Notes under the pieces: generated by a model
What the model saw: only the letters and a program-made list of their open reading frames with translations
Databases searched by the model: none
What the model was told of the DNA's origin: nothing
From: a bacterium
GTDB taxonomy: Bacteria > Patescibacteriota > Microgenomatia > Daviesbacterales > UBA10151
DNA length: 46,853 nt
Assembly (NCBI GenBank): GCA_021790255.1
Contig: JAJYIE010000006.1
Location: forward strand, 1 to 46,853
Reading direction: 5' to 3'
Shown here: piece after piece, positions 1 through 46,853 of the stretch
How the letters are laid out: every line of letters begins with the position of its first letter
Numbering within the stretch: position 1 is the stretch's first letter
Made by a program: the position numbers and the translations under genes

Positions 1-152
1 ATTTACTTCTTTACCCGGAAGACTTTAAAAAAGAGCTTACTTCCTGGTTACTCTGGTACAATGAACAAAGACCACACCAGTCATTAAACTATCTGTCACC
101 TTACCGGTACTTAAAGAAAGGAGGGTTGTCTCAAAAGTACTGATCCAGGACA
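1..152 (+). mobile_element. 3' end of an insertion sequence (IS481/IS3-type DDE transposase C-terminus, partial CDS 3..143, plus probable right end)
   Basis: Frame 3 reads ...FKKELTSWLLWYNEQRPHQSLNYLSPYRYLKKGGLSQKY*, containing the W-Y-N-x-x-R-P-H-x-S-L-x-x-x-S-P integrase-core signature. The sequence ends ...TTGTCTCAAAAGTACTGATCCAGGACA (152), matching the TGT...ACA termini typical of IS481-family elements. Confidence 0.8.
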
Positions 153-377
153 TAAACTTGTCTACAGTATTCCAGATTGTTTATAATAAAGTTATAAAGT
201 TCAAGTGTGGTTTCTGCAATCCGACTGAGTGTTTTAGCTGCTGCCCTACTCCATCAATTATTATGTATCCATACAGCAAAACAGGGGCTTGACCTTATCT
301 TGAATAACTAATACACTGATAAAAACAGGTACTTGACTTAGAGTTTTTTCGGGTATACTGGTTATATAATTTTGACG

Positions 378-1448
378 ATGGCAGATAATGGCGACGGTAA
401 AAAAGCAGCGATTTTAGCTGCCATGCAGCAGATTCAAAAGCAATACGGTACTGGTTCAATAATGAGGCTTGGCGAAAGAGCAGAAAAACTCTCCGTAGAA
501 ACTATTTCCACCGGTTCAATTGCTTTGGATTTAGCCTTAGGTGTCGGTGGTCTCCCCCGCGGCCGGATTATTGAAATCTACGGGCCGGAGGCTTCCGGGA
601 AAACAACCGTGGCTTTGCATGTTATCGCTGAGGCCCAAAAGCGGGGTGGAGTGGCAGCTTTTATTGATGCTGAGCATGCCCTGGACCCGCAGCGGGCACA
701 AAAGTTAGGTGTGAACTTGGATGACCTGTTGATTTCCCAGCCGGATACCGGTGAACAGGCGCTTGAAATTGCTGAAACTTTAATCCGCTCCGGTGGGGTT
801 GATGTATTAGTGATTGACTCAGTAGCTGCTTTGGTTCCTAAAGCAGAAATAGAAGGGGAAATGGGTGATGCCATGATGGGGATGCAGGCCCGCCTGATGT
901 CTCAGGCGCTGCGGAAGTTAACCGGAGCCATCTCCAACACTAATACCATTGCTATTTTTACCAACCAGCTTCGCCAAAAGATTGGAGTAATGTTTGGCAA
1001 CCCGGAAACAACCACCGGAGGCCTTGCATTGAAGTTTTATTCATCGGTCCGCCTGGATATCCGCAAAATTGAAAACATTAAGCAAGGGGATCTGGTAGTG
1101 GGATCCCGCCACCGGGTAAAAGTGGTTAAAAATAAAGTGGCGCCCCCATTTCGCATTGCTGAATTTGACATGGATGAAAGTGGCATTTCCCACGCCGGTG
1201 AGTTACTTGATGTTGGCATCGAACTGGGAATATTGACTAAATCTGGTGCATTTATCCGCTGGGGCGAAGAGATGCTGGGACAGGGCCGCCAGGCAGCAAT
1301 TGACAACCTAAAAGAAGATAAGAAAAAAGCTGAAAAACTAGAAAAAGAGATCCGGGAAGCATGGACCAAACAATCTTCCACCAAAGAAATCGTGGTGGGC
1401 AAGGAAGAGGAAGGTGCCGGAGTAGGAACTGTAGAAGAAGCGGGATAG
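378..1448 (+). CDS. recA: Recombinase RecA
   Basis: GPEASGKTT Walker [18 protein letters not shown] and [11 protein letters not shown] motifs. ATG at 378 preferred over TTG at 372. Confidence 0.99.
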
Positions 1449-1455
1449 TGCTTAA

Positions 1456-1537
1456 GTTATTGCTAAACCACAAGGTGGCGAAGCGATTTGAGTTTAATAG
1501 AGATTGCTTCAGTCACCTTTGGCTCCTTCGCAATGAC
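1456..1537. repeat. Long imperfect intergenic palindrome (REP/MITE-like)
   Basis: GTTATTGC...CCACAAGGTGGCGAAGCGATTT pairs with AGATTGCTTCAGTCACCTTTGG...GCAATGAC, giving an 82-nt hairpin between recA and recX. Confidence 0.65.
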
Positions 1538-1544
1538 GGAATAA

Positions 1545-2207
1545 ATGCCAAAAGTTACCTCTGTAGAACATCAAAAAAAGAACCCTCACCGTTTTAATAT
1601 ATTCCTGGATGGTCAGTTTGCCTTTGGGGCGGATGAAGATTTGATAGTTGACTACTGTCTGCTGAGAGGCAAAACAATTTCTCAGGAAAATTTAAACAAA
1701 CTGCTTTTTGAGGCAGAAGCTGGTAAATTAATTGATCGGGTTTATAATTTATACTCAATTAGGGAACGGAGTGAAAAAGAAATTCGGGATTACTTCAAAC
1801 TTTTATCTTTCAAAAATAAAATTAAAGGTAAAGAAAAAATTTCTCCGGAGATTGTGGATCTGGTGGTAGAAAAATTAAGACGGAAAGGCGTAATCAATGA
1901 TTTAAGATTTGCCAAAGCTTGGGTGGAAAGCCGCAGAAAGAGCAAGCAAAAAGGGATGATGGCCATCAAGGCTGAACTATATCAGAAGGGCATTGACCGG
2001 GAGATAGTTGAAGAAGTAGTTGGCGGACAGAGCGCAGCGGGCAGTGAAGAAGAGCTGGCAAAACAGGCTTTAGAGAAAAAATTAAAGTCCTGGAAAAACA
2101 CGGATAAACCAACTCTCTATAAGAAAGCTATTGAGTTTCTACTACGACGTGGATTTGAATACGGAGTAGCAAAAAGCGTAGTCGGTGAACGCCTTAAATC
2201 TACTTGA
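1545..2207 (+). CDS. recX: RecX regulatory protein (long form)
   Basis: Directly after recA. Contains RxRSEKEIRDY, INDxRFAxAWV, AELYQKGI and FLLRRGF motifs. Confidence 0.95.
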   Translation: MPKVTSVEHQKKNPHRFNIFLDGQFAFGADEDLIVDYCLLRGKTISQENLNKLLFEAEAGKLIDRVYNLYSIRERSEKEIRDYFKLLSFKNKIKGKEKISPEIVDLVVEKLRRKGVINDLRFAKAWVESRRKSKQKGMMAIKAELYQKGIDREIVEEVVGGQSAAGSEEELAKQALEKKLKSWKNTDKPTLYKKAIEFLLRRGFEYGVAKSVVGERLKST

Positions 2208-2231
2208 CATCCCCCTTGAAAGGCTTATACT
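2204..2231 (+). promoter_or_regulatory. sigma70-type promoter for the orphan gene
   Basis: TTGACA (2204-2209), 16-nt spacer, TATACT (2226-2231). Confidence 0.6.
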
Positions 2232-2254
2232 CTGATCTTGACCTGCCTCGACCA

Positions 2255-3295
2255 ATGACAAATACTGTAGAGAATCCAGTAGAGTGGGGTGATTTAGAGA
2301 TCCGAAAGACTGTTAGTCCTTTTATAAATCATCAGGTAAAAGGTGTTTTCCCGAAAAATTCAGCTTACATGAGAGGCGACTATAACCGGGTATATTGCAT
2401 TGAAGAGGGTTTTGGCGAACAAGGGCATGGCTTTTTTCAAAAAGCTAAAATGGTTACTCTGGAGCCTGATGGTGAATTTAAGAGCGGTATGGTAAGCCAA
2501 TATGTAGGAGATTGGAATTCCCGGTGGGAATTTTATCATGCCCGACTGGACGCAGCCAGCCCTTTGTCCGTTGTACGTTATGCGCCGACATTGCTGTTGA
2601 AGATGTATGAGGAAATAGAAAAGGAGTTACCCAGGCAGAAAGAACCTTTGCGGATCCAGCAGGCTTTGGAAGTGTTGTCCACACGGCCCGACGTATTAAG
2701 AAGCGTTGTTTCCATAAGCCATGACTCGCTTTTAGAGATGGGTGAGGATGATCCAGCTGCTTTTCCTCATGGGGATCAGGATTACGGAGAGATCGCCCTG
2801 CCGGCAATGGATGAGATGATTAAAGAAATGACTGGTCAGGTGCCAGCTAATGATCCGCTGGAAAAATACCGGCTGGCTTTTAATTTATTGACCCGGCGTC
2901 CGGTCTTGGAGGAAGAGCTTGGTGCGATGGCTGCATCTATGCGAGTCAGACCGATAGAAGGGGTTTTTAAGGAAGTCGTTGCGGAAGTTGTTGGCAAGGG
3001 ACTTTTTTTAACTACCCATAAAGACGATGAAAAGTTGCGCTGGTTTGGTACCCCGGTAGCTGGTGGTTACAATATAGTGCGACGCTCCGAAAATTTGCTC
3101 TTGTCTACAGGAACCCATAATATCTGGTCGTGGGGGATATCCGAAAAAGGGGATATTCGGGAGATTCAACAAGGAGACGGTTGCGTTAATTTCCAGCGTT
3201 GTCCGGAGCATTTATTGCAAATGGCACCACGTATCATGAACAACTTTATCCAGCGGATTGTTGGGGAACAGTTTCCCGATATTGAGAGGTACTAG
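2255..3295 (+). CDS. Hypothetical protein (orphan)
   Basis: Long ORF with no recognisable motif. ATG 2255 chosen because the TTG at 2204 is part of the -35 box. Confidence 0.75.
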   Translation: MTNTVENPVEWGDLEIRKTVSPFINHQVKGVFPKNSAYMRGDYNRVYCIEEGFGEQGHGFFQKAKMVTLEPDGEFKSGMVSQYVGDWNSRWEFYHARLDAASPLSVVRYAPTLLLKMYEEIEKELPRQKEPLRIQQALEVLSTRPDVLRSVVSISHDSLLEMGEDDPAAFPHGDQDYGEIALPAMDEMIKEMTGQVPANDPLEKYRLAFNLLTRRPVLEEELGAMAASMRVRPIEGVFKEVVAEVVGKGLFLTTHKDDEKLRWFGTPVAGGYNIVRRSENLLLSTGTHNIWSWGISEKGDIREIQQGDGCVNFQRCPEHLLQMAPRIMNNFIQRIVGEQFPDIERY

Positions 3296-3452
3296 GCAGT
3301 TTTCCCCGGTTTGATTTTTTATAGTAAATTAAGTAAACTATTAGACAGTCCAAAAGAATCTGGGGATTTTATGAAGACAGATTTTCAAAAAATCGCAGTC
3401 AAGTAATTTCTTCTCCCCGAAGCATCGGGAAAATTTCTTTTGGGCCGAAATT

Positions 3453-4787
3453 ATGCAAAAAACTTTTGGTTTAACAACTAACCCCGATGACGATCGTCCC
3501 GCCGCGGATTTTTCCCACCGTGAAGCAGAGCTTGCCAAACGGGAAGGGATTTTGGAGGAGCGCGAGCGGGTTTTAGCAGAAAAAATGCAAGCGACTGACG
3601 AGAAATCAGAGAACCTGGAAAAAATCCGCAAAGACCTGATAGCCAAACTGGAAAAATCAGCTAGGATGTCGGCGGAAGAAGCCCAAAAAGTCTTGCTGGA
3701 AAATGTCGAGAAAGACCTGGCGGCGGAAATTTCCAAAAAGATTAAGGAAGCGGAAGACGAAGTGAAGCTGCATTCGGAAGAAAAAGCCCGGGAAATTTTA
3801 TCGGAAGCGATGTTGCACGGGGTAACTGATTATGTCGCCGAATTCACCACTTCGCAAGTTGAGCTTCCTGATGAGCAGATGAAGGGCCGGATTATCGGCA
3901 AAGAGGGCCGCAACGTCCGGACTTTTGAAAACGCTACCGGGGTGGATGTCTTGATGGATGAAACTCCCGGAGTCCTGATTCTTTCCTCTTTTGATCCAGT
4001 CCGCCGGGAGATTGCTCGCCTCTCTTTGGAGCGGCTGATTAAGGATGGCCGGATTCAACCCCAACGGATTGAGGAGATAGTCGATTCCACAAAAAATGAT
4101 GTGGAAAGATGGATGATGCAGGCCGGTGAACAACTTTGTCATGATGCCAACGTTTATAACCTTCCGCCTGAGCTGGTGGCTATGCTGGGAAGGTTTAAAT
4201 ACCGTTACTCATACGGCCAAAATATGCTCCAACATACTCTGGAAGAAACCAGGATTGGTGTAGCTTTAGCTAAAATGTTGGGTGCCAACGTCAACATAGT
4301 CCGGCTGGCCTGTTTACTGCATGATATCGGCAAAGTTGCTACTGAAGATGAAGGGACGCATATTGAAAAAGGTGTCCAAATCGCTAAGAAATTTGGTATG
4401 CCGGGAGGGGTTGTCAATGCCGTTGCCGAGCATCACGAAGATAAGCCGTTTTCATCCGTTGAGTCAATTTTAGTCTATATCGCCGACGCTATTTCAGGGG
4501 CCCGTCCGGGAGCCCGCCGGGAAGATGTGGAGGATTACATTAAACGGATCGAGGACATTGAAAAAATTGCCACATCTTTTGACGGTGTGGATAAAGCTTT
4601 TGCTGTTTCTGCGGGCCGGGAAGTTAGGGTAATTGTTATCCCCGACAAAGTTTCCGATGATGAGCTGCCCAAACTGACCCACGAAATCGCCGAGAAGATT
4701 TCTCAAGAGGTTGTGGTCCCAGGACAGGTTAAAGTAACGGCGATCCGGGAAGTGCGAGCGACCGACTTTGCTCTCAGCGCCCAATGA
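3453..4787 (+). CDS. rny: Ribonuclease Y
   Basis: Coiled coil, KH domain (MKGRIIGKEGRNVR), HD domain (LLHDIGK, ADAISGARPGARRE) and AGREVRV motif. Confidence 0.97.
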   Translation: MQKTFGLTTNPDDDRPAADFSHREAELAKREGILEERERVLAEKMQATDEKSENLEKIRKDLIAKLEKSARMSAEEAQKVLLENVEKDLAAEISKKIKEAEDEVKLHSEEKAREILSEAMLHGVTDYVAEFTTSQVELPDEQMKGRIIGKEGRNVRTFENATGVDVLMDETPGVLILSSFDPVRREIARLSLERLIKDGRIQPQRIEEIVDSTKNDVERWMMQAGEQLCHDANVYNLPPELVAMLGRFKYRYSYGQNMLQHTLEETRIGVALAKMLGANVNIVRLACLLHDIGKVATEDEGTHIEKGVQIAKKFGMPGGVVNAVAEHHEDKPFSSVESILVYIADAISGARPGARREDVEDYIKRIEDIEKIATSFDGVDKAFAVSAGREVRVIVIPDKVSDDELPKLTHEIAEKISQEVVVPGQVKVTAIREVRATDFALSAQ

Positions 4788-4796
4788 TCTGCATCC

Positions 4797-6692
4797 TTGG
4801 CAACGCCCGCCCTTTGTGCTAAAAAGAGAGCGTTGAGAAACTCTCGGCAAGTTTTTATTTCTGAAGCTGCATTTTCTTTAATCATTCTTCTAGGAGTCAC
4901 TCTTTGGGGAATTGCCGTTATTTTAGCCCATCCTGCCCATGCCATTGTTTCCTGGGATGAAGGTTTTCATGGCGGAGCTGCCCTTTTTGTTACTCAGGTT
5001 TTGCGCCACCACTTTGATTTTTACCCTTATACTTATATTTTGAGTGATTTTATTAACGGGGTCATCTGGTATCCGCCTTTGTGGCTGATAGTTTCCGGAA
5101 TATTGGGAGCATTAGAAGGCCCGTCTGTAGAAGTATACCGGTTTTCAACGCTTTTGTTCGGTGTAACAACGCTTGTTCTAGTAGCCTTTTTTAGCAGGAG
5201 CATTGGTGGGAAAAAAGCGGGATTTTTTGCAGCTTTGGTTTTGGCGGTGAACCCGGTGTTTATTATTTACAGTCACCTGATGATGCGGGAGGTACCGCTT
5301 CTTTTTGGGGTTTCTTTGGCCCTTCTTTTTTATTTTCGCTATCTGATCCGACCGAAGGTCAACAGATTTGACCTGGTGGTTACTACTTTGGCTTTTGCTG
5401 TTGCCGCCTTGAGTAAGATTATGGCAGTGGCAATTATTCCGGCCACAATCACAATCTTTGGCATATTTTTGTTTACATTTTACCGAGCAACATTGGTTTG
5501 GCAAAGGTTTTATTCCCGTCCCACCGCTTTCTTTCTTGGTGCGATGCTAATTTCATTTTTAAGCTACCGCTATCTGGTTTTAAAAACCCTTAATGCCGAC
5601 ATGATCCAATTTTTCTTAGGACAATCATCCAGTTTGGGCGGGGAGAAAAATTTGCTGATTTTAACTCTGCACAACTTTATCTCAGGGTGGGATTATTATC
5701 TGCAGATATTTTCACAGATGCCGCTTTTTTCGCTGGTCTGGTTGGTTTCTTTAGCCAGCCTGGTTATTTTCCAGAGAAAACCAATTTCTTTTTATCTTTT
5801 GATTTGGGTAATTGTTACCTATTTAGCTTTTACAGTAGTTCGTCCCCTGGCTTACCAATATATTATGTCAATTTATGCTCCGCTGTCGGTGGCCACAGGG
5901 CTTTTGTGGGCCGGCTGGCTGGACAAAAAAGTGTCAGTCCGCCGGAGCCTAATTTTTTGCTTGGTGTTTGTTGCAGCGATCATTTTAGGACTAAGCTCCT
6001 TTGATAAAACGGCCTCAATTATCTGGTGGAAAACGATAACAAACCAGGACCAGGTGGCGGCAGAGGTGGTACAAAATGCTCATGAGGGAGATCGGGTAGT
6101 GGTCAGCGGGGACGGAAACATTTTCCTTCTCCACCTGCTCGGCGAGAGCAAGAAAATTCAGACAATCAACGGCGCTGCAAAGGTTTGTTCTCAAACTTTG
6201 GAAGATAGCGCGGAGTGGGCAATTGCTGATTTTGGTCCGCAGGATCCTATTGGTTTGACAAAGTTTGATTTGACAACCTGGCAAAAATTTGCCGGCAACT
6301 CAAACGACACCGGGGCGACAACAATTTATCATAATCCTGAGGCGGGCAATAAGGTGATGCTGACAGGGAGTAAGCTGGATACCCTAACTTGTTCACGGCT
6401 TCTTCGCCCGGGAAAAAATAAAATAACTTTTTGGGCTACGGCAAACATGAAAAATGGCGGGTTGGCAAATTCTCCTGCAGTTTTATCTTTGAGGACTAAA
6501 ATATTTAAGCCGTTAGCAGAAACGGTAGTCGGCCCCGCGGCAATAAATAACTCCCTCGGTAAACAGAGGAGTTATTCTATGATTTTTAACCAGCAGAAAA
6601 TTGATCAGCCGGCATTTTTTCTTTTCTTTCCTCCGCAGGGGGTAAATTTGGACGTAGAGAAGATAGAAATAGATTATCTTGGGAATAAATGA
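4797..6692 (+). CDS. Polytopic membrane glycosyltransferase (GT-C fold, GT39/ArnT/PMT-like)
   Basis: WDEGFH and YPPL motifs after the first TM, many TM helices and a C-terminal extracytoplasmic domain. Start position uncertain. Confidence 0.8.
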   Translation: MATPALCAKKRALRNSRQVFISEAAFSLIILLGVTLWGIAVILAHPAHAIVSWDEGFHGGAALFVTQVLRHHFDFYPYTYILSDFINGVIWYPPLWLIVSGILGALEGPSVEVYRFSTLLFGVTTLVLVAFFSRSIGGKKAGFFAALVLAVNPVFIIYSHLMMREVPLLFGVSLALLFYFRYLIRPKVNRFDLVVTTLAFAVAALSKIMAVAIIPATITIFGIFLFTFYRATLVWQRFYSRPTAFFLGAMLISFLSYRYLVLKTLNADMIQFFLGQSSSLGGEKNLLILTLHNFISGWDYYLQIFSQMPLFSLVWLVSLASLVIFQRKPISFYLLIWVIVTYLAFTVVRPLAYQYIMSIYAPLSVATGLLWAGWLDKKVSVRRSLIFCLVFVAAIILGLSSFDKTASIIWWKTITNQDQVAAEVVQNAHEGDRVVVSGDGNIFLLHLLGESKKIQTINGAAKVCSQTLEDSAEWAIADFGPQDPIGLTKFDLTTWQKFAGNSNDTGATTIYHNPEAGNKVMLTGSKLDTLTCSRLLRPGKNKITFWATANMKNGGLANSPAVLSLRTKIFKPLAETVVGPAAINNSLGKQRSYSMIFNQQKIDQPAFFLFFPPQGVNLDVEKIEIDYLGNK

Positions 6693-6732
6693 GTGCTTTA
6701 CAAAGCATCGTCTATTTGCTAAATTAATGAAC

Positions 6733-7005
6733 ATGACTAAGAATCAGCTTGTGGAAAAAGTTGCCAAAAAGTCCTCGCTGACCAAAAGAGCAGCAGCTGA
6801 TGCGGTAAATTCTACATTTAATTTGATAAGTGACTCCTTAATCCGCGGAGAAAAAGTGGTTGTAACAGGTTTTGGTACTTTTCTGGTTCGTTCCCGTGCA
6901 GCGCGCCGTGGTAGGAATCCGCAAACCGGACAGGCGATTCAAATTCCCCAGAAAAAAACGCCCGGTTTTGCCGCCGGCAAGACTCTCAAGAGGAAAATAA
7001 AGTAA
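6733..7005 (+). CDS. hup: DNA-binding protein HU
   Basis: MTKNQLVEKVA...GFGTF...GRNPQTG...PGFAAGKTLK. Confidence 0.97.
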   Translation: MTKNQLVEKVAKKSSLTKRAAADAVNSTFNLISDSLIRGEKVVVTGFGTFLVRSRAARRGRNPQTGQAIQIPQKKTPGFAAGKTLKRKIK

Positions 7006-7057
7006 CTTCGCTTTCTGCAAGTTGATATTCCGGGTTTAATACCATTACACTTTGCTT

Positions 7058-7855
7058 ATGGGAAAGTATTGGGCGTATTTTAAGTTATCTCTGCAGACAA
7101 TCCTTGAATACCGGGGAGATATGGTTATTTATACCCTCAATAACGGGGCAATGCCTTTGGTGGGTTTGTTAATTTGGTTGGCAGCAGCAAGCGGAGGAGC
7201 GAAACTGGCAATAGCTGCTCCGGATCTGATCGTTTATTTCCTGCTGGCTGCTTGGGTTAATATCGTCGTTTTTAGCTGGGGATCGTGGTACGTTTATGAA
7301 ATTATCGATAAAGGAGATTTTTATAAATATCTTATAAAACCATTCTCGCTGGCCTGGGGGTTTGCTGCTGAAAACGGTGCGCAGCAGGTATTAAAGACAG
7401 TGGTAATCTCGGCGGTAATTTTAATTATTGCAGTGGTACTGTCACGTTCTTACCCGCTTCATTTAAGGGTTACTCCGCTTTCGCTATTGCTTTTTTTGCC
7501 AAGCCTGGTGATGACAGGCCTGATCGTTTTTTATATTGAACTATGTTTAGGTTTAACTGCATTTTGGGTTTATGATATCGATTTTTTAACCAATACCTAT
7601 AATATGCTCAACCAGTTGTTGTCAGGAAGGTTGATCCCACTGGTTTTTTTACCCGCGGGTTTAGCCAGTGCCTCAACGTTTATGCCTTTCCGTTATACTC
7701 TTTCTTTTCCGATCGAAGTCCTGCTTAATAAAGTTGGCGGATATGAGGAGTTGCTTGGTTTTATGATCCAGATAATTTGGCTGGGTGCAACATTCGTTTT
7801 GTACAGACTGCTTTATCAGCAAGGAGCTAAAAATTACCAGGGGTTTGGCGGATGA
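7058..7855 (+). CDS. ABC-2 family permease (ABC2_membrane_6/DUF990 type), copy A1
   Basis: Six-TM pattern with EYR, GD.YKYLIKP, SGRLIPL and PFRY...FP motifs. Confidence 0.88.
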   Translation: MGKYWAYFKLSLQTILEYRGDMVIYTLNNGAMPLVGLLIWLAAASGGAKLAIAAPDLIVYFLLAAWVNIVVFSWGSWYVYEIIDKGDFYKYLIKPFSLAWGFAAENGAQQVLKTVVISAVILIIAVVLSRSYPLHLRVTPLSLLLFLPSLVMTGLIVFYIELCLGLTAFWVYDIDFLTNTYNMLNQLLSGRLIPLVFLPAGLASASTFMPFRYTLSFPIEVLLNKVGGYEELLGFMIQIIWLGATFVLYRLLYQQGAKNYQGFGG

Positions 7856-8637
7856 AATATTACCTTAGAATATTTTTGGCGTTGATAAATACTGCTTCCA
7901 AAAGGTATTTAGAATATAGATGGAATACTTTCGGAAATCTTGTCACCTCCACCCTCTCCCTCATTTTAGTTATTTTTTTCGTGGATATTATTTTCTCTCA
8001 AACTAATAATATTGCCGGATGGACAAAACCTGAAGTGTTATTTTTTGTCGGCACTTTTCGGGTTTTCAGTTCTCTGCTCTCGTTTTTGTATCTGCGCAGC
8101 ATTAATTTTATCCCTAAATATATTCAACGGGGAGATTTGGATATGTTTCTGGTTAAGCCGGTCAATGTTCAATTTTACGTAAGCCTCTGCTTTACCAGAG
8201 TATATGAAATTATTAATCTTTTGCCGGGAATAGTACTGATAGGTTACGCCTTGCAGAGTCTTGGTGGTGTTTCTTGGGAGGGATGGCTACTGCTTTTGGG
8301 AGGAGTTATTTGCGGACTACTAATTTTCTATGGACTGTATTTTATGTGTGCAACTCTGGCTTTTTGGTTTGTACAATTTAACTCTTTAACCAGTATTTAC
8401 TTTGTGGCTAATTCTTTCCTATGTTTCCCGACTGATGTATTCGGCAAAAATGGTTCGCTCGTTTTTACTTACCTGATTCCTCTGGGTTTTATTGTTACAG
8501 TACCGGTAAGAATCTTTTTGGCAAAAGATCCACCCTTATTTCTTATTTTGTCCGTCTTTTTCGCTGCGCTTTCTTTGTGGCTATCTGTAAAATTTTGGAA
8601 TTATGCCCTGAAACACTATACTTCGGCCAGTTCCTAG
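7852..8637 (+). CDS. ABC-2 family permease, copy B1
   Basis: IAGWT, GDLDMFLVKP and C-terminal YTSASS. Overlaps the upstream stop codon (ATGA). Confidence 0.88.
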   Translation: MKYYLRIFLALINTASKRYLEYRWNTFGNLVTSTLSLILVIFFVDIIFSQTNNIAGWTKPEVLFFVGTFRVFSSLLSFLYLRSINFIPKYIQRGDLDMFLVKPVNVQFYVSLCFTRVYEIINLLPGIVLIGYALQSLGGVSWEGWLLLLGGVICGLLIFYGLYFMCATLAFWFVQFNSLTSIYFVANSFLCFPTDVFGKNGSLVFTYLIPLGFIVTVPVRIFLAKDPPLFLILSVFFAALSLWLSVKFWNYALKHYTSASS

Positions 8638-8651
8638 TTTAAAATGAAGTT

Positions 8652-9638
8652 ATGGAAGATCCGGTAATTAAGGTTAAAGATTTAAAGAAATACTACCGCA
8701 TTCATCAAAAAGAACCCGGTCTGGCCGGCTCGGTTAAATCCCTCTTTTCCCGCAAATATTACAACGTTGAGGCGGTCAATGATATCTCCTTTGAAATCGG
8801 TGAAGGAGAGCTGGTTGGCTTTATCGGGCCAAATGGGGCAGGGAAGACTACGACCCTGAAGGTTTTATCCGGCCTGCTTTATCCAACCTCCGGTTATGTC
8901 CGGGTTTTAGGTTTTGAGCCGTTTAAAAGACAGCCGAAATTTCAAAAACAGTTTTCCCTGGTGATGGGCCAAAAAAACCAACTGTGGTGGGATTTGCCGG
9001 CTTGGGAAAGTTTTATTTTAAACAAGGAAATTTATGAAGTTCCCGATAACCAGTTTGAAACTATTGTCCATGAGTTGTCGGAGATGCTGGAGATCAAAGA
9101 CATTTTAAAGGTGCAGGTCAGGAAGTTATCCCTGGGCCAGCGGATGAAGGCAGAACTGGTAGCGGCTTTGTTGCATTCACCAAAGGTTTTATTTTTGGAC
9201 GAACCGACGATTGGCCTGGATGTAGTGGCACAAAAAAAGATGCGGGATTTTGTTAAGGAGTATAACCAGCAATATAAAGCTACGATTATTTTAACCTCTC
9301 ATTATATGGGAGATGTTAAGGAGCTTTGCAAAAGGGTGATCGTTATTGATAAAGGTATTATTTTGTATGATGGATTATTGGAGAAGATTGTCGAGAAATT
9401 TGCCGCTCATAAAGTGATTAAAGTTGATTTCGAAAAGCCAATTGATCCGGAGAAATTGAAAAATATCGGTGAGATCAAGGAAAACGAAGAGATGCATTAT
9501 TTGATTCATGTACCAAGGAAAGAAGCGCCCAAGCGGGCAGCCAAGTTATTAGACAACTTTCCGGTTGTGGATTTGACAATAGAAGAGCCACCCATCGAGG
9601 ATGTTATCCGGCAAGTTTTTAATGGGGGAAAAGTTTGA
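8652..9638 (+). CDS. ABC transporter ATP-binding protein
   Basis: GPNGAGKTT Walker A, LSLGQ signature, LFLDEPT Walker B, TSH loop. Confidence 0.96.
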   Translation: MEDPVIKVKDLKKYYRIHQKEPGLAGSVKSLFSRKYYNVEAVNDISFEIGEGELVGFIGPNGAGKTTTLKVLSGLLYPTSGYVRVLGFEPFKRQPKFQKQFSLVMGQKNQLWWDLPAWESFILNKEIYEVPDNQFETIVHELSEMLEIKDILKVQVRKLSLGQRMKAELVAALLHSPKVLFLDEPTIGLDVVAQKKMRDFVKEYNQQYKATIILTSHYMGDVKELCKRVIVIDKGIILYDGLLEKIVEKFAAHKVIKVDFEKPIDPEKLKNIGEIKENEEMHYLIHVPRKEAPKRAAKLLDNFPVVDLTIEEPPIEDVIRQVFNGGKV

Positions 9639-9678
9639 CTTCCCTACCCCTTTTTATGTAATATGTATCCATACGCAA

Positions 9679-9972
9679 ATGAGTAAGCCAAAGGAAGAGA
9701 AAAAAATCGAAGTTCCCTTAAATGTTTTGGCAAAACTCTTAACTCCTTCGGAAATCCGGATGTTAAAAAACCGCTGGCATATTATTAACCTTTTAGATGA
9801 TGGTTTAACCATCCGCCAGGCAGCGGCCCAGGCGAAAGTAGGTACGGATACTGTTGTACGGGTAGCTCGGATGGCGGAGAAAAGTGAGGTTAGGAAAGAA
9901 GTTGATAAAGAACTAAACACCCATCGCAAAATAAGAACTAACACTCCCTGGATCTTCGGCAAGAACGAATAA
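9679..9972 (+). CDS. TrpR/YerC-YecD family helix-turn-helix regulator
   Basis: LLTPSEIRMLKNRW..I..LL..G.T.RQ.A....VGTDTVVRVAR pattern of the Trp-repressor fold. ATG 9679 follows a TTGACT...TAATAT promoter. Confidence 0.85.
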   Translation: MSKPKEEKKIEVPLNVLAKLLTPSEIRMLKNRWHIINLLDDGLTIRQAAAQAKVGTDTVVRVARMAEKSEVRKEVDKELNTHRKIRTNTPWIFGKNE

Positions 9973-10772
9973 TGCACAAATACATTAAGGTTTTTAATGT
10001 TTCCTGGCAAAATGAATTTACCTACCGCCTGAATTTTATTCTCTGGCGGATTCGTAACCTGCTGCGTTTTTTGATGACTTATTTTTTATGGTCAGGTATT
10101 TTTATCGGCCAGAGGCAAATTTTCGGTTATTCACAAGAACAGATTATAACTTATGTTTTTTTGGTTCTGATTGTTCAGACATTTGTTACATCTGCTCCAT
10201 CCCAAGACAATATCGGCGGAGAAATTGCCAACGGAGACTTAAGTAATTATTTGCTAAAACCGGTTAGCTATATCAAATACTGGTTTACTCGGGATTTAGC
10301 CAGCAAACTGTTTAACCTGTTTTTTGCCGTTTTTGAAATAACACTGCTGTGGCTGATTTTCCGTCCGGCTGTATTTTTTCCGGCTCAGGTTTTGAGTATT
10401 GCAGGGTTTTTTCTTAGCGTAACCGCGGCAGTTTTTATCAATTATTTTTTAAGCCTTGTAGCCAGGTTTGTAACTTTTTGGACGCCGGAAAACACCTGGG
10501 GAATAGCCTTCGTGGTTTTGGTGCTGATCGAGATACTCGGAGGCGGTATATTCCCTCTGGATGTGCTGCCGAAACCTGCCTTTTTTGCCCTCCAGCTGAC
10601 CCCTTTCCCCTATCTGGTATATTTTCCCATCGCAATTTTTGTGGGAAAAGTAACAGGTTTGTATTTAATTCAGGTACTATTGCAATCGTACGTATGGGTT
10701 TTTATGCTGTACTGGGTGATGATGAAAATCTGGCAGGTGGGTTTGAAAGTATATGGGTCGGAGGGAAGGTAG
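9972..10772 (+). CDS. ABC-2 family permease, copy A2
   Basis: TYR, GDLSNYLLKP, GGGIFPLD and PFPYLVYFP motifs. Paralogue of 7058..7855. Confidence 0.9.
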   Translation: MHKYIKVFNVSWQNEFTYRLNFILWRIRNLLRFLMTYFLWSGIFIGQRQIFGYSQEQIITYVFLVLIVQTFVTSAPSQDNIGGEIANGDLSNYLLKPVSYIKYWFTRDLASKLFNLFFAVFEITLLWLIFRPAVFFPAQVLSIAGFFLSVTAAVFINYFLSLVARFVTFWTPENTWGIAFVVLVLIEILGGGIFPLDVLPKPAFFALQLTPFPYLVYFPIAIFVGKVTGLYLIQVLLQSYVWVFMLYWVMMKIWQVGLKVYGSEGR

Positions 10773-10775
10773 CTT

Positions 10776-11555
10776 ATGAAAGAATTTAAAATCTGGCTAA
10801 GATATACGTCCAACTCATTTCAGCAAACTTTAAGTAACCGGACACTGGTGGCAATTTTTATAACTGGTAAAACTTTACGGATTGCCCTGTTTTTATTGTT
10901 TCTAATATTTTTATTTCAGGGGACCAGGGGAATCGGTGGTTATAATCGAAATCAAATTATTTTTTTCTATCTTTCATTTAATTTTATTGATACCCTGGCG
11001 CAATTGGTGTTTCGTGAAGTTTATAGATTCCGTCCGCTGGTAATTACCGGCGAGCTGGATTTTGTTTTATTAAAACCGCTCAATCCTTTAATCAGAGTGC
11101 TTCTGGGGGGCAGTGATGTTTTAGATCTGATTATGCTGGTTTTAATAGCGGCAGCTACTTTCTGGTTTGGGATAACGCATCTTAATACCAACTTCCCCGG
11201 CTGGATTCTCTATTTCCTGCTTATTGCCAATGGTCTGATGCTGGCAACAGCTTTCCATATTTTTGTTCTGGGGGTAGGTGTAATGACGACTACTGTTGAC
11301 AATCTGGTGATGATTTACCGTGATATGACTTCAATGCTGCGGGTCCCGGTTGATTTATATACTGAACCAATAAGAGCAATACTGACCTTTATTATTCCGC
11401 TGGGAATTATGATAACTTTTCCGGCGAAAGCTTTAATGGGGCTCTTGTCTTGGCAGATGATTACTATTTCTGTGGGCCTGGCAGCAGTTTTAATGTTTTT
11501 GTCTTTGAAGTTTTGGAGTTACGCTTTAAAACAATATTCTTCCGCCAGCAGCTAA
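10776..11555 (+). CDS. ABC-2 family permease, copy B2
   Basis: IGGY, GELDFVLLKP and C-terminal YSSASS. Paralogue of 7852..8637. Confidence 0.9.
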   Translation: MKEFKIWLRYTSNSFQQTLSNRTLVAIFITGKTLRIALFLLFLIFLFQGTRGIGGYNRNQIIFFYLSFNFIDTLAQLVFREVYRFRPLVITGELDFVLLKPLNPLIRVLLGGSDVLDLIMLVLIAAATFWFGITHLNTNFPGWILYFLLIANGLMLATAFHIFVLGVGVMTTTVDNLVMIYRDMTSMLRVPVDLYTEPIRAILTFIIPLGIMITFPAKALMGLLSWQMITISVGLAAVLMFLSLKFWSYALKQYSSASS

Positions 11556-11561
11556 AATATT

Positions 11562-12530
11562 ATGAAGAAAGTATTGGTTATTCTTGGTCCTACCGCCACC
11601 GGTAAGACTGATTTGGGGCTTTTTTTGGCGAAAAAATTTAACGGTGAACTAGTTTCCTGTGATTCGCGGCAAGTTTATAGAGGCTTGGACATTGGCACAG
11701 GTAAGGAAGCAAGTAAAAAGTTAGAAGTAAAAAAACAAAAATGTTTTTGGGAAATTGACGGAATAAAGACTTGGATGTATGACGTAGCAGATCCGCAGAC
11801 GAGGTATGCTGTTAAAGATTATGTTGGTGCTGCCTGTCGGATTATTGATGAAATAACACAAAAAGGTAAATTGCCGATTGTTGTGGGGGGGACAGGGTTA
11901 TATTTGCGGGGGCTTTTAGACGGTTTTTCGAATTTAGCAATTCCGGTGGATGAAAAATTGAGAAGGAAACTGCAGGGTCTCTCCTTACATGAGTTGCAGA
12001 AAAAACTGCAGGAGCTTTCCCCTTCCCGCTGGGAAAAAATGAACGATTCTGACAGATCTAACCCCCGTCGCCTGCTCCGCTCTATCGAATTAGTAATTAT
12101 GTATGGATTCATTGATCAACAGGTAAAATACAGAGGGTTAAACCAGCGGTTTAAAATTTTAAAAATCGGCCTGACTGTTCCCCGCGAGGTTTTAAATAGC
12201 AGAATTGATCTACGCCTGAAAGCTCGTTTGGACCAAGGATTAGTCGAGGAGGCAAAAAAGTTGCAGGCAGAGGGGCTAAGTTTGGAAAGAATGAAAGAAT
12301 TGGGGTTGGAATACAGCGGGTTGGCCCGACTTTTGGGAAAAGAAATTTCGCGGGAGGAGATGATTAAAATTCTCAGTTTAAAAATTCACCAATATGCCAA
12401 GCGTCAGGTGACCTGGTTTAGAAAAGAGCAGGACGTCAACTGGTTCGATATTACCAAGGACAACTTTGCCTTACAGGTAGAAAAATGTGTTCGGGAATGG
12501 TACTATTCAGTTGATGAGCAGACGGATTGA
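11562..12530 (+). CDS. miaA: tRNA dimethylallyltransferase
   Basis: [30 protein letters not shown] and YAKRQVTWF motifs. Confidence 0.98.
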
Positions 12531-13482
12531 TATATCCTACAAGACGATTATTTTTATCGCCATTTTTTCTTTGGCGATATGGATTTTTTTCCAAATTTTA
12601 GACGTGTTGCTGCTTTTTTTCGTGGCCTTCATTTTTATGTCGGCTCTCTCCCCCCTGGTAGACCGCCTAATCAGGTGGGGAGTACCAAAAACCGGAGCGG
12701 TGATTTTAATGCTTGTTTTGTTTTTTGCCATACTCGGTTTACTTCTGGGAGTAGGAGTGACTCCCCTGGTCTCTCAGACCGGTCACCTCTATCAAAAATT
12801 AGCAGAAGCTTTAAATGGCTTACTGCAAACTAATCTGATAAATCAATCAACAATCAGCCAGCAGGTCTCTCTGATTTCCACTCAGGCTCTGGGGGTGACC
12901 CTGGATGTGGTAAAAAATCTGGTCAGCTTTATCAGTGTGATTGTAGTGACTTTATACATGCTACTTTATAAGGAAAAGATGGAGAGCCTGGGAACGTCGC
13001 TTTTTATCAGTAACCCGCAGCGGGCCCGCAAGGTTTTGGAACTGATTGAAAGTAAACTGGGAGCCTGGCTACGGGGTCAGATAGTTTTGTCGGTAACAAT
13101 CGGAGTGATGGTTTATATCGGGCTTTTTTTGATCGGCATAGATTTTGCCTTGCCGCTGGCAATTTTAGCAGCGCTTTTGGAGGTAGTGCCGGTAATCGGA
13201 CCAATTATTTCCGCTATCCCGGCAGTGCTTTTGGCCCTGACGGTTTCCCCGGTGGTGGCAGTTATAGTGGCAGTTTTGTATATGGTTATTCAGCAGCTGG
13301 AAGGGCATCTGATTGTACCCCAGGTTATGAAGCGGGCTGTGGGTTTAAATCCCCTGCTGGTAATCCTGGCTATTTCGGTGGGAGGAAGGCTTCTGGGAGT
13401 AGGCGGAGCGCTTCTGGCGGTGCCGATTGCTGTCGTGGTCCAGTTAATTTTGCAGGAAGGCCTCAGTATTGAACTGGAATAA
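12514..13482 (+). CDS. AI-2E family (UPF0118/PerM) transporter
   Basis: [24 protein letters not shown] and GALLAVP motifs. Confidence 0.93.
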
Positions 13483-13534
13483 TCCGTTTTCCCGGTATAA
13501 TTTGCTCTTAGCCTCAAAATAAGCTAAGATATAC

Positions 13535-13885
13535 GTGCCCAGGAAGCTGGATGATACTTCGCTTAAGGCGGAGAGGAAAGTCCAGACAGCACAGAGCAAG
13601 GTGTCCCGCGTAAGCGGGAAGCCGTAAGGTCTAGTCAGAGCAACAGTGACGAACCGGGTGGCGCCGGGTGAAACGATCAAGCGACCGGATCCTTTTTATG
13701 TCAGGGTTTACCCTGAGCGTAATTAGGGGCAATCCTCCCTGCTGCAATCCTAGAATCAGCCGGGCTGCTCGCCTGATGGCTGAAATGAGGAGCATCCCGC
13801 CCAAAAGGCGGGGCCAGGTGACTAACTATCATTTGGAGATAAATTTCATCTAAAACAGAATCTGGCTTATCGGTTTCCTGGGCAC
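13535..13885 (+). ncRNA. rnpB: RNase P RNA (M1)
   Basis: P1 GTGCCCAGGAA/TTCCTGGGCAC. Conserved GAGGAAAGTCCAGA and AACAGAATCTGGCTTAT with compensatory CCAGA/TCTGG P4 pairing. ACAGTGACGA and GGGTGAAACG motifs present; TATAAT upstream at 13496-13501. Confidence 0.96.
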
Positions 13886-13918
13886 AGATTTTTCTTCTAG
13901 AGCTTCTGCTAAACTGAT

Positions 13919-14221
13919 TTGGTGAATCAATGTGTTGGAGCAGGTGTTGGTTTTCTTGGCGGGTTATGCAGAGTGGTTAGCCAATCAGCCCTATGGGCAA
14001 CACCTAACCTTTATTCCCAGCCTTTTGATTGGTGCATCTGGCAGAGTGATCCATTTGCACCACTGGATTCTATACCTGCTGGTATTGATGCATTGAGTAT
14101 CTGGGCTTTTAAAACTGGGAGAATTTTCCACACGGCGACACTGATGGTTTCCTGTTTCCTGATCTCTGCGACGCTTTACGGTTTTTACAAATTCCCCGGC
14201 TGGCTTCAACTGATTAAATAG
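13919..14221 (+). CDS. Small hypothetical membrane protein
   Basis: 100-aa ORF filling the gap between rnpB and znuB, with hydrophobic N- and C-terminal segments. Confidence 0.45.
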   Translation: MVNQCVGAGVGFLGGLCRVVSQSALWATPNLYSQPFDWCIWQSDPFAPLDSIPAGIDALSIWAFKTGRIFHTATLMVSCFLISATLYGFYKFPGWLQLIK

Positions 14222-14231
14222 TTAAATCGCC

Positions 14232-14284
14232 CACTCCGCGAAGTGGAGAACAAGAAGATACTGCGTGGCGTAAGGCCGCGGCAG
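14232..14284. terminator. Tandem GC-rich hairpins between convergent genes (terminator or REP-like)
   Basis: CCACT-ccgcga-AGTGG and CTGC-GTGGC-gtaag-GCCGC-GGCAG inverted repeats. Confidence 0.4.
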
Positions 14285-14286
14285 AT

Positions 14287-15090
14287 TCATTTTATACCTT
14301 TTTTAAGGGCTAAAGTCAGCAGGAAAATGACCAGCGCTAGAAGGACGATCGCTCCTCCGGCCGGCAGGTCAAGGTAATAAGAGGTAAAAATTCCTACAAT
14401 AACCGAGAATAAGGAGATTGCTTCTGAAATAATTATTGTTTGTTTGAAACTAGCTTTGTACTGCAGAGCCGTAACTACCGGTATTACAATAAGGGCAGCT
14501 ATCAGTAGAACTCCGACAATCGGGATTGACAGCGCTACAGTCAGGGCTGTGGCAATAATCAGAATAATATTTACCAGGTGGGTATGAATACCACTGACAC
14601 TGGCGATTTCCTCATCAAAAGAGACGGCAACTAACTCTTTATAAAACGCTAAAAGCGTAATTATGACAACCACACCGACTGCCCCGATGATGTAAATGTC
14701 CGACTGCCTGACTGTGATAATACTGCCGAAAAGATAACTAAAGAGATCGGCATTAAAGCCGTGTGCTAGGCTGATCAGTATAACCGCAAGCGCCAGACTT
14801 CCGGATAGAAAAATAGCCAAGGCGGATTCGCCATAAACTTTGCGTGAGATCCTTAGCCGTTCAATAGCTACAGAAGAAGCTACTGCGGCAAATAGAGCAG
14901 TTATCAGCGGATTAGTCTGTAGTAGCAAGCCGATGGCCACACCGGCCAGGGAAACATGAGACAGGGTATCGGCAATCAAGGAATAACGCCGCAAAACCAA
15001 AAAAACTCCGATAACCGGAGCAGTCAGGGAGATAATAACTCCCGCTTCCAGCCCTCTGACAATGAATGTATACTGGAATAGATCAAGCAT
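14287..15090 (-). CDS. znuB: Zn/Mn ABC transporter permease
   Basis: ADTLSHVSLAG, YLFGSI and SFDEE motifs. Confidence 0.93.
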   Translation of the reverse strand: MLDLFQYTFIVRGLEAGVIISLTAPVIGVFLVLRRYSLIADTLSHVSLAGVAIGLLLQTNPLITALFAAVASSVAIERLRISRKVYGESALAIFLSGSLALAVILISLAHGFNADLFSYLFGSIITVRQSDIYIIGAVGVVVIITLLAFYKELVAVSFDEEIASVSGIHTHLVNIILIIATALTVALSIPIVGVLLIAALIVIPVVTALQYKASFKQTIIISEAISLFSVIVGIFTSYYLDLPAGGAIVLLALVIFLLTLALKKGIK

Positions 15091-15092
15091 AG

Positions 15093-15878
15093 TCAGTGAG
15101 ATTCAGCATGTTGAGCAACGATCTTTACCCCTTTCCCGTAAAGATCAGATACATCATTCCTTCTGATGAAATCTTTCGGTTTGCTGTCATAAATTAAGGT
15201 CTTATTAACACAGGCAATTTCCGTTACCTCTGTTGCCACGACACTTAAATCGTGCGAAACCAGCACTAAGGTTATACCTAGTTCTTTGTTTAATCGCTGC
15301 AGCAACTTATAGAATTGTTCTTGTGCTTCCTGGTCGACTCCGGCTGTCGGCTCATCCAGAAAGATCACCTCCGGTTCAGCTGCAAGGGCTCTTGCGATGA
15401 ATACCCGCTGTTGTTGCCCTCCGGACATATCTCCAATTAAACGGTTTCGAAAGTTCATCAGATTTACCTGTTTGAGGGCTTCCTCTACCTTTTCGTTATC
15501 AATTTTTTTGGGCCAGCGGAATAAGCCGATTTTAGCACATCTGCCCATAGCCACGACCTCTTTCACGGTGGCCGGAAAATTAATGTCAAAACTAGTTGCC
15601 TTTTGGGAGACATAGCCGATCATTGGCCATTCTTTAAAACTATCAATCTCCTGCCCAAAAATTTTAATGGTTCCACGAGATGGTTTTACAAGGCCAAGAA
15701 TAAGTTTTAAAAGAGTTGTTTTCCCGCCCCCATTTGGGCCGATTATCCCCAGATAATCACCTCTGTGGATATTGAGATTAATGTTTGTTAGAACCTCGTC
15801 CGTGTTGTTGCCGGCGTACGAAAACGAGACGCCTGTTATCTCAATAATATTTTTAGTGTGGTCAATTGTTACTGACAT
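15093..15878 (-). CDS. znuC: Zn/Mn ABC transporter ATPase
   Basis: GPNGGGKTT, MSGGQQQR, LDEPT and VSHD motifs. Confidence 0.93.
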   Translation of the reverse strand: MSVTIDHTKNIIEITGVSFSYAGNNTDEVLTNINLNIHRGDYLGIIGPNGGGKTTLLKLILGLVKPSRGTIKIFGQEIDSFKEWPMIGYVSQKATSFDINFPATVKEVVAMGRCAKIGLFRWPKKIDNEKVEEALKQVNLMNFRNRLIGDMSGGQQQRVFIARALAAEPEVIFLDEPTAGVDQEAQEQFYKLLQRLNKELGITLVLVSHDLSVVATEVTEIACVNKTLIYDSKPKDFIRRNDVSDLYGKGVKIVAQHAESH

Positions 15879-16765
15879 TGTAAGGCTGTACGAAGATTAA
15901 CCAGATTCTGTTGCATCACAGTAAAGTAGTCTTTGCCCTTTTCTATATCATCATTGCTCAGTCCTTCCAAAGGATCAAGGACTAAAGTTTTTGCCCCAAT
16001 CTCGTTCGCCAGAGTTTCTGACAATTTGGGGCTGACCAGACTTTCAAAAAAGATGTATTTTACATTGTGGGTTTTGGCAAATTGGACAATTTGGGCAAGT
16101 TTGGCGGGCGACGGCTCAGCATCTGGTGAAAGTCCTGTGATGGCTACCTGGTTCAACCCATATCGTTTGGTAAGATGCCCGAATGCCGCGTGAGAAGTGA
16201 TGATGTCTTTTTCCCGACAATTGGCCAAACCTTGCCGGTATGATTGATCCATCTGGGCCAACCTAGCTGTTAAGTTTTGAGCATTAGACCGATAGTATAT
16301 GCTGTTTCCCGGATCAGCCTTTTCGAAACCCTTTGCTATTCTGCTAACTTCTATCTCGGCAAGTACGGGGTCTACCCAAACGTGTGGGTCCTGATCATCA
16401 GAAAATAACCCTTCTCCGGCTGTGACTATAGCAACTTGTTTTCCGCTTAACTGGTCCTTAATTTTATTTCCCCACCCTTCGATTCCTCCGTTTATGATGA
16501 GCAGTTTGCCGGTTTCTATGCGGGCCATATCGGCGATTGTTGGTTCAAAATCATGCGGTTCTGATCCGGCCGGAGTAATATTTTGCACCTGAGCCCTGTC
16601 CCCTCCGATCTGCGTGGCAAAATAGTACAAAGGATAAAAGGATGCGCTAACTTGCAGCTTGTTATTTCCGGGAGCGATAACTGCCCGTGAAGAATGTAGG
16701 CTGACCAGGATAAGAAAAACTACCACAGTTAATACTCCTGCGGCAGCCGGCAACCTCTTCTTCAT
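15869..16765 (-). CDS. znuA: Zn/Mn ABC substrate-binding protein (ZnuA/AdcA family)
   Basis: EPHDFEP, DPHVW, SHAAF and LDPLEG metal-binding motifs, with an N-terminal membrane anchor. Confidence 0.92.
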   Translation of the reverse strand: MKKRLPAAAGVLTVVVFLILVSLHSSRAVIAPGNNKLQVSASFYPLYYFATQIGGDRAQVQNITPAGSEPHDFEPTIADMARIETGKLLIINGGIEGWGNKIKDQLSGKQVAIVTAGEGLFSDDQDPHVWVDPVLAEIEVSRIAKGFEKADPGNSIYYRSNAQNLTARLAQMDQSYRQGLANCREKDIITSHAAFGHLTKRYGLNQVAITGLSPDAEPSPAKLAQIVQFAKTHNVKYIFFESLVSPKLSETLANEIGAKTLVLDPLEGLSNDDIEKGKDYFTVMQQNLVNLRTALQCQ

Positions 16766-16828
16766 ATTATGTTTAGGAGTATATCACTGTATTAGTAATT
16801 TTTGTTACACTAATTGCAGGAGTACATC

Positions 16829-18355
16829 ATGCGGCTGTCCATCAAGATATTCTCACTTTTAGTCCTGGTTCTTTCCCTTTGTATTTTTTGGTCTTACTTC
16901 CTGATTACCCAAGTTACTCCTTATGTTGGGGCGTCACTGCCGAATGAAGTGTTCCCCGTTGGGAGCAGTTGGACTATCGACTTTGCTTTTGTCCTGTTTT
17001 TTGCAGTGCTGCCGGCCGTTGCCCTCCTCTGGCTGGTTATTCATAAATTTGTCGTAACACCGATTAATGATCTGGTTACTGCCACCACTTATATTGCCGG
17101 CGGCAATTTGGGTCATACCGTTAAGGTTTCTTCTCATGATGAGCTGGGAACTTTATCCCTGAATATTAATAAGATGGTGAGGAGTCTGGTGGGATCTTTT
17201 CAGGGGATGGCCAGCTCTATCAAACAAACTGAGAACGAGGGCGTTGAGCTGGAAAGCAAGGTCATGGAGCTGGCCCGGGCCAAGGCTCACTCAGATGCCT
17301 TGTTAAACAACATCGGTGAGGGAGTCATGGCAATCGATTCCGCAGGCAGAATAACTTTTGTTAACGGAAAGATTGAATATCTGTTTGGCAGCAAGGGGAA
17401 AAATGCAGTGGGGCAGAACTGGAGTAAGCTTTTGCTATCTTATGAGAAGACAGATAACCATTACCAAATAGCCAACCACCAAATGGTGCTAGACGTTTTG
17501 ATCAACGGAAAACCGATCACCGGCGAGGGCTATTTTATGAGAGATGGCGATGTGATATTTCCAGCCTCGGTTAACATTTCTCCGGTTCGGGTGGGCAGCA
17601 GAATTGAGGGAGTGATCATAATTTTGCGTGATATCACCCGGGAAAAAGAGGTTGATAAAAACAAAAATGAATTTATTACTTTAGCTTCCCATCAATTGCG
17701 GACCCCTTTATCGGCCATGAAATGGTACCTGGAAATGCTTTTGGACGGGACAGTCGGTGAGCTTTCTGACGAGCAGAAAGAGCTGGTAAAAAGCCTGACC
17801 TCATCAGTGGAAAGAATGACCACATTGGTCTACGCTTTTCTGGATATTTCTCGGATTGAGGCAAAACAGGTCATTACCCATCTTCGCCCGACCGATTTGA
17901 ATCCGCTCGTCCGCCAGGTGGTTGACGATTTTAAGATCCTCCTTGATGAAAAAAGCCAGCACATTGAAATCAATATTCCCTCTGATTTGCCGCAGGTGGA
18001 GGTAGATGACCGGTTGATTAAGCAGGTTTACTCTAATTTATTGACAAATTCAATTAAGTATACCCAAAAAGATGGAAATATTAAGGTGGTACTTTATGTA
18101 AAGGACAATCGTATTATCTCTGAAATATCCGATGACGGAGTTGGTATTCCGCAAAGTGAACAAGGAAAGATTTTCCAGAAGTTTTTCCGGGCCACCAACG
18201 TTTTGAAGGTGGACACAGACGGCACCGGCTTGGGGCTTTATCTGGTGAAGCAAATCGTCGAATCTTTCCACGGCAAGATTTGGTTTGAAAGCGCGGAAAA
18301 TGGCGGAACAACCTTTTGGTTCAGCCTACCGTTTTCTGCAAAAAATAATATATAA
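16829..18355 (+). CDS. Sensor histidine kinase (2 TM, HAMP, PAS, HisKA, HATPase)
   Basis: DELG HAMP motif, ASHQLRTPL H-box, NLLTNSIKYT N-box, DDGVGI and GTGLGL. GCAGGAG SD before ATG 16829. Confidence 0.95.
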   Translation: MRLSIKIFSLLVLVLSLCIFWSYFLITQVTPYVGASLPNEVFPVGSSWTIDFAFVLFFAVLPAVALLWLVIHKFVVTPINDLVTATTYIAGGNLGHTVKVSSHDELGTLSLNINKMVRSLVGSFQGMASSIKQTENEGVELESKVMELARAKAHSDALLNNIGEGVMAIDSAGRITFVNGKIEYLFGSKGKNAVGQNWSKLLLSYEKTDNHYQIANHQMVLDVLINGKPITGEGYFMRDGDVIFPASVNISPVRVGSRIEGVIIILRDITREKEVDKNKNEFITLASHQLRTPLSAMKWYLEMLLDGTVGELSDEQKELVKSLTSSVERMTTLVYAFLDISRIEAKQVITHLRPTDLNPLVRQVVDDFKILLDEKSQHIEINIPSDLPQVEVDDRLIKQVYSNLLTNSIKYTQKDGNIKVVLYVKDNRIISEISDDGVGIPQSEQGKIFQKFFRATNVLKVDTDGTGLGLYLVKQIVESFHGKIWFESAENGGTTFWFSLPFSAKNNI

Positions 18356-18367
18356 TAAGGAGTAAGT

Positions 18368-18748
18368 ATGGCCAAAATATTAGTTGTCGAAGACGACCGC
18401 TTTTTGCTGAACGCTTATAAAATTAAGCTGAATAAGGCGGGTTTTGATGTTTCAACTGCTACTAACGGGGAAGAGGCTTTGCAGTCTCTGGAAACAGTCC
18501 GGCCTGATTTAATCCTGCTCGATTTGATACTTCCACAAAAGGACGGTTTTTATTTTTTGCAGCAGTACAAACAAAAATTTCCCAGCTCTCCGGTGCCTGT
18601 AATTGTCCTGTCTAACCTGGGGCAGCAGGAAGATATCGCCAGGGCGCTTAGTTTGGGAGCAAGCTACTATGCGGTCAAAAGTGATATCTCCCTTTCGGAT
18701 CTGGTCAGTACCATCAACGGCTTACTGAGTAAATCTTCTCCAAAATGA
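18368..18748 (+). CDS. Stand-alone response regulator receiver (CheY-like)
   Basis: ILVVEDD, LLDLILP.KDG, conserved S and K. No output domain. Confidence 0.93.
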   Translation: MAKILVVEDDRFLLNAYKIKLNKAGFDVSTATNGEEALQSLETVRPDLILLDLILPQKDGFYFLQQYKQKFPSSPVPVIVLSNLGQQEDIARALSLGASYYAVKSDISLSDLVSTINGLLSKSSPK

Positions 18749-18806
18749 GTCGGCAAAGTGCTGGCCGATGGTGGGTTCTGGAGGTTTATGCTACACTGAT
18801 TTTAGG

Positions 18807-20483
18807 ATGGGTATCCCCGATGCTGAGCTGGAAAAATTGCTCAGAGAAAACCAATATTTATCCGAAAATGACCTTCAGGCTGCCAAAGAAACTGCTAATC
18901 GGGAAAGTATTCCTCTATCACAGGCGGTAGTCCGGGAAGATTTAATTTCCGATGAAAATTTAGGCAAAGTTATTGCCGATTATTACCAGATTCCGTTTGT
19001 GGATTTGTCAAAAAGTGTCATTCCGGACAATATATTGCACATTATCCCTGAAGCTGTAGCTCGGGCTCAGCATGCAGTTGCTTTCGCTTTGGATGAGTAT
19101 GGGTTGAAACTTGCTACTTCCAACCCTGCCAATAAAGAATTTATAAATTATATCGCCCAAAAAATTGAGGGTAACGTTACTATTTATTTTGCCTCTGACC
19201 ACGATATTGAGGACACCTTAAGCCTTTACCGAAAAGAGCTGCAAAAAACTTTTGATGAACTGTTGAGAAAGCAGGTTCCCGGTAATATTGCCGGCGCTGT
19301 TGCTAACACTTCTGTAACCAGGATTTTAGACTTAATTATTGAATATGCTTACCAGGATAAAGCTTCGGATATCCATATTGAGCCGTACGATGATTATTCC
19401 CTAGTGAGATTTCGGATTGACGGAATTTTGCATGATATTGTCAGTTTGCCCAAAGCTTTTCATGAGCAGATTATCTCACGAATAAAAGTGCTGGCGAAGC
19501 TGCGGACTGATGAGCATTTAAGCGCTCAGGACGGCAAGATGCAAAAAAAGTTTCCTGAGGAGGATTTGGACATAAGGGTTTCTATAATCCCGATTGTTCA
19601 TGGTGAAAAGGCTGTGCTGCGGCTTCTGTCTTCACGCTCCCGCCAGTTTTCTTTTCGTAATCTGGGTATAAGCGACCAGGACCTGGAGAAGATCCGCCGG
19701 GCTTATCAGAAGCCATATGGGATGCTTTTATCAACCGGTCCCACCGGCTCAGGCAAGACAACCACAATTTATGCAATTATTAAGGTTTTAAATACGCGGG
19801 ATAAAAACATTGCAACCATTGAGGACCCGGTTGAATATGAGATTAGGGGAATTAATCAGATTCAGGTCAACGCCAAAACAAACCTTACTTTTTCCGAGGG
19901 GCTGCGGGCTATTTTGCGTCAGGACCCGAATGTGATCTTTGTGGGGGAAATCCGGGATTCTGATACGGCGGCTATGGCAGTCAACTCAGCCATGACTGGC
20001 CACTTGGTTTTATCAACCCTGCATACCAACGATGCAGCCACTGCTTTGCCCCGGCTTATTGATATGGGGATTGAACCGTTTTTGATCTCTTCTACGGTTA
20101 ATGTGGTTATTGCCCAGCGGTTAGTCAGGAAAATTTGTGAAAAATGCCGGGTTTCCATGACGTTGGACGCCAATAAAATCAGCCGTTTAATCCCCCGCAA
20201 ACTGGTACAAAAGTATTTCGGGGCGGATCAGGAAATCCGGGTTTACCGGGGAAAGGGTTGTGCGGTTTGCCGGCAAACAGGTTATACTGGAAGAGTAGGG
20301 TTGTTTGAAGTGCTGGAGATGAGCCATCAGATTCAGGAACTGGTGAACCGTAAAGCTGACTCAAACGCCATCTTTAACCAAGCCCTGCAGGAGGGAATGG
20401 GCACTATGCTGGAAGACGGCCTGGGGAAAGTCCAAAAAGGATTGACAACGATTGAAGAAGTTTTGCGGGCAATTAAGGAGTAA
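18807..20483 (+). CDS. pilB: Type IV pilus assembly ATPase PilB/GspE
   Basis: ASDIHIEP, GPTGSGKTT, TIEDPVE, LRQDPNVIFVGEIRD, GHLVLSTLHTN and CxxC...CxxC motifs. Confidence 0.95.
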   Translation: MGIPDAELEKLLRENQYLSENDLQAAKETANRESIPLSQAVVREDLISDENLGKVIADYYQIPFVDLSKSVIPDNILHIIPEAVARAQHAVAFALDEYGLKLATSNPANKEFINYIAQKIEGNVTIYFASDHDIEDTLSLYRKELQKTFDELLRKQVPGNIAGAVANTSVTRILDLIIEYAYQDKASDIHIEPYDDYSLVRFRIDGILHDIVSLPKAFHEQIISRIKVLAKLRTDEHLSAQDGKMQKKFPEEDLDIRVSIIPIVHGEKAVLRLLSSRSRQFSFRNLGISDQDLEKIRRAYQKPYGMLLSTGPTGSGKTTTIYAIIKVLNTRDKNIATIEDPVEYEIRGINQIQVNAKTNLTFSEGLRAILRQDPNVIFVGEIRDSDTAAMAVNSAMTGHLVLSTLHTNDAATALPRLIDMGIEPFLISSTVNVVIAQRLVRKICEKCRVSMTLDANKISRLIPRKLVQKYFGADQEIRVYRGKGCAVCRQTGYTGRVGLFEVLEMSHQIQELVNRKADSNAIFNQALQEGMGTMLEDGLGKVQKGLTTIEEVLRAIKE

Positions 20484-20485
20484 AA

Positions 20486-21529
20486 ATGAGTGTCAGATTG
20501 TCTAACAAAGACCGCTTGAGTATAGTCAGTGACTTGGGAACAATGCTGTCTGCCGGGATTCCCATTCTGGAGGCAGTTAGCGCCATGCTGGAGGATGCCA
20601 AAGGCAACCAGCGTAATGTTTTGGAAACCCTCTCCCAGGATTTAACTCAGGGAAAAAAGATCTCGGAGTCGTTTGCCAAGTATCCGGATGCTTTCGATAT
20701 CATTACAGTGAATATGATCAAGGCAGCTGAAGAAGCCGGTAAACTGGAAACGACCTTAATGGACGTCAAAACCAATATCAAAAAGAGCATTGAGTTTAAC
20801 GATAAAATTAAATCCGCTTTAACTTATCCGGCTTTTGTTATGGTAATTTTCGGAGGAGTGTTAGCGATTATCTTGATGTTCGTGCTTCCAAAAATTGCCA
20901 TGGTTTTCAGCCGCTTGCGGGTTGATATCCCCTGGACTACCCGGGCCTTGATCAATCTTTCCGATTTTGTAATCAGGTATACACTTTGGATCGCTATTGG
21001 TCTGGCGGTTTTGACTGCCGCTATGATTGCTTTCTACATTTATAAAAGAAAGGTAGTTTTAAACCTATTTTACTCACTTCCTTTAATATCCGGCCTTGTT
21101 CACGAAATTGACCTGACCCGCTTTGCCCGGAGCTTGTCCCTGATGCTGGCAGCCGGCATTCCGATTGTTTATGCCATGGAGCTTTGCCAGCAAGTGGTAC
21201 TCCAAAAGAAGGCACGCAGAGCCTTGGCCAAAATCGGCGCTGATGTTTCTGCCGGCAGGAAGTTGTCGGAAGGCTTTCGTTCAACCAAGCCTATCTTTCC
21301 GGCTCTGATGATCCGGATTACTGAGGCCGGTGAAAAAACCGGTACCCTGGATAAATCGATGCAGGATATCTCAGAATATTATGAGCAGGAAGTGGACAGT
21401 ACTTTAGGTACTTTAACCACCATGCTGGAGCCGGTTATGCTGGTTGTGATCGGACTTTTAGTAGGAGGGCTGATGGTTTCGATTATAGCTCCGATATACA
21501 GCATGATCGGTCAAATCGGAGGAAGATAA
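20486..21529 (+). CDS. pilC: Type IV pilus platform protein PilC/GspF
   Basis: Two GspF repeats (AGIP...AAEEAGKL; GEKTGTL), ALTYP and LEP motifs. Confidence 0.94.
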   Translation: MSVRLSNKDRLSIVSDLGTMLSAGIPILEAVSAMLEDAKGNQRNVLETLSQDLTQGKKISESFAKYPDAFDIITVNMIKAAEEAGKLETTLMDVKTNIKKSIEFNDKIKSALTYPAFVMVIFGGVLAIILMFVLPKIAMVFSRLRVDIPWTTRALINLSDFVIRYTLWIAIGLAVLTAAMIAFYIYKRKVVLNLFYSLPLISGLVHEIDLTRFARSLSLMLAAGIPIVYAMELCQQVVLQKKARRALAKIGADVSAGRKLSEGFRSTKPIFPALMIRITEAGEKTGTLDKSMQDISEYYEQEVDSTLGTLTTMLEPVMLVVIGLLVGGLMVSIIAPIYSMIGQIGGR

Positions 21530-21537
21530 ACCTTTGA

Positions 21538-22104
21538 ATGTGGTTAAGCTTTAGTCTCGCTGCCCCCGTTAAAAGTCTTAAAACCTACGCCGGGCTTTCC
21601 CTGAATGAGCATCAGGGAGCTGAAGGGTTTACTCTGGTGGAGCTGGTTGTGGTAATGGCAATCATGGTAATCCTTCTGGCCATTCCTGGGGTCAACATAA
21701 TCCGTCCTCAATCAACTGCTTCGGTAGACGGGATAGCGGAAATCCTAATGACGGATCTGCGCCAGCAGCAAACCAAAGCTATGCTCGGTGAAAGCGACGG
21801 CGGTAGCCCGGCGCCTTATGGAATTTACTTTGACCTTACGGATAAAATAAACGAGAGGTATGTGTTATTTAAGAATAGTTATGATCCTACCAACCCGGCC
21901 AATTTTGAGGTTAAAATTGATAATAAGAATAATAACATTGATGTTGAACTGCTCCACCCCGCCGGTCAAACCCAGATCCTTTTTGATCGGCAGAGCGGGG
22001 AGCTGGGAACAAATTCCGTAGACAGTATTCAGATAAGCGACCCTGCCACCAGGATCACCAGGATAATTGATATTAACCAATATGGAGCTTTCAATGTTCA
22101 TTAA
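21538..22104 (+). CDS. Minor type IV pilin (FimT/GspH-like)
   Basis: G/FTLVELVVVMAI prepilin cleavage motif. Confidence 0.88.
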   Translation: MWLSFSLAAPVKSLKTYAGLSLNEHQGAEGFTLVELVVVMAIMVILLAIPGVNIIRPQSTASVDGIAEILMTDLRQQQTKAMLGESDGGSPAPYGIYFDLTDKINERYVLFKNSYDPTNPANFEVKIDNKNNNIDVELLHPAGQTQILFDRQSGELGTNSVDSIQISDPATRITRIIDINQYGAFNVH

Positions 22105-24166
22105 AAAAAAGCGCAACTGCAGATTATTAAATTCCGGCCAGAGTGTGGTGGAGCTGGTGATGGTCTTAGCGCTTCTTAGTATCTTAATACCGGCTCTTTG
22201 GGCGGGACTTATTGCTGCACGTTCCGGCAAGGCCCAGCAGGAGCAGCGGTTGAAGGCTACGGCTTTAATGAAAGAGGCGGAGGAGGCAGCGCGCAGCTAC
22301 CGGGAAGCAGGATGGGATAATTTTTATGCTCTCTGCAACGGCAGCAAAGGTTTTCCCGTCTTGGCCGGCAATCACTGGGAAATAAATACCACCACTGACC
22401 ATGAAAGCGTCCAGGGTTTTGACCGTCGGTTGTCATTTGAGCATGTGCTGCGGACGGGAAATATTATCGGTCCGATTACCTTGGGCCCAACCGGGGTGAC
22501 TGATCCCTCTCTTTGCCGGGTAACAGCGACGGTTTCATGGGATAACCCGCCACCTTTTCACTACCAGGTTCAGTCGGTCTTTTATCTCTCCCGCTATCTG
22601 GACAATATGAGCCTGACTCAAACTACGGTAAATGATTTTAATGCCGGCCAAAAAACAGATGTGGTGGTAACCGACAATAATGGCGGGGAGGTCAGTTTAG
22701 GTATTGCCGGGCCTGGTTTCGGTGACTGGTGCTCTTCCAATATCGCCCCGGTCAAGACTGTAGATCTTTACGGCCAGGGTATTGCCAAAACAGTGGGAGC
22801 AACCTACCTGCATGCTTACGCCGGAACAGGTAATAATGCCTCCGGTCCAGATGCTACCGGAATCACTCTGACAGACCCCGGTGTTTATCCGCCAAACCTT
22901 CCTGACGCCTATGTTGCCTGGCAAACGGCTCAGACAACTAATGATAAAGTCAATGATATCTACGCTAATGGGAACTATGCTTACCTGGCCACCAACCGTA
23001 ACGCCGAGGAGATTATTGTTCTGGACTATACCCAGGGCGGGAAGAAAGTTACCTCTTTTGATTTGCCTGGCCCGCAATCGGCCATGAGAGTATTTGTCAA
23101 AGGTAATATTGGTTACGCTTTGCAGGGCGGCAGTCTTTATACTTTTGATGCCGACCCAAGCCGTTATACCGATAATTACAGCCGCCCCCCGACTGCTGCT
23201 TTTGCCCTGGGGGGGGCTGGTTTAGGAATCAAAGTGACAAGCATTGGGGGCATTGATTATGCCTTTGTGGCGGTTGGCTCAACAACGAACCAGATGGAAA
23301 TTTGGAAGGTCAACAATATAAATAATTTGCAAAGGGTGTCAACATTCCATGTTAACGGAGGAGCAGGCCGGGATTTGGACGTTTCATCTAATGGTTCCCT
23401 GGTGTTTTTGGTGACTGCAGCAGGCTCGGGAAATGACTTTTTTATCATTAACACCCAAAATCCGGCCAGCCCGAGCTTGCTTTCGGTCCAGACAGTGCCG
23501 GACGGAACTGACCCGATCCGGGTCGATATGGTGTTAACCAAAGGCCGGGCAATTATTGTCGGATCAGGAACGACAACTTACTGGGTTTATAACACTGAGG
23601 ACCTGACGGCTCCCGTAAATTGTGCCAGCCTTAAAGTGGGGACTAAGGTTTATGATGTTTCCTCAGTGGAGGAGCCGGACGGGGACGCCTTTGCCTATAT
23701 TGTTACCGACAATGCCAATGCCGAGTTTCAGATTATTCTGGGTGGAGGGGGGAATAAGATGGCTACCTCGGGAACTTTTGAATCGGAAACTCTTCCGGTG
23801 CCTTACTTAACCAACCAGGCTCTTTTTAACCGCTTTATCGCAACTTATGATCAGCCGTCTAATTCGATGCTAAAGTTTAGGGTAGCAGTGGTTAATGCGG
23901 ATCCGGTAACAGGCTGTGCCGGCGCAGATTTTTCCAATGCTTATGTCGGGCCAAGCGGGGATCCGAACTCAACCGACCCCAATGATTACTTTTACAACTC
24001 TACCGGCGGCACCGGTTTAACTTTGGCTGCACCGATCCCATTCCCATCAACAGATTCTGCCTACAAAAATCCCGGGATGTGTTTCCGCTACAAAGTTTGG
24101 TTTACTGCTTCCTCTGATGCCCAATCACCGATTTTGGATGACTTTACCATCAATTACACACCATGA
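22094..24166 (+). CDS. Large pilin-anchored adhesin with beta-propeller (LVIVD-like) repeats
   Basis: G/QSVVELVMVLALL prepilin motif and repeated V.V.GNYAYL/IIVLD-type strands. Confidence 0.8.
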   Translation: MFIKKKRNCRLLNSGQSVVELVMVLALLSILIPALWAGLIAARSGKAQQEQRLKATALMKEAEEAARSYREAGWDNFYALCNGSKGFPVLAGNHWEINTTTDHESVQGFDRRLSFEHVLRTGNIIGPITLGPTGVTDPSLCRVTATVSWDNPPPFHYQVQSVFYLSRYLDNMSLTQTTVNDFNAGQKTDVVVTDNNGGEVSLGIAGPGFGDWCSSNIAPVKTVDLYGQGIAKTVGATYLHAYAGTGNNASGPDATGITLTDPGVYPPNLPDAYVAWQTAQTTNDKVNDIYANGNYAYLATNRNAEEIIVLDYTQGGKKVTSFDLPGPQSAMRVFVKGNIGYALQGGSLYTFDADPSRYTDNYSRPPTAAFALGGAGLGIKVTSIGGIDYAFVAVGSTTNQMEIWKVNNINNLQRVSTFHVNGGAGRDLDVSSNGSLVFLVTAAGSGNDFFIINTQNPASPSLLSVQTVPDGTDPIRVDMVLTKGRAIIVGSGTTTYWVYNTEDLTAPVNCASLKVGTKVYDVSSVEEPDGDAFAYIVTDNANAEFQIILGGGGNKMATSGTFESETLPVPYLTNQALFNRFIATYDQPSNSMLKFRVAVVNADPVTGCAGADFSNAYVGPSGDPNSTDPNDYFYNSTGGTGLTLAAPIPFPSTDSAYKNPGMCFRYKVWFTASSDAQSPILDDFTINYTP

Positions 24167-24702
24167 ACATTAAAATTTTTAAAAACAGGTTTTGTAAAGC
24201 GTCAGGAAAACAGCGGGGGTTTACCCTGGTGGAGTTGGTGGTGTACATGGCCTTAATGAGCTTGTTGATGGTGACTATTACCGACCTGTTTGTGGGGATT
24301 GTCCAGACTAAAGTTGAATCAGAATCATCATCAGCCGTTGAGAGGGACGGCCAGCTGATTTTAGCTCGCCTAAGGTATGACATCAGCCGGGCCACGGAAA
24401 TAGACGCTCCCTCTCTCCCCGGTGCTTCCGGCAGTATTTTGGAACTAAAGACCAGCGGCCCTGACTATACGTACATCTTGTCAGGTAGTAACCTTCTTTT
24501 ATATGATAGCTCCACCCATGGGTTACCTTTAAACAGTACGGAGACAAAAGTCACTAATTTGTCTTTTACCAAGGTTGACAACCCGACAGTTACCGGCACC
24601 AAAGATACAATTCAGGTTAACCTGACCTTAGAAAGCCTGGGCCAGGTTGACAGCCGGCCAGAGAGCCGGACTTATCAAACTACTTTCGGGAGGAGAGAAT
24701 GA
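24163..24702 (+). CDS. Minor type IV pilin (PilW/GspJ-like)
   Basis: RG/FTLVELVVYMAL motif. Confidence 0.88.
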   Translation: MNIKIFKNRFCKASGKQRGFTLVELVVYMALMSLLMVTITDLFVGIVQTKVESESSSAVERDGQLILARLRYDISRATEIDAPSLPGASGSILELKTSGPDYTYILSGSNLLLYDSSTHGLPLNSTETKVTNLSFTKVDNPTVTGTKDTIQVNLTLESLGQVDSRPESRTYQTTFGRRE

Positions 24703-25109
24703 AGACTTACCAATCCGGTCAGGCCCTCATAGTTGTTCTGGTGATTATGGCTATGGGTATTACGGTCATTACAGCCGCAATAGCTTTGGTGGCCACTACT
24801 TCTTTGACTGCCAGCCGTTTTGAGATTGGTGATATGGCTTTGGCAGCGGCGGAATCGGGAGTAGAGGAAAGCATCAACCAGATGCTTCGTGATCCAAAAA
24901 CGGAAACAGTAAATATTCCGGTAGGAAATACCGGCGTGGACGAAAATGTCGTTGTGGATACAAACTACAACAACGGCAGCGGACAGTTTGATATTACCTC
25001 AACCGGGACGATCACCACTGCCCTAAACAGTTCCATCACCCGGAAAGTGGTTGTTTCCGGCACTTACAAAGATAAGCTGGAAATTAGCAGCTGGGAGGAA
25101 GCTGACTGA
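24699..25109 (+). CDS. PilX/GspK-like minor pilin
   Basis: SG/QALIVVLVIM (no E5), AAAESGVEE, and C-terminal SWEE. Confidence 0.82.
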   Translation: MKTYQSGQALIVVLVIMAMGITVITAAIALVATTSLTASRFEIGDMALAAAESGVEESINQMLRDPKTETVNIPVGNTGVDENVVVDTNYNNGSGQFDITSTGTITTALNSSITRKVVVSGTYKDKLEISSWEEAD

Positions 25110-25948
25110 TGGCTTTTGCAAATCAACTGGATTTTGTTATTTACCTGACAGAAGAAGGGTTGCAGTTGTACGACGGTACTCCTGCTCCCAAGATATTATC
25201 TTTAACCGAAGATGTCTTTTTATACCAGGAGATCAAGGATAAAATCAAGCTGGAAAAACTGCTGAGGGATTTTTTTACTCCGCTGCAGGTTGCTAAAAAA
25301 CAGGCAGTTTTAGTGATCTCAGCCCGGTTGAGCTACATTAAGGTTATTTCCAAACCTCCGGTAACCGAAGAGGTTAAGCGGGAGTTTTTGTCGACTGTTC
25401 CTATAAACCCGCTACAGATTTATTTTTTACAGCTGAAAATCAACCTGGGTTATGCTCTATTGGCAGTCAACAAAGAATACACGGACAGCATCCGGCAGGT
25501 TTTTGAGGCTTTAGGAGGCAGAATCCGCTATGCGGTTCCGCAGGCTCTTTTTGGCAATATCGGCCAGTCAGGGAACCTTACCCCGGATGACCAGCGTCTT
25601 ATTACCGGCAAGGAACACCTTTTATCATACGGCAATTTTTTATCCGAAAATGTCCGGACTGCCGCTCCACTTTCGGAAACTTTTACGCCGATTCAACGTC
25701 CCTTGGTTCCAGCCGAAACCTGGATGGATAAAGTCGGCTCGCTGCTGCCGGGAAATGCAGGCGCGAACTTAGGTGAACCTGCTCAGCCGGCCACTCCTGG
25801 TTTAAGCAGGCAGCCTGGGGATGCCTCAGCACATAAAACCGCAGGAGGATCGTCGGCAGCAAAGTCCAAAAAAAGGCTTGTTTTGATGATTGGGGGAATG
25901 GTAGTGCTGGTAGCCTGTTGGGTGATAATTATTAAGATAATTTTCTAA
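25109..25948 (+). CDS. Hypothetical protein with degenerate PilM/GspL-like cytoplasmic domain and C-terminal TM
   Basis: Located in the pilus cluster. Actin-like pattern (EIKD..KL..LL, AVLVIS, VP, LAVNKE...FEALG), Pro-rich linker and terminal TM. Confidence 0.65.
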   Translation: MAFANQLDFVIYLTEEGLQLYDGTPAPKILSLTEDVFLYQEIKDKIKLEKLLRDFFTPLQVAKKQAVLVISARLSYIKVISKPPVTEEVKREFLSTVPINPLQIYFLQLKINLGYALLAVNKEYTDSIRQVFEALGGRIRYAVPQALFGNIGQSGNLTPDDQRLITGKEHLLSYGNFLSENVRTAAPLSETFTPIQRPLVPAETWMDKVGSLLPGNAGANLGEPAQPATPGLSRQPGDASAHKTAGGSSAAKSKKRLVLMIGGMVVLVACWVIIIKIIF

Positions 25949-26092
25949 AGATTTAGCAGAGATTCCCGTCACTGAGTGAAGCGAAGGGGCGGGGGTATCT
26001 ATGTGCTTCGGATGGTATCTGATTTAGCTGGTACATACTCATATGCTACTAAACTCTGTACCAATAGCTTTAGATTACCTCAAAATCGTATC

Positions 26093-26122
26093 TTGACAAA
26101 ACAGCAGTCAGGACTTTACACT
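26093..26122 (+). promoter_or_regulatory. sigma70 promoter of the major pilin
   Basis: TTGACA (26093-26098), 18 nt, TACACT (26117-26122), ATG 10 nt downstream. Confidence 0.6.
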
Positions 26123-26132
26123 AAATATAGAT

Positions 26133-26582
26133 ATGCATCTGCCCAAGTCGAGACTCTCCGGTTTTACTCTCGTGGAATTGATTGTGGTTCTGGCGATTCT
26201 TTCCATTATTTTGGCCCTGGTGCTGGTGGCTATTAACCCGGCCAAGAGGTTGTCTGATGCTGCTGATACGCAAAGATGGAGTGATATTAATAATATCTTA
26301 AACGCAATTAATCAATATGCAGCTGATAATAAGAATTTGCCGCCGGGGGTCACTACTACCGCTATGAAATTGTCCAGCCCCGGCGCCACTGGTTTTTGTA
26401 ATGCGTTGGTCAACGGTGGTTATTTGGCAGTAATGCCGGTGGATAACTCTGACGGAGGAGCTTTTACGGATTGCAATAATTTTACCACCGGAGGTACTGG
26501 GTATACAGTAGTGCGCCTGACTAACGGGTCGGTTCAGGTTTCCACTCAGAATTCCAGCGGTCCAATTAAAGTTGTCCGCTAA
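26133..26582 (+). CDS. Type IV pilin, probably the major pilin
   Basis: G/FTLVELIVVLAILSII, INPAK, two Cys and a separate promoter. Confidence 0.9.
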   Translation: MHLPKSRLSGFTLVELIVVLAILSIILALVLVAINPAKRLSDAADTQRWSDINNILNAINQYAADNKNLPPGVTTTAMKLSSPGATGFCNALVNGGYLAVMPVDNSDGGAFTDCNNFTTGGTGYTVVRLTNGSVQVSTQNSSGPIKVVR

Positions 26583-26742
26583 AAAACTTTCTTTCGTGAT
26601 TTTCTCGCACCAGTTGAAATTCTCATCTTTGTGCTTTTTTTAACTCCAGATAAATGAACCCTTCTCCGCAGTAAACTGCGAGGTATCCTCGCTCAAAATG
26701 AACCTGCGATAAGATAGAAAATTTTGTTATACTAGACACAAG

Positions 26743-28263
26743 ATGCTTGCAAAAGTGGTATCCGGGGCGAATGTGGGTTTGGACTGTGTGCCGGTGACTG
26801 TGGAGGTGGATATTGCCTCACAAGGGCTGCCTTCTTTTACGATTGTCGGTCTGGCTGACAGAGCAGTGGAGGAAGCCAAAGAGCGGGTACGGGCAGCTCT
26901 TAGGAATTGCGGCGCCAATTTTCCGCCAAAACGGATTACCGTTAACCTGGCTCCGGCTGATTTGCCCAAAGAAGGGCCGGCTTTTGATCTGCCGATTGCT
27001 TTGGGGGTGCTAGTAGCCTCAGGCCAGCTGGAGAGCAAACTGGATGAGACCCTGGTGGTGGGGGAATTGTCCTTGGACGGAGGGCTGCGCTCAACACGGG
27101 GAATTTTAGCTTTTGCCATGCTGGCAAAAGGTATGGGGGCAAAAAGAATCTTTGTTCCCAAAGAAAATGCAGCCGAAGCAGCAGTGGTAGACGGGGTACA
27201 GGTTTTTTCTTTCGGGAACCTTCTGGAAGTATTTCAGTTTCTTACAAACGCCCTGGAAGTAAAGCCTGAAGCGCCGACAGGGCTTTGGGGGAGAGAAGAT
27301 CAGGTTTTCGAGTATGATTTTAAAGATATCAAGGGACAACAACAAGCCAAAAGAGCCCTGGAGATTGCTGCTGCCGGCGGTCACAATATTTTGATGAAAG
27401 GCCCGCCCGGAGCCGGAAAAACACTGCTTGCAAGGTCTTTGGCCTCAATACTGCCAACTCTTTCTAAAGAGGAGATTTTAGAGGTAACCAAGATTTACTC
27501 CATCTCCGGCAACATGCCTGCAAACCGGCCATTTATCACTATCCGCCCATTCCGTAGTCCTCACCACACTGCCTCATACGTCGGAATTATCGGCGGGGGA
27601 AATATTATTAAGCCCGGCGAGGTGTCACTTGCTCACAGAGGAGTGCTGTTTTTAGACGAGCTGCCGGAATTTCCGCGTATGATTCTAGAAGCGCTGCGCC
27701 AGCCTATGGAAGATCGGCAGGTGACTATATCCCGCAGCAGTGGATCACTGACTTTTCCATCGCAGTTTATTTTACTGGCCGCCCAAAACCCCTGTCCGTG
27801 CGGGTTTTTAGGCAGCCCGAATAAGCATTGTGTTTGTATGCCCGGACAAATTGCCCGCTATAAAAAGAAGGTTTCCGGCCCGCTTCTTGATAGAATTGAT
27901 ATTCATCTGGAGGTGCCGGCGGTTGAACTGGAAAAATTGACTGGCGAAGACGATCCTGAGGATTCAAAAACTGTCCGGGAGATGGTAGAAAAAGCCCGGC
28001 AAATTCAAATTAAGCGGTTTTATGGTGAAGGGATCCTGACTAATGCGGAGATGGGCAGCCAGCATATAAAACGGTACTGCCAGATTACTGCGGAAGGCCT
28101 GGAGCTTCTTAAGCTGGCTATTTCCCAGATGAATCTGTCAGCCCGGGGTTATCACCGGGCTTTGAAGCTAGCCCGGACAATTGCTGATCTTTCTGAGTCG
28201 GAAAATATTTTACCGGAGTATGTGGCAGAAGCCTTAACTTACCGCGCCAGAGAAGAAAGTTAA
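26743..28263 (+). CDS. comM: YifB/ComM family Mg-chelatase-like AAA+ ATPase
   Basis: RITVNLAPADLPKEG, GPPGAGKT, PFRSPHH, LFLDE, NPCPCG and SGPLLDRID motifs. Confidence 0.96.
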   Translation: MLAKVVSGANVGLDCVPVTVEVDIASQGLPSFTIVGLADRAVEEAKERVRAALRNCGANFPPKRITVNLAPADLPKEGPAFDLPIALGVLVASGQLESKLDETLVVGELSLDGGLRSTRGILAFAMLAKGMGAKRIFVPKENAAEAAVVDGVQVFSFGNLLEVFQFLTNALEVKPEAPTGLWGREDQVFEYDFKDIKGQQQAKRALEIAAAGGHNILMKGPPGAGKTLLARSLASILPTLSKEEILEVTKIYSISGNMPANRPFITIRPFRSPHHTASYVGIIGGGNIIKPGEVSLAHRGVLFLDELPEFPRMILEALRQPMEDRQVTISRSSGSLTFPSQFILLAAQNPCPCGFLGSPNKHCVCMPGQIARYKKKVSGPLLDRIDIHLEVPAVELEKLTGEDDPEDSKTVREMVEKARQIQIKRFYGEGILTNAEMGSQHIKRYCQITAEGLELLKLAISQMNLSARGYHRALKLARTIADLSESENILPEYVAEALTYRAREES

Positions 28264-28264
28264 G

Positions 28265-29092
28265 TTAAGCGGTTGTCAGAGTGTGAACCGGAGAAGATTC
28301 AGGTAAAAGCTCGGCGGAGAAGATATCATAGTAATTTCCTGTCAATTTCCGGGATTGAAAGGCAATAAACTCGTGAAATCCTGCATAGTGAATGTCTATT
28401 TCGCTTAAATGATCGAGCTCGTAATTATATGGTTCACCCCGGAATTGTTCAAAAGCAACATTGCCGGCTTTTGAAAAAACCCGAAGATAAAATTCCTTGG
28501 CATCAGCCTCAAGAATGGGTTTTAAATTCGGCAGCAAGCGCGCATAATCCTTACCATGGCGGGGAAATATCTCGGTATGATGCTCCCGGCTTGCCCTGAT
28601 TTTTGTAAGCCATCCTAAAAGCGGCAGCGGTTCCCGGACGGTGGTAGTCATCAATAGCCCTTCATGCTTAAGACAGCTGCCAAGCTGTTCAGACATATTT
28701 TCTACCTGCCTATCGCTCATAAAAGGCAGTACATGGTCTAAAACTATTATGTCAACTGATTCTGGTCGTAAAGGTATCTCCTGAAGGTCGGCAGCAAACC
28801 TAAAGGGTATAACCGAGGGGTTAATTTTACTGATAGCTTTTGGGACAATATCCAGGCCCAGGAATTTATTTTGAGGATGCGGGTGGATGTGGCTAAAAAG
28901 TTTTCTGAAAGCATGCGCCCCGCCAATATAAGGATGGCAGCCTCCCATCAGGAAAATGCCGGGTTCGCTTTCGGGTAAAAGATCGGGATTTTTGCGGTGA
29001 AGCACGTCGCAGGCCCGATGGTACGCGAAGTCCTGCGTCCCTAAATGATTCTGCACAGGGATAACTTTTTCGTGATATTCAGATAATCCCAT
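28265..29092 (-). CDS. Class I SAM-dependent methyltransferase-like protein
   Basis: Degenerate motif I (FLMGGC), LGLDI, ADLQEIPL..ESVDIIVLDHVLPFM and LKHEGLL. Confidence 0.7.
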   Translation of the reverse strand: MGLSEYHEKVIPVQNHLGTQDFAYHRACDVLHRKNPDLLPESEPGIFLMGGCHPYIGGAHAFRKLFSHIHPHPQNKFLGLDIVPKAISKINPSVIPFRFAADLQEIPLRPESVDIIVLDHVLPFMSDRQVENMSEQLGSCLKHEGLLMTTTVREPLPLLGWLTKIRASREHHTEIFPRHGKDYARLLPNLKPILEADAKEFYLRVFSKAGNVAFEQFRGEPYNYELDHLSEIDIHYAGFHEFIAFQSRKLTGNYYDIFSAELLPESSPVHTLTTA

Positions 29093-29098
29093 AGTAAA

Positions 29099-29127
29099 AT
29101 TATACTACTTTTGTGCCCTGATATCAA
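29099..29127 (-). promoter_or_regulatory. Leaderless sigma70 promoter of the methyltransferase gene
   Basis: On the minus strand: TTGATA, 17 nt, TATAAT, 6 nt, ATG. Confidence 0.7.
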
Positions 29128-29153
29128 GTTAACAGGGCTTTTGTTAAGTTAAC

Positions 29154-29184
29154 AAAAAGCTCCCCGTATTTAAGAGAGCTTTTT
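29154..29184. terminator. Intrinsic terminator downstream of the small Cys4 protein gene
   Basis: AAAAAGCTC...GAGCTTTTT hairpin with A/T tails on both sides. Confidence 0.7.
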
Positions 29185-29236
29185 GCAAATGGTGAAACCA
29201 TTTTCCCCGATTCTATCGGGAGTTTGCCGGCGTAAA

Positions 29237-29380
29237 TTATACTGAAGCGCCGATCTTATACATTCCGGTGCCACAAACAGAACAAACACCCTTAACAGCT
29301 GATTTGCCGTTCTTCATGGTCACGTTTTGGGTGTTGTTGGCTTCTCTTTTTTGGCGACACTTTACACAGTACATCTGCAT
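29237..29380 (-). CDS. 47-aa Cys4 zinc-ribbon protein (DUF5679-like), missing from the ORF track
   Basis: MQMYCVKCRQKREANNTQNVTMKNGKSAVKGVCSVCGTGMYKIGASV. Perfect AGGAGGTGA SD upstream and a terminator downstream. Confidence 0.9.
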   Translation of the reverse strand: MQMYCVKCRQKREANNTQNVTMKNGKSAVKGVCSVCGTGMYKIGASV

Positions 29381-29424
29381 CGTTTACTCACCTCCTCTCT
29401 TCATACTTAACCTTATGTTAAATG

Positions 29425-29727
29425 TTATCTTAACAATTTGGTTAGCACCTGGCTATTAAAGGCAAAATAAAGGGCGGCTTCGCTCCCCACAGCCAAAGCT
29501 GCCAAGGCGGCTATTTTTAAAAGGTCCTGCCGCAGGTAAACCATGGTTTGAGGGGATTGGGAGGAACTGGTGGGCGGTGTATGAATAGCGGATGTGGTTT
29601 TGGGGTTTGAGGTAACTGAAGATTTATAGGAGGCAGTGCTCACTCCCTCCTTACCATATAACTGAGCCTTAATGGCCTGGATCATTTTTTCCGTATCCGT
29701 TAACTTTTTTGACTGAGAGTAGGACAT
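29425..29727 (-). CDS. Small hypothetical protein with C-terminal TM
   Basis: 100-aa ORF with YLRQDLLKIAALAALAV segment. Upstream TTGACA-17-TAGGCT promoter (29807-29779). Confidence 0.7.
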   Translation of the reverse strand: MSYSQSKKLTDTEKMIQAIKAQLYGKEGVSTASYKSSVTSNPKTTSAIHTPPTSSSQSPQTMVYLRQDLLKIAALAALAVGSEAALYFAFNSQVLTKLLR

Positions 29728-29920
29728 TTATCAGAGAGCCTGCTAGGTAATCCGGGACTTAGGTTCCGAACTCATTTGAGCCTAGCAGACTTTTTTGTGC
29801 CTGTCAAGCAGGATACAAAAGTATTCAATCTTGGAAATGATGGCGATTTCTTCCTCACAAGGTTTTTTAGGCACGCATTGACAAAAAATTGCTCTGCCTG
29901 TATAGTAAAAAGAGTACTTT

Positions 29921-30358
29921 ATGTATCCAGACTGGCAAAGCGTCTCCCTGGTGGTAATTGTTCTTTTGGGAGGATGGCTGGCAGTACTAACCTGGATGAC
30001 TTGGCGCAGCAGCCGGTTTTTGCGGAGGCTTTTTCCTAAAACAGGAAAAGACCTGGAAGATAAGCTGGAAGAAGTTTTAACTGAAATAGCCGGCCTGGAA
30101 TCATTTAAAGCAGAAAGCAAAAGATATTTGCAGAAAGTGGCACTGAAAAGGTACAATCCTTACCAGGATACGGGAGGAGATCAGAGTTTTTCGGTAGCCT
30201 TTCTGGACGGGCATGGAAACGGGGTTGTAGTCAGCAGTCTGCATTCACGGGCTGGGACGAGGGTATTTGCAAAACCGGTGAAGTTGGGCGGGGAAGACAA
30301 TCTGCAGTTTTCGGAAGAGGAAAAGATAGTTGTCGCTGAGGCAGTGAAAGCAGTCTAA
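29921..30358 (+). CDS. DUF4446-family protein
   Basis: N-terminal TM, RYNPY.DTGGDQSFSVAFLD..GNGVVVSSLHSR...RVFAKP and SEEE. Confidence 0.85.
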   Translation: MYPDWQSVSLVVIVLLGGWLAVLTWMTWRSSRFLRRLFPKTGKDLEDKLEEVLTEIAGLESFKAESKRYLQKVALKRYNPYQDTGGDQSFSVAFLDGHGNGVVVSSLHSRAGTRVFAKPVKLGGEDNLQFSEEEKIVVAEAVKAV

Positions 30359-30367
30359 ATTAAAAAT

Positions 30368-31549
30368 ATGCTGGATAACTTAACAACATTACAAAAAAGT
30401 TTGATAATTTCTATTGTTTCGGTGATCTTTTTTATCGGATCGGCGGGCGTTTCCTATTCGGTTTTTTCCCGTGTTAATGCTTCCGGCACAACACTCTCGT
30501 CTTTTATCCCCGGTCCGGCAGCAACTGTAACGGAAGATCCTCAAGCACCGAAGACAGAAGAGTGCCCTCTAAACGGCTCGATGCACACCAAAGCAGACAA
30601 GGCCAACTGGGAAACGCGATATCCTCTGGCGGTAATGATTGAAAACTCGACCGATGCCAGACCACAGTCCGGCTTATCCTCGGCGGATATTATTTACGAG
30701 GCAGTGGCGGAGGGTGGTATTACCCGCTTTATGGCTCTCTATTATTGCAACTTGAATGACATCCAGGTGGGCCCTGTCCGCTCCGCCAGGACTTACTTTT
30801 TGGACTGGCTATCAGAGTACAATGCACTTTATGCTCATGTGGGCGGAGCCAACACGCCCGGTCCAGCCAACGCCCTTGGACAGATTATTCAGTATAAAAT
30901 CAAAGACTTAAACCAGTTCAGTATCGGCTTTCCGACTTACTGGCGTGATTACCAGCGCTTGGGGCGTGAGGTAGCAACGGAGCATACTATGTACTCTACG
31001 ACTCAAAAGCTTTGGGCGGTGGCAGCTTCACGGGGTTGGGTAAATGACGGGTCCAACGGTCCGAAGTGGGAGGACACCTTCATTCCCTGGAAATTCAAAG
31101 ATGATAACCAGGGCGCCGATACGTTAAGCCAGGCAGCCACTAAAATAAATGTGATGTTTTGGTCATCGGTAGGGTATGCTTCAGATTACGCGGTAGTGTG
31201 GAACTATAATCCCGGCTGCAACTGTTACAAGAGAGTAAACGGCGGTGCCCCCCATATGGACCGGGACAACAACCAGCAGCTAATAGCTAAAAACGTGGTT
31301 GTGCAGTTTGAGACGGAATCCAGCGCCAATGACGGGTACCCGAACAATGAACACCTGCTTTACGGAACTATCGGCCAGGGCAAGGCGCTGATTTTTCAGG
31401 ATGGCAAGGTTACTCAGGGCAAATGGAGTAAAACATCAAGACTTTCCAGAACAAGCTACACTGATTCCAGCGGAAAGGAAATCTCTTTTAATCGCGGATT
31501 AATCTGGATACAAACTGTCCCGGAGGGAGCTAACGTCACTTATAATTAG
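30368..31549 (+). CDS. DUF3048 (YerB-like) membrane-anchored protein
   Basis: PLAVMIEN..ARPQSGL..ADIIYE...EGGITR and GPVRSAR motifs. Confidence 0.9.
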   Translation: MLDNLTTLQKSLIISIVSVIFFIGSAGVSYSVFSRVNASGTTLSSFIPGPAATVTEDPQAPKTEECPLNGSMHTKADKANWETRYPLAVMIENSTDARPQSGLSSADIIYEAVAEGGITRFMALYYCNLNDIQVGPVRSARTYFLDWLSEYNALYAHVGGANTPGPANALGQIIQYKIKDLNQFSIGFPTYWRDYQRLGREVATEHTMYSTTQKLWAVAASRGWVNDGSNGPKWEDTFIPWKFKDDNQGADTLSQAATKINVMFWSSVGYASDYAVVWNYNPGCNCYKRVNGGAPHMDRDNNQQLIAKNVVVQFETESSANDGYPNNEHLLYGTIGQGKALIFQDGKVTQGKWSKTSRLSRTSYTDSSGKEISFNRGLIWIQTVPEGANVTYN

Positions 31550-31593
31550 GGTTTAAGCTTTTAAGACTTGCTGCTCAGAAAGGAGGGTTTTGT

Positions 31594-32178
31594 ATGGAGG
31601 AGTTGTTTGTATCAAGGGTTCGCAGTAAATTACTTACTTTATTCTTAACTTCCACGGAGCCGCTGCTTCATGTACGGGAAATTGTCCGCCGCAGCAGTGA
31701 AGAGATTAATGCCGTTCGCCGGGAACTACTGCGGATGGAAAAATTCGGTATGGTGGCCTCGGAATGGCGAGCAAATCGCAGGCTCTATCATTTTCGTAAA
31801 GACTATCCGTTTTATCGGGAACTTTTAGGACTGGTGACCAAAACGGGCGGTTTGGGCGGAGCAATTCTGAAAAACCGCGGCAAATTGGGCCGGATCAAAT
31901 ACGCAATGCTGGCAACCCGCTATGTGAAAGGTTTGCCTTCGGGAGCTGATGATGTTGATCTTTTGGTGGTCGGGCAAATTGTTTTGCCCGAGCTGCAAAG
32001 TTTACTCTCTGATGAGCAGGCCAGAAAAACTGCGGAAATTAACTACTCTTTTATGGATGAAACCGAGTTTCGTTTCCGAATCAGACGGCGCGATCCGTTC
32101 ATCTTAAAGGTGGTTACCCAACCGAAAGTGATGCTGATTGGTGACGAAGACGAGCTTCTATCCGGCGTGGTAATTTAA
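31594..32178 (+). CDS. Winged-HTH plus nucleotidyltransferase-like fusion protein
   Basis: N-terminal HVREIVR...INAVRREL..ME HTH and C-terminal DVDLLVVG...EINY minimal NTase fold. Confidence 0.8.
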   Translation: MEELFVSRVRSKLLTLFLTSTEPLLHVREIVRRSSEEINAVRRELLRMEKFGMVASEWRANRRLYHFRKDYPFYRELLGLVTKTGGLGGAILKNRGKLGRIKYAMLATRYVKGLPSGADDVDLLVVGQIVLPELQSLLSDEQARKTAEINYSFMDETEFRFRIRRRDPFILKVVTQPKVMLIGDEDELLSGVVI

Positions 32179-32259
32179 GACGGAGTTTGCTCTGTATTCT
32201 GGTGCCCGGGATAAATTGTGTGTTTTTTAGGTTTTTGGTTATAATTTTCCTAGGAATAT

Positions 32260-33657
32260 ATGAAACCGCGCGTATCATTATGGTTTATTGTAGTTTTAAC
32301 GGTGGTGGCTTTGTGGATTAATTTGCCATCTTCTTCAGTTCTTCCTGGTTGGGTAAATGTAGCAGGAAAGAAGGTAAGCCTGTCATATCTTAAGCTGGAC
32401 AGATGGCGGGTTCCTATTTTGGGGAGAGAGCTTAACCTGGATTTCCTGAGCCCGGCGCACCTGATGGGGCTTTTCCCGGTTAAATTGGGGTTGGATCTTC
32501 AAGGCGGCACGCAGCTGACTCTACAGACTGATATGAGCAAAATTGACCCGGCTGATCGTGATACTGCTCTGGAAGCAGCCCGGCAGGTGATTGAAAGAAG
32601 GGTTAACTTTGACGGAGTTTCTGAGGCAGTTGTGCAAAGTTCAAAGCTGGGAGAAGAGAGGCGTATTCTGGTTGAGCTGCCGGGAATAAAAGACGCCTCA
32701 GCTGCGGCAGAGTTAGTGGGTAAAACCGCCCAGCTTGATTTCCGGGAAATTCCTGCCAGCGCTTATGCCGAAGCAACAAAATCGGGTACGCCGGTAATTT
32801 ACTACGCCCAGCCGACGGGTTTAACCGGGGCGGATTTGAAAAAGGCAGCCGTAACTTTCGGTCAATCCGGAAAAAATACCGGTCCGGAAGTTTCGATCCA
32901 GTTTACTGACGAAGGGGCGAAAAAATTTGCTGATATTACCAAAAGAAATATTGGCAAACCGCTGCCGATCTTTTTGGATGGGGTTCCGGTCAGTGATCCG
33001 GTGGTCAGCGAAGAAATCGTCGGCGGCAATGCTGTTATTGAGGGAAACTTCACCAGCGAACAGGCAAAAAATCTGGCCATTCAGCTTAGCGCCGGGGCGT
33101 TGCCCGTACCGATTGAGATTTTGGAGCAGCGCTCAATCGGGGCATCACTGGGAGCATCATCGGTGGAAAAAAGCCTGGTAGCAGGAACCATCGGCATTGT
33201 CATTATTATGGTGTACATGGCAGCTTACTATGGAATTTACGGGCTGCTGGCGGATTTGGCACTGATTATCTATACCCTGGTTGTACTGGCAATTTTTAGG
33301 ACAGGTTTGTTTATTATGCCTCCGGTGACACTGACTTTAGCTGGAATTGCAGGATTCATTTTATCAATTGGGATGGCAGTGGATGCCAATATCCTGACAT
33401 TTGAAAGGATGAAAGAGGAGCTAAGGATGGGCAAAAACGGCAGGCATGCTTTGGAAGCAGGCTTTGCCCGGGCCTGGACTTCTATTCGCGACTCGAATGT
33501 TTCATCCCTGATCACAGCAACAATTCTTTATGTTTTGGGGACCAGTGTGGTGCGTGGGTTTGCCGTAACTTTATTCATAGGAGTACTGGTATCCATGTTC
33601 TCCGCGATTGTAGTAACCAGAACCTTTTTAAGACTTTTGCCGAGGTTTAGGAAATAA
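32260..33657 (+). CDS. secD: Protein translocase subunit SecD
   Basis: LGLDLQGG, RILVELPG, AGALP and GMAVDANIL.FER motifs. Confidence 0.97.
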   Translation: MKPRVSLWFIVVLTVVALWINLPSSSVLPGWVNVAGKKVSLSYLKLDRWRVPILGRELNLDFLSPAHLMGLFPVKLGLDLQGGTQLTLQTDMSKIDPADRDTALEAARQVIERRVNFDGVSEAVVQSSKLGEERRILVELPGIKDASAAAELVGKTAQLDFREIPASAYAEATKSGTPVIYYAQPTGLTGADLKKAAVTFGQSGKNTGPEVSIQFTDEGAKKFADITKRNIGKPLPIFLDGVPVSDPVVSEEIVGGNAVIEGNFTSEQAKNLAIQLSAGALPVPIEILEQRSIGASLGASSVEKSLVAGTIGIVIIMVYMAAYYGIYGLLADLALIIYTLVVLAIFRTGLFIMPPVTLTLAGIAGFILSIGMAVDANILTFERMKEELRMGKNGRHALEAGFARAWTSIRDSNVSSLITATILYVLGTSVVRGFAVTLFIGVLVSMFSAIVVTRTFLRLLPRFRK

Positions 33658-33702
33658 CCAGTTATCGGTCAACCAGAATCTGAAAACAGATAACCAAATA
33701 AT

Positions 33703-34563
33703 ATGTATTTTACGTCCCACTCATCCCACTATGAACACCTGAGAAAAAAATGGACGCAGAAGCGAAAGAATAGCCGGGACAAGTTTTTTGCCAATCACGA
33801 GAAATCCCTGCGGCGGGCAGCTTTGGGGGGTCTGGGAGGACTGGTTTTGCTTACTACTCCGGGCGTACCCGGGGTAGCAGCATCCGCTCCGGTGGCAACA
33901 AACAGCACTGTTCGCGGCGAAGAGGATAATAATATATTACTGGCGCAAAGTCTTAAGGGGTTACTCCCAACGAAGACCGTTTCCCTAACGCCGGAAGAGG
34001 AAGAAAAAATCACTGCCCTTTTATCACAAAAATTAAATCTTGAGGTAAGTGTGCGTCTGTCAGGGATAAGACTAAATAAAAGCTATGGTTTAATCGGAGG
34101 TGAGCAGCACTTGTACCGCTACCCTGGGGATAATTTGTATCAGCATTTTAACAGTGCCACAGATTGGGCGATGTATGGTTCAGCCGGTATAGCTCCTCAT
34201 TTGGGAGCCTGGGGTTATTTTGCTCCCTCTAAAGACCAGTTCACCCAAGAAGACAGCCAGCGGGAAAAATATTACCTGGCGGTGCAAACATTTTTGGCTC
34301 CCGGGTTTGCGGAGAATGTGGATAAATATCGGGATTTTTTTAAATTCCGCAAGATGCTTGTAGTTAACCCTTTGAGCGGCCAGGCGGTTGTGGCGGTAGT
34401 AGGAGATGCTGGCCCGGCACAGTGGACCGGTAAAGATTTGGGGGGGTCGCCGGAAGTAATGCAGGCTTTGGGGCTGGCAAGTGGGCCAAGAAAGGGAGCA
34501 GTTCTCTATTTTTTTATTGATGATCCAAGCAATATCGCGCCCTTGGGGCCTGTTAAAATATGA
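33703..34563 (+). CDS. Membrane-anchored hypothetical protein with C-terminal RlpA/DPBB-like domain
   Basis: Basic N-terminus plus hydrophobic segment. VVNPLSGQAVVAVVGDAGP...SPEVMQALG resembles a double-psi beta-barrel. Confidence 0.7.
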   Translation: MYFTSHSSHYEHLRKKWTQKRKNSRDKFFANHEKSLRRAALGGLGGLVLLTTPGVPGVAASAPVATNSTVRGEEDNNILLAQSLKGLLPTKTVSLTPEEEEKITALLSQKLNLEVSVRLSGIRLNKSYGLIGGEQHLYRYPGDNLYQHFNSATDWAMYGSAGIAPHLGAWGYFAPSKDQFTQEDSQREKYYLAVQTFLAPGFAENVDKYRDFFKFRKMLVVNPLSGQAVVAVVGDAGPAQWTGKDLGGSPEVMQALGLASGPRKGAVLYFFIDDPSNIAPLGPVKI

Positions 34564-34901
34564 AATATTTTTATTCACATCTGATTAAAACCGAGACACT
34601 GCTGTCACGTTTAGACGAGCTGAAGCTTAGCCGGGAACAAAAACTTTATCTGGCGAAGCAGCTGGATGAAATCATCCACCACGAAATTATGGATGCAGTT
34701 CTTCTAAAACTTACTGAAGAGGATAAAAGAATATTGTGGACAAAAATGGTAGCCGGCAGCAGTAATGATATATTACTGGAATTTTTGAATGAAAAAGTTG
34801 ATAATATTGAAAAAGAAATTACCGTCATCTTTGCTGCCTTAGAGGATGAACTGGGACAAGATATTACAGAGGCACTAGTTTTGGCGAACGAGAGGATGTA
34901 G
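34560..34901 (+). CDS. Hypothetical helical protein
   Basis: 113-aa ORF translationally coupled (ATGA) to the upstream gene and 5 nt from secF. Confidence 0.75.
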   Translation: MKYFYSHLIKTETLLSRLDELKLSREQKLYLAKQLDEIIHHEIMDAVLLKLTEEDKRILWTKMVAGSSNDILLEFLNEKVDNIEKEITVIFAALEDELGQDITEALVLANERM

Positions 34902-34906
34902 AGGAT

Positions 34907-35794
34907 ATGTTTGATTTAATGAGTAAGAAAAAGTGGTTTTTTGTTTTATCAGCACTGGTTATTTTACCGGGGATAATCTCCGTTGCCTTTTATGGATTAA
35001 GGCTGGGGGTAGATTTTACTGGCGGAGCGCTTCTTGAGTATCGGTTTGAAAAACCTGTGGATAAAAATGCCATCGGACAGATTGTTGCTCAAAACGGAAT
35101 AGAAGTTTCAAGCGTTGTAGACTCCGGCTCAAACAGTTATCTGGTTAAAACTCAGCCGGTAGCTCAACAAAAAGTTAACCAGATTAAAAGCAGCTTGCAA
35201 GACAAATTTGGCCCGGTAGATGAGCTGAGCATGGAGAATGTCGGGCCGATCATCGGAGCAGAAACCACAAAAAACGCTTTTATTGCCCTGGTTTTAGCAT
35301 CGGTGATGATTGTTGTTTACTTGGCGATTGCCTTTTCAAAGGTTCCCAAGCCGGCTTCTTCATGGCGGTTTGGGGTGACGGCAGTCGTAGCGCTGCTGCA
35401 TGATGTTTTAGTGGTAGTGGGAATTTTTTCTATTCTTGGGCATTTCCTGGGAGTGGAAGTAGATGTGCTTTTTGTTACGGCGCTTCTTACCATAATCGGT
35501 TTTTCTGTTCACGACACAATTGTGGTTTTTGACAGGATCAGAGAAAATCTGCCTAAATATTTATCGAAAAGTTTTACCGAGGTGGCAAATATTTCTGTCA
35601 CCCAAACTCTGGCCCGTTCGCTAAATACCTCACTGACTGTTATATTGGTGTTGCTTGCGATTTTTCTTTTTGGCGGCGAGACCATCCGCTGGTTTGTAGT
35701 GGCGCTTTTAATCGGAGTTATTTCCGGAACTTATTCCTCAATCTTCAATGCCTCGGCTCTGCTGGTTTTATGGGAAGAAAGGTTGGGACATTAA
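34907..35794 (+). CDS. secF: Protein translocase subunit SecF
   Basis: GVDFTGG, ALLHD, GFSVHDTIVVFDRIREN and GTYSSIF motifs. Confidence 0.97.
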   Translation: MFDLMSKKKWFFVLSALVILPGIISVAFYGLRLGVDFTGGALLEYRFEKPVDKNAIGQIVAQNGIEVSSVVDSGSNSYLVKTQPVAQQKVNQIKSSLQDKFGPVDELSMENVGPIIGAETTKNAFIALVLASVMIVVYLAIAFSKVPKPASSWRFGVTAVVALLHDVLVVVGIFSILGHFLGVEVDVLFVTALLTIIGFSVHDTIVVFDRIRENLPKYLSKSFTEVANISVTQTLARSLNTSLTVILVLLAIFLFGGETIRWFVVALLIGVISGTYSSIFNASALLVLWEERLGH

Positions 35795-35804
35795 GCAACT
35801 TATG

Positions 35805-37139
35805 CTACTTGAGCGACTTAATTTTTTCCAATAAATATTCCCGGCTATTTTTGGAAGAATCTTCGAGCACCTCCTTAAAAAGTTTATTTAAAATCTCACC
35901 TACTTTGGGTCCCGGCGGTATGTATAAAATTTCCATGACATCACGGCCGTTGACTTTTAAATCAGCCACCGTGAAAGGTTTTTGTAAAACCTGTTTTATC
36001 CTTTCCTGAAATTTTTCCATACGCCAGGACACTGCCCTTTGGGTCCCGCCGCCTAAACGGTCACCGATTCTTAAAGCCAGCATGTCGTCAATATTTTCCA
36101 TTCCGACATTTTTGATAAAGCGGCGGATGGCAGCATCCGTTTGGTCCTCGCTGACGGTAAAAAGATGCCAACGGACCAATCGGTAAAGCTTATTGGTCTG
36201 TTTTTTGGATAAGTTGAAACGCTGGGCAATCCTTAAAGCCAGCTTTCCGCCTACGACATCATGGTTGTAAAAAGTTACGTTTCCCGATTCGTCAGTGCAT
36301 GTTGTAGCCGGTTTGCCGACATCATGAATTAGCGCAGAGAGCTTGACCAAGGGGTCATCGGAAGGGGTTTCTTTAAGAGTAAGAAGAGAGTGCTCACCGA
36401 TATTGTATATCCTCGCATGTTTTGGCCCCGCTTGAGTAACTCCAAAGGTTTTTTCTACTTCCGGCAAAATAACAGCCAAGATCCCCGCCTCCCTTAGTTT
36501 AGTTATCCCCATGTATGGATTCGCGGATACGAGAATTTTAAACAATTCATCACTGATTCGCTCAAATGCCACTTCAGAGATCAAATTGGCGTTTTCTTTA
36601 ATGGCTGAAAAAGTCCTAGGTTCGATTTCAGCACCGTATTGAGCGGCCATTCTGATTGCTCTCATGAGCCTTAAGGCGTCTTCGGCAAAACGCTCCTGGG
36701 GTTTACCTACAGCTTTAATAATGCCCTGTTCCAAATCTTTTTTGCCGCTGTATAGGTCGATTAACTCACCCTGCGAATTTAAAACCATGGCGTCAATGGT
36801 CAGATCCCGCCGGGCCAGATCCTCCTCAAGTTTGTTAGTCCACCCTACCTCCACCGGATGGCGGAAATCTTTATAAATGCCCTCCCTGCGCATGGTGGTA
36901 ATTTCGGCGACCCCCAAAGCGGTAGGAATGCCCACCGTGCCAAATTTATTGTCGTAAAAACCGTCGGGGAAGAGCTTGAGTATCTCTTCCGGTTTGGCAT
37001 CAGTTGTAAAATCCATGTCTGAAATTTCCCTGTTTTGCAGAATTTCGCGCACAGCGCGCCCCACCAGGTAGATTTGAAATCCAGCCCCGGTAAATTTAGT
37101 AATGATTTTTTTAACCTCTTCTGGTAATTTATACTCCAT
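35805..37139 (-). CDS. cca: tRNA nucleotidyltransferase (CCA-adding/poly(A) polymerase family) with HD domain
   Basis: DMD catalytic pair, EEDLARRDLT, FAEDALRLMR, ERI and LIHDVGK motifs. Confidence 0.9.
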   Translation of the reverse strand: MEYKLPEEVKKIITKFTGAGFQIYLVGRAVREILQNREISDMDFTTDAKPEEILKLFPDGFYDNKFGTVGIPTALGVAEITTMRREGIYKDFRHPVEVGWTNKLEEDLARRDLTIDAMVLNSQGELIDLYSGKKDLEQGIIKAVGKPQERFAEDALRLMRAIRMAAQYGAEIEPRTFSAIKENANLISEVAFERISDELFKILVSANPYMGITKLREAGILAVILPEVEKTFGVTQAGPKHARIYNIGEHSLLTLKETPSDDPLVKLSALIHDVGKPATTCTDESGNVTFYNHDVVGGKLALRIAQRFNLSKKQTNKLYRLVRWHLFTVSEDQTDAAIRRFIKNVGMENIDDMLALRIGDRLGGGTQRAVSWRMEKFQERIKQVLQKPFTVADLKVNGRDVMEILYIPPGPKVGEILNKLFKEVLEDSSKNSREYLLEKIKSLK

Positions 37140-37282
37140 ACACCTGCTATTTTAAGGTCTAAGCAGAAAAAAGGAAAGTTTACGGAGGACTACTGCAATC
37201 GTTTCCATTATGGGCCGGATAATAATTTTTTGGCAAGTTTGGCCTAATTTTGGGCCGGTAACTGTGCTAAAATTCTTTCGTT

Positions 37283-38890
37283 ATGGAAAAAGTTTGGGAA
37301 ATTGCCCCGCGCCGCTTTGATGATCTGATAGAGCAGCTCCTGTATAACCGGGGTATCAAAACGGAGGGGGAAAGGGAAGAATTTTTTCATCCGCAGCTGG
37401 AAAATTTTGAGAAAGATTTTGATTTGCCGGGGGCAAAGAAAGCCATAAAGAGGATACATCAGGCGGCTAAGAGGAAAGAGTTGGTGGTAATTTTTGGTGA
37501 TTATGACGCAGACGGGCTTTGCGGAGCAGCAGTTTTGTATAACGGCTTAATGCGGGCCGGAGTGAAAGCGCTTCCATATATTCCTCATCGCGAGAAGGAG
37601 GGATACGGATTATCTAAAGCGGGTCTGGATTTTGCCCGGGAGCAAGGGGCTTCGCTTGTGATAACCGTTGACAATGGTATTGTGGCTGTGGAGCCTGCTA
37701 AGTATGCCCACTCACTAGGTTTGGATTTAATTATTACCGATCACCACACTCCCGCGCAGGAAAAACCGGAGGCACTCTCAATTATCCATTCCACTAAAAT
37801 GTCCGGAACGGCAGTGGCGTGGTGTTTAGTCCATCAGCTGGTGGGAGAGCAGGCATCTGAGGAGCTGCTGGATTTGGTAGCAGTTGCCACAATCGCTGAT
37901 TTATTGCCGCTTTTGGGAGTAAACCGGGCCTTGGCTGCTGAAGGTTTAAGAAGGTTAAACAAGACAAAAAGGCCGGGGTTTTTGGCCCTTTTTGCCGCAG
38001 CCCGTTTGCTGCCCGGCCAAATTGGTGCTTATGAAGTGGGGCATATATTAGGGCCGCGGCTTAATGCTTTGGGCAGGCTGGAACATGCCATGGACTCTCT
38101 TCGTCTTCTTTGTACTAAGAATAGGGAAAAAGCAGCCCGTTTGGCAGATGTTCTTTGCAGTGCTAATGACCAGAAGAAGAAACTGACCAGTGATGCGGCA
38201 GCGCAGGCTATGCAGCTTTTGGATACGGAATATAAAGACGGAATGGACAAGGTAAAAGTGCTGATTTTGCACTCCAAACAATGGATTCCGGGGATCATCG
38301 GCCTTTTGGCTGGGCGGCTGGCAGAGGAACATGGTTTACCGGCAGTGGTAATTTCCGAAGGCGAGGTTTTTTCCAAAGGCTCGGCCAGAACGGCCGGTGG
38401 GGTTAATATCGTTAAGGCTATCCGTGGCTGTTCCGGGTTGCTGGTGGATGTGGGAGGCCACCCGGCAGCAGCTGGCTTTACCCTGGAAAGCAGTAAAATT
38501 GCCCCGTTTAAAAAACAATTGGAGTTCATGATGCAGCAGGTGGAGGTGGACCGCCGGCGGAAGCTGCCGGTTGAGGCAATAGTACAGCTTTCGGAAATTA
38601 ACCTGAAGCTGGTGGAAAAGCTGCAGAAATTTGAGCCGACCGGAGCAGGTAACCCGCCGCCTGTCCTGGCAAGCTACAAAATGCGCCTGGGCGATCTGCG
38701 AACTGTGGGAGGAGGTAGTCATTTAAAATTTAAAGTTGAAGGATTTGAGGCTATCGGTTTTAATATGGGCGAAATGATTAACCTTATGAAAGAAGAGATG
38801 CTGGCTAATATTGCTTACCGCTTGGAAATAAACCGTTTTAATGGCCGGGAAACGTTGCAACTTAATGTTTTAGATATACAATTGGTGTAG
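37283..38890 (+). CDS. recJ: ssDNA exonuclease RecJ
   Basis: GDYDADG, ITVDNG, TDHH, PRLNALGRL, GSAR and GGHPAAAG motifs. Confidence 0.97.
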   Translation: MEKVWEIAPRRFDDLIEQLLYNRGIKTEGEREEFFHPQLENFEKDFDLPGAKKAIKRIHQAAKRKELVVIFGDYDADGLCGAAVLYNGLMRAGVKALPYIPHREKEGYGLSKAGLDFAREQGASLVITVDNGIVAVEPAKYAHSLGLDLIITDHHTPAQEKPEALSIIHSTKMSGTAVAWCLVHQLVGEQASEELLDLVAVATIADLLPLLGVNRALAAEGLRRLNKTKRPGFLALFAAARLLPGQIGAYEVGHILGPRLNALGRLEHAMDSLRLLCTKNREKAARLADVLCSANDQKKKLTSDAAAQAMQLLDTEYKDGMDKVKVLILHSKQWIPGIIGLLAGRLAEEHGLPAVVISEGEVFSKGSARTAGGVNIVKAIRGCSGLLVDVGGHPAAAGFTLESSKIAPFKKQLEFMMQQVEVDRRRKLPVEAIVQLSEINLKLVEKLQKFEPTGAGNPPPVLASYKMRLGDLRTVGGGSHLKFKVEGFEAIGFNMGEMINLMKEEMLANIAYRLEINRFNGRETLQLNVLDIQLV

Positions 38891-38891
38891 G

Positions 38892-40322
38892 ATGAAAACA
38901 CCGCAAACACCCTTTCTGAAAAAGGCAACTGAGTTTGCCAATGATTCTCTTGTCGGTAAAAAACGGAATTCCGGAGAAAAGGTGGCTGACCACTGCCTGC
39001 GGGTTGCAGAAATTCTGGAAGATTTTAAGGTGACGGATCCGGAAGTGTTGGCCATGGCAATTTTACATCACAGCCTGCACGAAGGTGCGGCGAGTATAGA
39101 TGACATCCGCTGGGAGTTTGGTGAAGATATTGCTTCGATGATGGAGGCTTTTGAGAAGCTGCGCATAATTAAACCGCGAAAAGAGATAGGGGAAAAATTT
39201 ACGGAAAATCTGCGGTGGATGTTTTTGGTGTTGGCCAAGGATTTGCGGGTGGTGTTGGTAAAGCTGGCAGATATTTTAGACAACCTGACTACCCTGCAAT
39301 ATGTTAATGAGAAAAAAAGAGTTGAAGTATCCCGAAAAACCCTGGAAATTTTTGCTCCTCTGGCTGAGCGGTTAGGTATGGGGGAAATGAAAGGCACAAT
39401 GCAGGATCTGGCTTTTATGAACCTGTACCCGGGTGAGTACGAGTGGGTAAAAAAATATGCTCACAACCAGATTGATAAACTGACAAAGGCGATGCCCAAA
39501 GTTAAAGCGAAACTCAGCCAGGCTTTGGATGAGGCAGGAATCGAGGCAGAAATCCAAAGCAGGATCAAACATTATTATTCCCTTTATACTAAATTGCAGC
39601 GCCCTGAGGTAAACCGGGATATTAACAAAATTTATGACCTAATGGCGATGCGGGTGATTGTTAAGGAAAAAGAGGAGTGCTATCAGGTTTTAAGTATTGT
39701 AAACCAGCTCTTCAGGCCTCTGCCGGGTCATGTTTCAGATTTTATTGCCCATCCGAAGCCTAACGGCTATCAGTCTATCCATACTAAAGTTTTCGGACCG
39801 GCTAATCTGCCTTTTGAAATTCAAATCCGCACCCGGAAAATGCATGAGGCAGCAGAGTATGGAGTAGCTGCCCACTGGAACTACGCTGAGCAAAAAGAGA
39901 AGGGATTTTCTGATGAGGTAATCAGCCGGGGTTTTGCAGCCGGCGGAGAAAAACTTGAGTGGGTGAAAAGATTGGGGGAATGGCAGATGGAAGTCACGGA
40001 TAACAGGGAATTTTTAAAAAGCATTAAAACTGATTTTTTCGGCCAGCGGATTTTTTGCTTTACCCCCAAAGGAGATGTGAAAGATTTACCTGCCGGCGCA
40101 ACCCCGATCGATTTCGCCTATCATGTGCACACGAATTTGGGCAACCTAGTTACCGGAGCTAAGGTTAACGGTAAAGTAGTATCTCTTAACACTACGCTGC
40201 GAAACGGTGATGTAGTGGAACTGTTTTTATCCAAAGATCTCAGCAAAAAGCCCAGCCGCGACTGGCTGGAATTTGTCAAAACTTCCCTTGCCCGCCGCAA
40301 GATCAAGAAATTTTATACGTGA
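38892..40322 (+). CDS. relA: RelA/SpoT homologue (degenerate HD + synthetase + TGS, no ACT domain)
   Basis: VKLAD, FAPLAERLG, RIKH..S...K, DLMAMRV, PKPNGYQSIHT, EIQIRT, AEYGVAAHW and TGS (ATPIDFAY.VHT). Confidence 0.92.
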   Translation: MKTPQTPFLKKATEFANDSLVGKKRNSGEKVADHCLRVAEILEDFKVTDPEVLAMAILHHSLHEGAASIDDIRWEFGEDIASMMEAFEKLRIIKPRKEIGEKFTENLRWMFLVLAKDLRVVLVKLADILDNLTTLQYVNEKKRVEVSRKTLEIFAPLAERLGMGEMKGTMQDLAFMNLYPGEYEWVKKYAHNQIDKLTKAMPKVKAKLSQALDEAGIEAEIQSRIKHYYSLYTKLQRPEVNRDINKIYDLMAMRVIVKEKEECYQVLSIVNQLFRPLPGHVSDFIAHPKPNGYQSIHTKVFGPANLPFEIQIRTRKMHEAAEYGVAAHWNYAEQKEKGFSDEVISRGFAAGGEKLEWVKRLGEWQMEVTDNREFLKSIKTDFFGQRIFCFTPKGDVKDLPAGATPIDFAYHVHTNLGNLVTGAKVNGKVVSLNTTLRNGDVVELFLSKDLSKKPSRDWLEFVKTSLARRKIKKFYT

Positions 40323-40323
40323 G

Positions 40324-40638
40324 TTAATATCCCCGGCTGAGGTGCCTGATTTCACTGCGGTTTTCCCGGTAAGGTTTAGTTAAAGTTTTTAATAGATCCA
40401 ACAAGGCGCTTTTCTGAGATATATAATCAGGGTCCTGTTCTGAGATATCCCTCTTTCTTTCTCCAGGGTATTGTTCATTTAGGGCAGCCAGTGACTGCCG
40501 ACAGACAGTGATATCAGCCCTGATGGCACTATTAATCGCCCCAAGTTTGCTAATCTCTATTTTAGTGTTTCTGGTAATAATTTTCGCTTCAACGCTGATG
40601 ATAAACACCTCCTTTCGTATAGGTTTAACTTTTACCAT
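40324..40638 (-). CDS. Small hypothetical helical protein (start uncertain)
   Basis: 104-aa ORF converging on relA. An internal AAAGGAGGTG SD (40606-40615) suggests a slightly later start. Confidence 0.55.
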   Translation of the reverse strand: MVKVKPIRKEVFIISVEAKIITRNTKIEISKLGAINSAIRADITVCRQSLAALNEQYPGERKRDISEQDPDYISQKSALLDLLKTLTKPYRENRSEIRHLSRGY

Positions 40639-40899
40639 CCGAAAGCATTTAGCCGTGAATCTTCCTGCTGGCCGATATGAACCAAAGCTACCCTTTCCAG
40701 CAGGGGTCTTTTGACATGGTACTCATAACTGGCTGGTTCTGTCAGGACAGCGTGCTCATTACATTCATTCGGAAACCAGTTTCTAACCAAAGCCTGCAAT
40801 AACAAGACTTCCCCCGCACTAAGCTGCCTGGTATCTGCCGGCTCATGTTTTTATGTTTCAACAGTCAGGTTTATCGCCTCATTTCAGTAAATTTAACTC

Positions 40900-40925
40900 A
40901 TCCCGGCTGGACAACCAGCCGGGAT
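40900..40925. repeat. Perfect 11-bp hairpin
   Basis: ATCCCGGCTGG-acaa-CCAGCCGGGAT, with no U-tract. Confidence 0.7.
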
Positions 40926-40944
40926 ATGCTTTTGGATTGAGAAA

Positions 40945-41214
40945 TTACCCAGCCCGGTAGATAGCTACGCCAGGCTGTTTTGTTTTTAGTACAAAATGAT
41001 GGTTAGAGCTTTCTCCTCTGGCTATGCGGACATCCCGCTGCTCCGGTACGCTAACACTTATAGCGTCTCCTTCGGTAGTTGGCGTATGAGAAGGTCTTTC
41101 ATCTACCCCAAACCTGTTACTTTTCCATCTTAATTCAGCTGAAAGAGGATCAAACATTCTGGCCATTTCAGCATCATTCGTCCGACCTTCTTGTTCTGTG
41201 TGTCTTTCATTCAT
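40945..41214 (-). CDS. Small hypothetical protein (89 aa), first gene after the Ile/Leu/Val attenuator
   Basis: AAAGGGGGTGA SD then ATG at 41214 (MNERHTEQEG...). Confidence 0.7.
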   Translation of the reverse strand: MNERHTEQEGRTNDAEMARMFDPLSAELRWKSNRFGVDERPSHTPTTEGDAISVSVPEQRDVRIARGESSNHHFVLKTKQPGVAIYRAG

Positions 41215-41243
41215 TGTTATCACCCCCTTTCATTTTTGTGTAC

Positions 41244-41269
41244 AAAAAACCTCCCTTGTGGGGAGGTTT
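41244..41269 (-). terminator. Attenuator terminator (3:4) of the minus-strand leader
   Basis: On the minus strand: AAACCTCCC-cacaa-GGGAGG-TTTTTT. Confidence 0.8.
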
Positions 41270-41294
41270 CCTCTTCTTTTAGGTTTTTAATTTT

Positions 41295-41390
41295 TTACCT
41301 AAAAGACCTCCCCGATTTGACTCCAATAAGAAGGAGTCCTCCGAGGAGGCTGATAATAATAACCAAAACCGGCGAAACTGATAAATTCAT
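41295..41390 (-). CDS. Ile/Leu/Val-rich leader peptide, 31 aa (MNLSVSPVLVIIISLLGGLLLIGVKSGRSFR)
   Basis: ATG 9 nt after a TAAAAT -10 box. 15 of 31 codons are I/L/V. Overlaps mutually exclusive hairpins ahead of a terminator. Confidence 0.75.
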   Translation of the reverse strand: MNLSVSPVLVIIISLLGGLLLIGVKSGRSFR

Positions 41391-41399
41391 GTTTTTAAG

Positions 41400-41442
41400 A
41401 TTTTAATCCACTATTGCCAGGCTTGTCAAGTTGTAGTAAGAT
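41400..41442. promoter_or_regulatory. Overlapping divergent sigma70 promoters
   Basis: Minus strand: TTGACA (41429-41424), 18 nt, TAAAAT (41405-41400). Plus strand: TTGCCA (41414-41419), 17 nt, TAAGAT (41437-41442). Confidence 0.72.
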
Positions 41443-41453
41443 TTAAAAAACCA

Positions 41454-41525
41454 ATGATGATTTTCCGGACTAGTTTAACAAGCTTTTACTATTACTTTAC
41501 CTCCATAAAACGGGAGGCCTTTTGA
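41454..41525 (+). CDS. Phe/Tyr leader peptide, 23 aa (MMIFRTSLTSFYYYFTSIKREAF)
   Basis: ATG 11 nt after the -10 box. Tandem TTT TAC TAT TAC TTT codons lie directly before the alternative-pairing segments. Confidence 0.75.
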   Translation: MMIFRTSLTSFYYYFTSIKREAF

Positions 41526-41560
41526 CGTAGGTTAAAAATACAGTCAAAAGAAAGTAAACA

Positions 41561-41587
41561 GCCTCCCAGAAATGGGAGGTATTTTTT
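41561..41587 (+). terminator. Attenuator terminator (3:4) of the plus-strand leader
   Basis: GCCTCCCA-gaaa-TGGGAGGT-ATTTTTT (GNRA loop plus U-tract). Confidence 0.82.
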
Positions 41588-41614
41588 GGAAATTTTTTAA
41601 GGAGGTGATGACAA

Positions 41615-41797
41615 GTGGGTGCACAAAGAGTGAAGGAGATGGAACCGGCGATTCCCTTAGATCGGGTGAGTTTAAAGAACAGCAAGCTTAAGCAACCCGG
41701 TGAAGATATTAAAGATGATCTGATCTGGAAATCTTTATTGGTTGAAACAACCAGGCCGAAAATGATCAGAGCCAGGCGCGGATTGCGGGCAAGATGA
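41615..41797 (+). CDS. Small hypothetical protein (60 aa, Arg-rich tail), first gene after the Phe/Tyr attenuator
   Basis: Perfect AAGGAGGTGA SD (41599-41608) before a GTG start. Confidence 0.68.
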   Translation: MGAQRVKEMEPAIPLDRVSLKNSKLKQPGEDIKDDLIWKSLLVETTRPKMIRARRGLRAR

Positions 41798-41850
41798 TGA
41801 TCAAGAAGCTAATTGTTTAAGCATACCAAAGAAAGAAGGAGGTGAATTTT

Positions 41851-42111
41851 ATGAGCGAAACAGAACCAGTAACTTTGGAGTTAATTTCCATGCCTGCTGT
41901 AGCTAAAGCGGCGCTTAAAGAGGTCAGGCGAAGCCGGGGAAGAAAGCGCATTTTTCCATGTCAGGAAGGAGGTGGCTGCTTGGAACTTAACATTAATAAC
42001 TTTTGCGCAGCTAATAAGTGTGCGTATTCGGCGCTAGATAAGGCATTGGTATGTCATCTGCGGGGAGGAGTTGTCAGAATGGTGGCCTTGCCGCGGCAGG
42101 CGGTTAGGTAG
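41851..42111 (+). CDS. Small basic Cys-rich hypothetical protein (86 aa)
   Basis: AAGGAGGTGA SD (41836-41845) before ATG 41851. C-x5-C-x8-C-x4-C-x10-CH spacing. Confidence 0.68.
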   Translation: MSETEPVTLELISMPAVAKAALKEVRRSRGRKRIFPCQEGGGCLELNINNFCAANKCAYSALDKALVCHLRGGVVRMVALPRQAVR

Positions 42112-42156
42112 GTTTAGTATTGTCAAGGATATATGAAGTTGCTATGATCAACGCGT

Positions 42157-43491
42157 ATGGAAAGAACGCTGATCGTAGACTGTAACGATAAAATTGACCA
42201 GGCAGTTAAAATCTGCGGTTGGGTGCAGGTACGCCGCGACCACGGAAAGATTGTTTTTCTGGATATTTCAGACCGCTCCGGTGTTCTTCAGGTGGTGGCA
42301 GCCGGGGAGCAGGCAGGGGATTTAAATGCCCAAGATGTGGTTTGTATCGAAGGTAAAGTTGAGAAACGCCCGGAAAATCTGGTTAACCCCAATCTGTCCA
42401 CTGGCACCATTGAACTTCAGGCCGGCAAAATTGAGGTGCTGTCAAAGGCTGCAGAACTTCCCTTTGACATGGGGGCCAAGGAGTTGAACCTGCAACTACC
42501 GACCCTTCTGGATTATCGTTCTTTAACCCTTCGCTACCCTAAAGTTAGGGAAATTTTTCGGGTGCAATCAGTATTGATGGAAGCTTTCCGTCAGGCTGCG
42601 ATCAACTTGGGCTGCGTCGAGATTTTTATTCCGACCATTGTTGCTGCAGCGACCGAAGGCGGTGCAGAAGTTTTTCCGGTTGATTACTACGGTCACAAAG
42701 TCTATATGTCCCAAAGCCCCCAGCTGTATAAACAGATGCTCGTCCCGGTTTTTGAAAGAGTTTTTACTATTGCCCTCGCCTACAGGGCGGAGCCATCAGT
42801 TACAACCCGGCATTTGTCCGAGTCTACCCAGATGGATTGCGAACTGGGCTTTGTGACATTTACCGAGCTAATGGATTACCTGGAAGAAGTTGCTACCCGA
42901 ATGCTTCAGGCTGTCGAGGAAAAATGTCCTGAGTCCTTGAAAGTTTTCGGAGTGGAGCCGGTTGCGTTCGGAAAAATACCCCGGCTGACATTGCGGGAAG
43001 CTCAGGAGATAATTTTTAAAGAAACCGGGCGGGATAACCGGGCCGAAAAAGACTTAGCTCCTCAGGATGAAATTGATATTTGTAAATGGGCTCTCAAAAA
43101 CCATAACAGTGATTTAGTGACAATTACCCATTTCCCAACTACTAAACGGGCTTTTTATACCATGCCCGACCCGGACAACCCGGAATACAGCCTAAGTTAT
43201 GATCTTTTATTCAGGGGAACTGAAATGTTAAGCGGCAGTCAAAGAATTAGTGATTATGAGCAACTGGTTCAGGTAATTAAAGATCGGGGAATGGACCCGA
43301 AAAACTTTGAGATGTATCTTTTGGCCTTTAAATATGGCATGCCGCCGGAGGGGGGATTTTCCTTTGGTCTCGAGAGGCTAACCATGAATGTTTTGAAGTT
43401 GTCAAACATCCGCGAAGCTTCACTTTTCCCCCGGGATATGGAGAGAGTTGACATCAGGCTTTCCACCTTGGGGAAAGACAAAGGACAGTAA
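42157..43491 (+). CDS. aspS: Aspartate--tRNA ligase, short archaeal-type (probably non-discriminating Asp/Asn)
   Basis: OB anticodon domain, TEGGAEVF, QSPQLYKQ, YRAEPS.TTRHL.E and GMPPEGGFSFGLERL...FPRD. No bacterial GAD insertion. Confidence 0.93.
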   Translation: MERTLIVDCNDKIDQAVKICGWVQVRRDHGKIVFLDISDRSGVLQVVAAGEQAGDLNAQDVVCIEGKVEKRPENLVNPNLSTGTIELQAGKIEVLSKAAELPFDMGAKELNLQLPTLLDYRSLTLRYPKVREIFRVQSVLMEAFRQAAINLGCVEIFIPTIVAAATEGGAEVFPVDYYGHKVYMSQSPQLYKQMLVPVFERVFTIALAYRAEPSVTTRHLSESTQMDCELGFVTFTELMDYLEEVATRMLQAVEEKCPESLKVFGVEPVAFGKIPRLTLREAQEIIFKETGRDNRAEKDLAPQDEIDICKWALKNHNSDLVTITHFPTTKRAFYTMPDPDNPEYSLSYDLLFRGTEMLSGSQRISDYEQLVQVIKDRGMDPKNFEMYLLAFKYGMPPEGGFSFGLERLTMNVLKLSNIREASLFPRDMERVDIRLSTLGKDKGQ

Positions 43492-43509
43492 CCCTCTCCT
43501 TCATCAGTT

Positions 43510-44457
43510 ATGAAAAAAGCAGTTAAACCGCTGGCAGTGAGTTTGTTCCTTTTGGTGTTTTCGTCTGCCTTTGTAGCAACCCTTTCTTCCTCACTTCATC
43601 TGGCAGAAAGTACAGTTTTGGCAAGCAGTATTCCAGGCACTGTAGTAACAGCAAAAACCCCGGGGCCTGAGATATCCGGAGTGCAAAAACAGGCTCCGCC
43701 TCCTCCGAAGGACCAGAGAATACCGCCCCCGGTACTTACGGCGGTGGCAGCACTGGTGGAAGATCTGGATACACACGACATCCTTTTCAGCAAGAATCCC
43801 GATAAAAGACTGCCGATTGCTTCTACCACAAAAATCATGACGGCGCTGGTAGCCAGTAAGCACTATTCCCAGGAGGATATTTTAACTGTCCCGCCTGCTG
43901 CGACAGTCAGCGGCTCGCTGATGGGCATAAAAGTTGGCGAACAGCTCACCTTCCGCAGCCTGCTCTACGGGATGCTACTTAATTCCGGCAATGATGCTGC
44001 GTTTGCGCTTGCCGGAGATTATCCCGGCGGAGTGGAGGCTTTTGTGGGTGCTATGAATGAAGAGGCCAGGAAGTTAAACCTTCAAAATACATCGTTTGAC
44101 AATCCTGCCGGTTTTGACAGCCCAAACCATTATTCTTCCGCTTCCGACCTTGCTAAAATTACTGAAATTGCCCTGGAAAACATACAGCTTTCTAAAGTAT
44201 TTGATTCCAAGGAAATGGTGGTTACTTCTGTGGATAAGACCCAGGTTTATTATCTGAAAAACCTGAATATATTACTCGGGCAAAACGGAGTGATGGGGGT
44301 AAAAACCGGCTATACACCTGACGCCAAAGAAAACTTCGTTGGTTTAGTGAGCAGGAGCGGTCACCGGCTGCTAACTGTGGTTTTGGGAAGCGAGGACCGT
44401 TTTGGAGAAACTGAAAAACTTATGGATTGGTCATACCAAAATTTTATCTGGCCGTAA
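43510..44457 (+). CDS. D-alanyl-D-alanine carboxypeptidase (peptidase S11)
   Basis: STTK, SGN and KTG catalytic motifs with an N-terminal signal/anchor. Confidence 0.95.
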   Translation: MKKAVKPLAVSLFLLVFSSAFVATLSSSLHLAESTVLASSIPGTVVTAKTPGPEISGVQKQAPPPPKDQRIPPPVLTAVAALVEDLDTHDILFSKNPDKRLPIASTTKIMTALVASKHYSQEDILTVPPAATVSGSLMGIKVGEQLTFRSLLYGMLLNSGNDAAFALAGDYPGGVEAFVGAMNEEARKLNLQNTSFDNPAGFDSPNHYSSASDLAKITEIALENIQLSKVFDSKEMVVTSVDKTQVYYLKNLNILLGQNGVMGVKTGYTPDAKENFVGLVSRSGHRLLTVVLGSEDRFGETEKLMDWSYQNFIWP

Positions 44458-44464
44458 AGTTTAG

Positions 44465-45490
44465 TTATTGCGCCTGGTAATCATGCTTGACCGCCGGTAC
44501 CAAAGCAGCAAACCCAGGTCCTTCAAAAGCATACACGGGCTGAAGATAAGGAGTGTAGCTGTCCGACTCGAAATAGCCGATTTTAATATTGGATATGGAT
44601 ACATCAGGCGAGTTGCTGGGGGCATAGCAGATAAAACCTGTTCCTGATTTAAGGTTGTCAAATGCTTCGGAAGCAGTCTTTAGAGGGTAAGTGGAGAAAG
44701 TGCTGGCATCAACTGGCCAATAGTTGTAGGTAACTTTAATAAATTTGCTTTTCTCGTCGTTGGCTTTGGCAACAGTGGCCCGGAGTGGTCCTTGGACATA
44801 ATTGGCAGTGACGATCGGATAGTTGTTAATATCCTGTGGCCACAGCGAAACGTCTGCTGTTTGAGAATCTGCCGGAGAGGAGCCGCTGTAAGTGACGCTG
44901 CTTCGCCCTCCCTGGAATTCTTTGGGAAGGAGCCCTTTATTTGATAAGTAGTTAGTGAAATCCTGAGCGAGGTCTTTTTCATCAGGCAAGACGGCCGGAG
45001 GAGGTATGGTATAACCGCTGGAATTGCTGGAGTTGCCGCTTCTTTGAAACTCGAAATTACCCGTTGAGAGGTCAATGGTGATCTCTCCGCTCCCCCCATC
45101 AGTAAATCTCTGCTGTGTGGGTGAGAGTACTTCCGGGCCCTGGGTAAACCCTAAATCAGCGGCCTCTTGTTTATATTTATCAGGCGCAAGAAGCGAGACA
45201 CCGCCCCGGGGAATAAAGTAAACAGGCAGTACTTTCGGGGATTGGGGAAAACCTCCTGTAACGGTATCAATTGAGTAAGTGAAAGTGGCGGAGGAGGTTT
45301 TAGAGGGGGGCAAAAAGGCGGGCAAGACGCCGAATTTTAAACCTGGCTGGTCTTCCGGTTTGGGGCGGGTGGAGAGGTAATATTGATAAGACACATTGTA
45401 GGAAATCAGCAAAAAGATGCCTACAGCTGCGCTGATAAAACCTATTACAACACCCTTTTTTGTTATACCGGCGGCTTCAGTCAGAGTCAT
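44465..45490 (-). CDS. Membrane-anchored hypothetical protein
   Basis: N-terminal TM and a C-terminal Y..YLQPVYAFEG...VPA segment. Confidence 0.8.
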   Translation of the reverse strand: MTLTEAAGITKKGVVIGFISAAVGIFLLISYNVSYQYYLSTRPKPEDQPGLKFGVLPAFLPPSKTSSATFTYSIDTVTGGFPQSPKVLPVYFIPRGGVSLLAPDKYKQEAADLGFTQGPEVLSPTQQRFTDGGSGEITIDLSTGNFEFQRSGNSSNSSGYTIPPPAVLPDEKDLAQDFTNYLSNKGLLPKEFQGGRSSVTYSGSSPADSQTADVSLWPQDINNYPIVTANYVQGPLRATVAKANDEKSKFIKVTYNYWPVDASTFSTYPLKTASEAFDNLKSGTGFICYAPSNSPDVSISNIKIGYFESDSYTPYLQPVYAFEGPGFAALVPAVKHDYQAQ

Positions 45491-45552
45491 ACTTTAACGG
45501 ATTGTCTGCTCTCATTATACAGAAAATCAGGTCAAGCTGTATAATATGGTTT

Positions 45553-46853
45553 ATGGAACTGGGGACAGAAAAAGTAGTTACTAGATTTGCTCCCTCACCC
45601 ACGGGCTTAATGCATATTGGGAATGCCCGGACCGCACTTTATTCTTATCTTTGGGCCTGCAAGAATGGCGGTAAGTTTATTTTAAGAATAGAAGATACCG
45701 ATAGGCAACGGTTGGTAGAGGGAGCTGCCGAAGAAATTATTCAGACTTTGCAAAAGCTGGGTTTAAGGTGGGATGAGGGGCCGGTATATCAGTCTGATCG
45801 TCTGGAGATCTATAAGGAGTATGCTCAACAACTGGTCGAAAAGGAATTTGCTTATGAGAAAGAAGGAGCGGTATGGTTTAGAGTCCCTAAAGATGGGACT
45901 ACTTCCTGGACTGATTTAGTAGGTAGTAAAGAGGTGGTAATCCAAAACTCGCTACATGATGATTTTGTAATGCTCAAATCTGACGGATATCCTACTTATA
46001 ACTTTGCGGTAGTTGTGGATGACCATTTGATGGGAGTCACTCACACAATCCGGGGTGTTGAGTTTATTTCCTCAGCTCCAAAACATATCATGATTTATAA
46101 GGCTTTTGGTTGGGAACTGCCGAAATTTGCCCATCTGCCACTATTTTTAGGGTCCGACAAATCAAAGCTTTCCAAGAGGCATGGAGCTAAACCAGCCTCG
46201 GAATTTTTGAAAGACGGTTACTTACCGGAAGCACTTCTAAACTTTATAGCTTTGTTGAGCTGGACTCCGCCTGATGGTAAAGAGATTATTTCTCTGGAGG
46301 AGATGGAGCAAACTTTTGATATCAGCAAAGCCCATCTGACTAACCCAGTATTTGATATGGAAAAACTTGACTGGATGAATGGGGAATATATCCGGCGGAT
46401 GAGTGATGAGGAGTTAACCAAGATGCTGCAGGAATATCTGGTGGATCATCCGGCTAAGGATAAAATTGCCCCTCTGGTACCGCTGGTTAAGGAAAGAATT
46501 AAAAAATTATCCGACTTTGTGCCCCTGACTAATTTTATCTTTGAGAAGCCGGAATATGAGGCGGAAGTTTTTCAAAAGGTGAAGCTGGATAGCTTAAATG
46601 TTCAGGAAGTGCTGAGGAAAATTGTTGAGAGGTTGGAGAAGATGGAAAGGCCCTGGAGCAGCGAAAAGTTTGAAGAAACATTCCGGGAACTGGCAAAGGA
46701 ACTGAACCTTCCCGCCGGCAGCATTTTCCAGCTGATCCGTATTGCCGTTTCAGGGCAGCTTGTTACCCCTCCCCTCCTTGAAAGTATTGAGATTTTGGGT
46801 GAAACGCAAGCTCTGGCGCGTGTTAAATTTGTTTTGTCTTCCTACCAGATCGG
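45553..46853 (+). CDS. gltX: Glutamate--tRNA ligase (runs off the window end)
   Basis: TRFAPSPTGLMHIGNAR (HIGH-type), LRIEDTD, PTYNFAVVVDD and KLSKR. Absent from the ORF track because there is no stop in the window. Confidence 0.97.
   Translation, partial: MELGTEKVVTRFAPSPTGLMHIGNARTALYSYLWACKNGGKFILRIEDTDRQRLVEGAAEEIIQTLQKLGLRWDEGPVYQSDRLEIYKEYAQQLVEKEFAYEKEGAVWFRVPKDGTTSWTDLVGSKEVVIQNSLHDDFVMLKSDGYPTYNFAVVVDDHLMGVTHTIRGVEFISSAPKHIMIYKAFGWELPKFAHLPLFLGSDKSKLSKRHGAKPASEFLKDGYLPEALLNFIALLSWTPPDGKEIISLEEMEQTFDISKAHLTNPVFDMEKLDWMNGEYIRRMSDEELTKMLQEYLVDHPAKDKIAPLVPLVKERIKKLSDFVPLTNFIFEKPEYEAEVFQKVKLDSLNVQEVLRKIVERLEKMERPWSSEKFEETFRELAKELNLPAGSIFQLIRIAVSGQLVTPPLLESIEILGETQALARVKFVLSSYQI

Follow-up and report, generated by a model that had tools for sequence, protein, structure and literature searches.

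Probable divergent leader-peptide attenuators, most likely sensing aromatic amino acids and leucine, precede small orphan ORFs in a tiny-genome bacterium

Leader-peptide attenuators ordinarily govern genes for making or charging the amino acid that they sense, so what would two of them be doing, back to back, in front of ORFs that resemble nothing known? The question arose from a 46,853-nt stretch of bacterial DNA (assembly GCA_021790255.1, contig JAJYIE010000006.1, positions 1 to 46,853; hereafter the window). A first-pass annotation, made from the sequence alone, described two overlapping, divergent sigma70 promoters at 41200–41620, each starting a nearly leaderless short ORF on a shared RNA scaffold with different control codons (FYYYF versus VLVIII/LL/LLL). 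It proposed a re-programmable family of amino acid starvation sensors of the Yanofsky type that control tiny orphan proteins instead of biosynthetic operons. Every sequence feature it listed is present, and the observation is confirmed. Its interpretation is supported, with amendments given below. The features are as follows.

41400..41429 (−): promoter of the minus unit, TTGACA-18-TAAAAT (−35 at 41429..41424, −10 at 41405..41400), 11 of 12 matches; the −10 ends 9 nt before the leader ATG.
41414..41442 (+): promoter of the plus unit, TTGCCA-17-TAAGAT, 9 of 12 matches, overlapping the minus promoter; the −10 ends 11 nt before the leader ATG.
41454..41525 (+): plus leader ORF, 23 aa, MMIFRTSLTSFYYYFTSIKREAF, aromatic class, with control codons F11-Y-Y-Y-F15 at 41484–41498; its tail SFYYYFTSIKREAF resembles the family's aromatic leaders (..F/Y/W run..FTFRKEGG..).
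41499..41504 (+): plus region 0, ACCUCC (codons T16-S17), which pairs with region 1 when no ribosome covers it; the minimum-free-energy fold contains CCUCC:GGAGG, with 5 of 5 core pairs.
41512..41518 (+): plus region 1, GGGAGGC, at the last codons of the leader; 5′ strand of the antiterminator.
41519..41550 (+): plus stop-codon hairpin, CUUUUGAC...GUCAAAAG, with the stop TGA at 41523–41525; its arms differ from those of the minus unit in a compensatory way (GAC/GUC against AGGU/ACCU).
41561..41587 (+): plus terminator, region 2 GCCUCCCA, loop GAAA, region 3 UGGGAGGU, then a U-tract; about −15 kcal/mol for the hairpin.
41615..41797 (+): cargo ORF 1 of the plus unit, 60 aa, GTG start, Shine-Dalgarno (SD) site AAGGAGGTGAT at 41599–41609; 1 aromatic residue in 60.
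41851..42111 (+): cargo ORF 2 of the plus unit, 86 aa, SD GAAGGAGGTGA; 3 aromatic residues in 86.
41295..41390 (−): minus leader ORF, 31 aa, MNLSVSPVLVIIISLLGGLLLIGVKSGRSFR, Leu-rich class, with V8-L-V-I-I-I13 at 41369..41352, L15-L16 at 41348..41343 and L19-L21 at 41336..41328; 7 Leu, 4 Ile and 4 Val in all.
41341..41350 (−): minus region 0, GCCUCCUCGG (codons S14-L15-L16-G17), which pairs with region 1 in a 10-bp stem in the minimum-free-energy fold.
41306..41315 (−): minus region 1, UCGGGGAGGU; 5′ strand of the antiterminator.
41276..41305 (−): minus stop-codon hairpin, CUUUUAGGU...ACCUAAAAG, with the stop TAA at 41297..41295.
41244..41272 (−): minus terminator, region 2 ACCUCCCC, loop, region 3 GGGAGGU, then U6.
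40945..41214 (−): cargo ORF of the minus unit, 89 aa, SD AAGGGGGTGA at 41229..41220; 3 Leu in 89.
40899..40926 (both directions): two-way hairpin terminator with a 12-bp stem that ends the minus cargo transcript.

We first asked whether this arrangement stands out from its surroundings. The string GGGAGGYCTTTT has exact matches only at 41512–41523 (+) and 41301–41312 (−) in the 46.8 kb, and with up to one mismatch there are 5 matches against 1.02 expected. The pattern CCTCCC-N3-7-GGGAGGT gave 3 matches, two of them the two strands of one site, against 0.02 expected. Both units fold more stably than shuffled sequences (z = −3.98 for plus and −4.98 for minus), and 0 of 200 shuffles fold as well. 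Two qualifications apply to the first-pass description. It placed the units immediately downstream of a RelA-like gene, which is loose: the RelA_SpoT/HD/TGS ORF ends at 40322, about 900 nt away, with two small minus-strand ORFs in between. Its assignment of the lineage to CPR is plausible but not shown. The genome is 0.94 Mb at 91.6% completeness, and the best named matches to the RelA-like protein are Patescibacteria MAGs at only 43–47% identity; a search for related loci with this protein returned only such distant relatives and gave no synteny data. Rfam finds no family at gathering score anywhere in the window. Its Phe_leader model (RF01859) gives weak matches to both units (31.8 bits for minus and 24.8 bits for plus, against a gathering score of 55 bits) and to nothing else in the region at that level, and neither a T-box nor a riboswitch appears among the 11 sub-threshold hits.

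The annotation had named in advance the result that would support it, namely further copies with other control-codon runs and covarying stems, so we searched relatives for the scaffold. The pattern GGAGG-N22-52-CCTCC-N4-10-GGAGGTWTTTT occurs in 84 of 96 genomes of the family, in 1–7 copies each, and the reversed-pattern control found 0 in all 96. It also occurs in 50 of 151 genomes sampled from the class, the control again being 0 (one genome of this sample, G160, is unpublished and enters only this tally). Leaders are rich in Phe/Tyr/Trp, Ile, Ile/Val/Leu, Thr, Met, Tyr or Cys. Near-leaderless starts are also shared: the −10 ends 6–13 nt before the ATG in 58 of 72 units with a promoter score of at least 9 of 12.

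Among 89 unique units from 48 loci, the composition of the leader matches the gene behind it in the following cases. All 11 of 11 DAHP synthase or prephenate dehydratase genes follow leaders with at least 5 Phe/Tyr/Trp; Pfam confirmed 6 of these, and the other 5 were assigned by BLAST cluster. Ile-run leaders precede HMGL-like/LeuA_dimer genes (citramalate/isopropylmalate-synthase-like) in 4 of 4 cases, and Ile/Val-rich leaders precede acetolactate-synthase-like genes in 5 of 5. RidA follows an Ile run. Aspartate kinase follows Thr runs in 2 of 2 cases, KKTTKTT in this family and VTTTTTST in another family. MetRS follows GIMMIR, and a SAM hydroxide adenosyltransferase domain follows KMMMLEM. 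A Leu-run reading of the leader before the LeuA/CimA-like gene in one locus (L009) was rejected, because it was in the wrong frame; with the promoter-anchored start this is an Ile-run leader. One unit before a PheS gene in another family has no Phe run and was not counted as support. We chose the class thresholds for leaders after seeing the data.

The competing RNA structures were examined in the same units. The region 1 to region 2 segment folds with the 1:2 core pairing in 87 of 89 units (median −22.2 kcal/mol, against a terminator median of −14.3). The full segment folds as terminator in 55 units and as antiterminator in 33, so the two states are close in energy. On 65 aligned units the terminator helix is 95.7% paired, and the 1:2 helix is 87.5% paired against 84.1% in shuffles (0 of 500 reach it), with 42 cells changed on both sides against 16.9 (0 of 500). 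The GGGAGG:CCUCCC pairing covaries at two flanking positions: pair 13:63 is UA 21, UG 17 and CG 14, and pair 14:62 is CG 20 and UA 20. These changes cannot come from the terminator, whose partners there are always U. R-scape was not run on the full alignment, and the units were not mapped with a covariance model in every genome of the class. A covariance model scores the minus unit at 67.8 bits, although this unit was in the training set. Region 1 is sequestered by an upstream ORF segment in both window units and in 74 of 80 units overall, against 259 of 400 shuffled controls (92% against 65%), which is only a moderate excess. The stop codon lies 9–18 nt after the start of region 1 in 77 of 80 units, and 10 and 14 nt after it in the window.

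We conclude, with a probability of roughly 0.8, that both units are ribosome-mediated transcription attenuators of the Yanofsky type. In this view, each transcript starts 0–5 nt before a short ORF, and four segments compete for pairing: region 0, a CCUCC-like stretch inside the ORF just 3′ of the control codons; region 1, GGGAGG at the last codons; region 2, CCUCCC; and region 3, GGGAGGU followed by a U-tract. Region 2 paired with region 3 is an intrinsic terminator, whereas region 1 paired with region 2 is the antiterminator, which closes a long stem around the stop-codon hairpin. Region 0 paired with region 1 would keep region 1 out of play when nothing is stalled. A ribosome that runs to the stop codon would cover region 1 and the terminator would form; one stalled at the control codons would cover region 0 and free region 1, so that the antiterminator forms and RNA polymerase reads into the SD-led ORFs downstream. 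The plus unit would sense charged tRNA-Phe and tRNA-Tyr, and the minus unit mainly tRNA-Leu, perhaps also tRNA-Val. The sequence elements, the alternative pairings, their covariation, the conservation across the family and the match between leader and gene in relatives were demonstrated by the analysis, but ribosome stalling, termination and read-through in the cell and the response to starvation are inferred from them. No expression or starvation data exist: no RNA run is listed as containing the locus, and reads were not mapped because the two RNA runs of the same study hold next to none of the sampled words. The first-pass interpretation requires three amendments. The family does control biosynthetic and tRNA-synthetase genes in relatives, and orphan cargo holds for this genome and for about half of the sampled units (49 of 89), not for the family as a whole. 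The minus leader belongs to a Leu-rich class, possibly Leu plus Val, and is not a plain Ile/Val sensor. The sensing of host-derived amino acids, which the annotation had suggested, remains an inference; the facts behind it are that this genome lacks the four enzyme families named below and that 9 of 10 relatives whose aromatic unit precedes a small ORF lack both aromatic enzymes.

The cargo in this genome departs from the usual expectation that the downstream genes concern the same amino acid, a feature that is customary for such attenuators rather than part of the mechanism. The genome has only these two units and lacks the DAHP synthase, prephenate dehydratase, HMGL-like and TPP-enzyme families. 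None of the three cargo ORFs has a Pfam match, and phmmer against all 2,540 ORFs of the retrieved loci gave nothing below E 1; the 60-aa ORF was searched only in these two ways. The 89-aa ORF matched 0 of 95 family genomes and only itself in a set of 5.8 billion proteins (near lengths only), and its resemblance by eye to some small ORFs of relatives was not supported by phmmer and was dropped. The 86-aa ORF gave marginal matches in 2 of 95 family genomes, and these contain stops. The ESM Atlas yielded no usable hit, and its structure models have low confidence (pLDDT 0.36 and 0.43). Coding scores are ambiguous (0.165, 0.066 and 0.115 for the 60-, 86- and 89-aa ORFs, against 0.25 ± 0.09 for real genes and 0.03 ± 0.10 for spurious ORFs), and the function of the ORFs is unknown. 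Closer strains of this species were not recovered to measure selection on them. Across the family, small cargo ORFs (<150 aa) are poor in the amino acid that their leader is taken to sense. Those behind Leu-class units contain 5.3% Leu (genome background 10.7%; other classes median 8.3%; one-sided Mann-Whitney p = 0.0036), those behind aromatic units 3.7% Phe+Tyr+Trp (background 9.3%; p = 8.8e-5), and those behind Ile units 4.5% Ile (p = 0.017). The class thresholds were chosen after seeing the data and the genomes are related to each other, so these p-values are overstated; the relation of leader class to pathway presence and to depletion of the cognate amino acid in the cargo was not tested with phylogenetic correction. 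In 26 of 89 units the 3′ arm of the terminator also serves as the SD of the next gene.

Of the alternatives, the one that survives best, although unlikely, is that the family is functional but these two units are relics left after loss of the aromatic and branched-chain genes, followed by chance frames, so that nothing useful is regulated. The absence of the four enzyme families and the orphan, ambiguous and poorly modeled cargo ORFs are consistent with this. However, both units are fully intact in promoters and stems, and all three cargo ORFs have strong, correctly spaced SD sites. No remnant of an enzyme was found: tblastn of the relatives' downstream proteins gave nothing better than E 0.04 between 40300 and 42200, and one unrelated methyltransferase hit in the whole genome. 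The cargo ORFs are poor in the cognate amino acid, as are 38 small cargo ORFs in relatives, and where such ORFs are conserved between genera dN/dS is 0.35–0.76 in 6 of the 8 pairs examined (synonymous sites were saturated in the other 2). Furthermore, 9 of 10 relatives whose aromatic unit precedes a small ORF also lack both aromatic enzymes; the arrangement recurs, so it is not a one-off decay state.

A slightly less likely possibility is that the units, especially the Leu-rich one, sense general translation speed or ribosome-targeting stress, as antibiotic-responsive leader-peptide attenuators do. Any slowing of the ribosome in the leader would free region 1, Leu is the commonest residue (10.7% of the proteome) and so a broad proxy, and no Leu-pathway gene was seen behind this class in the 25 sampled units. 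Against this, the cargo of that class is depleted specifically in Leu and not in Ile or aromatic residues, and the sister classes are clearly amino acid specific. It is more doubtful still that the minus leader is a small membrane peptide, such as a type I toxin, with its own terminator, and not a sensor. It does look like a transmembrane helix, with a run of about 20 hydrophobic residues and a basic tail, and Leu-class peptides share a loose N-terminal pattern and a length of 30–36 aa. However, the identical scaffold carries non-hydrophobic leaders (aromatic, Ile-run, Thr, Met) in front of cognate enzymes, the conserved C-terminal residues coincide with region 1 and the hairpin arm (so the constraint is at the RNA level), the ORFs behind this class are Leu-poor, and classical multivalent Ile/Leu/Val leaders are equally hydrophobic. 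There is no antisense partner, since the two transcripts start about 55 nt apart, diverge and do not overlap, and their similarity is in the same sense, not complementary. A chance arrangement of a two-way promoter, two ordinary terminators and meaningless ORFs, although short ORFs and GGAGG-like words are common and Rfam is silent at gathering score, is contradicted by the conservation with a zero control, the cognate pairing, the covariation and the folding z-scores.

A bolder hypothesis is compatible with these data, and we stress that it is tentative and somewhat less likely than not. In tiny-genome bacteria that have lost the pathways, attenuators may have been kept and re-used as stand-alone sensors of externally supplied, possibly host-derived, amino acids. 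Their output would be one to three fast-evolving small proteins, poor in the limiting amino acid so that they can still be made during that shortage, which would act as the lineage's starvation or host-interaction effectors. The locus next to the RelA/SpoT gene would then be a second, amino acid-specific arm of the starvation response. More generally, one conserved scaffold used across a whole class with at least six control-codon sets gives a sequence-readable map of which amino acids each of these uncultured organisms monitors. The units that survive without the matching pathway point to sensing that is decoupled from biosynthesis, and offer a handle on how such symbionts or scavengers perceive nutrient supply. 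The scaffold also flags dozens of unannotated small proteins, and a few larger proteins with no Pfam match behind Tyr- or aromatic-run leaders, as likely parts of amino acid physiology. It is compact (about 130–190 nt including its promoter) and its codons appear swappable, which makes it attractive as an engineered sensor.

The mechanism itself is classical; what is new is the lineage, the conserved scaffold, the leaderless leaders and the orphan cargo. In the literature searched, no paper reporting leader-peptide attenuation for CPR/Patescibacteria-like bacteria was found; in one paper retrieved, 'leader peptide' refers to bacteriocins. The closest systems are the E. coli-type pheL-pheA attenuator (RF01859) and the trp, leu, ilv and thr leaders. 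These share a short leader ORF with a run of cognate codons, three alternative helices (equivalent to pause/1:2, antiterminator/2:3 and terminator/3:4) and a decision set by the position of the ribosome, and in relatives of the present genome the targets are the same kinds of genes (DAHP synthase, prephenate dehydratase, acetolactate synthase and aspartate kinase). The present units differ in their sub-threshold match to RF01859, in a leader that has no SD site and starts 0–5 nt from the transcript's 5′ end, in the conserved GGGAGG/CCUCCC/GGGAGG triplet and the stop-codon hairpin between regions 1 and 2 that are shared by all amino acid classes, in the terminator arms that double as SD sites, and, in this genome, in their cargo. 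In Deinococcus deserti, a member of a different phylum, 14 putative attenuation leader peptides are translated from transcripts whose 5′ end is the start codon or 1 nt before it (de Groot et al., 2014, PMC4007540). The targets there are ordinary enzymes, not orphan ORFs, and the passages on these peptides describe no shared RNA scaffold; the peptide sequences were not compared. The Leu/phe leader motif of Lactococcus uses one conserved attenuator structure with either Leu or Phe codon runs, depending on the operon, which is the same idea of one scaffold with swappable control codons. It covers two amino acids in one genus, whereas here at least six codon classes are spread across a whole class of bacteria, and the window has no Rfam hit to it. 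Finally, predicted attenuators of Actinobacteria (Seliverstov et al., 2005, PMC1262725) and the Leu-rich attenuator peptide of the Staphylococcus aureus ilv-leu operon (PMC5794164) provide leader peptides with terminators upstream of ilvB, trp, leuS and trpS. They belong to different lineages with different sequences, and their targets are always biosynthesis or tRNA-charging genes, but they show that the mechanism is not confined to Proteobacteria.

Two divergent, overlapping sigma-70-like promoters lie between a RelA_SpoT/HD/TGS gene and a class II Asp/Asn-type tRNA synthetase gene. Each is followed, 9 or 11 nt after its -10 hexamer, by an ATG, so the mRNAs are leaderless or nearly so. The features of the interval are as follows.

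38892-40322: RelA_SpoT/HD/TGS gene
40638..40324, minus strand: 104-aa ORF, with a coding score typical of real genes (0.21)
40640-40900: about 260 nt with no convincing ORF
40899-40926: perfect 12-bp GC-rich hairpin, called as a terminator on both strands, which ends the minus cargo transcript
41390-41295, minus strand: leader ORF encoding MNLSVSPVLVIIISLLGGLLLIGVKSGRSFR
41429..41400, minus strand: promoter, TTGACA-18-TAAAAT
41414-41442, plus strand: promoter, TTGCCA-17-TAAGAT
41454-41525, plus strand: leader ORF encoding MMIFRTSLTSFYYYFTSIKREAF
42120-42157: promoter-like site of the tRNA synthetase gene, TTGTCA-17-TATGAT with an extended TG
42157-43491: class II Asp/Asn-type tRNA synthetase gene

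The -10 of the promoter-like site before the tRNA synthetase gene ends 8 nt before its ATG; leaderless mRNAs may be common in this genome and not only at the attenuators. Both leader ORFs end in GGGAGGYCUUUU, for which exact matches occur only at these two places in 46.8 kb. The stop codon sits in a hairpin, followed by a purine-rich linker and then by CCUCCC-loop-GGGAGGU plus a U-tract. This last motif has 3 matches against 0.02 expected, and both copies are called as terminators. The two RNAs fold far better than shuffled sequences (z = -3.98 and -4.98; 0 of 200 shuffles fold as well). Strong Shine-Dalgarno (SD) sites and small ORFs follow, of 60 aa and 86 aa on the plus strand and 89 aa on the minus strand. 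The first-pass annotation had described paired, nearly leaderless ORFs on one shared RNA architecture, and that observation is confirmed. Elsewhere in the window (7052-9638, 9972-12530 and 14287-16765), three sets of three adjacent ORFs have nearly the same lengths (267/261/328, 266/259/322 and 267/261/298 aa; the third set is on the minus strand) and look like triplicated gene cassettes.

BLAST of the region against 40 relatives showed that the stretch from the end of the ORF through the hairpin to the terminator (window 41244-41312) is 70-89% identical in most genomes of the same family, and several copies often lie at one locus. A pattern for the three-part motif finds 1-7 copies in 84 of 96 family genomes (70 of 77 high-quality ones), whereas the reversed pattern finds none in any genome. 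In a sample of 151 genomes of the class, 50 have the pattern, again with a zero control; one of these 151 genomes is unpublished and enters only this tally. A covariance-model search for further copies, which the first-pass annotation had asked for as a check on its reading, was run with a model built from 65 units. In the window's own 0.94-Mb genome it finds only the two known units, which were part of the training set, and nothing else at E <= 1. The interval between the RelA/SpoT-like gene and the Asp/Asn-type tRNA synthetase gene is a recurrent home for these units in several genera (the window and the relatives' loci L004-L007 and L009), with a variable cargo of DAHP synthase, acetolactate synthase, a LeuA/CimA-like gene, or small ORFs. 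In the Leu-class units of many genera, a purine-rich linker close to GAAAGGAA is conserved between the hairpin and region 2, the CCUCCC strand (window 41275..41267). It is not needed for any of the three helices, and we have no explanation for it.

Together with the window, 47 loci fetched from relatives give 48 loci and 89 unique units, and the leader of each unit was called from the best promoter. In 58 of the 72 units with a promoter score of at least 9 of 12, the -10 ends 6-13 nt before the ATG; near-leaderless leaders are therefore a property of the family. The leader composition tracks the downstream gene. All 11 DAHP synthase or prephenate dehydratase genes follow leaders with at least 5 Phe/Tyr/Trp; six of these genes were confirmed by Pfam and the other five are assigned by BLAST cluster. 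All 4 HMGL-like/LeuA_dimer genes follow Ile-run leaders such as ..IIEIIIT.., which fits a citramalate-synthase role, although this is our inference. All 5 acetolactate-synthase-like genes follow Ile/Val-rich leaders. RidA follows an Ile run, an amino-acid kinase follows KKTTKTT, and a SAM hydroxide adenosyltransferase domain follows KMMMLEM. In other families of the class, VTTTTTST precedes an amino-acid kinase, aromatic leaders precede DAHP synthase twice, an Asp/Glu racemase, and an AstE/AspA-type enzyme, and GIMMIR precedes methionyl-tRNA synthetase. One unit is an exception to the cognate-run rule: in locus L137 (3740-4060, minus strand), from another family of the class, a unit with the full scaffold precedes phenylalanyl-tRNA synthetase alpha (PheS), but its 17-aa leader has a single Phe, no Phe run, and stops before region 1. 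Within the family, DAHP synthase is present in 30 of 96 genomes and prephenate dehydratase in 35 of 96, and at least 12 of the 31 DAHP synthase genes have a pattern match ending within 150 nt upstream.

Proteins of 323, 380 and 584 aa with no Pfam match at E <= 0.001 (relatives' loci L091, 11347-12315 and 10038-11177, and L092, 1218-2969) lie directly behind a Tyr-run leader (KYYYYNNF), an aromatic leader and a Leu-class leader. The 380-aa protein had only one far sub-threshold match (DnaG_DnaB_bind, E 0.016, 16 bits against a 29.1-bit cut-off). They are candidates for unrecognized amino-acid metabolism or uptake functions. A small protein family starting MAEY(H/R)LGRSEY.FDPTA.EAVA is conserved in three genera (L092, 83 aa; L096, 3726-4124; L113, 93 aa), directly behind Ile-class or Ile-rich attenuator units, although in L092 no leader could be called. 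Its similarity comes from the BLAST cluster, and Pfam was not run on these ORFs.

Region 1 (GGGAGG, the last codons of the leader) can pair with region 2 (CCUCCC), and region 2 can pair with region 3 (GGGAGGU plus Us). The region 1 to region 2 segment folds with the former pairing in 87 of 89 units (median -22.2 kcal/mol), and the terminator hairpin alone has a median of -14.3. The full segment folds as terminator in 55 units and as antiterminator in 33, which is what a two-state switch should look like. Covarying stems had been singled out in advance as evidence that would support the attenuator reading, and the 1:2 antiterminator helix covaries. On the 65-unit alignment the 1:2 helix is 87.5% paired, whereas shuffles give 84.1% (0 of 500 reach the observed value) and sliding the partner gives 40-67%. 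The helix has 42 cells changed on both sides, against 16.9 in shuffles (0 of 500). The two positions flanking the core switch between U:A and C:G (pair 13:63 is UA 21, UG 17, CG 14; pair 14:62 is CG 20, UA 20). In the terminator the same region 2 bases face invariant U, so this covariation belongs to the antiterminator.

An upstream CCUCC-like segment inside the ORF (region 0) sequesters region 1 in 74 of 80 units, against 259 of 400 shuffled leaders, and does so in both window units. In the plus unit, region 0 (41499-41504) is the two codons right after F-Y-Y-Y-F; in the minus unit, region 0 (41350..41341) is made of Leu codons 15-16 and their neighbours. The stop codon lies 9-18 nt after the start of region 1 in 77 of 80 units, a position from which a terminating ribosome would cover region 1. 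In 26 of 89 units (e.g., L006 2192-2217 and L101 1020-1045, both loci of relatives), the terminator's 3' arm GGGAGG lies 7-8 nt before the start codon of the next gene, where it doubles as that gene's SD site. The terminator hairpin would then also hide this site, giving transcriptional and translational control in one element. The double use of the arm as an SD site may explain why the GGGAGG/CCUCCC words are so conserved, but the explanation is our inference. The window's units have separate SD sites instead.

The window's own genome (91.6% complete) has no DAHP synthase, prephenate dehydratase, HMGL-like or TPP-enzyme family member, and no remnant of such genes lies in 40300-42200. The cargo ORFs have no Pfam match and no relatives, their coding scores are ambiguous, and their Atlas structure models have low confidence. 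They fit a family-wide pattern, however. In 49 of 89 units the first downstream ORF is shorter than 150 aa, and there are often one to three in tandem. These small ORFs are poor in the amino acid that their leader is rich in. Leu is 5.3% behind Leu-class leaders, against a proteome background of 10.7% and a median of 8.3% in the other classes (p = 0.0036). Phe+Tyr+Trp is 3.7% behind aromatic leaders, against a background of 9.3% (p = 8.8e-5), and Ile is 4.5% behind Ile leaders (p = 0.017). The tests are one-sided Mann-Whitney tests, and because the class thresholds were set after seeing the data and the genomes are related, these p-values are generous. The window follows the pattern, with 1 aromatic residue in 60, 3 in 86, and 3 Leu in 89.

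Where small cargo ORFs are conserved between genera, a crude dN/dS could be computed for 6 of the 8 pairs examined and is 0.35-0.76; in the other 2 pairs synonymous sites were saturated. Of the 10 relatives whose aromatic unit precedes a small ORF, 9 lack both DAHP synthase and prephenate dehydratase. We therefore favour real, fast-evolving small proteins, expressed on cognate shortage and of unknown function, over decayed relics.

The first-pass annotation had read the two units as Yanofsky-type attenuators, and that interpretation is supported, with amendments. We put a probability of about 0.8 on these being functional ribosome-mediated attenuators. The scaffold, its conservation, the covariation of the antiterminator and the match between leader and gene in relatives were observed in the sequences, whereas ribosome stalling, termination and read-through in the cell, and expression of the small proteins on cognate shortage, are inferred. 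The idea that the units act as sensors of external amino-acid supply driving starvation-proof small proteins is plausible, but somewhat less likely than not, and untested.

The mechanism is classical: it is the 1:2 / 2:3 / 3:4 logic of the trp, phe and ilv attenuators, with an extra stop-codon hairpin between the antiterminator strands. Leaderless leader peptides were proposed for Deinococcus deserti (PMC4007540), and attenuators are also predicted in Actinobacteria (PMC1262725). No paper describing attenuators in CPR/Patescibacteria was found in a limited search of the literature. In one paper that uses "leader peptide", the term refers to bacteriocin processing. What is new is the lineage, the single conserved scaffold re-used with at least six codon sets, the SD/anti-SD nature of the helices, and the orphan, cognate-poor cargo in genomes that lack the pathways.

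Follow-up and report, generated by a model that had tools for sequence, protein, structure and literature searches.

A probable ribosome-mediated attenuator with an Ile/Leu/Val-rich leader ahead of an orphan gene in a genome of Microgenomatia

Classical attenuation is understood as a kinetic switch, and the described systems of the branched-chain type are the enterobacterial leaders of ilvGMEDA (ilvL), ilvBN and leu. They consist of an ORF of about 30 codons rich in Ile, Leu and Val (I/L/V), which overlaps a 1:2 pairing, followed by an antiterminator (2:3) and a terminator with a U run (3:4); the position of the stop codon is such that the terminating ribosome blocks segment 2. Leader peptides of a leaderless kind have been described in Streptomyces lividans (leuL, ilvL, trpL, alaL, thrL and metL): the ORF begins at the transcription start site and is followed by hairpins, partly with U runs, and some of these leaders gate aminoacyl-tRNA synthetase genes or a transporter (PMC8079986). 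The trpL attenuator of Sinorhizobium meliloti is reported to yield also a trans-acting RNA, rnTrpL, and a peptide, peTrpL (PMC6614838, PMC7298713). Bacteria of the CPR have few recognisable regulators and their nutrient sensing is poorly understood; a search of open-access PMC and bioRxiv for leader-peptide attenuation in CPR, Patescibacteria or Microgenomates retrieved no report.

The locus analysed here belongs to a genome of 941 kb in 45 contigs that is 91.6% complete (G000 below); the window, i.e. the whole stretch of 46,853 nucleotides that was analysed, is contig 4. A first-pass annotation had proposed a branched-chain attenuator on its minus strand, with a 31-aa leader containing 15 I/L/V codons, a 1:2 protector, and an antiterminator that uses an arm of the terminator. 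All these parts were found where they had been placed, and the analysis added a promoter, a second hairpin that carries the stop codon, and the lack of a Shine-Dalgarno sequence before the ORF. The minus-strand element and the unit behind it comprise the following features:

41429-41400, minus strand: promoter, with -35 TTGACA (41429-41424), an 18-nt spacer and -10 TAAAAT (41405-41400); 11 of 12 consensus positions match.
41390-41295, minus strand: leader ORF, 31 codons and UAA (41297-41295), without a Shine-Dalgarno sequence.
41357-41325, minus strand: codons 12-22 (I I S L L G G L L L I), the predicted sensing stretch; in ribosome-mask folding, stalls at codons 12-21 gave the antiterminator.
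41350-41341, minus strand: segment 1, GCCUCCUCGG, the 5' arm of the 1:2 hairpin.
41338-41319, minus strand: inner hairpin nested in 1:2, made of GACUCC (41338-41333), UUCUUAUU and GGAGUC (41324-41319).
41315-41306, minus strand: segment 2, UCGGGGAGGU, with segment 1 or segment 3 as alternative partners.
41305-41276, minus strand: hairpin 2, made of CUUUUAGGU, a 12-nt loop and ACCUAAAAG; its 5' arm and loop contain the leader stop UAA.
41269-41244, minus strand: intrinsic terminator, AAACCUCCC(C), ACAA and GGGAGGUUU followed by U6; stem 41269-41247, U run to 41244.
41267-41260, minus strand: segment 3, ACCUCCCC, the 5' arm of the terminator, which pairs with segment 2 (antiterminator) or segment 4 (terminator).
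41214-40945, minus strand: gated orphan gene of 89 aa, preceded by a Shine-Dalgarno sequence of its own, GGGGGTGA, with the ATG 30 nt past the terminator.
40926-40899, no strand assigned: bidirectional terminator hairpin that closes the gated unit.

The leader ORF encodes MNLSVSPVLVIIISLLGGLLLIGVKSGRSFR, with seven Leu, four Val and four Ile among 31 residues. Its ATG at 41390 sits 9 nt past the -10 element, which argues for a 5' UTR of only about 0-3 nt and a nearly leaderless mRNA, and no Shine-Dalgarno sequence precedes it, whereas the neighbouring genes have sites of the AAGGAGGTG type. Segments 1 and 2 form a helix of 10 bp around the inner hairpin. In the alternative pairing, GGGGAGGU of segment 2 joins ACCUCCCC over 8 bp and thereby occupies the 5' arm of the terminator, so that the 2:3 antiterminator and the terminator exclude each other. 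The 176-nt transcript has a minimum free energy of -59 kcal/mol, compared with -38.2 +/- 3.8 in 200 dinucleotide shuffles (z = -5.5), none of which was as stable. The parts expected of an attenuator are thus present in the sequence: a short ORF at the transcript's 5' end that is predicted to be translatable, a cluster of sensed codons where a stall alters the fold (codons 12-21), an intrinsic terminator (stem 41269-41247 and U6) that comes after the promoter and 30 nt ahead of the gated ATG, and a mutually exclusive antiterminator of 8 bp.

The effect of a ribosome on this RNA was modelled by folding the nascent transcript up to segment 3 with all bases to 12 nt past the A-site codon masked. 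An A-site codon no later than 11 left the 1:2 hairpin in place. Codons 12-21 gave the 2:3 antiterminator, stacked on hairpin 2, and from codon 24 onward, the stop included, segment 2 itself was masked. The corresponding sensing window of 12 codons (11-22) reads I I I S L L G G L L L I, i.e. 9 of 12 are I/L/V. In the equilibrium fold of the full RNA including segment 4 the terminator was always favoured, even with segment 1 masked, which means that antitermination would have to be kinetic. We consider that the minus-strand element is probably a ribosome-mediated transcription attenuator, which senses charged tRNA-Ile, tRNA-Leu and tRNA-Val and gates read-through into the 89-aa orphan. Transcription would begin about 0-3 nt ahead of the AUG, and a ribosome would load on the nearly leaderless 5' end. 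With I/L/V plentiful, it would reach the UAA in hairpin 2 and cover GGGGAGGU of segment 2, segments 3 and 4 would pair, and the terminator would release a leader RNA of about 150 nt. If the leader were not translated, segment 1 would sequester segment 2 and the terminator would form again. A ribosome stalled on codons 12-21 (I I S L L G G L L L) would cover segment 1 and leave segment 2 free; stacked on hairpin 2, the latter could pair with segment 3 ahead of the synthesis of segment 4, which would block the terminator and allow transcription of the orphan. The U-rich start of hairpin 2, directly after 1:2, is a possible pause site. Among the sequencing runs listed for this locus none is recorded as RNA, and two metatranscriptomes from the same study as the one DNA run, which may be the source of this DNA, yielded no reads here, a blank that counts neither for nor against the model.

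The earlier statement that only orphans follow, with no ilv or leu genes, holds for the next ORF: the 89-aa protein has no Pfam family, matched only itself among 5.8 billion clustered proteins (near lengths), and has a low-confidence Atlas model (pLDDT 0.36) with no usable Atlas neighbour, every TM being below 0.5. It is weakly similar to the ORF at the same position in a related genome, G008 (29% over 65 aa, pairwise E = 9e-5). The ATG of its gene lies just 30 nt past the terminator, which leaves no room for a separate promoter, so the gene can be reached only by read-through. TBLASTN searches of G000 with the relatives' acetolactate synthase, CimA/LeuA, three DAHP synthases and prephenate dehydratase gave no match, and neither Pfam ILVD_EDD_N (IlvD) nor KARI_C (KARI) was detected in G000, while both searches matched all 14 control genomes. 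The ilv, leu and aro genes are thus likely absent from this genome, at 91.6% completeness, and without them the classical rationale of a pathway that controls its own genes does not apply. In several relatives (G001, G019, G014 and G009) the order is aspS, a leader of the same class as that of G000 (termed long-ILV below), one to three small orphans, a leader with a run of Ile codons, and then ilvB or cimA/leuA; G000 retains the first unit of this order and the remainder is missing.

A second element of the same kind, of the Tyr/Phe type, lies back to back with the minus-strand one and is directed toward aspS:

41414-41587, plus strand: attenuator of the Tyr/Phe type, with promoter, leader ORF, hairpin and terminator.
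41414-41442, plus strand: promoter TTGCCA-17-TAAGAT.
41454-41525, plus strand: leader ORF, peptide MMIFRTSLTSFYYYFTSIKREAF.
41500-41504, plus strand: segment 1, CCUCC.
41512-41519, plus strand: segment 2, GGGAGGCC.
41519-41550, plus strand: hairpin.
41561-41580, plus strand: terminator, with a U run to 41587.

It precedes two ORFs (41615-41797 and 41848-42111), after which aspS begins at 42157. These two are the only elements of the module described below that G000 holds, and both are situated in the same intergenic region.

When 741 bases around the minus-strand element were used as a BLASTN query against 40 relatives, matches came from 18 of the 24 other genomes in the family and from one of the 16 that belong to other families. 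Nearly all matches were limited to 41312-41244, i.e. segment 2, hairpin 2 and the terminator, from which it follows that the conserved unit is the RNA switch and not the N-terminal coding part. This unit (GGGAGG, a hairpin with the stop codon, and a CCUCCC/GGGAGG-U terminator) was expressed as a pattern of GGAGG, 20-50 nt, CCTCC, 4-9 nt and GGGAGGTTTTTT, which occurs in 83 of 96 genomes of the Daviesbacteria-like family, often several times per genome, and in 88 of 301 genomes sampled from the class Microgenomatia; the reversed control pattern had no match in any genome in either search. We catalogued 92 distinct elements, the loci being partly picked by the signature of hairpin 2, so that the proportions of the classes are biased. 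In nearly all of them an ATG ORF ends shortly past the first GGGAGG. A TTGAC..TAnnnT promoter is present in most, with a median distance of 8-11 nt between its -10 and the ATG; among the long-ILV leaders this promoter is found within 25 nt of the ATG in 46 of 55, with a median gap of 11 nt. The ORFs behind the elements have retained strong Shine-Dalgarno sequences; for 30 of the 91 family elements, the ATG comes at most 2 nt after the U run.

The argument for calling the module an attenuator comes mainly from the match between the codon run and the pathway downstream, which is the signature of ribosome-mediated attenuation. Leaders with Ile runs (e.g. ..EVIIIT.. or ..IIEIIIT..; 12 cases, counting L010 and the second L005 element) precede acetolactate synthase (TPP_enzyme N/M/C) twice and LeuA/CimA-type genes (HMGL-like and LeuA_dimer) four times. 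Among the 14 leaders with aromatic runs (e.g. ..FYFWF.., ..YFWFRYF.. or ..FFYFFFAF..), three precede DAHP synthase and two prephenate dehydratase, one of them with DAHP synthase next. No Ile leader was found before an aro gene and no aromatic leader before an ilv gene, and the other leaders of these two classes precede ORFs that have no Pfam match or are small and were not scanned. Elsewhere in the class, outside this family, a leader that carries five Thr codons in a row (T5) stands before an AA_kinase gene, a CCC leader before a PALP (cysteine-synthase-type) gene, another Cys-run leader before a PIG-L deacetylase and a Phe-run leader before an AstE_AspA-type deacylase. A gated gene in the metabolism of the sensed amino acid is thus seen for the sister Ile, aromatic, Thr and Cys elements and is not seen in G000. 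Over all classes the downstream ORFs share no common family. At BLASTP 1e-4, clustering leaves 58 of the 91 as singletons, and a loosely defined DP[TLS] motif is present in just 14 of them.

The long-ILV leaders, to which that of G000 belongs, form the most widespread class, and 54 orthologues were collected. They are 29-42 aa long, with the consensus MSK...IDLKRVEILLSLLLVLL.GA.LGGLFR, and are usually divergent from aspS; a leader lies within 1.5 kb of aspS in 11 of 64 aspS loci, all of them in the closest relatives. BLASTP clustering places none of them directly before ilv- or aro-type genes, and their downstream ORFs are heterogeneous. The leader of G082, MTLAIKQNIITVLSGLLLIWGKSVGGRFR, which is the most like that of G000, gates a Peptidase_S51 gene, and the orthologous leader of G080 gates a RelA/SpoT-type HD-domain gene; both targets would make sense as responses to amino-acid shortage. 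Retention of the I/L/V codons, which the first-pass annotation had proposed to check in homologues, is evident: the sensing window is 75% I/L/V in the orthologues (Leu 48%, Val 16%, Ile 11%), compared with 35% in the N-terminal part. An ATG ORF ends 4-11 nt past segment 2 in all 54. The frame in which the ORF passes through the conserved GGGAGGUCUUUUUAGGUAA differs, 40 leaders reading ..GGLFR with UAA, 13 ..GRSF with UAG and one otherwise, while G000 reads ..SGRSFR through a compensated one-base shift. Since the frame differs and the nucleotides are kept, GGGAGGUCUUUUUAGGUAA is conserved as an RNA and a stop site rather than as a peptide.

Structural conservation was counted on a plain MAFFT alignment of the 54 orthologues, among which kin are not independent, so that the counts overstate the number of events. 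In the terminator-state structure 88.0% of the cells are paired, with a covariation of 0.176 as against 0.147 in shuffles (0 of 500 reach the observed value), which drops to 0.09-0.12 when the partners are slid by 1-3 columns. The compensatory changes that had been suggested as a check on the stems are present in the inner hairpin, where four of six pairs show two-sided changes. The terminator is paired in 98.6% of the cells and the 2:3 helix in 93.3%, in agreement with the proposed use of 41267-41260 in an antiterminator. Six core pairs of 2:3 are nearly invariant, and the seventh, which is the first to vary, is UA in 30, UG in 11 and CG in seven. Across 88 elements of all classes, C after GGAGG is accompanied by G before CCUCC in 17 of 18, and U by A (39) or G (16); the terminator cannot explain the C-G link, because both A and G pair with the terminator U. 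The cores of segments 1-4 are nearly invariant, and three of eight pairs never vary in 2:3 as well as in the terminator; hence the support from covariation rests on the flanking pairs and the inner hairpin. Near-invariant CCUCC/GGAGG segments next to single-partner hairpins that covary freely are what one would expect from mutually exclusive pairings. RNAalifold on an earlier MAFFT alignment recovered only a part of the structure, with hairpin 2 misaligned, and hairpin 2 was judged from single-sequence folds instead of column counts; with at least 5 bp it is predicted in 51 of 54 orthologues. Folded singly, 35 of the 54 have the canonical form with three hairpins as their minimum free energy structure and eight have the 2:3 form, and the terminator and 2:3 states are predicted to be close in energy. 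Taken together, the leader ORF and the 1:2, 2:3 and 3:4 pairings are conserved with some covariation, and the comparison thus supports the attenuator that had been read from the single sequence.

Other explanations of the locus start from the peptide or from the RNA. The leader ORF could encode a functional small membrane peptide, the hairpins and the terminator being merely a structured mRNA and a gene end, or, in a milder form, it could have both roles; the peptide has a hydrophobic stretch of 20 residues followed by K..R..R, which resembles a single transmembrane helix, an N-terminal MSK..IDL[KR][KR].E motif (e.g. MSK..IDLKRVE) recurs in many orthologues, and the unit is retained in a genome without ilv genes. 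We nevertheless hold this to be rather unlikely, since the C-terminal frame varies (40 GGLFR, 13 GRSF-type and one other of 54) while the nucleotides are conserved, the G000 copy itself lacks the MSK..ID N-terminus, the peptide has no Pfam or NCBIfam match, the gene downstream has no promoter of its own, and an identical 3' module serves non-hydrophobic leaders of 20-24 aa before biosynthetic genes. In a small sample of eight orthologues of equal length, codon position 3 is no more variable than positions 1 and 2 in the N-terminal part (entropies 0.56/0.67/0.69). The same variation of the C-terminal frame speaks against a type I toxin-antitoxin system, in which a small hydrophobic toxin would be made from an mRNA whose structure controls its translation. 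Type I toxins are indeed comparable in peptide size and hydrophobicity and in having a highly structured mRNA, but the locus has no antisense partner: a consensus scan found no convergent or overlapping antisense promoter, and the nearby plus-strand promoter points away and drives the second attenuator. As the element is also a single syntenic copy across genera, neither patchy nor multicopy, and the peptide matches no family, a toxin is hardly credible here. A T-box or riboswitch was rejected: there is no Rfam match to one, and the family is accounted for by translated leaders that carry codon runs.

If the RNA rather than the peptide were the product, the terminated leader of about 150 nt would be a trans-acting small RNA and the orphan behind it incidental. 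The strong promoter, the strong terminator and the conservation of a single copy in most family genomes regardless of the gene downstream would fit, and there is a precedent in the attenuator RNA and leader peptide of S. meliloti, which are reported to act in trans (PMC6614838, PMC7298713). On the other hand, the downstream ORFs with their strong Shine-Dalgarno sequences, often starting at the U run, argue that read-through is used, and a role in trans is compatible with attenuation rather than exclusive of it; as a replacement for the attenuator it is decidedly improbable. Finally, the element could be a relic, the attenuator of lost ilv/leu genes that is now a constitutive terminator or is decaying, given that relatives (G001, G019, G014, G009) carry ilvB or cimA/leuA downstream and G000 has none of these genes. 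Yet every part in G000 is intact (11 of 12 promoter positions, an open ORF, a 1:2 helix of 10 bp, a 2:3 helix of 8 bp and the terminator), the orphan retains its Shine-Dalgarno sequence and a weak similarity to its positional counterpart in G008, and in the relatives the long-ILV leader gates an orphan of its own while the ilv genes have separate Ile-run leaders. We therefore regard a relic as very improbable and return to ribosome-mediated attenuation as the reading that we prefer for the minus-strand element.

The element would then be a known mechanism in a lineage from which it was unreported, with an unusual target. In the G000 copy the switch is retained in a genome that is apparently unable to make the sensed amino acids. 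Tentatively, the back-to-back ILV and Tyr/Phe attenuators might be sensors of charged tRNA that have been uncoupled from biosynthesis in a host-dependent auxotroph, as parts of a ribosome-based starvation regulon that turns on small, rapidly evolving proteins and, in sister genera, a dipeptidase and an enzyme of the RelA/SpoT type; the abundant leader RNA or the hydrophobic peptide may also act in trans. If this is true, classical attenuation would serve Microgenomatia as a general means of sensing nutrients, beyond its part in feedback on biosynthetic operons. Across a class of the CPR, a textbook mechanism would appear as one reusable module that is fitted with Ile, ILV, aromatic, Thr or Cys runs. 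The module provides a simple signature for annotating dozens of unannotated regulatory sites per lineage, and it gives a testable handle on small genes that respond to amino-acid starvation in an uncultivated symbiont.

With respect to the known systems, the likeness to ilvL that had been claimed for the leader stands as far as the design is concerned. All the features listed above for the enterobacterial ilv/leu leaders, from the I/L/V-rich ORF of about 30 codons to the position of the stop, are shared by the G000 element. It differs in being leaderless, without a Shine-Dalgarno sequence, in having all four segments of the CCUCC/GGAGG type, in the extra stop-codon hairpin, in the location of the whole 1:2 hairpin inside the ORF, and in gating an orphan in a genome without ilv/leu genes; this is a likeness of design, and homology is unsupported. 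The 31-aa peptide matched no Pfam family at E <=0.1 and no NCBIfam family at E <=10, searches with the other leaders gave nothing usable, and the best Rfam match is a sub-threshold Phe_leader. At the gathering level no Rfam family was found in the whole window, in which ARAGORN also detected no tRNA or tmRNA. In a scan at the E-value level the two best matches, one for each of the divergent elements and both over the full model length, were to Phe_leader (RF01859): 41241-41391 on the minus strand with 31.8 bits and 41468-41587 on the plus strand with 24.8 bits, against a gathering score of 55. This is a resemblance and not membership. The AUG falls at the start of this model of gamma-proteobacterial pheA leaders and the terminators are aligned (GCCUCCC...GGGAGGC-U), whereas the minus-strand leader is not rich in Phe and the middle helices align poorly, with many non-standard pairs.

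The leaders of S. lividans resemble that of G000 in being leaderless, in having hairpins after the ORF and in having some targets outside biosynthesis (PMC8079986); they come from another phylum, are much shorter (12-29 aa), have no CCUCC/GGAGG module as far as described there, and their targets are still tied to the cognate amino acid. As for the trpL attenuator of S. meliloti, no target in trans and no function of the peptide is indicated in G000, but the roles beyond control in cis that are reported for trpL provide a precedent for keeping such a unit without its pathway.

The attenuator module, with its GGGAGG segment, stop-codon hairpin and CCUCCC/GGGAGG-U terminator, seems to be distributed throughout the class Microgenomatia: its pattern is matched in 88 of 301 genomes sampled from the class (a minority of these pattern matches were inspected). 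In families of the class other than the Daviesbacteria-like one, the module carries other codon runs (loci L160, L161, L158 and L149, from genomes G195, G263, G029 and G204). In such families an AA_kinase gene stands behind a leader with TTTTT (a threonine run), a PALP gene of the cysteine-synthase type behind one leader with CCC (cysteines) and a PIG-L deacetylase gene behind another, and an AstE_AspA-type deacylase gene behind a leader with FFFF (phenylalanines). A leader with four Tyr codons in a row, MGKLINKYYYYNNFSKGGGLA (11213-11332 of locus L024, genome G017), precedes a 323-aa ORF with no Pfam match. A 380-aa ORF behind an aromatic-run leader likewise has no Pfam match, and we regard both ORFs as candidates for unrecognised aromatic-pathway enzymes.

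Orthologues of the window's minus-strand leader, which is rich in Ile, Leu and Val codons, directly precede a RelA/SpoT HD-domain gene (L051, genome G080) and a Peptidase_S51 gene (L052, genome G082), which suggests that these long leaders have targets in the starvation response. Among the family elements in the stored loci, the downstream start codon lies no more than 2 nt past the terminator U run in 30 of 91, and in these 30 the 3' arm of the terminator, GGGAGG, stands at Shine-Dalgarno distance from that codon. The terminator form would mask this arm, and the arrangement implies a combination of transcriptional and translational control in these 30 copies, though not in that of the window.

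The window carries a second attenuator, upstream of two small orphan ORFs and aspS:

41356-41384, minus strand: weak promoter-like site (TTATCA-17-TATTAT, 9/12 matches) inside the Ile/Leu/Val leader ORF
41414-41587, plus strand: second attenuator, back to back with the minus-strand one
ATG 41454 to TGA 41523-41525, plus strand: near-leaderless leader ORF, peptide MMIFRTSLTSFYYYFTSIKREAF
Plus strand: mini 1:2 hairpin, CCUCC/GGAGG
Plus strand: hairpin at the leader stop codon
41561-41580, plus strand: terminator, then a U run
41615-41797 and 41848-42111, plus strand: two small orphan ORFs downstream of the attenuator
42120-42148, plus strand: promoter-like site of aspS's own
42157-43491, plus strand: aspS, 3' of both orphan ORFs

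The divergent promoters of the two attenuators overlap. The minus-strand promoter-like site, most of which is made up of Ile and Val codons, is probably a chance match. The only DNA run that contains the locus, and that may be its source, has T rather than C at 41503. This position falls within the CCTCC of segment 1 in the plus-strand attenuator, where T would replace a C-G pair by U-G. The title "uncultured Gammaproteobacteria bacterium" is given to many contigs with an aspS of 60-75% identity to the Daviesbacteria-like aspS of the window, and such contigs probably belong to mislabelled bins. In the Rfam scan of the region, the plus-strand element gave the second-best match, to Phe_leader (24.8 bits).
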